Part shown: positions 1 through 28,672 of the stretch, piece by piece
Numbering within the stretch: position 1 is the stretch's first letter
Layout: every line of letters begins with the position of its first letter
Source: a virus
Taxonomy: Duplodnaviria; Caudoviricetes
Virus record (IMG/VR): IMGVR_UViG_3300050021_000111
Span: 1 to 28,672 of that record
Length of the DNA: 28,672 nt
Strand: one strand, 5' to 3'
Notes under the pieces: model-generated
Database searches by the model: none
What the model saw: the letters and a program-made list of their open reading frames with translations, nothing else
What the model was told of the DNA's origin: nothing
Position numbers and translations under genes: made by a program

Positions 1-49
1 AAATGACAAGCAGTAAAACTGCGCCGATGATGTAATCAGGATGAACCAT
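1..49 (-). CDS. 5' part of a small hydrophobic protein, truncated by the window edge
   Basis: Minus strand GGAGAG RBS then ATG at 49; reads MVHPDYIIGAVLLLVI to the edge. Confidence 0.5.
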   Translation of the reverse strand, partial: MVHPDYIIGAVLLLVI

Positions 50-141
50 AAAGCACTCTCCAAGTGTTGAATTGGTTCCCTATCAAAGGTTAGATGGCCC
101 CTAGAACGTGCTGTAAGGCCACTAGGAACGATTGACAGTGA

Positions 142-164
142 CGGGCAAGGGATTACCCTGCCCG
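142..164 (-). other. Intergenic stem-loop downstream of the VWA gene
   Basis: CGGGCA-A-GGG-ATTA-CCC-TGCCCG; no U-tract, so not called a terminator. Confidence 0.5.
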
Positions 165-172
165 CGTAGGAA

Positions 173-1321
173 TCAGCGGTCCAAGTAAACGGTCTCGCCA
201 AACGGAGCGGTGTTACGCTCTTCGGTTGAAAGCCATATTACAGGCACGTTGCAATTTTCAGGGAACGGACCTTCGAGGTCCGTAATTATCACGGCACAGA
301 CCGCTGTACCATCATCTTCAATGGCCTTGAGTACCGGCCTAAAATCAGTTCCACTGAACCCTGTCGGCTTCCACGTCAAGGTATCGCCTTTATCAAAGCG
401 GTCAATGCTGGATACTTCGGAATCAAAGTAATAGACGTTTACAGCTAACGGTGATAATTCTTCAATGATAGACTCAAGTGTTCCACGGGCAAAGGAAAGT
501 GACTCCGCCGATACGCTGCCAGATGTGTCTATGCCTATTGCGATCTCTCCGAGTTCCTTTGACTCAAGAGCGGGCAGGTACAATCCTGATGCGACATAGC
601 GGGAGTTTGGCCGCGTCCATGAATAATCTGAATTGCAACGTTCACTAAAAAAACGGAGTAACAGGGACCGTACATCGATCTTAGCCTTGAGAGAATCCTT
701 GACCGTTCTTGCGAGTCCACCGGGCAATTTGCCGCACATCTTAGCGGCGTTTAGTGCCTGCGCCGCTTTTTGTTTCCATTCTTGCTCAGTGGGAGCCGGG
801 TCTCCATCGGCGTCTATATCGCTCGGAGCGTCCCTTACTTCTCCGAGCGGGTCCGGCTTGCTTTGCCCTTGCGCTGGATTATTGCCCTGCCCTTGACCGT
901 TCCCATTGCCGTTAGGTTGCGGCTTGTCATTCTGTTGAACGCGGGCATAATGCCATTCCGCCGATTTTCCCGAAACACTAGGAAACAATGATCCAGCGGG
1001 CAAAGTAAAGCCGGAATCACGTAATTCTGAATTTATGGAATAATCACAGGCGATATTCCAATTTTTAGAATCGCGAGCTTCTCTCCGCCATGGGTGACCC
1101 ATTGCACAATGCATGACTTCATGCGCGACTAGCGCGGTCACGCGGTCATGCGGCAAGGATTCGATAAACGTAGGATTGTAGCCAAGTGACCGCCCGTCAG
1201 TCCATGCGGTCTCACAGCCTGTATCCTCTTTGAACTTCAGGGATAAGGCAAGGGAACCAAAAAAAGGTTGGTCTAAAACTAACGAAACACGGGCGGAAGC
1301 CATTTTTGATTGAGCAGACAT
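173..1321 (-). CDS. DUF2201-type putative metallopeptidase with C-terminal VWA-like domain
   Basis: HExxH motif (AHEVMH), WNIACDYSIN, G/N/Q-rich linker, MIDAS motif IDTSGS, GTDF and ITD motifs; GAGAGGA RBS; ATG overlaps upstream TAA. Confidence 0.85.
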   Translation of the reverse strand: MSAQSKMASARVSLVLDQPFFGSLALSLKFKEDTGCETAWTDGRSLGYNPTFIESLPHDRVTALVAHEVMHCAMGHPWRREARDSKNWNIACDYSINSELRDSGFTLPAGSLFPSVSGKSAEWHYARVQQNDKPQPNGNGNGQGQGNNPAQGQSKPDPLGEVRDAPSDIDADGDPAPTEQEWKQKAAQALNAAKMCGKLPGGLARTVKDSLKAKIDVRSLLLRFFSERCNSDYSWTRPNSRYVASGLYLPALESKELGEIAIGIDTSGSVSAESLSFARGTLESIIEELSPLAVNVYYFDSEVSSIDRFDKGDTLTWKPTGFSGTDFRPVLKAIEDDGTAVCAVIITDLEGPFPENCNVPVIWLSTEERNTAPFGETVYLDR

Positions 1322-1947
1322 TACCGTTTCCTCTCAAATGACAGGGCAATAAACTCGCCATGTTTGGCTATTCTTTCGTGAAGAGTCGATGGAGTAACGC
1401 CTAAACGCTGTGACCATTCTGCAAGCGTTAAATTTTCTCCATTATGGGCAATTCTCCGATTCCTGCGCGTATTGTTTGCCTGTTCTTTCGGAGTTGCCCA
1501 TTTGCAATTTTCCGGCTCATAATTGCCGTTATTGTTGATTCTCTCGATTGACATACCGCGAACCTTTTCGCCCATATCGGCGAGAAAATTCTCAAATTTC
1601 ATCCACCGTTCACAGATGGTAATACCGCGTCCACCGTATATCGGATATTTTTCGCTATTAGGTTCTGTACAGCGGTCAATCATCGTATTCCAAGTGTGAT
1701 AAGTGAGAGTCCGTGAGAGTCCGTGAGTTGTGCGACTTTCGCGCATCCGTGCCGATGTAGAATCACTCTTCAAGCATCCGCATGATTGAGTGTTACCATT
1801 GACAAGATTTTTTCCCGGAAGGATTAAAGTCTTGCCGCAAACGCAGAGGCATTCCCATAAAGTGTTTCCTTTAGATGTACTCCCTGCGCGTTTAACTACT
1901 GTCAGTCTTACAAAATTTTTTCCTGCTAGATCAAGTGGTTTGCTCAT
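1321..1947 (-). CDS. Free-standing phage HNH homing endonuclease (frame open back to 2013)
   Basis: CVCG...SCGC N-terminal motif, THG..TWNTMIDRC, YGGRGITICERW, SIERINNNGNYEPENCKWAT..EQANN nuclease motif, C-terminal TLAEWS HTH; MSKPLDLAGK is a typical family start. Confidence 0.88.
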   Translation of the reverse strand: MSKPLDLAGKNFVRLTVVKRAGSTSKGNTLWECLCVCGKTLILPGKNLVNGNTQSCGCLKSDSTSARMRESRTTHGLSRTLTYHTWNTMIDRCTEPNSEKYPIYGGRGITICERWMKFENFLADMGEKVRGMSIERINNNGNYEPENCKWATPKEQANNTRRNRRIAHNGENLTLAEWSQRLGVTPSTLHERIAKHGEFIALSFERKR

Positions 1948-1953
1948 GAACAC

Positions 1954-1983
1954 AGTATACCGTACAATGTGCGAGTCAAGCAA
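1954..1983 (-). promoter_or_regulatory. Putative sigma-70 promoter giving a leaderless HNH transcript
   Basis: TTGCTT-N18-TATACT, followed after 6 nt by the ATG at 1947. Confidence 0.45.
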
Positions 1984-2051
1984 TAATCCGGTCGTTTTAC
2001 CTTGAGCGGTCATAGAATCCTTCCCATAATGCTTGCGTTCATGCTTGCTAA

Positions 2052-2081
2052 ACTGTATTCGATACGGCTAACGATTGTCAA
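2052..2081 (-). promoter_or_regulatory. Putative sigma-70 promoter
   Basis: TTGACA-N18-TACAGT upstream of the GGAAGGA RBS and ATG at 2013. Confidence 0.45.
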
Positions 2082-2083
2082 AT

Positions 2084-2106
2084 TGCCCGTTATCACGGCA
2101 CGGGCA
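2084..2106 (-). other. Intergenic stem-loop downstream of the DUF3150-like gene
   Basis: TGCCCGT-N9-ACGGGCA perfect 7-bp stem. Confidence 0.5.
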
Positions 2107-2119
2107 GGCCGATAGGAAA

Positions 2120-2995
2120 CTAGAAAATGTTTCCGTAAGTCGCGGTCATGGAATCCAGAATGCTCTGCGCTTGCTTTGCTACATCGGCGCGAACTTCGGG
2201 AACGTCACGGAGTGTCTGAGGTTCCGTGCTGGCGAGTAATTCCGTTTGACGGCGGAGCGCTTCAAGTTGTGGATCTTCGGTGACGTTCAAACGTGTAAGC
2301 ACGTCGCAAAGTTCCCTTGCGTTCCCTATCAATGTATCGCGGAAAATTGCATCAGGAGAAGAGCATTTTTCAACAATCGCCGATACCACTTTCCGCAACC
2401 TATCAACTGCGCCGTCTTTCCCTTGCATTGCCGCTGTGAATGCTTGCTGTACACGTTCTTCGGTGCGGGCGGCAATGGTATCAATCTCACTCTGTGCAAG
2501 CGTAACGCGGAAGTCAATACCTTGCGGTACAGGCGCATATTCCACGGTCCATTCATAGCGGTCACGAATGTTTGTAGGGTAATCGGAATCCTGAAACATT
2601 CCGTTTAGAACCCGCTGTGCCTCAAGCCGATAGGAAGGATACTCTGAAATGAAGTCAGACAGCAAACTGTCTGCCGTATGGAAGCCTTGTCGGATTGTAT
2701 CGGTGTACGCCTGATAATTCTTCACCGGCAGCATTCTCCAACCATCATCTGACCACGGCAAGGTCTGCGCGTAATTCAGTACGCGCAAGTTGGCAATGTG
2801 CGAGACCAGCGCCTTATATGCTGGAGCGTCACCGGGCAGCAGGCACTTGTTATACCTGCCCGCGTCAAGAGTGGTATTGTGCAAAGTCGCGGTCTCTTGA
2901 GACACTTTGCGGTCATACTTGCGGGCAGACCATGCGCTGATACGCAAGCTAACGAGCATTGCGCGAGTGTGAAGATCGGTCATTGTCATTGTCAT
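2120..2995 (-). CDS. DUF3150-like protein
   Basis: MLVSLRISAWSARKYD N-terminus, TLPWSDDGWRMLP, FRDTLIGN and LNVTEDP motifs recalled for this family; AGGAGA RBS (start may be ATG 2989); located between AAA and VWA genes. Confidence 0.65.
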   Translation of the reverse strand: MTMTMTDLHTRAMLVSLRISAWSARKYDRKVSQETATLHNTTLDAGRYNKCLLPGDAPAYKALVSHIANLRVLNYAQTLPWSDDGWRMLPVKNYQAYTDTIRQGFHTADSLLSDFISEYPSYRLEAQRVLNGMFQDSDYPTNIRDRYEWTVEYAPVPQGIDFRVTLAQSEIDTIAARTEERVQQAFTAAMQGKDGAVDRLRKVVSAIVEKCSSPDAIFRDTLIGNARELCDVLTRLNVTEDPQLEALRRQTELLASTEPQTLRDVPEVRADVAKQAQSILDSMTATYGNIF

Positions 2996-3048
2996 ATTCT
3001 CCTGATAATCGGTTATGGTACGTTTACGGCATGGCGGAAGGATAAAAA

Positions 3049-4083
3049 TTACTCTCTGCCGCTTATCAATTGGCCGATGGGACCGGAATTCAAACGAACG
3101 AAAGAATCGGTATATTGAATCTTTTCATCGCGTCTAATCGCGTCACGGACTAGCAATACGGCAAACTCGCCATGATCCGCTTCAGTGTAAAGCCGGGTGG
3201 CGTAGGTTGCGATACGTGCAAAATTGTTATCGTTTGCGCGGGCTGCGAGTCCAACCGATACAGCATACAATTCACTAGGCTTGCTAGGAATAGCGGCAGT
3301 ATCAGGATTCAAGAGAATCGCGTCAAGATTGATAAGGGACCGATACATGGACCTGAAAGACAGGTACTCAAGAGCAGCACCTTCGCCGACCGCTCCCGAA
3401 AATGCAGCCGATTCAATTTCAGCGGGCAAATTCAGCGCTTCGAGTTTGGCAACGTGAGACCACGTGCGCGGAACTGGCGAGTTTGTAAGGTCTGCCGTAG
3501 CCTGAAAATTGCAAAGCAATTCAGGACGAAAGCGCAAAAATGCTATCAGCATAGGCGATACGCTGTGAGCATACGCCCATGTACTCCAATCGTCTATATT
3601 CGCTTCAAGGTCAACGATACAGGCAAAGCGAGATTTTACCGGCTCAAGAATTCCCGATACTCCAGCGCGGTCACTGCGCCTATTTGTTGCGGCCACAAAG
3701 GTTATGCAATCCGGCAGAATGTGACCGTTTACCCTACGCGCAAGGATTAACTGCATAAAGCTAGCTTGTACGGCAGGAGTGGCCTGCCCTAGATCGTCTA
3801 GCAGCCAAACTGTAGGACGAACGGCATTTATTGCCGTTGCCAGTTCACCAAAAGGCAGGAAAGTGGCGGTGTTTCCATCGGCTTTTGGCCATGGTAACCC
3901 TTTAGCATCTGTCGGGTCCGCTACGGCAGGATGTGAGATAAGCAGGTCTGCTCCAGCGCTTGCTGCCGCTTGAGAGATAATGTCAGACTTGCCAACTCCC
4001 GGCGCGCCTGTAATTAGTAACGGCAAGCGGGCAGGAATCATGGCTGCGAGTAACGCGGTCAATTGTTTTGGCGATACGCTCAT
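3049..4083 (-). CDS. MoxR-like AAA+ ATPase
   Basis: Walker A GAPGVGKS, Walker B WLLDD, AATNR sensor, SRF arginine finger, PRTW; AGGAGA RBS. Confidence 0.9.
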   Translation of the reverse strand: MSVSPKQLTALLAAMIPARLPLLITGAPGVGKSDIISQAAASAGADLLISHPAVADPTDAKGLPWPKADGNTATFLPFGELATAINAVRPTVWLLDDLGQATPAVQASFMQLILARRVNGHILPDCITFVAATNRRSDRAGVSGILEPVKSRFACIVDLEANIDDWSTWAYAHSVSPMLIAFLRFRPELLCNFQATADLTNSPVPRTWSHVAKLEALNLPAEIESAAFSGAVGEGAALEYLSFRSMYRSLINLDAILLNPDTAAIPSKPSELYAVSVGLAARANDNNFARIATYATRLYTEADHGEFAVLLVRDAIRRDEKIQYTDSFVRLNSGPIGQLISGRE

Positions 4084-4115
4084 GTGTTCAATCTCCTGTA
4101 CAACACTCTATACTT

Positions 4116-4131
4116 AGCAAGCAACGTGCCA
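4116..4131 (-). promoter_or_regulatory. Sigma-54 (-24/-12) promoter of the AAA/DUF3150/VWA operon
   Basis: TGGCACGTTGCTTGCT is an exact TGGCAC-N5-TTGCW match, about 20 nt upstream of the ATPase RBS. Confidence 0.7.
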
Positions 4132-4183
4132 AACTCTGTAAACGTGTATATAGTTGATTTTAATGAGAAGCGATTAAAATGCA

Positions 4184-4205
4184 AAGTGGTATTTATTTAC
4201 CACTT
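4184..4205. promoter_or_regulatory. Inverted repeat, candidate upstream activator site
   Basis: AAGTGGTA-N6-TACCACTT; TTTACCACT recurs near 4227. Confidence 0.4.
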
Positions 4206-4265
4206 CCCCAACAAAAGAGTAAACATTTACCACTATTTAGGGAAACATTTATTTATATCGCGTAG

Positions 4266-4278
4266 AATCAATAGCTTA
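4266..4278 (+). promoter_or_regulatory. IHF-type binding site
   Basis: AATCAATAGCTTA matches WATCAANNNNTTR. Confidence 0.5.
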
Positions 4279-4438
4279 GATTTTACATGATGCGCAAGGA
4301 ATAAAGGTACACTGCCCGCGTGCATCTATATATAGGATAGCGGGAGCGCTGTACTCGGAACCTTGACGCCGATAGGATAATCAAAACACTCTACAGGTTA
4401 TCTATATATAAGGTAGGACTGTGAGCAGCCGGAAGTGT

Positions 4439-4455
4439 AGAGGGTATTACCCTCT
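4439..4455. repeat. 17-bp palindrome, operator-like
   Basis: AGAGGGTA-T-TACCCTCT. Confidence 0.55.
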
Positions 4456-4663
4456 TAAGTGAGGCATAAAAGCGGGCGGAGAATGCGCCGATAATCGAGA
4501 GATATTAAAAACTGTATTTTTGTTCTAACGAACGTTTGCGAGTATACCTATGGGATACCCTCATATTTATTTATCTGCGCCTACAAGGTGCCTTAGAATC
4601 GCAGCGCTGCTATGTACTATCTGGTAAACTTTACACTCAATTCATGTGCAGCAACATCATTAA

Positions 4664-4676
4664 AATCAATCACTTA
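4664..4676 (+). promoter_or_regulatory. IHF-type binding site
   Basis: AATCAATCACTTA matches WATCAANNNNTTR. Confidence 0.5.
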
Positions 4677-4944
4677 CTAACAAAACTGCGCCTGTTTCGG
4701 ATTGTTACTACTTAGTCAATAGGAAAACACGAAAACCCGCGTAAACATTGACGATTATGCACATCTGTTGACTATATGGTAATAATTGGCACGGTCACAG
4801 CGTTACTATCTGATAACGTCGAATTAAAAGCGAATCTATGGAATACCATAATGCCGATAGGAATCAAATACTATTCATCTAGTAAACACTCTACAGGGAT
4901 AGACAGGGACGCGGGAGCGGACCGCGTAGCGGTCTCCCACTCAA

Positions 4945-5034
4945 GCCGATATTTATTTCAGCAGCCGATTATTATGCAGCCGGTATTTATTCGATGGACT
5001 CCCGATTATTATTTCAATGCGCCGATATTTATTT
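4945..5034 (+). repeat. Five imperfect tandem repeats (consensus close to GCCGATATTTATTT)
   Basis: Copies start at 4945, 4964, 4979, 5001 and 5021. Confidence 0.75.
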
Positions 5035-5500
5035 GTCGCGCTCAACTTTAATGCTCTGCCGTTTGTACACACTTGCACGCGGTGTTTATTCAAAGACAAG
5101 TGACGGCTTTTTGCCCACCAACGATCTTCACTAAGCGCTATCAAATATTAGGCGCAAGATAACGCTATTAAGGCGCATCGGCGAGCGCTGTGAGCCGGTA
5201 CAGGCGCATCTATCGGCGCGGGAGCGCTGTATAGGCCGATAAAGGCCATAAACAGGCATATTAGAGGCATATTACAGGGATATAGGCGCAATGGTAGCGA
5301 TACAGTGTACGGGACGGCAGAGCCTATTTCAAAGAATGGGATAAAATGCGCGTGTACCACTATATTTTACGGTAATCCACAACTTTTATTGTATTATAGT
5401 CCAGTATGGCAGTCCATGTGCAGTTGTCCTGAGTGACGCACGGCTCATGAACGACTGACGGCTTCGGTCTCTGCATATAAAAACCGGGAAATTAAGTCGA

Positions 5501-5627
5501 AAGCGCAGAAAAATAAGAATAGAAAATAAAATAAACAGGTACGTGTACAAGCGCAGGAGAATAATAAATAAATAAAAATTGGAATTAAATACGTAGGTAA
5601 GCGCAGGAAAATATGCGTAGAAAAAAA
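5501..5627 (+). repeat. AAGCGCAG(G/A)A direct repeats in A-rich DNA
   Basis: Copies at 5501, 5549 and 5599 (48 and 50 nt apart), plus a degenerate ATGCGTAGAA at 5613. Confidence 0.7.
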
Positions 5628-5640
5628 TTGAGGAAAGGGC

Positions 5641-5670
5641 TTGACAAGGTGTGTTTATTTGTGTTTAGAT
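5641..5670 (+). promoter_or_regulatory. Putative sigma-70 promoter at the start of the right arm
   Basis: Perfect TTGACA; weak -10 (TTAGAT at 18 nt spacing); AGGGCTTGACA also occurs at 15271. Confidence 0.4.
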
Positions 5671-5676
5671 GTGTTC

Positions 5677-6039
5677 ATGGGTATTACAAAGCATATTTCG
5701 ATTAGGGTTCCAGAGGAGATCGTAATTGCGGCGGATGAGGTCGCAAAGATTAAAGATCGGAGCCGTGCGTATATATTGGTGGGTGTTCTTCAAGAATGGG
5801 CAGATAAAAAGGATGGTGGATGTATGGCGGTGCAAAAATCGGCTGAGTCTGGCGGCGTGGGGGTTCTGGATATTGAGGAGCCTGTGGTGAGGCCGGTGGC
5901 TTATGCGTCGTCAGGTAGGGTTGGCGGGAGTGGCGGGGGTAATCGCGTGGCGACGGGTGAGGAGCCAGATCGGGGCGGTGGGTGCCTGTTGTGTGGCGGG
6001 TTAAATGGTCTTCATCAAAAAGGGTGTAAGGGGAGATAA
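5677..6039 (+). CDS. Ribbon-helix-helix (CopG/Arc-like) DNA-binding protein with Gly-rich tail and C-terminal CxxC
   Basis: KHISIRVPEEIVIAADEVAKIKDRSRAYIL fits the RHH beta-alpha-alpha pattern; the track's TTG start at 5641 coincides with the -35 box. Confidence 0.7.
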   Translation: MGITKHISIRVPEEIVIAADEVAKIKDRSRAYILVGVLQEWADKKDGGCMAVQKSAESGGVGVLDIEEPVVRPVAYASSGRVGGSGGGNRVATGEEPDRGGGCLLCGGLNGLHQKGCKGR

Positions 6040-6356
6040 TGATGAGCGAGAAAATGGAGAGTTTTGATTTAGAACAGGTGTATGATGAGCAGATTGCGCC
6101 TCTCATGGCTAAGATCATTGAGATTTGCAAAGAGCATAAATTGCCAATGGCTGCGGATTTTTTGTGTCGTAATTCGGATGATGAGGGCGAGGAGTATTGC
6201 ACCAGCTTTGCCGATTTCAGGGACGAGCGCGGGGAAAGTAAACATATGGATGCGGTATGGCAGGTGATTAAGCCAAAACGTAATCTAGCGCCTCTGAATC
6301 TGACGGTAAGGAATGGAAGCGGTGACGTGACAGAGATGATTACGATTTTGGGATGA
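6039..6356 (+). CDS. Hypothetical phage protein
   Basis: GGGGAG RBS, TAATG coupling, protein-like composition. Confidence 0.7.
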   Translation: MMSEKMESFDLEQVYDEQIAPLMAKIIEICKEHKLPMAADFLCRNSDDEGEEYCTSFADFRDERGESKHMDAVWQVIKPKRNLAPLNLTVRNGSGDVTEMITILG

Positions 6357-6380
6357 CGTGCCATAATGATGGGGTGTTAA

Positions 6381-6593
6381 ATGGACCGGGATGAAATACT
6401 AGGCAAGCAGAAAATAATCCGAGGCTGGACGAACGCGGAATTGGTTTCGGAGTTGCGGAGTCCGATGCGGTCGCTATGCGGTAATGAGGTTTACATTCCG
6501 TTGTTGGTGGAGGCTGTGGCGAGGTTGCTGGAGCAGAAGATTCCAGTGGCGAAGAAAAAGTCGTTGGCGGCTAATCGGAATCTGATTCGTTAG
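6381..6593 (+). CDS. Hypothetical protein
   Basis: GGGGTG RBS, fits the gene tiling. Confidence 0.55.
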   Translation: MDRDEILGKQKIIRGWTNAELVSELRSPMRSLCGNEVYIPLLVEAVARLLEQKIPVAKKKSLAANRNLIR

Positions 6594-6663
6594 GAATTAA
6601 GGCGACCCGAAATTGACGGGTAATCTAGTAGCGGGTAGGAAAAGAATCATCGGGAGAGATAAT

Positions 6664-7344
6664 ATGCACATCATTAAAGAGGATCGCGGATTTCGCGCCC
6701 CTGGAATTTTCGAGGTTTACTGGAATCGGTGGGGTGTCGCATTCGACGTAATCTATACCGGAAACGATGAGGATAAATGGCCGTGGATGCTTCACGTTCA
6801 TTTTCTGTTGCTAAATATCTTTCTGTATTTTCCGCTTCAGTATGTTCCACCGTCTAAGCGTGAGCATTGGATGCGCGAATGGCAGCAGTGGGGTTTTTCG
6901 TCTGGCGACGGTTGCATTCACTTTCACTGGAATGAGGCGACAAAGATTTGGGACTTGCCTTGGTTCTCTAGTGTTTTCCAGCGGCATGAGGTACGGTGTG
7001 CGGACGGGTCGTGGGTTCCTTATGTTGGGTGTTGGGAAGACAAGGAGCCGGATGGACGTGAAGAGTTTTCTTTTCCGTACACGTACAAGTTAAAAAGCGG
7101 TGAGGTCCAGAACCGGACGGCTACGGTTTATGTTGATCGGATGGCATGGAGGCCGAAAGGATTCACTTGGACGGGTTTGTTTGAGAAGGTACGCCAGAGT
7201 ATCAGCGTAGCCTTTGACGATGAGGTAGGGGAGCGTACAGGATCGTGGAAGGGCGGTACGGTGGGCTGTGGGTATGAGATGCTTGCGGGGGAGACTCCAG
7301 AGCAGACGTTACGGCGTATGGAGCGGGAACGGGTATTCGACTAG
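6664..7344 (+). CDS. Hypothetical Trp-rich phage protein
   Basis: GGGAGAG RBS before ATG 6664; ends GERTGSWKGGTVGCGYEMLAGETPEQTLRRME. Confidence 0.75.
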   Translation: MHIIKEDRGFRAPGIFEVYWNRWGVAFDVIYTGNDEDKWPWMLHVHFLLLNIFLYFPLQYVPPSKREHWMREWQQWGFSSGDGCIHFHWNEATKIWDLPWFSSVFQRHEVRCADGSWVPYVGCWEDKEPDGREEFSFPYTYKLKSGEVQNRTATVYVDRMAWRPKGFTWTGLFEKVRQSISVAFDDEVGERTGSWKGGTVGCGYEMLAGETPEQTLRRMERERVFD

Positions 7345-7351
7345 GAGAGGA

Positions 7352-7525
7352 ATGAAAATTTCCTGTAAATTGTTTGGTTGCGCTTATGATCCGGTTGACG
7401 ATTCTAGTCCGTTTTTGTGCTTCCGTTGTGACTCGGAAGTGGAAGGCCGGAAATGGTGCTACGGATGGCAACCATTTAGAAAGATTTATAGATTATGTAT
7501 GGGATGGTCATGGAGGGAATCATGA
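7352..7525 (+). CDS. Small Cys-rich hypothetical protein
   Basis: AGGAGAGG RBS; MKISCKLFGC...CFRC. Confidence 0.55.
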   Translation: MKISCKLFGCAYDPVDDSSPFLCFRCDSEVEGRKWCYGWQPFRKIYRLCMGWSWRES

Positions 7526-7818
7526 AACGCTACCGCAAGCCAAAGATTAAAGACGGTGAGCTTCGAGCGTAGTGGGGGCGTATTGATGGGAACGAACCTG
7601 ATTTGTGCTACTACTGGGGTCCGGGAATTTCTAAATGTGATTCCCATCTTTTGCATAATACTCTAAGCGGTAATGATTGTAGTACGAATTGGGATGCGCC
7701 TTTGGGTTCTCCGAGAATACTGTGGACAAAGTACGGAAACTCGTTTATTAAAGAACTAGAGGAGCGCGGGTACGATCTGACTACGCTTCGGTTCTATGTG
7801 AGGAAAAAGAATGCGTAA
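7522..7818 (+). pseudogene. Hypothetical gene interrupted by an in-frame TAG at 7570-7572
   Basis: GGAGG RBS and ATGA overlap; MKRYRKPKIKDGELRA*WGRIDGNEPDLCYYW... continues in frame into track ORF 7603-7818. Confidence 0.65.
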
Positions 7819-7996
7819 ACTTCGACCGGGAGTAGCACGCGCTTATCGTAAGATATTGCTTTGGAAGGAGATAAACGCGGCGTGGAGTAAGGCTATGCCT
7901 TTGATTGCGGATAATTTCTATACTAATACCCCGTTTCAAAGAGCGGTTAAGGAAAATAATGGACGATCTTATTATGATGCGCTTTCGAGATTTTGA
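7811..7996 (+). CDS. Hypothetical protein
   Basis: GAGG RBS, overlaps the upstream stop. Confidence 0.55.
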   Translation: MRKLRPGVARAYRKILLWKEINAAWSKAMPLIADNFYTNTPFQRAVKENNGRSYYDALSRF

Positions 7997-8018
7997 GTTA
8001 TAAGAGGCCGCATATGAA

Positions 8019-8228
8019 ATGGAAACAATAAAAGATAGCGCCCACTGCCCACGATGCTTTCACGCGATTGGAGAACATCTGTACTGCAAGGACCACGGTG
8101 GCGACTTTGAAAACGAGAAAGTGAGCAAGTTGCCGACTAGGAAAATTGATACGTGTCCACCAGAAGCGGTATATAATTTCGATCATGTGTGGTGGAGTTT
8201 TCTTGATTTTACAGGGAGTGCTAAGTGA
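8019..8228 (+). CDS. Small Zn-finger-like hypothetical protein
   Basis: CPRC...CKDH; fits the gene tiling. Confidence 0.5.
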   Translation: METIKDSAHCPRCFHAIGEHLYCKDHGGDFENEKVSKLPTRKIDTCPPEAVYNFDHVWWSFLDFTGSAK

Positions 8229-8374
8229 AACGATTTTTGTGCTGGCTCCGATTCGGTCACGTATGGAAAGAACTAGGAGACATGGACGTGCGGGGTAGGA
8301 AGTGTACTATGTGGCAATGCGCTCACTGTACACTGACTGAATTGTTTGATGTGTTGACGGGAGAGAGACGATGA
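8225..8374 (+). CDS. 49-aa Cys/His protein (DUF1660-like C..FGH.W...CxxC)
   Basis: Hand translation MKRFLCWLRFGHVWKE...CAHC; GGGAG RBS; GTGA overlap. Confidence 0.6.
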   Translation: MKRFLCWLRFGHVWKELGDMDVRGRKCTMWQCAHCTLTELFDVLTGERR

Positions 8375-8466
8375 TGGATAAGATGTTTTATGGTTTAGCT
8401 TATTCAGTTTTAGCGGTTTTGGGGTTGATGGTTCTTGAGGCAATTTTGAAAGGAATGGATAAATGA
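8371..8466 (+). CDS. 31-aa single-TM protein
   Basis: MMDKMFYGLAYSVLAVLGLMVLEAILKGMDK; GGGAGAG RBS; ATGA overlaps at both ends. Confidence 0.5.
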   Translation: MMDKMFYGLAYSVLAVLGLMVLEAILKGMDK

Positions 8467-8810
8467 GCGTTTCCGATGAGCGATTAGACCAGTTGGCCTA
8501 CGACCCGATGATGTGCAACATCTCAGAAGAGGTACAGGAGTGCTTGGCAGAATTAGTTGTGTACAGGAACGCTGGAAAGCATAATTCGCTTAGGAAAATG
8601 AAACCACCAGAATATAATCCTGATACCGGAGAAGAATTAGAAGAAGGATGCTATATGATGGCAACCGCAGAGGATGGTTTATGTGATCCGATTACCGGAT
8701 GTCCGGGATGCGCACAGGAAAGACGGCGACGTAATAAATCTCTACAGGATAACACGGTAGTCTGGAACAAAGGCTGGAAGGCAACAGAGGAAGGGTTGGT
8801 AAAGAAATGA
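8463..8810 (+). CDS. Hypothetical protein
   Basis: AAGGA RBS, ATGA coupling. Confidence 0.65.
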   Translation: MSVSDERLDQLAYDPMMCNISEEVQECLAELVVYRNAGKHNSLRKMKPPEYNPDTGEELEEGCYMMATAEDGLCDPITGCPGCAQERRRRNKSLQDNTVVWNKGWKATEEGLVKK

Positions 8811-8941
8811 AGAACATTGTTGCAGGAGTTCTTATTGTAGTTGTTTTATTGCAATATGGAATTCTAGTATACAAAGGTTTTACGGATGGATGGCCTAAAT
8901 GGGGGAGGAAATTATGGAATGCCAAAGATAGTAAACAGTAA
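8807..8941 (+). CDS. 44-aa single-TM protein
   Basis: MKNIVAGVLIVVVLLQYGILVYKGF...; ATGA overlap. Confidence 0.45.
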   Translation: MKNIVAGVLIVVVLLQYGILVYKGFTDGWPKWGRKLWNAKDSKQ

Positions 8942-9047
8942 GTTTCTTGATCGAGTGGACGATGTTTTGGGGATGGGTGAGTACAGAAAGACTTTGATGG
9001 ATTTAAAGGTGCTGCGGTGGGAGTTGGAGAGGATGGTTAGGGGATGA
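8919..9047 (+). CDS. 42-aa hypothetical protein
   Basis: GGAGG RBS; MPKIVNSKFLDRVDD...; ATGA overlap with the next gene. Confidence 0.5.
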   Translation: MPKIVNSKFLDRVDDVLGMGEYRKTLMDLKVLRWELERMVRG

Positions 9048-9379
9048 GCGAAATTTACGCAAGATTTGTTATGAGAGATGACGGTCTTATGTTAGGGAAG
9101 GTACAAGGTCAAGAGTCAGATACTCCTCTATTTAAGCCTGATACGGTTTACCAGATTGATTCTGTTTTGGGAACGCATATTATTCGAGAGGTAGGACCGT
9201 CTTTTATTGCGCATGGGAAACCGTCAGGAGAAAAAGTAAACTGGGGGCAAGACGCAAGTAGGATTGTAGAGAATGGGATGCACTTATATACTGTAGATGA
9301 GGTTGAAAGACAGGCATGGTTCACTGATGAAGAACGAGAGCGTTATGAAAACGGGGATAGGTGGAAAGATGAGCGATAA
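9044..9379 (+). CDS. Hypothetical protein
   Basis: Coupled start, protein-like composition. Confidence 0.65.
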   Translation: MSEIYARFVMRDDGLMLGKVQGQESDTPLFKPDTVYQIDSVLGTHIIREVGPSFIAHGKPSGEKVNWGQDASRIVENGMHLYTVDEVERQAWFTDEERERYENGDRWKDER

Positions 9380-10313
9380 GAAAAGTGTTCTCGAAGAAGT
9401 AATGAAGGATATGGAAGATGGCAAAGAAATAAAGATTCCATCAACCAGTATAAAGGACTTTGTGGAAAGGAAATACGGGATGAGCGACAAGAGATACATT
9501 GTGCCGGAAGGGATGTTGAAGGCGGTTTCATCGGCGTACGGGGAGTTAAAATACAGCCAGTCATTTGTTCTGACGGAAAAGATTCGTCTTGTGCTATGTG
9601 AAGCGGCTATGCGCTGGCTGTCGGAGAACCGGACTCTTCCCGACGAGAAGGTTGTGCGAGAATTGTTGGAGGATTCTCTTCAGTATTGGTTTGTAGGCGA
9701 TACTGCGCTAAAGAAAGAGGCGGCGTTGTCTATTCACACCCGGCTGAACGATTTATGGAGCGAGTGGCAGCGTCGGATGTTCCTCGCGCCGGAACCGGAG
9801 ACTATTTGTATCCTAAAAAAGGGAGGAGAAGTCACGGTAAACATTAATACTAGGATGATTATCTGTCCTGCTCATCCAGACGGTCATAAATTAGATGTTG
9901 AACTAAAGAAATGCAAAGATAGTGGAGGATTTATGATAGGAGATTTTACTAAACTAAAGGATAGACATGGTTCATGCCCATCGTGTGCCCAAGGACAGAG
10001 TTTAGAGCGTGGCGAGGGAACACATTTAGAAGGAACGGTGGAGCATCCAGAGGATCGGTGGACAAAACATGAGGTAGCGGAAGCGATTCGGAGAAACTAT
10101 CACTATACCGATACGGGAGACGGAGAAATCTTCATTACAAAGATTCTCGCCGACCTCGACCCGCCGTCAAAGCCGGAAGTACCGGATGAGATCAAAGACT
10201 TGCTCTCATCATCCGACCATATTATAGGTATTCCTCTTTTGAGTGGATTAACAGAACACGGAAAGGTCGTCATACTCGAAGCCTACCGGCGCGGCAAGGA
10301 ATCAGGCAAGTAA
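9369..10313 (+). CDS. Hypothetical, probably mosaic, phage protein
   Basis: Likely start MSDKK at 9369 (AGGTGG RBS); a second MSDKR start at 9480. Confidence 0.7.
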   Translation: MSDKKSVLEEVMKDMEDGKEIKIPSTSIKDFVERKYGMSDKRYIVPEGMLKAVSSAYGELKYSQSFVLTEKIRLVLCEAAMRWLSENRTLPDEKVVRELLEDSLQYWFVGDTALKKEAALSIHTRLNDLWSEWQRRMFLAPEPETICILKKGGEVTVNINTRMIICPAHPDGHKLDVELKKCKDSGGFMIGDFTKLKDRHGSCPSCAQGQSLERGEGTHLEGTVEHPEDRWTKHEVAEAIRRNYHYTDTGDGEIFITKILADLDPPSKPEVPDEIKDLLSSSDHIIGIPLLSGLTEHGKVVILEAYRRGKESGK

Positions 10314-10522
10314 TGGAAGACCAGTGCGGAGAGTACGCGGCAAGTTTCATCCCTCGTTGGGGATCGTACTTTTCGTGTGTGTTACAAAAAGGACACGATG
10401 GGGAGCATAGGGCTGGTGGAGAGTGTGTTAAGCACGGAAAGTATGTTATGGAGCATACGGGGAAAGTTCCGAAGTGTCCACATTGGCCTGATTGCGCGAA
10501 AATAGGCGCAGAAAAACCTTGA
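10313..10522 (+). CDS. Small Cys/His-rich protein
   Basis: CVLQKGHDGEH and CVKH...CPHWPDC; TAATG coupling. Confidence 0.6.
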   Translation: MEDQCGEYAASFIPRWGSYFSCVLQKGHDGEHRAGGECVKHGKYVMEHTGKVPKCPHWPDCAKIGAEKP

Positions 10523-10577
10523 CTTTATCCTGCGCTTGTGAGAAAGTAGTTAAGTGAAACATTGTATGGGAGAGTAC

Positions 10578-11981
10578 ATGGATAACTCACAGTATGAAAA
10601 ATTTCTGGAAAGAAAAAGGTACACCCCTATAGTTTCAGGGTTGACCGATATTCCAGAGTTAAATACTAATATGTTTCCTCACCAGAGAGATGTTACTTCA
10701 TGGTCGTTGCGTCTTGGTAGGTCTGCTGCATTTCTAGGAACCGGATTAGGAAAATCTCTAATTGAAATTGAATGGTCAAGGATAATTTCATCTCATACTG
10801 GGATGCCTGTTATAGTATTAGCCCCACTGTCTGTGTGTTTTCAGATGGTAAGAGAGTCTGAAAAGTTCGGAATTGAAAACGTAAAGTATTGTCATAATTC
10901 AGAAGAATCAAAGGATGTTTCTATAGTCGTAACTAACTACGAGAGATTAGATCACTTTGATCCTGCCGATTACAGTGGAGTGGTTCTCGATGAGTCGAGC
11001 ATCCTTAAATCTTTTGATGGTTCTACAAGAAATCAACTTATAGAATCGTTTAAGAACACACCGTATAAATTATGTGCGACTGCCACTCCATCTCCTAATG
11101 ACTACATGGAGTTGGGAAATCATGCAGAATTTTTGGGGGTGATGACTGCCAATGAAATGCTTTCCATGTTCTTTACGCATAATGGAGGAGAAACTCAAAA
11201 GTGGAGGTTGAAAGGTCACGCTCGTAACGACTTTTGGAAATGGGTATGTTCGTGGGCTGTAAATATGCGTACTCCGGGAGATTGTGGATACGATGATGGT
11301 CCGTTCATACTTCCACCTTTGGTTTATCACGAACATATTGTTAAAGTAAATAAGCCGAGCGAAGGAATGTTGTTTGCGATGCCAGCAGAAACATTAAGTG
11401 AACGTCTTTCTGCACGTAGGTCAACGGTAGATGATCGAGTTGGAAAGGCTATAGAAATTGTAAACAATGAACCTGAAGAAATATGGCTAATATGGACAAA
11501 CTTAAACAGAGAAAGCGACACTATAACCAAAGCATTAGACGGTGCGGTAGAAGTAACAGGTTCAGATATACCAGACTATAAAGCACAGTGCGCATTGGAG
11601 TTTTCTGATGGGTGGATTAAAAGGCTCGTTAGTAAAAGTTCAATTTTCGGTTTTGGGAGCAATTTTCAATCATGCTCACATATGATTCACATTGGGGTCA
11701 CGGATAGTTTTGAGAGTTTCTTTCAGTCTGTAAGGCGTTGTTGGAGATTCGGACAAACGAAACCCGTACACGTCCACATCATCGCTGCATCGACAGAGGG
11801 GAATGTACTTGAGAATTTGAAGAGGAAAGAAAAAGAAGCTAATCAAATGGCTGATGAAATGGTAGCAAACATGCAAGACTTGACTAGGTTAAACTTAACA
11901 GGAACAGTTCGTGAAGTAACTCCTTACGAACCTAAACATGAAATGGATATACCAGATTGGTTAGTAGGGGGATCGAAGTGA
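10578..11981 (+). CDS. SF2 (SNF2-like) DNA helicase
   Basis: Q-motif FPHQ, motif I GTGLGKS, motif II LDESS, motif III TATPSPND, motif VI QSVRRCWRFGQ; GGGAGAG RBS before ATG 10578. Confidence 0.92.
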   Translation: MDNSQYEKFLERKRYTPIVSGLTDIPELNTNMFPHQRDVTSWSLRLGRSAAFLGTGLGKSLIEIEWSRIISSHTGMPVIVLAPLSVCFQMVRESEKFGIENVKYCHNSEESKDVSIVVTNYERLDHFDPADYSGVVLDESSILKSFDGSTRNQLIESFKNTPYKLCATATPSPNDYMELGNHAEFLGVMTANEMLSMFFTHNGGETQKWRLKGHARNDFWKWVCSWAVNMRTPGDCGYDDGPFILPPLVYHEHIVKVNKPSEGMLFAMPAETLSERLSARRSTVDDRVGKAIEIVNNEPEEIWLIWTNLNRESDTITKALDGAVEVTGSDIPDYKAQCALEFSDGWIKRLVSKSSIFGFGSNFQSCSHMIHIGVTDSFESFFQSVRRCWRFGQTKPVHVHIIAASTEGNVLENLKRKEKEANQMADEMVANMQDLTRLNLTGTVREVTPYEPKHEMDIPDWLVGGSK

Positions 11982-12940
11982 TTACTTCAAAAGTTCTAAA
12001 TCAAAAATCAGGAACAGATTGGGTTTCTTACAATGCCGACTGCGTAGAGATTGCCAAGTCTTTACCGACAGAATCAATTGATCTAACCGTTACATCTTGC
12101 CCATATTCAAATCTATATTGCTATTCTGGAAGCGAACGCGATATGGGGAATAGCAGAAATGATGAAGAGTTTCAAACTCATTTTAGGTTGTTGATTGATG
12201 AATTATTTAGGGTTACGAAGAAAGGTAGAATTGTAGCTATTGATTGCATGAATATCCCTGCAATGAAAAGCCGAGATGGATATATTGGACTAAAAGATTT
12301 CAGGGGAGATATAATCCGTCAGTTCATTGACGCTGGTTTTATATTCCACAGCGAACATTGCGCATGGAAAGATCCATTGCTGGAAGCAACTCGCACTAAA
12401 GCCATAGGATTGATGCACAAACAACTTTGCAAGGATTCTTCTAAAGTTAGGGCAGGAATTCCTCAATACATTCTTGCATTTAGAAAACCTGGAGAAAATA
12501 CAGAACCAATTGCTCATGAAAAAGGTTTAGAATGGTTCTTTGGTGAAAATCCTCCTAAAAATGGAGTATTATCTCACGAGAGGTGGAGAAGATACGCATC
12601 ACCTGTTTGGATGGATATTGACTTTACCCGCACATTAAACGGAAGAGAAGCAAGGGAGAATCAAGACGAAAGACATATCTGTCCTATGGCGTTAGACTTA
12701 ATAGAAAGGTGTGTTCATCTATGGTCTAACCCTAAAGACACAGTATACGATCCATTCGCAGGCATATGTTCTACTGGATATGTAGCAATACGGAACGGCA
12801 GGAGATTCGTTGGTAGTGAACTAAAAACATCATACTGGGAGCAGTCGTGCAAGAACCTAGAACGTGCAACTAGTATAAATTACGGATTGTTTTCTAGTGA
12901 AGAAAGTGACGATGATCATAGTGATGAAATAGAAGAGTAA
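11978..12940 (+). CDS. N4-C/N6-A DNA methyltransferase, beta class
   Basis: YNADC, motif IV-like TSCPY, HICP, SNPKDTVYDPFAGICSTG (motif I), GRRFVGSEL; GTGA overlap with the helicase. Confidence 0.88.
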   Translation: MITSKVLNQKSGTDWVSYNADCVEIAKSLPTESIDLTVTSCPYSNLYCYSGSERDMGNSRNDEEFQTHFRLLIDELFRVTKKGRIVAIDCMNIPAMKSRDGYIGLKDFRGDIIRQFIDAGFIFHSEHCAWKDPLLEATRTKAIGLMHKQLCKDSSKVRAGIPQYILAFRKPGENTEPIAHEKGLEWFFGENPPKNGVLSHERWRRYASPVWMDIDFTRTLNGREARENQDERHICPMALDLIERCVHLWSNPKDTVYDPFAGICSTGYVAIRNGRRFVGSELKTSYWEQSCKNLERATSINYGLFSSEESDDDHSDEIEE

Positions 12941-12967
12941 TAATCTTCATTCTAATAAGGACAATTT

Positions 12968-13201
12968 ATGAGGCGATGGATCGAAAACGAGGATGACGAT
13001 ATAGTGGAGACTACTGCAAAGTGGTCTCCAGAGGCAAAGTGTTCCTGTCATAACAACGGAGAGCCTTACGACTTGCAAGGGATCAAGGTAACGTCTCTTG
13101 ACCCAAACTGCCGAGTCCATAAGAAGACTCTCAGCACCTATCCTATCGCTGCGAGTGTGGAGCGGATAGTGAGTAATTGGAACGGGAGAGAGAAAATATG
13201 A
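12968..13201 (+). CDS. Hypothetical protein
   Basis: AAGGA RBS. Confidence 0.55.
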   Translation: MRRWIENEDDDIVETTAKWSPEAKCSCHNNGEPYDLQGIKVTSLDPNCRVHKKTLSTYPIAASVERIVSNWNGREKI

Positions 13202-13404
13202 AGAAAGACAAACTGGTAGGAGTCTTCACTATATGCCGAGAATGCGCAGAACATAACGGAGCAGTGTGGCCGACAGGACACGTAGCAACTTTCTGGACAG
13301 GTGGATGTGATGTTTGCCTAACAGAAAAAGGAGTATGCGACGTAAGTGACTGGAATTGGCCTAATGGTAAGCCATCAGAGTTCAGTTTGATGCGTAGGGA
13401 TTAA
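13198..13404 (+). CDS. Small Zn-finger-like protein
   Basis: CREC...CDVC; GGGAGAG RBS; ATGA overlap. Confidence 0.6.
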   Translation: MKKDKLVGVFTICRECAEHNGAVWPTGHVATFWTGGCDVCLTEKGVCDVSDWNWPNGKPSEFSLMRRD

Positions 13405-13405
13405 G

Positions 13406-13657
13406 ATGGCTGCTATCTGCTCAGAGTGTCATAGGTTCCGGTTAGACGGCAGGAATATGTGCAAGTGCGGGGAGATCAAGCATATATATACGATGATTAG
13501 CTTAAATCTTCGTTGTACATGGTGCTTTAAGTTGTTTACGTGGAAGGTACGAGAGTTGAATAGGATGCCGGATGGTATCCGTAGGTGCTGCACAAACTCA
13601 TGTGCTGCAAAGTTAAGGCACTGGGAAGAGGAGAGGAAAAATGAGCGAACTTCATGA
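13406..13657 (+). CDS. Cys-rich hypothetical protein
   Basis: CSEC, CKC, CTWC and CCTNSC motifs. Confidence 0.55.
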   Translation: MAAICSECHRFRLDGRNMCKCGEIKHIYTMISLNLRCTWCFKLFTWKVRELNRMPDGIRRCCTNSCAAKLRHWEEERKNERTS

Positions 13658-14039
13658 ATGGTGCAAGGAACATCGGATTGTAGTATCACCGCAAGTTAAA
13701 CGTGCGGCTGATTTTCTTGAGAGCAAAGGATACGAGTTTCTGTTAGACTTTGGGTACGAGAATGCGGAGCAGAAGGCAAAGGAACTGTTCAACTTTAACG
13801 CAGTTGAACCTAGTCGTAAGACGTTGAACGGTATGGTACTGCGGATCATGCGCGGTAAGGGTTGGATGACTCCTTGGGCGATACAAGCTAGTCTTAAAGT
13901 AGCAACAGCAGTCTACGTTTGCGATTCGTCCGTGAAGAGCAGGATTCGTGATCTTCGACTTCCAGAGTATGGGTGTCATTTGGTTGATAAGCGCAGGATT
14001 GTAGACTCTACGGCCTATGAGTACAAACTTATTAGGTGA
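13641..14039 (+). CDS. Hypothetical protein with probable C-terminal winged-helix domain
   Basis: WMTPWAI...SVKSRIRDLR..YG...YEYKL pattern; GGAGAGG RBS. Confidence 0.65.
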   Translation: MSELHEWCKEHRIVVSPQVKRAADFLESKGYEFLLDFGYENAEQKAKELFNFNAVEPSRKTLNGMVLRIMRGKGWMTPWAIQASLKVATAVYVCDSSVKSRIRDLRLPEYGCHLVDKRRIVDSTAYEYKLIR

Positions 14040-14053
14040 TGGGATAGGATCAA

Positions 14054-14665
14054 ATGACGGACGAAAAAGTAGTAATGTACAACAGCGACGAATCAGCGAC
14101 TCGCGTTGATATGCCGGGTTGGAAGTCACGTCTAGGACACTTCTATCCCGGAGATAACCCTAGCAGTGAGCATGGGGCGCGGTGGTCTGGCTGTACGCAC
14201 CAGAAGTGTGTGTGCGGAGCGATAATGCGGCAAGGAGAAACACGCTGCCGTTCTTGCCAAGCAAAGATAGACAGCGAAAAGTATTATGCTTTGCCTATCG
14301 CGGATTGGGACGGTGTAACTCCAACGTGCGATGACGATCATGACAAGTATTTTTGGGATAAAGGTCAACTATTAGACGCGATGTTTTGGGAGTTGGAAGA
14401 TGCTACGAAGCGAGGCGAGGAGCCGGAGATGCACGTGGTCATCTGCGATCCTCAGTATCTTCACACTCTTGACGGAAGCGAGTGGTCTGACGATCTTGCG
14501 GATGATGGAGAACTGTCAGATGATGTAGGAGCGGCAATAGACGCGCTTAACGTCGTCATTAAGGCGCAAGGACCGTCGTGCTGGTATTCTGGCAAGCAGA
14601 GGATTGACATGGAGCCATTGTGGACGCAGTTGAAATCGGAACTCGCAAAGGAAAAGAAAATATGA
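14054..14665 (+). CDS. Hypothetical phage protein with a Zn-ribbon segment
   Basis: GWKSRLGHFY...ARWSGCTHQKCVCG...CRSC; AGGA RBS. Confidence 0.75.
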   Translation: MTDEKVVMYNSDESATRVDMPGWKSRLGHFYPGDNPSSEHGARWSGCTHQKCVCGAIMRQGETRCRSCQAKIDSEKYYALPIADWDGVTPTCDDDHDKYFWDKGQLLDAMFWELEDATKRGEEPEMHVVICDPQYLHTLDGSEWSDDLADDGELSDDVGAAIDALNVVIKAQGPSCWYSGKQRIDMEPLWTQLKSELAKEKKI

Positions 14666-15060
14666 CTGAAATAGAAGAAAAGGAACTCCAACAAGCTAAA
14701 GAGTATCTATCTTATTGGCAACGGGAGTTACGTCTTGACCACTGGGACATCGAGTTTCGATTTTCACAAAGAGATGAGTTAGGAGATTCGGCAGGTAGAT
14801 GCGCGACACGTCGCTACAACGGGGCGATCATTGTACTTCTATCGAATAACGGAATGATACCGGAGTATGATCGTCTCTTCCGAAACGATATGGAAGTTCG
14901 GATGGTGCATGAATTACTCCACATTAAAGAATCGTTGTGGAGGGATAACCCAAAACTTAACGTGATGGATGATGATGAGTGGATTCGTCGGTCACATGAA
15001 GAGTGTTTGGATGCGGTAGCAGAGGCTTTAGTTCGCGCTAGGAGAGGAATCACTAGATGA
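14662..15060 (+). CDS. Small zincin-like HExxH protein
   Basis: MVHELLHI followed by a distal HEE; ATGA overlap. Confidence 0.7.
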   Translation: MTEIEEKELQQAKEYLSYWQRELRLDHWDIEFRFSQRDELGDSAGRCATRRYNGAIIVLLSNNGMIPEYDRLFRNDMEVRMVHELLHIKESLWRDNPKLNVMDDDEWIRRSHEECLDAVAEALVRARRGITR

Positions 15061-15272
15061 CAGATTTTTATATCGAAAGAGAGGAAGATAGATCGTTTGC
15101 AGTGAGAAGGCCAGGATCGGAAAGAGCCAGCGCGATCCGCGCAACTCAAGACGAAGCTATTGAGTGGGTGCGTAAAAATAACCGGAATGCGAGGATTTTC
15201 ATTGATCGCGTCTGCAAAACCCATGTTGGCGGAAGAGACAGGTGGGAAGAAGTGGTGGATACAGCGAAATAG
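15057..15272 (+). CDS. DUF2188-like protein
   Basis: FAVRRPGSERASAIRATQDEAIEW pattern. Confidence 0.7.
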   Translation: MTDFYIEREEDRSFAVRRPGSERASAIRATQDEAIEWVRKNNRNARIFIDRVCKTHVGGRDRWEEVVDTAK

Positions 15273-15275
15273 GGC

Positions 15276-15304
15276 TTGACAGACGCGAACAAAGCGCATA
15301 TAAA
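15276..15304 (+). promoter_or_regulatory. Sigma-70 promoter
   Basis: TTGACA-N17-TATAAA. Confidence 0.55.
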
Positions 15305-15320
15305 AGATTGAGAGGCAAGC

Positions 15321-15611
15321 ATGGGTCGGAACAAGCGTATAATGGATACAGAAATAAAGGGAGAAATGCAGTCTATCGCGGCTACATGGAAGCAGTTTCG
15401 GATAGATAACGGACTGACTCAAAAGCTCTTAGCGGAAGTTACAGAGGTGAGTCGCAGGACGATTCAGAGCATTGAGGCTGGTTTAATTATCCCTCAACCT
15501 GCTACAATTGCGAAGTTTGAGGAATTGCGGAAAAAGTACGAGAAGAACGGAAAAGTAAGCCGCAAAAGCCTACGGAAACCCAAGGACGAGCAGGACGATT
15601 ACGATTTTTAA
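15321..15611 (+). CDS. XRE/Cro-family HTH regulator
   Basis: KQFRIDNGLTQKLLAEVTEVSRRTIQSIEAG..P; start could be 15366 (AAGGGAG RBS). Confidence 0.88.
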   Translation: MGRNKRIMDTEIKGEMQSIAATWKQFRIDNGLTQKLLAEVTEVSRRTIQSIEAGLIIPQPATIAKFEELRKKYEKNGKVSRKSLRKPKDEQDDYDF

Positions 15612-15652
15612 TGGAATAATCACCCAAACAACAGATTCAAAAGGAGATGTTC

Positions 15653-16126
15653 ATGGCAGAAGTAAATGTTGAGGGTCTTTCAGGAACGGAAGTTATCGAG
15701 TATGTCCTCAATCAAATTCGTCGTAAACTCAAGTATTCATGCAACCTGAGAGAAGCTGATAGTTACGGTCAAGGATTTTCAGGAACGGTTACAATAAACC
15801 TGAAAATGTACGCGATGGACGTTACGGAAGAGACTTTTACCGTAAATATCCAGCCAAAGGGAGAGATTCCTACATCTACAGAGACGGTAACGGTGACTCC
15901 GTTCGATGTGGATGAGAAGCTGGAGATTCCGCAGGAACTCGATCTTGAGGCTGTACGTGAGCGTAGTAAGATTCCTGAGCCGTTGCCAGAGCCTAGCGAG
16001 GCTGGAGAGTCTCGGATGCCTGAGAGGTTGAAGAGGCGCTACACTAGGAGAACAGGAGTTGCCTCATTGGAGCAGACGGCATCGGGTGGTGGGGCGGTTG
16101 ATCTGGAGAATGAACCTAGTTTCTAA
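15653..16126 (+). CDS. Hypothetical acidic protein
   Basis: AAGGAG RBS 6 nt before ATG 15653. Confidence 0.75.
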   Translation: MAEVNVEGLSGTEVIEYVLNQIRRKLKYSCNLREADSYGQGFSGTVTINLKMYAMDVTEETFTVNIQPKGEIPTSTETVTVTPFDVDEKLEIPQELDLEAVRERSKIPEPLPEPSEAGESRMPERLKRRYTRRTGVASLEQTASGGGAVDLENEPSF

Positions 16127-16138
16127 CGGGAGAAAATC

Positions 16139-16489
16139 ATGGAGCATGAAGTAATTGCAAGGGCGGCAATGGCCGCTCACGAAGCTAATAGAGTGCTTTG
16201 TTTGGCACTTGGCGACACATCTCAACCGAAGTGGGAAGATGCTCCATCGTGGCAGAAAGACAGTGCGGAATCAGGCGTGCGGATGATTGTATCAAACCCT
16301 GAAACAACTCCTGAGCAATCACACGAAGGATGGCTCGCGGAGAAACGCGCAACTGGATGGAAGTATGGCCCGGTAAAGAATCCTGATACGAAGGAGCATC
16401 CTTGCTTCATTCCCTACGATGGATTGCCAGAATGCCAGCGGCTCAAGGATGAGATGTTTGGTTTGGTAGTAAGGGCAGTGTTAGGATAA
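16139..16489 (+). CDS. Stand-alone RyR-domain protein
   Basis: HEGWLAEKRATGWKYGPVKNPDTKEHPCFIPYDGLP...KD is the RyR repeat signature. Confidence 0.85.
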   Translation: MEHEVIARAAMAAHEANRVLCLALGDTSQPKWEDAPSWQKDSAESGVRMIVSNPETTPEQSHEGWLAEKRATGWKYGPVKNPDTKEHPCFIPYDGLPECQRLKDEMFGLVVRAVLG

Positions 16490-16492
16490 GAA

Positions 16493-16570
16493 TCCTGCGG
16501 CTCCTCGAAAGAGGCACCGAAGTTGCGCCCGTACATGGTGCGATGAGCCGATAAACGGGCAGTCGCAGGA
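16493..16570 (+). ncRNA. Candidate structured RNA (three-way junction), class unknown
   Basis: P1 16493-16502/16561-16570, P2 CCTC-GAAA-GAGG, P3 GCCCGT/ACGGGC; fills most of the intergenic gap. Confidence 0.5.
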
Positions 16571-16599
16571 ATTGAATCACTGAACCACCGGGAGAAAGA

Positions 16600-17433
16600 A
16601 TGTCCGAATCGAAACGAGGATCGAACGGCGGGAACGCACGGGCCGAGAAACTGACGAAAGAGCAGCGTAGCACGATTGCTAAGCAAGCGGCGGCGAAAAG
16701 GTGGGGTAAGCAAAAGGAAGAGATTGTTTTAATTGACACAGAGACTCAAGATGGTATAGATCGAAATAGAGAAGAAATAGGTAGGTCAAATTCAATCATT
16801 GATGCCATGAAAGAAAAAGTAAAATCAATATCTGGTTCTACTAGTCCAATCCCATTTATCTACAAAGAAGAGCCAAAGACACAACCAATTACTACTGTAG
16901 ATTCTATTCCTTCTTCTCCACAGACGCTACGTGTGACTCCTGCGGAAAAGGGGAGGAAACGCGCCTCAAAGGAAAACCAAACAGTATCTAAAGTTTACAG
17001 ACAAGCTCTTTCTACAGCGGAAAAAGAGTACGAAGAAACAGCGGAAAAACTAGCGTATCATGATGAAATGGCTGCACGTCTAAAAGCTAGAATGCCAAGG
17101 CTGATTCAAACCATAAAGGCGCTAGGAGGAACAATTGATCCTCAAGTAGCGATGCAATCGTATCCGACGCAATCATTTAATACGCCGATGCAAGATTTTA
17201 CCGATCCGGCTAGGATGAATCAACCGTATCAACCAATACCGGCAATCGAGCAGAATCCTATTGATCCTGCTTTGTACAGGACAAACTCTAATCCATTACC
17301 AGGATTAGTACCTGCTGCTCAAAATGCTCCTATGGTTCCTAATACGTCAGTAGGGGGAGCGATGGATTTGGATTATTCTCCAGTGGAAGATGAAGGACCA
17401 AAACTGGCTAACATGGGTGGAGGGTGGGTGTAA
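16600..17433 (+). CDS. Hypothetical protein with basic N-terminal motif, central coiled coil and P/Q-rich tail
   Basis: GGNARAEKLTKEQRSTIAKQAAAKRW motif; GGGAG RBS. Confidence 0.75.
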   Translation: MSESKRGSNGGNARAEKLTKEQRSTIAKQAAAKRWGKQKEEIVLIDTETQDGIDRNREEIGRSNSIIDAMKEKVKSISGSTSPIPFIYKEEPKTQPITTVDSIPSSPQTLRVTPAEKGRKRASKENQTVSKVYRQALSTAEKEYEETAEKLAYHDEMAARLKARMPRLIQTIKALGGTIDPQVAMQSYPTQSFNTPMQDFTDPARMNQPYQPIPAIEQNPIDPALYRTNSNPLPGLVPAAQNAPMVPNTSVGGAMDLDYSPVEDEGPKLANMGGGWV

Positions 17434-17585
17434 TGACAGATCAAGAGAAGAAATTGGAATGTGAGCGTATTTGCGGAGAGTCTGGTAAGCGTGGGATACA
17501 CAAATCAGCACCAGTGATGTGTCCTGTACTTCTTGATTTGTGGAAGAACCCTAAGCGTAAAAACGACTATCAAGGGGTAAATTGA
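17433..17585 (+). CDS. 50-aa hypothetical protein
   Basis: Hand translation MTDQEKKLECERICGE...; TAATG coupling. Confidence 0.5.
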   Translation: MTDQEKKLECERICGESGKRGIHKSAPVMCPVLLDLWKNPKRKNDYQGVN

Positions 17586-17785
17586 AGACCAAACTGGAAA
17601 CGATGATCGAACTTGAGGATACCGTGCGTGCCGAGGTTAAGGCGCGTTATCCCGACATGGACGCTGATTGGGCGGTGAATCGGTACATGGATGCGATGTA
17701 CAATGCCAGTAGGAAGACAGCGCAGTGCGTAGTTCCGATGATGGCAGAGGTTATTCGTTCGCAGATGGAACCAAAGGAGGCGTGA
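17582..17785 (+). CDS. Hypothetical protein
   Basis: AAGGGG RBS, TTG start overlapping the upstream TGA. Confidence 0.55.
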   Translation: MKTKLETMIELEDTVRAEVKARYPDMDADWAVNRYMDAMYNASRKTAQCVVPMMAEVIRSQMEPKEA

Positions 17786-18255
17786 TGATTGAAAGTTTAA
17801 TAACACCAGAGCAAAGTGCGGCGATACAGCGCATGGAGGATAATAAACCTCCACACTGGATATTTGGGAAAATAGCCAAGGAAATTCATCAAGAAGTTCC
17901 TGACGGGACAGATAAACCAGCATGGGGGCACGGTTCGTACAAGGTAATTGGGAACATAGATGGATATTGCGAGTGGCAATTTGAACAAGGAATAGTCCCG
18001 TCCGATATAGACTTAACCAATATTCGTTATGTGATCTTTTGGAGGCAAGCAGTTCCTAACAAAAAAACAAAAGAAGTAAAAGCGTTTGCTTCATGGACGG
18101 GCGGAGGTGCGCAGAGTGTAGTTCCGGGACAAACGATAACGGTAGATGATGGAAAATATATCACCATTGGAACTAGCAATGAAGAGATTGAGAGATTAGC
18201 GAAGGACGCTTTAATCAATCTTCAAAAAATGGTCAAGAAATACTATAAGGAGTAG
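17785..18255 (+). CDS. Hypothetical protein
   Basis: AAGGAGG RBS before GTG 17782/ATG 17785. Confidence 0.7.
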   Translation: MIESLITPEQSAAIQRMEDNKPPHWIFGKIAKEIHQEVPDGTDKPAWGHGSYKVIGNIDGYCEWQFEQGIVPSDIDLTNIRYVIFWRQAVPNKKTKEVKAFASWTGGGAQSVVPGQTITVDDGKYITIGTSNEEIERLAKDALINLQKMVKKYYKE

Positions 18256-18257
18256 AC

Positions 18258-18710
18258 ATGTACGAAGAACGTCTTGCATTTGCGTTTGAACGAATAGCTA
18301 CAGCGTTGGAGAGTTTCAATGAAGAATTTCGACAAGCAGGAACTCGATACTGGCCTCGACCAGGACAACAAAAAGAAGCCGTCCTCAGTCGCGTCCCAAC
18401 CGAAGAAGATAAAATCCGAGAGCGGCAAGGATCAGGAGACAACACCCCCATTGACGAATGGCTCACCGACATTGGAGACCCAGAAGGTGACGCCGGAATT
18501 GTCGGAGAGCGAAGCCGACAATGGATCATCGACCATCCGCCAGAAAAAGCCAAAGTCGTTGATGCCAGTCCCAAAGCTGTCAGCGTTGGAGAGCAGGACA
18601 CTTCAAGCGTTGAAGAGGTTGAAGGTAAAGCCGGAGGCGTTGCAGTCGTTACCGCAGATAACCCCAATGTTGAAAAAAAGTCTCAAAGGCGGACTAAGAA
18701 CCGCTCTTGA
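18258..18710 (+). CDS. Hypothetical protein overlapping the next ORF
   Basis: AAGGAG RBS; MYEERLAFAFERIATALE. Confidence 0.65.
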   Translation: MYEERLAFAFERIATALESFNEEFRQAGTRYWPRPGQQKEAVLSRVPTEEDKIRERQGSGDNTPIDEWLTDIGDPEGDAGIVGERSRQWIIDHPPEKAKVVDASPKAVSVGEQDTSSVEEVEGKAGGVAVVTADNPNVEKKSQRRTKNRS

Positions 18711-19209
18711 GGCTATGCGTTTTGCAACGAACGATGAAGTGGTAGCGGATTTTCTGAAGGTTTACGATAAGATTCCTGTTGGCGATAGGGACAGATTGCC
18801 GTGGGAAGCTATAATGATAAAAGCCAAAGTGAATCCGATATACTTACTTGGGGCTATCCAGATGGCGGTGCAGACCTACAGTTGGAATAAGAGTAGATTC
18901 CTAGCGGTATCGAGTCATCCTGAGATCACAAAGAATAGAATCAAGTTCGCAAAGATGGCTGGAGGCGTAAAGGATAGAGAGGCGTTGGATATAGTCAACG
19001 GATTTTTGCAATCGCCGAAAGGACCAACATTTATTGGCAAGCAGGTTGCAGTATTTGGAGGTAACGGTGGTGGTCAGAATAACAATGGTGGCGGTAATGT
19101 AGTGGACGCGGAAGTAGATGGGGATGATGGGTTTGAGAATCTGTTTCCTAGTCCGAATGAGATACAAGACAAACTTGTTCCGATTAGACAAAGATTGTTG
19201 GAGGGGTGA
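18319..19209 (+). CDS. Hypothetical protein, positional candidate for terminase small subunit (start uncertain, possibly 18562)
   Basis: Largely helical 296-aa ORF just upstream of terL; no diagnostic motif recognised. Confidence 0.55.
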   Translation: MKNFDKQELDTGLDQDNKKKPSSVASQPKKIKSESGKDQETTPPLTNGSPTLETQKVTPELSESEADNGSSTIRQKKPKSLMPVPKLSALESRTLQALKRLKVKPEALQSLPQITPMLKKSLKGGLRTALEAMRFATNDEVVADFLKVYDKIPVGDRDRLPWEAIMIKAKVNPIYLLGAIQMAVQTYSWNKSRFLAVSSHPEITKNRIKFAKMAGGVKDREALDIVNGFLQSPKGPTFIGKQVAVFGGNGGGQNNNGGGNVVDAEVDGDDGFENLFPSPNEIQDKLVPIRQRLLEG

Positions 19210-19455
19210 TTGATTAGGTTTATTGACCTTGGAAAACAGATAGCCACAGACCCGCACGATCCTGAATGGTCGCGGGAATTTGCTTTTTACGATACTTTGG
19301 AAGCTCATTTTATTTCTTTTGATAACCGGCAAATCTTTGATTCGGTTGATGATTTGAAGGACTGTCTGGACGATAACGAGGTCGCATACGGGAGACGGAT
19401 ACTAGGGTTGCTGCCGTCGTGGGTGCCGAAAAGCACTAGGAGTTTGGTGAGGTAG
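19210..19455 (+). CDS. Hypothetical protein
   Basis: GGAGG RBS and TTG start directly after the upstream stop. Confidence 0.6.
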   Translation: MIRFIDLGKQIATDPHDPEWSREFAFYDTLEAHFISFDNRQIFDSVDDLKDCLDDNEVAYGRRILGLLPSWVPKSTRSLVR

Positions 19456-19458
19456 ACT

Positions 19459-21609
19459 ATCTATAGCCAGAAGATTATCGAGCAAAATATCTCATTCTAT
19501 GAATCACAGAATGGTATTGAACTCGTGCGTCACACGTTTCCAGAAGTTCAGGAATTTTCAGAATACGTAAAAAACATAACGAAAATAGGAAGTAACTCTA
19601 AGGGTTCATGGATTGAATCTGTTGCTTCTATAACTCAAAAGAGACGGGAAGAAATACGTCGTTGGATTCTAAACGAGCAGGTTCTCTGTGGTTTAAGCTA
19701 CCATTACTGGCGTGACAATTATGCTTATGTGACAGACGAGGGTGGAAATATAGTAAAGTTCCAAAATCATAAGTCACAAGACGTATTTGATTCGGTTGTT
19801 GCTGATTTAGAGGAACAACAGGCTGGTATTCAGATTATCTGCTTGAAGGCCAGGCAGGTCGGGATCACGACACTCGTAGCATTGTATTTTAATCATAAAA
19901 TGCTTTTCGTTCCAAACACTCTTTCTGTAATGGCATCAGTACAAGCATCGAAATCAGCCGAAATTGAGATCAAATTCGATACATCTTACGAAAAGTGTCC
20001 GTTTTGGCTAGTTCCTAATATATCTTCAAAAAGAAAGTTTAGCAACGGATCGCGCCTTATGGTTGAGTCTGGTATGCAACCGAAGGGTATCGCGCAAGGA
20101 CAAACACCGCAGAATATTTTGATCTCGGAGATTGGTATCATCCCTAATCCTCATAACGTAATTGAGGAAGGACTGCTTCCTGCTACGCACGCGAATAAGA
20201 ACTTGTTTATGGTGTTTGAGGGAACTGGTTCAGGAAACGTAGGATGGTTTCCTGATTTCTGGAAGTCACAAAAATTAAAAATGGCGACAGGAACAGGAAG
20301 AATGTGTCCTGTATTTATATCGTGGCCTTTGGCAACAGATATGTATCCTCAAGCAGACTGGATACGAGCGCATCCTGTACCACCAGGATTCTACGAAAGA
20401 AGAATGGATGCTACCAGAGCGCATATTACTAGATGTGAATCTTACATCCGTAACACTCCGTATCTGGCAAAGGTGGTAGGTGCAGATTATCGAGTACCTA
20501 TTGAACAGCAGTATTGGTGGGAGTTAGAGTACGACCAAGCGCGTGAAAGACACTCTCTACAGCAACACGCGGCACGTTTACCAGCGGATGACTTTGAGGC
20601 TCTTACTGGAGTCCATGATAGTGTCTTTGACTTAGAGACAATCATGGAGTTGGAAGACGATATTTATGAGGTTAGGACAGGAGGAGAAAAGGTTCGCAGG
20701 AATCAATACCAAGTCTATGCAATCACAGGACACTCTATTTTAGAGGAGTTTGAGCCAAGAGAATCAGATATTGATTTTAATAAGGAAGTAATTCATCTAA
20801 CACACAAAAACAATCGTGATGAGCGTTATGATTGGGAACTTGTACCTTTGCTTCCGATAGATGAGGAAACGGAAGCAAATACGTTTGATAAACTCCTAGT
20901 ATATGAGCCTCCGATAAAAGGTGCAACGTATAGCTGCGGAGTAGATACAGCGCATGGATTAGGAAACGAGGATGAGGACCGATTCTGTGCGTCTATGACT
21001 AGGGTATCTACAGGATCAAGTGTGGATATGCAATGCGCAGAGCTTACGGCTAATCGTTTTAGCCCCGCTCAGGCAGTACCATTCCTAGCGGCAATGGCGT
21101 CGTGGTACGGACAGATTTCAGGTCATTATAGAGGAGTAAAGTTTTCGATTGAGCAGGTGGAAGGACCGGGAGATACTTGTCAGAACCAGTTAAAAATTAT
21201 GGGTTTCAACTACCACCACACCCCCGGAAGACTTGACGGAAAGAAGGTAAAGGATGAGAATAAGCATAGGGAAGGTTGGTACTCGAATAGGACAACAGTT
21301 CCTATTTTAATGGATAGGTTTGTTGAGGCTGTTAACGGTGGTTGGTATGTTCCTATGTCGAAGTGGTTGATAGAGGAGTTAAAAACTCTTGAGCGTAGAT
21401 CGAATGATGGTGGACGTGACAAGATGATTCACCAACAAAACAAGCATGACGATAGGATACGTGCCGCAGCGCAAAGCTATTTGAACTGCCACACATACGA
21501 TGATTTATCGGCACGGTCACAGAGACGGTACGCACAGCCGAGTAGGAAGAAGTCAGACCCAAACAAGGGTCGCTGTATGAGTAACGCATTTTCAGTGGGA
21601 GAGTGGTAA
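19459..21609 (+). CDS. terL: Terminase large subunit
   Basis: Walker A LKARQVGITT, Walker B ILISE, coupling motif FEGT, nuclease GVDTAHG and KHDD; frame is open from 19456, proposed ATC start at 19459 (track start 19525). Confidence 0.88.
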   Translation: MYSQKIIEQNISFYESQNGIELVRHTFPEVQEFSEYVKNITKIGSNSKGSWIESVASITQKRREEIRRWILNEQVLCGLSYHYWRDNYAYVTDEGGNIVKFQNHKSQDVFDSVVADLEEQQAGIQIICLKARQVGITTLVALYFNHKMLFVPNTLSVMASVQASKSAEIEIKFDTSYEKCPFWLVPNISSKRKFSNGSRLMVESGMQPKGIAQGQTPQNILISEIGIIPNPHNVIEEGLLPATHANKNLFMVFEGTGSGNVGWFPDFWKSQKLKMATGTGRMCPVFISWPLATDMYPQADWIRAHPVPPGFYERRMDATRAHITRCESYIRNTPYLAKVVGADYRVPIEQQYWWELEYDQARERHSLQQHAARLPADDFEALTGVHDSVFDLETIMELEDDIYEVRTGGEKVRRNQYQVYAITGHSILEEFEPRESDIDFNKEVIHLTHKNNRDERYDWELVPLLPIDEETEANTFDKLLVYEPPIKGATYSCGVDTAHGLGNEDEDRFCASMTRVSTGSSVDMQCAELTANRFSPAQAVPFLAAMASWYGQISGHYRGVKFSIEQVEGPGDTCQNQLKIMGFNYHHTPGRLDGKKVKDENKHREGWYSNRTTVPILMDRFVEAVNGGWYVPMSKWLIEELKTLERRSNDGGRDKMIHQQNKHDDRIRAAAQSYLNCHTYDDLSARSQRRYAQPSRKKSDPNKGRCMSNAFSVGEW

Positions 21610-21610
21610 C

Positions 21611-21847
21611 ATGAGAATAATGTTGACAACAATGAAAACAGAAAAAAGAGAAGACGTTCTCCAACGGAGTTATCGTGAGCAAGAGAAAGAGGATCGGGCG
21701 GAATCTGCTCGTAGGGAAGATATTCAAGACGAGCGTGCGATATGGTCTAATGTTTTGCAGTCACAGTTAGAACAAGGAAAAAGATTAGACGATGCTACCT
21801 TTGATGCAGACGAAGCGTTAAAGTCATATCGTGAAAGGTTTCAATAG
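21611..21847 (+). CDS. Hypothetical protein
   Basis: GGGAG RBS, fits the gene tiling. Confidence 0.6.
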   Translation: MRIMLTTMKTEKREDVLQRSYREQEKEDRAESARREDIQDERAIWSNVLQSQLEQGKRLDDATFDADEALKSYRERFQ

Positions 21848-21859
21848 AGGGAGGGGTAA

Positions 21860-22129
21860 ATGAACCATGAAGTATTGATACTTTGTTTCACTCTTGCGAC
21901 AATACCTATTCTGTGGCTTAGTATGAGTTGGATTAAATCTCCAATCATGGACGATGCCTTCTGGAAACGCCGCGAGGAAGCGCATTTTAAGAGGATCATG
22001 GCTGGTCTTCCGTATAGCGTTCATCTGTGGAAGAAATTGTTTGAATCTGTTCGTGATAACAAGCCGGAACATGAGCAGAATAAGTGCGCACAAGATGTTT
22101 ACGACTACCTGAGACTCTTGGCACAATAA
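21860..22129 (+). CDS. Small protein with N-terminal TM helix
   Basis: VLILCFTLATIPILWLSMSWI; GGAGG RBS. Confidence 0.65.
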   Translation: MNHEVLILCFTLATIPILWLSMSWIKSPIMDDAFWKRREEAHFKRIMAGLPYSVHLWKKLFESVRDNKPEHEQNKCAQDVYDYLRLLAQ

Positions 22130-22140
22130 CGGGAGGGGAA

Positions 22141-22467
22141 ATGGATACAGCTACAGAGCTAGAACAATGGCTCCGCAAAGAAGCGCAAGAGAAGACTAAA
22201 TACGCTGAATCTCGAAAGAGTGCTGCATTAGCATTCACATCTGAAACTTCTGATGCAGATCGAAAAGCGGCTCATCAAATGGCACAGCAAATAATGGGCC
22301 GAAAGTTCCCGATGCAGAGCAGGACAGAGGAAGAAAAAAGCAATCGTATTCAGATACGGATCGCTGCAAAGCTAGAGCAAGAGGCGGCAATGCTTTTGCG
22401 GTTTGCAGATTTTGTAGCGGGGAGGAACAATGGGAATCATCCAGTGGTGGAACGACAGGAATCGTAG
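22141..22467 (+). CDS. Hypothetical helical protein
   Basis: GGGAGG RBS before ATG 22141. Confidence 0.7.
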   Translation: MDTATELEQWLRKEAQEKTKYAESRKSAALAFTSETSDADRKAAHQMAQQIMGRKFPMQSRTEEEKSNRIQIRIAAKLEQEAAMLLRFADFVAGRNNGNHPVVERQES

Positions 22468-22693
22468 TGACGAGCCTGTAGAGATAGCGGCTAAACCATC
22501 TGAGATAGTGCAGGAACAGAGCGATTACGACCGTGTGTATAAGTACGGTGCTGACGGCGGACACATCGTTGATTTGACGAATAATCCTAGGAAAGAAAAC
22601 GATGGTTTTGTGCCAGACCGCGAATTGCTAACTCCGTACAATCGGGCGCATCAAGGGACGCGAGACGGAATTAACTCGTTGATGAGGAGATAG
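22430..22693 (+). CDS. Hypothetical protein
   Basis: GGAGG RBS. Confidence 0.6.
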   Translation: MGIIQWWNDRNRSDEPVEIAAKPSEIVQEQSDYDRVYKYGADGGHIVDLTNNPRKENDGFVPDRELLTPYNRAHQGTRDGINSLMRR

Positions 22694-22695
22694 GT

Positions 22696-23184
22696 TTGAA
22701 TCACCCAGTCGATGAAAGTGGCGGTGGATATGCTTTCTCTCCAGACCCGATGGATGAGCCTCTATACTATCACGATGAGAAGTCCTTGAAAGAGGCAGAA
22801 GAAAGAATCCGTGTAGAGTTTCAAGAGAAAAAAGAGAAAGAGACACAAAGGAGACAGATGAGCGAAATTAAGATTGATGTACCAGGAACTCCGATATACG
22901 AGCGCGTTAAGAACGCAATGGGCGCGGTTACGATCACACGCGAAGAAGGCGACAGCATCATAGAATACGTCAGAGGTGCGATTCACGATAGCGAAGGATT
23001 AAAGGATTGCAAAGTGGATATTGTGGCTCTCACAGATAAACGTATGGCGGATTATAGTGATTGGATATGGGAGAACCTTGATAGAGCAAGTGTAGGAAAA
23101 GAGTTATTGCCACGTCTCGAATGGGATAAACCGGGCAGGAAACTATTCACATACGGTGATTTATCGAAACGAGGCAAGGCATGA
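22696..23184 (+). CDS. Hypothetical protein
   Basis: AGGAG RBS, TTG start. Confidence 0.6.
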   Translation: MNHPVDESGGGYAFSPDPMDEPLYYHDEKSLKEAEERIRVEFQEKKEKETQRRQMSEIKIDVPGTPIYERVKNAMGAVTITREEGDSIIEYVRGAIHDSEGLKDCKVDIVALTDKRMADYSDWIWENLDRASVGKELLPRLEWDKPGRKLFTYGDLSKRGKA

Positions 23185-23864
23185 AATCTATAAAACTCAC
23201 CAAGCGACTCAACGAACACGAGAACTGTCTCATTCTCTGGACACCATGGACCACGGTAGTGTGGGATCGTGGTTCTATCCAGTGTAGAGGTACGGACGAA
23301 TTCGAGTTGGTAATTAAGTATCGTGCTTGGGGGCCGATCTTCTACTTTGGCAACCGGGATATTGAGAAACTAGGAGAACGGTCCAAGTTCGACAGTTTCC
23401 AGTGGACTAGGATTCAACCTCGTTATGCAGAATCAAGAGCGCGTAGGATAAGCGATAGGGACTATTTCGAGAATAAAGAGCAACTGGTAAGGCAGAGGAA
23501 GAGAAAAAATCCAGCGGATATGACGTATCCAGAGCGTCATGCGGCGACGTTGGAAGTCATCAGCAAGATGAAATTCAGTGATAATTTCATGCACCTGATG
23601 ACGACTCCGTATGGTAAACTTGCATTGGAGCGCGGGGAAGAATGTAAGGATGATGCGACAGGTGAACTCTTGACAGAAGATATGTACGCAAGGGACAAGG
23701 AAAAGAACCTGCGTATAGCACCGAGAACTGGAGGCGGTCTTTTAGGATTTAAGAGAGCGGAGAACGGCGAAGGGTACGGAACTATTCGTAGAGTTCCAGC
23801 TATAGAAACTATGGAAATAACAAGCGGTCAATCGGAGATACTTCAACTGGAGGACGGTCAATGA
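23181..23864 (+). CDS. Hypothetical protein
   Basis: GAGG RBS, ATGA overlaps at both ends. Confidence 0.7.
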   Translation: MKSIKLTKRLNEHENCLILWTPWTTVVWDRGSIQCRGTDEFELVIKYRAWGPIFYFGNRDIEKLGERSKFDSFQWTRIQPRYAESRARRISDRDYFENKEQLVRQRKRKNPADMTYPERHAATLEVISKMKFSDNFMHLMTTPYGKLALERGEECKDDATGELLTEDMYARDKEKNLRIAPRTGGGLLGFKRAENGEGYGTIRRVPAIETMEITSGQSEILQLEDGQ

Positions 23865-24667
23865 GTACGGCATCTACAATAATTTCAGATCGCATTTCTA
23901 TCCTTAAAGCGGAGATGGAAGCTCTCAAGAAAGAGCGCAAGGAACAGGATCGTGCGTTGAAGGCGTCTAATCGGTGGGTGAATGTCAAGAAGCGTGTACC
24001 CGCGCAGGACGCTCAAAAGGTAATTGCTTGGCATGACGGTAGGATGGAATGTTGCTGGTTTCAAAATGGAAAGTGGTTTGTATACAACGGAACGTATTTC
24101 CTAGAGAACAAGGACGTAATCGAAGATGTGAGTCACTGGTGCGGTATAGATTGGATGACTTCAAGAGATTATCCTATGCGCGGACCAGGATTCAAAAACG
24201 CTATCCTCTATATATGGATGAGGATTTCCAATCGAGCGTCGGATATGGCGTATGATCTGAGGCCGAAGTCTTGGAGTCGAGGGGCGGCGCAACTGGGTAG
24301 GAAACCTGTTTTTTATCGTGACTCTTCTGGAAAAGTAATGAGCGGGATGCCTGAGAATTGTCCTGCGCCGAGAGGATACGAGAAAATCGTTTGCAATAAT
24401 GTTCACGAGGCTGAGAGGTACTCGGAACTTCAGAGGCGTCAGGAGAGGGTCGATCATAATCGTCAACAGGCCGAGCGTGGTGCGATTGAAAATGAGTTTG
24501 CAAGCGAGATCAGATCAGAGATGAGGACGAAATACGCAAACGCTAGGAATCCAATCAATCGGGAGTTCATGCGAAGGGCATTGGAAAACAACGCGAACAG
24601 GAAAGACCCTACCGCGTTTGAGCGGGAATCGTACCTTCACGCGGAAGCCTTTGAACAAGGACGGTAG
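23861..24667 (+). CDS. Hypothetical protein with DUF551-like WVNVKKRVP segment and coiled-coil C-terminus
   Basis: GGAGG RBS; the W.s.k.r.P pattern is recalled only. Confidence 0.7.
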   Translation: MSTASTIISDRISILKAEMEALKKERKEQDRALKASNRWVNVKKRVPAQDAQKVIAWHDGRMECCWFQNGKWFVYNGTYFLENKDVIEDVSHWCGIDWMTSRDYPMRGPGFKNAILYIWMRISNRASDMAYDLRPKSWSRGAAQLGRKPVFYRDSSGKVMSGMPENCPAPRGYEKIVCNNVHEAERYSELQRRQERVDHNRQQAERGAIENEFASEIRSEMRTKYANARNPINREFMRRALENNANRKDPTAFERESYLHAEAFEQGR

Positions 24668-24865
24668 ATGGGAGATGAAATGGATACTGAAGATGTGATG
24701 TATGAAATCAAGCAAGTAAGAAACGAAATAGCGAAACTGCGAAAAAACATAGACGATCTTTCGTACAAGTTTTATGGACACTCCCATCTAGAAGACGGGG
24801 AAGTGCATAGGAACTTCAAAAAGGAAGAGGAGTTTCGCAAGCAGGTAATAGAGCTTTTGAGTTGA
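24668..24865 (+). CDS. Small coiled-coil protein
   Basis: AAGGA RBS; heptad pattern IKQVRNEIAKLRKNIDDL. Confidence 0.6.
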   Translation: MGDEMDTEDVMYEIKQVRNEIAKLRKNIDDLSYKFYGHSHLEDGEVHRNFKKEEEFRKQVIELLS

Positions 24866-24908
24866 AACGGGATATACAAAAAAACAGTAGACGTTTGACA
24901 GATTTTAC

Positions 24909-24936
24909 TTGACAGTGCGCACCAGAGGTGTATACT
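24909..24936 (+). promoter_or_regulatory. Sigma-70 promoter of the RAMP/array cassette
   Basis: TTGACA-N16-TATACT, with a second TTGACA at 24895; ATG begins 7 nt after the -10. Confidence 0.7.
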
Positions 24937-24942
24937 TTTAAT

Positions 24943-25095
24943 ATGCCACAGCGATTACAGAAGGTAGTGATCTGGATTTGCAGTAGGTGTGGACACGAAT
25001 GGAGTAGCGTAAATGGCGACAAGCCACTTCGCTGCGCTGAGTGCAAATCACCTTACTGGGACAGACCGCGTAAAACCAAATCCGACACTCGCTAA
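24943..25095 (+). CDS. 50-aa Zn-ribbon protein, probably leaderless (below the track cutoff)
   Basis: MPQRLQKVVIWICSRCGHEWSSVNGDKPLRCAECKSPYWDRPRKTKSDTR; two CxxC pairs. Confidence 0.8.
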   Translation: MPQRLQKVVIWICSRCGHEWSSVNGDKPLRCAECKSPYWDRPRKTKSDTR

Positions 25096-25118
25096 TTCAA
25101 GGCATATTGGAATAACAC

Positions 25119-25769
25119 GTGAAAGCGAAGACGAACAGCAGTGAACAGCAGATGGTTGTTCAAATCAAGCCTCCAAAGTTTCAAATTGGAGTTTTTCACA
25201 TCTATGGCGTAGCCCCTCTAGTCATCAACAAGTTCCCACAAAAAGCATTGGAAGAGATGGAAGCTCGGCAACGCGCTGGCAGTCAAGCAAAGAAGGGCGC
25301 GAAGCGAGAATCCAAGGATTTCGATAGCCTATACGAAGGCGCAAAGCATATCAGCCGCGAAGGATGGTGCGGTCTACCTGCGTCTGCTTTTCGCAATGCG
25401 ATGATCTCGGCTTGCCGCCTTGTAAACTTCAAAATGACACTTGGAAAGCTAAGTGTTTTTATTGAAGCAGATGGTTTTGACCGCGATGAGGGTACACCTC
25501 TTGTTCGTATTGTTGAGGGCGAGCCAAGGCCAGTGAAGATGGCTGTCCGAAACGCAACAGGCGTATGCGACATTCGTATTCGTCCGATGTGGGATGAATG
25601 GAAGGCAGTTCTCCGTATTCGTTTCGACGCTGACATTTTCAGCCTTACCGATGTGACGAATCTCCTTATGCGCGTAGGAGAACAGGTAGGACTATGTGAG
25701 GGTCGTCCTGATTCCAAGTCTTCTGCTGGTATGGGTTGGGGATTGTTTAAGATTGAGGAGGCGAAATAA
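25119..25769 (+). CDS. Cas7/RAMP-like RNA-binding protein
   Basis: N-terminal strand FHIYGVAPL, GLPASAFRNAM (compare the RAMP IPGSSLKG helix), C-terminal Gly-rich loop VGLCEGRP...GMGWGLF. Confidence 0.75.
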   Translation: MKAKTNSSEQQMVVQIKPPKFQIGVFHIYGVAPLVINKFPQKALEEMEARQRAGSQAKKGAKRESKDFDSLYEGAKHISREGWCGLPASAFRNAMISACRLVNFKMTLGKLSVFIEADGFDRDEGTPLVRIVEGEPRPVKMAVRNATGVCDIRIRPMWDEWKAVLRIRFDADIFSLTDVTNLLMRVGEQVGLCEGRPDSKSSAGMGWGLFKIEEAK

Positions 25770-26203
25770 TGGCAACAGAAGCGATTATTTCAGAACTCCG
25801 AACAATCGCTGCGAAGAATGACGGGCTGCTGAAACCAGAAGACGTGGTGGAATCAGCCCGTCCCATAAATTCTCCGCTGCATACTCGGTTCACATGGGAC
25901 GATACAGAAGCGGCAAATCAGTATCGTCTACAACAAGCGAGACAATTGATTCGCACAACAATTCAGTACATCGAAGTGGATGGGAAAGATCAATCATTTC
26001 GTGTATTTTGTAGCCTTACTCCAGATCGTGAAAATGATGGTGGAGGGTACAGAGAAACCGTTGCAGTTCTTTCCAATCGGCAGTACAAGGCACAACTTTT
26101 ATCAGACGCGCAGGAGGATATGCGTCGTTTTGAGGAAAGATATTCACGGTTGAAAGAGTTGTCGTTGGTAATCAAGGAAATTCGTAAAGCTCTGGCTGAG
26201 TAA
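25769..26203 (+). CDS. Small, mostly helical phage protein coupled to the RAMP-like gene
   Basis: LKPEDVVESAR..SPLH..FTWDD..AA..YRL.QARQLI motif; GAGGAGG RBS; TAATG coupling. Confidence 0.8.
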   Translation: MATEAIISELRTIAAKNDGLLKPEDVVESARPINSPLHTRFTWDDTEAANQYRLQQARQLIRTTIQYIEVDGKDQSFRVFCSLTPDRENDGGGYRETVAVLSNRQYKAQLLSDAQEDMRRFEERYSRLKELSLVIKEIRKALAE

Positions 26204-26211
26204 GCGAGAGA

Positions 26212-26501
26212 GTAGGTTCTGGTGCGGCAGGTATGGTTGGAATGGGCGGTTGTGTTGAGTATGGCTGTGTTTGGAATCGCAGGTACGGTCAGGCTCGCAT
26301 TGGAGTGGCGAGGCGGGGAAACGCAGGTAAGGAGTGACGAGGAACGCAAAGGTTTGTCTAGGACATGAACGGCAGGTCGCGTTAGTTTAGGATGGACAGT
26401 TGTGGAACGATGAGGACGGTAGGTTCGGGCACGGTGTAGTAACGCAGGCGTGGCATGGCGGGGCGTCGAGGGGATAGTTTTGGATGGGTCCGTCAATGAG
26501 T
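26212..26501 (+). ncRNA. Array of 5-nt GGN-NN units punctuated by GCAGG; candidate guide-RNA array
   Basis: G(C/T)AGG at 26212, 26227, 26279, 26323, 26372, 26419 and 26444; e.g. GGT AC GGT CA GGC TC GCA TT GGA GT GGC GA GGC GG GGA AA. Confidence 0.8.
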
Positions 26502-26534
26502 GTAAACGAAAGGTGCTAATGATTTAAGACCAAA

Positions 26535-26568
26535 GGGCGGCGGTCTTCGGATCGCCGTTTATTTTTTT
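26535..26568 (+). terminator. Intrinsic terminator closing the cassette
   Basis: GGGCGGCGGTC-TTCG-GATCGCCGTTT stem with cUUCGg loop, then ATTTTTTT. Confidence 0.85.
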
Positions 26569-26569
26569 C

Positions 26570-26598
26570 TTGACATACGAATGTTTTTCCTTTACGAT
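26570..26598 (+). promoter_or_regulatory. Sigma-70 promoter for the portal/structural genes
   Basis: TTGACA-N17-TACGAT. Confidence 0.7.
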
Positions 26599-26651
26599 TC
26601 GTTTAGCCGTATCTAAGGATGCGACACGTACCGGGAGGAAAGCGATGCGGT

Positions 26652-28672
26652 GTGCCTTCTAAACTTGAAACCGTAAGGTGGCAGGTGCCTAACTGGGAGG
26701 CATCTGCGAGTGAAAAGATCGGCTGGATTGAAGAGTGTATTTCAGAAGGTGAGGGTTATCTATCTGGCTCCTCGGCTTATAGGAATCTCAACAGAAATCT
26801 GCGTGTGTTTGATGGAGTTTTTAACGATAAAACAAAAAGTACGCTAGTCACAAATCAGTTAAAATACAACATTCGGAAATTCTGCGAAACCCTTGCGGAA
26901 GTACGTGAAATTGCGGGGTTTAGCTCAGACGTACCTGCCTATAAAGCAATGGCAGAGATGCTTACAAAGGTAAGCAAATGTGTTTATTTAGAGTCAGATT
27001 TTCCCTACCAAATCCTAAAAGTTTTGCAGTACGCAACAGTTTGCGGCATTGGATATTTATGGCCTAAAGTTCGTCCGACAGAGTACGGATTTGGACCAAG
27101 AGAAATGACATTTGATGCGCTAGGGCTATTAGATGTAGTTCCAGTCCAGATACCTGCTTGGTCAAACGATATTCAAGATTGTTATGCTTGCACGGTTTAT
27201 GATTATATGCCCATTGCAGAGGCGAGTGCGAAATTTCCTCTATTCCAAGGCCAACTTCAAACAGTTGGAAGAAATAATTACAAAACTTTAATTCAGGCAC
27301 AGCGGCAGGATTTTGCTGCTACGTTTCGTTATGGAATGGTTGGGGATGTACAGAGCCGGAGTTTTGGAAACCTGTACACAGAGATAAGATACACATTTAT
27401 TAGAGACATACGGATCAACACTACGGGAAAAGAGATGCAGATGGGTGATCCGGGAACGTCCTGGTTCTATAAAGTCCCGTCTATGGGACAGCCTATTTTT
27501 GGAGGGATGAGGGATGGAAAACCATACAGTCGTCCAGCGATGCCTGAAGATTGTAGAATCTACCCTAACCTACGGCTCATCATTACGTCTTCAGGACTGG
27601 ACAGGCCGATGTATGACGGTACTTCCTTCGATTGGGACTCCAAAATACCAGTCATTCAGTATACAGTGGATGATTGGGCATGGGAACCGCTAGGACGGTC
27701 ATTAGTAGGGGATGTCGCGTCAATTGAGAACACGATTAGGAAGCACGAAAGGCTGATGGATCAGGTTCTTACGGCAGGAATGAATCCTCCAATGGGGTAT
27801 GATTTGGATACCAACGGTGGAGCGAAGATTGAGCATTTTGATATTTTTGAACCTGATGTAAGGCTAGGACTTGCAGGTGGAGAGCCGACAAAGACATTCC
27901 AATCGCTGTTACCTGATTCAGTGAGAGTGACACAAATAAATGAAACGTACCTTAAATACTTGGGTGATAAAGAGTTAGCTCAGCTTGGATTGAATGATGT
28001 TGGGAACCTTTCCAACATGAAAATGAATATCGCCAACGACACAGCAGATAAAATGCTGGAATCTATCGGTCCTATCGCTAAGGGAATTGCGATGAGGATA
28101 GAAAAAGCCAATAAGCGCGTAGGAGAGAGGATGAAAACTCTTATTCCTCAATGGTTTGACGCTGCAAGGCTTATTGAATATGTAGGACCGGACAGCATAG
28201 CGAAGGAAATGTTTGACTACAATCCTGACGATATGGTTCCTAGCCATCTGCCAGATGAATTATTAAGTGGTCAATTCCCTACAACGAAGTCGATGTACGA
28301 CCGTCTGACCAGAGCGAAGTTTTTTGCGAACAAACTTCGTCTTGTCACTGTTCCGAATACGCTACTCAGGATCACGGCTATGCAGCGTCAGATGATGATG
28401 CTGCAATTAAAGCGCAGCGGAGCGCCTTTAAGTTGGTCTACTGTGATGAAAACAATCGACATAGCGAACTGGGGAGATTCACCGGGATCGACTGAAAAGG
28501 AAAAATACTTCAACGAGGAAACAGAATTGCAGGTCATGGCGATTATTGCTAAGGCTAAGGCTTTCATGAAGTTGAAGGAAATGGGGATTGATCCGTCTGT
28601 ATTGGAAGGTGGAGAACAGGGTGGTAAGGGCGGTAAAGGAGGCGGCAAAGGACCAGCAGGACAGCACGCGGG
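26652..28672 (+). CDS. Probable portal protein, 3'-truncated by the window
   Basis: Hand translation from GTG 26652 (MPSKLETVRWQVPNWE...) is open to the window end (>670 codons); VTNQLKYNIRK, YATVCGIGY, PLGRSLVGDV and MNPP segments fit P22-like portals; lies downstream of terL. Confidence 0.75.
   Translation, partial: MPSKLETVRWQVPNWEASASEKIGWIEECISEGEGYLSGSSAYRNLNRNLRVFDGVFNDKTKSTLVTNQLKYNIRKFCETLAEVREIAGFSSDVPAYKAMAEMLTKVSKCVYLESDFPYQILKVLQYATVCGIGYLWPKVRPTEYGFGPREMTFDALGLLDVVPVQIPAWSNDIQDCYACTVYDYMPIAEASAKFPLFQGQLQTVGRNNYKTLIQAQRQDFAATFRYGMVGDVQSRSFGNLYTEIRYTFIRDIRINTTGKEMQMGDPGTSWFYKVPSMGQPIFGGMRDGKPYSRPAMPEDCRIYPNLRLIITSSGLDRPMYDGTSFDWDSKIPVIQYTVDDWAWEPLGRSLVGDVASIENTIRKHERLMDQVLTAGMNPPMGYDLDTNGGAKIEHFDIFEPDVRLGLAGGEPTKTFQSLLPDSVRVTQINETYLKYLGDKELAQLGLNDVGNLSNMKMNIANDTADKMLESIGPIAKGIAMRIEKANKRVGERMKTLIPQWFDAARLIEYVGPDSIAKEMFDYNPDDMVPSHLPDELLSGQFPTTKSMYDRLTRAKFFANKLRLVTVPNTLLRITAMQRQMMMLQLKRSGAPLSWSTVMKTIDIANWGDSPGSTEKEKYFNEETELQVMAIIAKAKAFMKLKEMGIDPSVLEGGEQGGKGGKGGGKGPAGQHA

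Follow-up and report, generated by a model that had tools for sequence, protein, structure and literature searches.

Introduction

VIPR, in which the RAMP protein Vipr is combined with vrRNA and a vap gene and which follows a 1-nt-skip code with wobble preference, has been published (Yoon et al., bioRxiv 10.64898/2026.04.26.720920). In the published mechanism Vipr forms a filament on the vrRNA, a gapped R-loop triplex is made, and silencing is possible from either strand. Yoon et al. counted a match of at least 80% as a target and reported no self match at 80% in the P. fulva clade or in types III and V. Pairing starts at the 3' end according to the text on the cryo-EM series (10.64898/2026.04.26.720927). 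For the natural SUSP1 targets, the text of Lopez et al. (10.64898/2026.10.15.759431) gives a mean match of 89.2%; the same text states that vrRNA-targeting guides score lower on self than on non-self and argues that targets are unable to escape without breaking the gene. Mismatch tolerance is not reported in the texts of the three VIPR preprints.

Here we describe a VIPR system in phage DNA of 28,672 nt (IMG/VR record IMGVR_UViG_3300050021_000111; this whole stretch is called the window). Like the VIPR of Yoon et al., it is phage-borne and appears to be directed at other phages. The system and its code are already published, and what this phage family adds, as far as the preprint texts go, is guides against the portal gene with linked, altered self alleles. 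No portal-targeting guide with a linked nonsynonymous self allele was found in those texts, while data S3, supplementary tables 13-18 of Lopez et al. and the figures may contain cases.

Results

A VIPR system between the terminase and portal genes

At the end of the window is a phage packaging module, in which the large terminase gene (19525-21609) is separated from the portal gene by a gap that holds, in order, a promoter, a zinc-ribbon-like ORF, vipr, a vap-like gene, five array units, a terminator and a second promoter (Table 1). A homologue of the zinc-ribbon-like ORF was found upstream of a different Vipr subtype in locus L293, and strong hairpins occur at the terminator's position in L005, L007 and L008 as well. 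The portal may truly start at GTG 26652, judging from a GGAGG site. Its product shares 29% identity with the Tunturiibacter phage Tunturi_1 portal (E 2e-68), a likeness that points to an Acidobacteriota host. RNA libraries containing the stretch came from peat, permafrost and bioreactors.

Table 1. Positions of the cassette, the portal gene and the guide target sites in the window.
Feature	Position	Strand	Basis or remark
Sigma70-type promoter of the VIPR cassette, TTGACA-16-TATACT	24909..24936	+	11/12 consensus match; putative function
Zinc-ribbon-like ORF (CxxC...CxxC), 50 aa, first in the cassette	24943..25095	+	ATG picked within a 55-aa GTG ORF
vipr, stand-alone RAMP (Cas7-like) protein, 216 aa	25119..25769	+	phrog_4652, fold, hhalign
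vap-like accessory gene, 144 aa	25769..26203	+	phrog_15946
vrRNA units 1-4, staggered array	26227..26446	+	each begins GCAGG; one-G overlap between neighbours
vrRNA unit 5, 11 pentamers	26447..26501	+	dinucleotides equal positions 1-2 of portal codons V-M-G-V-G-Y-L-W-P-K-V
Intrinsic terminator at the array end	26535..26570	+	11-pair stem and U tract
Sigma70-type promoter of the portal gene, TTGACA-17-TACGAT	26570..26598	+	10/12 match; putative function
Portal gene, runs off the window end	26619..28672	+	PF16510 (weak), phrog_156
Site 4, read by the L086 guide	26712..26762	+	window scores 28/34
Tract of about 1 kb, 97-100% identical to L098, containing sites 1-3	26794..27790	+	flanks 74-94% identical
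Site 3, read antisense by the L176 guide	26847..26891	+	window scores 22/30
Site 1, own allele of the unit-5 target, VCGIGYLWPKV	27039..27071	+	19/22
Site 2, target of the last guide of L005	27165..27194	+	window has the two-Cys haplotype NDIQDCYACT, 15/20

This locus is a VIPR system. The Vipr of the window matched phrog_4652 (E 1.4e-13), to which SUSP1 Vipr also belongs (E 1.4e-96), and hhalign joined the two proteins over 54 columns with 90% probability (E 1.4e-6), covering the thumb Arg and the G-loop and giving the residue pairs R155=R138, R196=R179 and E194=D177. SUSP1 agp039 agrees with 13 of the 14 Vipr residue numbers given in the text of 10.64898/2026.04.26.720927. An AF2 model, made with an alignment from 53 of the 80 related loci, reached a pLDDT of 86 (only 36 for the single-sequence fold), and its top folds were Csm3/Cmr (Z 11.0, rmsd 4.0 over 148). 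Vipr has a stand-alone RAMP fold with RRM, thumb and G-loop outside a CRISPR-cas locus; no cas gene was found among 12 scanned neighbours. Searching solved structures with the Vipr sequence returned no match, and Pfam gave none for vipr or vap. A homologue of the accessory gene adjoins vipr in 78 of the 80 loci. The accessory profile gave no alignment to SUSP1 vap1 (probability 0.6%), and in the ESM Atlas vap matched only unnamed viral clusters.

Beside vipr lies an array of GGY/NN-type pentamers with five G-rich units, each starting with GCAGG and having 8-14 pentamers before a GC-AG joint; the range that marks VIPR arrays is 9-16. The scaffold is degenerate, and the units abut with a 1-nt overlap and carry no tail. 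The unit-5 RNA showed no conserved structure besides the terminator (z -1.1). In metatranscriptomes, contigs covered vipr, vap and portal in 4/4 runs, which shows neither transcription nor processing; unit 5 was met in one 151-nt contig at depth 2, and the missing array cover in 3/4 runs is no evidence.

The locus resembles the VIPR of Yoon et al. in having a stand-alone RAMP that shares its PHROG with SUSP1 Vipr, an accessory gene, GGY/NN pentamers and a wobble 1-nt skip, and also in the 'staggered' array with 1-nt overlap described in the legend of their fig. S18. It is different from SUSP1 VIPR in that its accessory protein cannot be aligned to vap1, its units have no shared tail, and its scaffold is more degenerate and contains 4-nt steps; in addition, W178 of SUSP1 Vipr aligns to an invariant Gly here. 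VIPR types (I-VII) are told apart by the phylogeny of Vipr, the class of vap and the form of the array. Type II VIPR (SUSP1 / P. fulva) was rejected as the class of this locus, which has neither vap1 nor the conserved structured 3' tail that marks the vrRNAs of that type.

The last array unit fits the portal gene of related phages

The original prediction was that unit 5 is a guide which skips every wobble base and matches the neighbouring portal gene. Its parse of 26447-26501 and its score were reproduced: unit 5 agrees with 27039-27070 (+) at 19 of 22 bases over 11 dinucleotides with a 1-nt skip, the skipped bases being wobble positions of the portal frame. Dinucleotide 2 differs at both bases (AT in the guide, TG in the gene) and dinucleotide 4 at its first base (GT vs AT), and the last seven dinucleotides are perfect. 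Skips of 0, 2 and 3 gave best window scores of 15, 16 and 15 of 22. A score of 19/22 in the window was reached by 1/1000 shuffles of dinucleotide order and 0/1000 shuffles of bases; the 15/18 of the nine clearest pentamers was equalled by 16/1000 and 18/1000. Though the match is rare in shuffles, five units and four skips had been tried, so the window by itself is suggestive at most and the earlier chance estimate of about 1e-4 was somewhat optimistic.

We then scored the guide on 113 portal segments, dereplicated to 68 alleles. This sample is enriched for good matches, as several perfect-match loci came from guide-built patterns and the target sites were picked by guides, so that its allele frequencies are no unbiased estimate; 80 loci found purely by protein similarity, nevertheless, already scored mostly 20-21. 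Over the 68 alleles the 11-mer had a median of 20/22 (maximum 22/22) and the 9-mer a median of 16/18 (maximum 18/18), and 0/300 shuffled guides reached either median. The other skips had a median of 13 and at most 15 of 22, which agrees with the published code and with the skip that had been predicted. By allele, 22/22 was found once (L162), 21 in 18, 20 in 33, 19 in 15 (self included) and 18 in one. The 3' end had been chosen after the match was seen; the choice was right, because a 12th dinucleotide brought no gain in best score (maximum 22 of 24 over the 68 alleles). Conservation of the site tracks the code, with majority frequencies of 0.93, 0.97 and 0.56 at codon positions 1, 2 and 3, and the skipped base is at the wobble position.

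A perfect match in a portal homologue had also been foreseen, and L162 provides it: its portal, 76% identical to that of the window, reads VMGVGYLWPKV (22/22), and the last dinucleotide matches though it was absent from the search pattern. A 10-unit gapped pattern with one base as C/G/T found three metagenome loci and a looser pattern 19 viral loci, and all 22 were portal homologues. The exact 11-unit pattern had no match in viral contigs, nor the 10-unit pattern in contigs of the genome collection. These comparisons support the portal gene of related phages as the likely target of unit 5.

Units 1-4 showed no match above shuffles in the window, in 182 loci plus the window, or in 12 related records (2.09 Mb, both strands). 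Two units of relatives that beat 20 shuffles by one base in the 12 records were dismissed, and 23 viral loci with the exact unit-3 pattern were ascribed to chance, being AT-rich and unrelated, many with in-frame stops. L008 has units 1, 3 and 4 in common with the window, not unit 5.

Carriers have lower-scoring portal alleles than their sister phages

At codon 2 of site 1, the 68 alleles have Met (52), Thr (13), Cys (2; window and L098) or Phe (1; L007). The Met-to-Cys change of the window (ATG to TGC) alters both read bases, and a codon with both read bases mismatched to unit 5 is present only in the window, L098, L007 and L161. When viral contigs were scanned for Cys/Phe alleles, the portal matches were only copies of the window, L098 and L007. 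Ile at codon 4 is ordinary in the window's clade and gives no evidence of avoidance. Unit 5 scores 19/22 on the window vs 20-21 in the window's clade; this self score is not the family minimum, since the 13 Thr alleles, from a distant clade, score 19-20/22 too.

L007 has a vipr fragment 97% identical to that of the window and a last unit homologous to unit 5, in which the dinucleotides are kept while scaffold bases vary. This unit reads L164 and L172 of the sister clade at 22/22 across a 4-nt step and L007 itself at 18/22 (VFGCGYLWAKV). Both carriers of the unit-5 guide are the lineages with odd codon-2 residues, a coincidence expected in 1 in about 1650 lineage pairs by a back-of-envelope estimate that ignores kinship and ascertainment. 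The last unit of L005 is directed at site 2, where it scores 20/20 in 35/68 alleles and 15/20 on itself (NDIQDCYACT vs NDVQDAYAVT).

A phrog_4652 search of 46 portal-family records gave four matches. In two of these records, L086 and L176, a distant Vipr subtype (BLASTP E 0.009 to the window's Vipr) lies directly upstream of the portal, indicating that the portal-adjacent guide arrangement arose at least twice. The L176 guide reads site 3 antisense, with 22/30 on itself, 27/30 on its tree sisters L166, L167 and L180 and 28/30 on L169, where the score counts pentamers 1-15 of its 20, a cut made once the match had been seen. The L086 guide reads site 4 with 27/34 on itself, 29-30 on sisters and 32/34 on L098; in its 16-unit form it scored 30 vs a shuffle maximum of 23/32, and the self score of L086 is mid-range for the portal family.

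Altogether, 5/5 portal-adjacent VIPR cassettes carry a portal-reading guide, over four sites and two Vipr subtypes, and in 5/5 carriers nonsynonymous swaps, often to Cys, bring the score of the own allele below those of sister phages. On itself L005 scores 75% and L176 73%, both below 80%, and the window scores 86%. Fifty vipr records (of 80 loci) were searched and five contain this portal family. Two of these five, L006 and L008, serve as an internal control: their close vipr (85% and 94%) is far from the portal, they have kept common portal alleles, and none of their units reads a portal above shuffles. For the guides of L293 and L231-L233, no target above shuffles was found.

Altered alleles recur or move between phages

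The two-Cys haplotype at site 2 was found in 9/68 alleles and also in another set of fragments. It needs five changes on a tree from which residues 125-205 had been left out, and its single origin in one clade was rejected (p-AU 1.9e-59). In the window, departures from conserved portal residues are concentrated at sites 1-2 (4/21 vs 5/244 elsewhere, p 0.003, with nine Cys carriers excluded from the background). A Cys codon (TG) shares neither read base with codons for Met (AT), Val (GT) or Ala (GC), and Cys may thus be an efficient and conservative escape residue.

Resistant-type alleles are also present in records with no adjacent VIPR (L098, L163, L085, L119, L120, L168 and the L279 group), which are mostly fragments; the 73-kb record of L098 (64% complete) and the L279/L280 fragments gave no vipr match, which does not prove absence. 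Past roughly the first 100 bases of the portal, L005 and L163 have nearly the same sequence; no cassette lies upstream in L163. Cassettes may have been lost, or cassette-free phages may have acquired resistant tracts; the sequences are consistent with both directions.

Discussion

Our results suggest an apparent arms race among kin phages over the portal target. We consider it likely that the system silences the portal operon of co-infecting relatives and that a resistant allele is linked to the guide. By analogy with the published VIPR work, a Vipr filament on the last vrRNA would recognise the conserved portal coding stretch of relatives by the 1-nt-skip code, silence its transcription and, in mixed infections, switch off the rival's head-packaging operon. 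The carrier would escape its own guide since its portal allele, about 540 bases downstream, is recoded at both read bases of a codon; guide and resistant allele would travel together because they are physically linked. Rivals, in turn, may escape by similar amino-acid swaps or by recombining in a resistant tract. While allele distributions and identity tracts are observed, we infer their cause and direction. The weak step is the putative self-protection by the 19/22 allele, which the original prediction ascribed to three 5' mismatches: the allele lies above the 80% cut-off of Yoon et al., comes close to the 89.2% average of SUSP1's natural targets and is perfect at the 3' end, where pairing begins.

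Some of the self mismatches might have another origin. If the cassette was acquired horizontally from the clade of L005, L007 and L162 and the guide is aimed there, the mismatches of the window would be partly incidental divergence or escape from other guides. The window's vipr is 92-97% identical to those of L005 and L007 whereas the portals are only 73-75% identical, unit 5 is homologous to the last unit of L007, and the window carries the site-2 haplotype without a matching guide. Moreover, Val is the usual codon-4 residue in that clade, as Ile is in the window's, so one of the three self mismatches is ordinary. Met-to-Cys, however, is limited to the window and L098, and the Cys/Phe alleles belong to the two guide carriers and one recombinant-looking allele. 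We regard import as an unlikely full explanation, and it is compatible with the main reading as regards the other mismatch. The original prediction had also offered that the guide tunes the phage's own late transcription. In this reading the mismatches would set the strength of a partial repression of the portal or late operon for timing or dormancy. The self match of 86%, perfect in its 3' seven dinucleotides, the position of the cassette next to the portal promoter and the 3'-to-5' assembly seen in the published structures, according to their text, would all suit such a role. In 5/5 carriers, on the contrary, it is the target, through rare amino-acid replacements, and not the guide that has changed to give the mismatches, and tuning would be cheaper in the guide; the guides fit relatives up to perfectly, and two carriers (L005 and L176) fall under 80% on themselves. 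Autoregulation is therefore disfavoured, and we rate it slightly below import. A chance match, or a functionless relic copy of portal sequence, is hardly credible: even though about 1.7% of window shuffles equal the nine pentamers and units 1-4 have no target, the fit across the family holds at skip 1 only, and the L007 homologue keeps its dinucleotides and reads its own sisters perfectly. The L162 match together with the family-wide fit already refutes chance.

The reading we prefer is silencing of relatives with a linked resistant allele, and it can be compared with the known cases. As with SUSP1 VIPR against F5 satellites and solo vrRNAs in the text of Lopez et al., a wobble-aligned guide lies on a conserved coding stretch, and self scores are under non-self scores, there for vrRNA-targeting guides. 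The target there is a satellite recombinase, described as unable to escape without breaking, whereas here it is the portals of full sister phages, in which escape alleles with nonsynonymous changes of both read bases occur repeatedly. The present system also differs from those of Yoon et al.: its target is of the same family as the essential gene lying next to the cassette in the carrier, and the self match exceeds 80%. The arrangement resembles that of the free-standing homing endonucleases of T4 (seg/mob; marker exclusion), for which the text of PMC2988022 describes an intergenic insert whose target is hundreds of bases off in a neighbouring gene conserved in related phages, with linked sequence being co-inherited. 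The analogy is one of arrangement only, as the present system would act by RNA-guided silencing; no nuclease was seen, and so break-driven gene conversion is not expected.

More generally, and with slightly more doubt than confidence, we propose that in this phage family VIPR cassettes upstream of the portal are kin-exclusion elements of a 'poison plus linked antidote' kind: the common allele of co-infecting relatives would be silenced, the carrier would be protected by a linked allele with amino-acid changes, typically Cys substitutions that alter both read bases, and escape haplotypes would sweep repeatedly and spread by recombination through an essential structural gene. If true, this would be the first natural route of escape from the wobble-skipping code to become visible. 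The predicted immunity to synonymous escape holds in general, except for Leu, Arg and Ser codons; CTN Leu and AGR Arg codons cost the guide a base, and many relatives already lose one in this way. The guides are not escape-proof, since nonsynonymous swaps of both read bases are present and the two-Cys haplotype recurs in five tree positions; to judge from the portal family, they are open to nonsynonymous escape. This challenges the printed view of wobble-skipping as escape-proof targeting and suggests a route by which VIPR may separate self from non-self without a PAM. The family offers a natural experiment, in which five guides read four sites of a single essential gene, and sensitive alleles can be matched with apparently resistant ones; these ready allele pairs could be used for measuring mismatch tolerance, which is relevant to VIPR as a tool.

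Array units and guide geometry

In unit 3 of the vrRNA array, the dinucleotides were nearly identical among three phages (the window and the relatives L007 and L008, with close vipr genes), and the scaffold bases differed. Because the dinucleotides are kept while the scaffold varies, this sequence comparison suggests that unit 3 has a conserved target; no such target was found when the window, related loci and 12 related genome records were compared with shuffles. Steps of 3 and 4 nt were present inside units. Since the portal match of L007 continues across a 4-nt step falling within its run, a 2-nt scaffold seems to be tolerated in the VIPR guide. The guide of L086, which carries a distant Vipr subtype, had a 6-nt step within its match.

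One related phage (record G031) encodes two Vipr subtypes and has, in addition, a number of GGY/NN tracts at remote positions, one of them 42 pentamers long; no targets for the tracts of L231-L233 were found above shuffles.

Coordinates of the features
Feature	Locus	Position	Strand
Unit 3	window	26326-26375
	L007	1133-1185
	L008	5331-5380
3- and 4-nt steps	window	26230-26282, 26375-26447
	L007	1253-1310
G031 loci	L231	13270-13324
	L232	5570-5629, 11296-11355
	L233	8122-8331
CxxC-CxxC small ORF	window	24943-25095	+
	L293	1256-1399
Terminase-nuclease-like ORF	L085, L086, L087, L089, L094, L114-L118, L131
AAA_5 ATPase, DUF2201 metallopeptidase/vWA and 291-aa genes	window	173-4083	-
HNH-like ORF (presumed)	window	1321-2013
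Helicase-like and DNA methyltransferase-like ORFs (presumed)	window	10554-12940
SUSP1 Vipr	L291	28474-29061

Neighbouring genes

The CxxC-CxxC small ORF was found ahead of two different Vipr subtypes. Its start in the window nearly coincides with the predicted transcription start, and its mRNA may be leaderless. In L292, the equivalent position is occupied by a small ORF, presumably RHH-like. Several relatives have an extra ORF between terL and portal with roughly 30-39% similarity to the nuclease domain of terminase (residues 450-690); it may be a further mobile insert at this site. Elsewhere in the window, an ORF presumed to be HNH-like is inserted among the AAA_5, DUF2201 and 291-aa genes, and the helicase and methyltransferase labels are assumed from motifs.

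Vipr homologues

SUSP1 Vipr has Val at residue 175 in the record versus Thr in the structure preprint, and agrees with the other 13 residues quoted there (10.64898/2026.04.26.720927). Phage collection matches H1-H31 include Vipr homologues from Cyanophage Cy-LDV1 (56%) and from numerous Mycobacterium and Gordonia phages (28-33%). These systems are in culture and would allow this Vipr subfamily to be tested.

Follow-up and report, generated by a model that had tools for sequence, protein, structure and literature searches.

The window, by which we mean the whole 28,672-nt stretch of DNA that was analysed (IMG/VR record IMGVR_UViG_3300050021_000111, Caudoviricetes), is a phage fragment in which terminase and portal-like genes are present. 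The runs containing its sequence are labelled as peat, permafrost or bioreactor metagenomes, and 14 of 20 carry a mark as possible source. Near its right end, two genes, vipr and vap, are followed by a G-rich tract of five-nucleotide repeats and by a portal-like gene (Table 1).

Table 1. Features of the cassette, the repeat array and the portal region in the window
Feature	Position	Strand	Description
Sigma-70-type promoter-like site	24909..24936	+	TTGACA-16-TATACT, 11/12; upstream of the cassette
vipr	25119..25769	+	Stand-alone RAMP protein, 216 aa; from profile, hhalign and fold
vap (accessory gene)	25769..26203	+	144 aa; relative in 78/80 vipr loci; phrog_15946, unknown function
Leader	26204..26229	+	Ends in the first GCA|GG; motif GTTCNGGYRC at the equivalent place in relatives L005-L009
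Guide 1	26230..26281	+	52 nt, 10 repeats, two bases short, ambiguous parse; identical unit in L008
Guide 2	26282..26325	+	44 nt, 8 repeats in register; from array sequence
Guide 3	26326..26374	+	49 nt, 9 repeats in register; NN kept in L008 (0 differences)
Guide 4	26375..26421	+	47 nt, 9 repeats (two of 4 nt); spells RYYI(H/Q)VT(E/D)T of a tyrosine integrase; ends GGTA|GG
Leader-like stub	26422..26446	+	25 nt, 4 repeats, precedes the last guide; repeat family D9; similar stub in L007 and L008
Guide 5	26447..26506	+	11-12 repeats in register; spells VMG(V)GYLWPKV, portal gene of sister phages
Terminator-like hairpin	26535..26570	+	Intrinsic type, hairpin and T run; from sequence
Own counterpart of the guide 5 target	27039..27070	+	19/22; inside portal-like ORF 26619-28672 (portal phrog_156, E 1.3e-4)

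The vipr cassette

The protein encoded by vipr was recognized through its family. A single-sequence search of solved structures with the 216-aa protein gave nothing, and the match came by profile only: the family profile, built from 50 of the 80 relative loci with the window's own protein as first row, found SUSP1 Vipr in the PDB (36pp_D, E 3.5e-5), and hhalign aligned the family with SUSP1 Vipr over 170 columns at 21% identity (probability 90.5). For the structure model (pLDDT 85.9) the first structure matches are Csm3/Cmr RAMPs (Foldseek E 7.5e-5), the best of these alignments having Z 10.7 and rmsd 4.0 over 148 aligned residues. The protein is a stand-alone RAMP, with RRM core, thumb and G-loop, homologous to Vipr. 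SUSP1 residues R138 and R179 correspond to R155 (49/50 relatives) and R196 (50/50), D177 corresponds to E194 in the window and to Glu or Ala in the family, and W178 is replaced by Gly. Among the relatives annotated as hypothetical are proteins of Cyanophage Cy-LDV1 (56%) and of phages of Mycobacterium and Gordonia (28-33%).

For vap, no family was found in Pfam, the Atlas clusters are unnamed, and there is no similarity to the SUSP1 gene adjoining vipr; its single-sequence model has pLDDT 69.7 and pTM 0.44. Both genes are intact, and together they form a minimal phage-borne locus of vipr plus one vap, as is found for VIPR. Neither a CRISPR repeat-spacer array nor any further cas gene, which would mark CRISPR-Cas, is present in the window. 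Promoter-like sites number two against 2.4 expected in shuffles, a count which is not significant by itself. A small zinc-ribbon-like ORF (24928-25095, +), with weak Pfam matches below cut-off, lies between the promoter and vipr, and it may be a third operon gene. The assembled contigs of four RNA runs cover parts of vipr, vap and portal and nothing of 26197-26679; their ends vary between runs and DNA carry-over is possible.

Layout of the array

The earlier note, made from the sequence alone, had described the tract as GCAGG-delimited units of unequal length, some with register slips. Recomputation found all six boundaries in place, with GG starts at 26230, 26282, 26326, 26375, 26422 and 26447 and spacings of 52, 44, 49, 47 and 25 nt. 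The autocorrelation of G, which the note had proposed as a check, is 0.33 at lag 5 and 0.32 at lag 10, the lag-5 value being found in 0/5000 base shuffles, and the array stretch is the highest-ranking 290-nt segment of the window for 5-nt G periodicity. GCAGG occurs five times in these 290 nt against 0.48 expected from plus-strand density; it is also in excess across the whole window (70 vs 43.5 expected). The units at 26282, 26326 and 26447 do keep an exact 5-nt register. The other three are slipped as claimed, those at 26230 and 26375 being each 2 nt shorter than 5n-1 and that at 26422, with 25 nt, having one base extra. The note had also remarked that there is no long invariant repeat; Tandem Repeats Finder (13 rows for the window) gives none within the array. 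An Rfam search of 24700-26800 returned no match, and no stable RNA fold of the array was found (z -0.9).

Could such a tract be simply low-complexity G-rich sequence, or the reverse side of an antisense ORF at 25990-26496? A 168-aa minus-strand ORF does overlap the array. However, the period is 5 and not 3, units of 44, 47, 49 and 52 nt are swapped among relatives, and the NN code yields convergent targets in codon phase, for which shuffled controls speak against chance; a non-guide origin is very improbable indeed. We assign the tract 26212..26501 to VIPR, as a phage-encoded vrRNA array of the 'staggered' kind. It is a GGY/NN pentamer tract with variable NN adjacent to the cassette, as in VIPR, and each guide has 8-12 full repeats plus a terminal 4-mer (the stub has 4), in agreement with the 9-16 per vrRNA of VIPR.

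How many guides are there? The note counted about six; we count five guides plus one 25-nt stub, because the unit at 26422 has only four repeats and is leader-like. The window has just two copies of the leader motif. Copies of it before the last guide were seen in three arrays (window 26422-26446, L007:1228 and L008:4427), and the final two repeats of many inner units look like the leader end. The leader-like repeats at unit ends and the stub are possibly a trace of the route by which units were added.

Units and boundaries among relatives

A 5-periodic G tract lies beside 77/80 of the relatives' vipr loci, a count which includes redundant records and uses a threshold uncalibrated on unrelated DNA. 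In 57 related loci, 369 distinct GCAGG-delimited units were collected; 287 have a length of 5n-1 nt, 30 are one shorter, 6 are two shorter, 43 have 5n nt and 3 have 5n+1. The 5n-1 length equals the 1-nt overlap of successive vrRNAs in the published staggered layout, an agreement in sequence layout only.

Is variation confined to the NN positions, a question that the note had proposed to check on close relatives? Across different units this holds: over 2036 internal repeats of the 287 units, positions 1-5 carry 1.27, 1.06, 0.43, 0.03 and 0.02 bits of information. It fails between orthologous units, where the scaffold changes and NN is kept. Orthologues of guides 3 and 5 show 15 scaffold differences, three of them deletions, vs 2 in NN (the L007 units were parsed by eye in this comparison), and guide 3 in L007 has 1 NN difference, 9 scaffold differences and two 4-nt repeats. 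In L008, guides 1 and 4 have exactly the same sequence as in the window. These comparisons suggest selection on NN.

Among the closest arrays, those of L005-L008 (85-97% Vipr identity), entire units are gained, lost and exchanged at GCA|GG. For example, L008 has guides 1, 3 and 4 and the stub in common with the window, together with three inner units that the window lacks and a last guide of its own. Target matches begin at the first repeat past a GCA|GG boundary, and for this reason GCA|GG is a functional module boundary. The proposal of separate guides bounded by GCA|GG thus finds indirect support in the 5n-1 lengths, the unit swaps and the starts of target matches. The degenerate boundary ACGGTA|GG was vindicated by guide 4, whose integrase match ends at 26417, just before it; the same match end rules out the parse of 26375-26446 as a single 72-nt unit with ACGGTAGG as a non-boundary.

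Guide 4 and the integrase of a tRNA-Glu element

Guides were read by the VIPR rule, with NN pairs joined by one wildcard base; in the search pattern of guide 4 both 4-nt repeats keep their last two bases. This pattern has 119 exact (18/18) matches in metagenome contigs, and 118 of the 119 fall in one integrase family, in codon phase, at RYYIHVTET. The 118 represent 52 distinct sequences in which all nine skipped positions vary. The 18/18 score is built into the search, and the weight lies in the convergence on one gene and in a second guide: in L008 a separate guide reads the N-terminal part of this integrase, with 16/16 over eight repeats and 18 exact sites in 48 loci. The targeted integrase belongs to PF00589, and its catalytic tyrosine presumably lies within the RYYI(H/Q)VT(E/D)T motif.

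Among the 48 genome loci of this integrase, 46 are titled Acidobacteria, often Terracidiphilus, and the guide 4 site is exact in 26 and at 17/18 in 13. An even draw of 200 family genomes gave 4 with a site at <=1 mismatch, besides the centre, and the reversed control gave 0. Viral contigs had no exact match to guide 4. A tRNA-Glu is found within about 7 kb of the integrase in 17/20 genome loci scanned, and an HTH_17 gene and a few ORFs accompany it. The integrase belongs to a small tRNA-Glu element of Acidobacteriaceae, which, judged by size and gene content alone, is probably a satellite. The guide targets point to Acidobacteriaceae as the likely host of the phage as well. Two units of L007 match other genes near tRNA-Glu elements (19/20 and 18/18). 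At two sites near integrase loci, L376:3851 and L356:2775, L007 unit 1 (18/18, nine repeats) and L008 unit 4 (20/24) were seen to lie antisense to like peptides (LNDLW).

Guide 5, the portal gene and the last guides

The best match of guide 5 in 1.15 Mb of kin DNA is 21/22, or 22/24, against 16-18 in shuffled-order controls; for 22/24 the controls reached 17-18 across 20 shuffled orders. Over 24 bases, a skip of one base gives 22, a skip of none 19 and a skip of two 18, and the skip 0 and skip 2 readings were never clearly above controls. When 11 repeats were compared with 65 kin loci, 36 scored 20-21 and the phage's own gene scored 19; none of the 65 was a perfect match, the best being 21/22. 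Exact viral matches of guide 5 (2/3) were set aside as out of frame and chance-like. Neither vipr nor vap was found in the fetched flanks of the 65 kin portal loci, from mostly incomplete records, or in 40 further stretches of 16 of these records. Record 13 of RNA run X16, a run which also contains this phage's sequence, aligns to window 26988-27148 and is a sister-phage portal of the VMGIGYLWP kind, that is, of the guide 5 target class.

Do other last guides behave in the same way? Thirty units of five arrays were compared, and four last guides, belonging to the window and to L005, L007 and L008, fit kin better than self (21 v 19, 22 v 17, 21 v 18 and 18 v 15). The target is the portal gene for the window, L005 and L007, and another clade gene for L008; for the last guide of L006 no match was found. 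Taken together, 2/5 window guides have decoded targets in rival mobile elements with the skip at the wobble position, as known for VIPR.

Guides 1-3 showed no convergent target in the viral, kin or Acidobacteriaceae sequences searched, one-point excesses over 4-10 shuffles being disregarded. Exact viral matches of guide 1 numbered 2 under one parse and 4 under another, all in unrelated contigs; its best match, 19/20, is antisense to a head-tail gene of the 42-kb phage L223, on whose contig guide 3 has no site when 3 mismatches are allowed; 10 matches at 18/20 in 401 Acidobacteriaceae genomes (reversed control 0) lie in ten unrelated places; and an antisense 11/12 to the portal C-terminus is inside the control range. 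Guide 2 had 26 matches at <=1 mismatch vs about 23 in the control. The 12 viral matches of guide 3 are all of 27-37% GC and unrelated to the clade, its matches among kin records were 0/31, and the 401 genomes gave 18 vs about 31 control matches.

Shortened repeats

What then are the slips? The earlier note took slipped units to be decayed or to encode bulges. Bulges are contradicted by the targets, in which none is seen and along which the match stays in codon phase through the 4-nt repeats; none is needed, because the NN-kept reading matches throughout and orthologues retain NN. The slips are better described, from the sequence matches, as 4-nt repeats in which one scaffold base was lost and NN was kept. 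Six guides with a 4-nt repeat score 18/18, 22/22, 21/22, 16/16, 19/20 and 18/20 when NN is kept, against 6, 14, 17, 10, 7 and 12, respectively, in strict 5-nt register. The parses were chosen among 3-4 per unit, and those of the L005 and L007 last guides are not always the top-scoring ones. Shortened units make up 13/24 in the window's clade vs 23/345 elsewhere.

Decay is probably not the explanation either, as six guides match their targets across slips. In its strongest form, it would mean that 4-nt repeats are lesions in a VIPR array: the guide was perfect when acquired, it now works poorly or only as far as the slip, and the match is a relic. The known structure lends this some weight, as cryo-EM of SUSP1 shows G1, G2 and Y3 each in a pocket (accessible text of 10.64898/2026.04.26.720927) and GGY substitutions abolished SUSP1 silencing (10.64898/2026.04.26.720920). 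The high share of slipped units in this clade could also mark a decaying lineage, and slips that removed an N escape the target test, because targets across slips are found only when NN is kept. However, the matches are complete on both sides of the slips, and 15/16 NN bases of eight 4-nt repeats match the target. Guide 4 is identical in L008 though the rest of the array differs, orthologous units have far more scaffold than NN changes, and vipr and vap are intact. We consider the lesion explanation unlikely, and working 4-nt repeats remain the preferred reading.

A target match despite a missing scaffold letter is not foreseen by the published five-letter rule. There is no mention of 4-nt repeats or GCAGG in 10.64898/2026.04.26.720920 (text, and supplement by term search), and the words 'slip', 'bulge' and 'staggered' are absent from the accessible passages of 10.64898/2026.04.26.720927. 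According to their accessible parts, the caller of 10.64898/2026.10.15.759431 models strict 5-nt units, and 10.64898/2026.10.21.760802 treats non-canonical trinucleotides and models units as 5 nt. Thus no description of the shortened-repeat feature was found in the accessible text of the VIPR preprints; figures and supplementary data may have it.

Proposed mechanism

As described in the accessible parts of 10.64898/2026.04.26.720920, 10.64898/2026.04.26.720927 and 10.64898/2026.10.15.759431, VIPR of SUSP1 uses one Vipr subunit per repeat, a triplex R-loop and transcriptional silencing, and its code is two bases paired and one skipped (10.64898/2026.04.26.720920). The following scenario may be given for the window. 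A single transcript, starting at the promoter near 24909 and ending at the terminator, would cover vipr, vap and the array. The array would be divided at GCA|GG into five guides, with Vipr itself as the first candidate for the cutting enzyme. Each repeat would be bound by one Vipr subunit, which hides the scaffold bases and exposes the NN pair, and the DNA target would be read in steps of two paired bases and one skipped base, the latter at codon position 3, as suggested here by sequence match only. A repeat may lose one scaffold base and, at least in this clade, still deliver NN; in that case the target register would be set by the subunit count and not by a fixed 5-nt step. Binding would block transcription, as in SUSP1. 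Guide 4 would then silence the integrase of the host tRNA-Glu element, probably a satellite, and stop its excision, and guide 5 would silence the portal gene of sister phages, the phage's own copy having presumably drifted at three read bases. As a whole, the explanation that the array encodes phage VIPR guide RNAs, with integrase and portal silencing and working 4-nt repeats, is held with good confidence.

Is the array really cut? It may instead act as a whole transcript in which GCA|GG only ends one Vipr filament and starts the next. This possibility is in keeping with a cassette without a separate nuclease gene and an array without a stable fold, and one functional boundary is GGTA|GG rather than GCAGG. 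Moreover, sequencing confirms the ribozyme and single-vrRNA layouts and none is stated for staggered arrays (10.64898/2026.04.26.720920). On the other hand, staggered arrays are drawn as individually processed vrRNAs (fig. S18 legend, 10.64898/2026.04.26.720920), and the GCA at the unit ends does not vary, unlike the internal 4-nt repeats, as expected of a cut site that is recognized by sequence. An uncut array seems rather doubtful to us.

A wider reading, which we put forward only tentatively, is that Vipr reads 4-nt and 5-nt repeats alike and is itself the enzyme that cuts the array at GCA|GG, and that the arrays are divided by role, inner guides acting against integrating elements and the last guide against sister phages. 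In the same tentative reading the inner guides would be exchangeable, and the last guide, separately led, would use a conserved virion gene to distinguish self from sister phages.

Relation to known systems

The system is a known one, VIPR, and the window holds a new clade member with decoded targets and the shortened-repeat feature. Published staggered vrRNA arrays have a 1-nt overlap and 'internal degeneracy' (10.64898/2026.04.26.720920, fig. S18 legend). Like the staggered VIPR of 10.64898/2026.04.26.720920, the window has vipr, one accessory gene and an array in a phage, GGY/NN repeats, units of 5n-1 nt, a one-base skip at codon position 3 and rival mobile elements as targets. It departs from staggered VIPR in its frequent NN-keeping 4-nt repeats, in the leader-like stub before a kin-directed last guide, in having no structured 3' tail between units and in the frequent A at scaffold position 3.

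With type II VIPR of SUSP1, as far as the accessible text goes, it shares a homologous protein and a guide against the recombinase of a small integrated element: vrRNA4 of SUSP1 is directed at the F5 satellite recombinase, and a recombinase-directed guide blocks satellite excision (accessible parts of 10.64898/2026.10.15.759431). The differences are considerable. The window's Vipr is only 21% identical, with Gly for W178, and the accessory gene is dissimilar. SUSP1 vrRNAs, in the accessible descriptions, are separate RNAs of ~100 nt with a pseudoknot tail, whereas the window units abut with a 4-nt end; the conserved structured 3' tail per tract of type II VIPR (SUSP1, P. fulva) is not seen here. 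The host is E. coli for SUSP1 and, as the targets suggest, Acidobacteriaceae for the window phage. With the Cas7-group RAMPs of class 1 CRISPR (Csm3, Cmr) Vipr has the same fold, but class 1 CRISPR differs in having repeat-spacer arrays and other cas genes, and the code of the window is non-contiguous.

VIPR was described in 2026, and tests so far, in the accessible literature, were mainly on one type. The window supplies named natural targets for the staggered-array layout, on which no experiment was found in the accessible texts. Should the 4-nt repeats prove functional, the structural rule that each subunit hides three bases would be less strict than published, guides could be designed with more freedom, and strict 5-nt callers would misread about half of the clade's guides (13/24 units) and miss their targets. 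Last guides that are directed at kin and match self less well point to a simple rule by which sister phages of peat Acidobacteria tell self from non-self.

A few other loci were noticed. The complete 143-kb record G003 has GGY-NN tracts apart from its vipr cassette (L088:13260, L089:5580, L089:11321, L090:8187 and L090:9051), which are dispersed vrRNAs besides its eight-unit array. A GGY-NN tract at L208:19376 (record G022), in a phage of the portal clade whose analysed parts showed no vipr, is a possible solo vrRNA. Elsewhere in the window, an Acb3-like anti-CBASS gene lies at 6613-7344 (+; PF25187, E 1e-51), and a DUF2201 metallopeptidase-vWA gene and an AAA_5 ATPase gene form one leftward cluster at 173-4083 (-).
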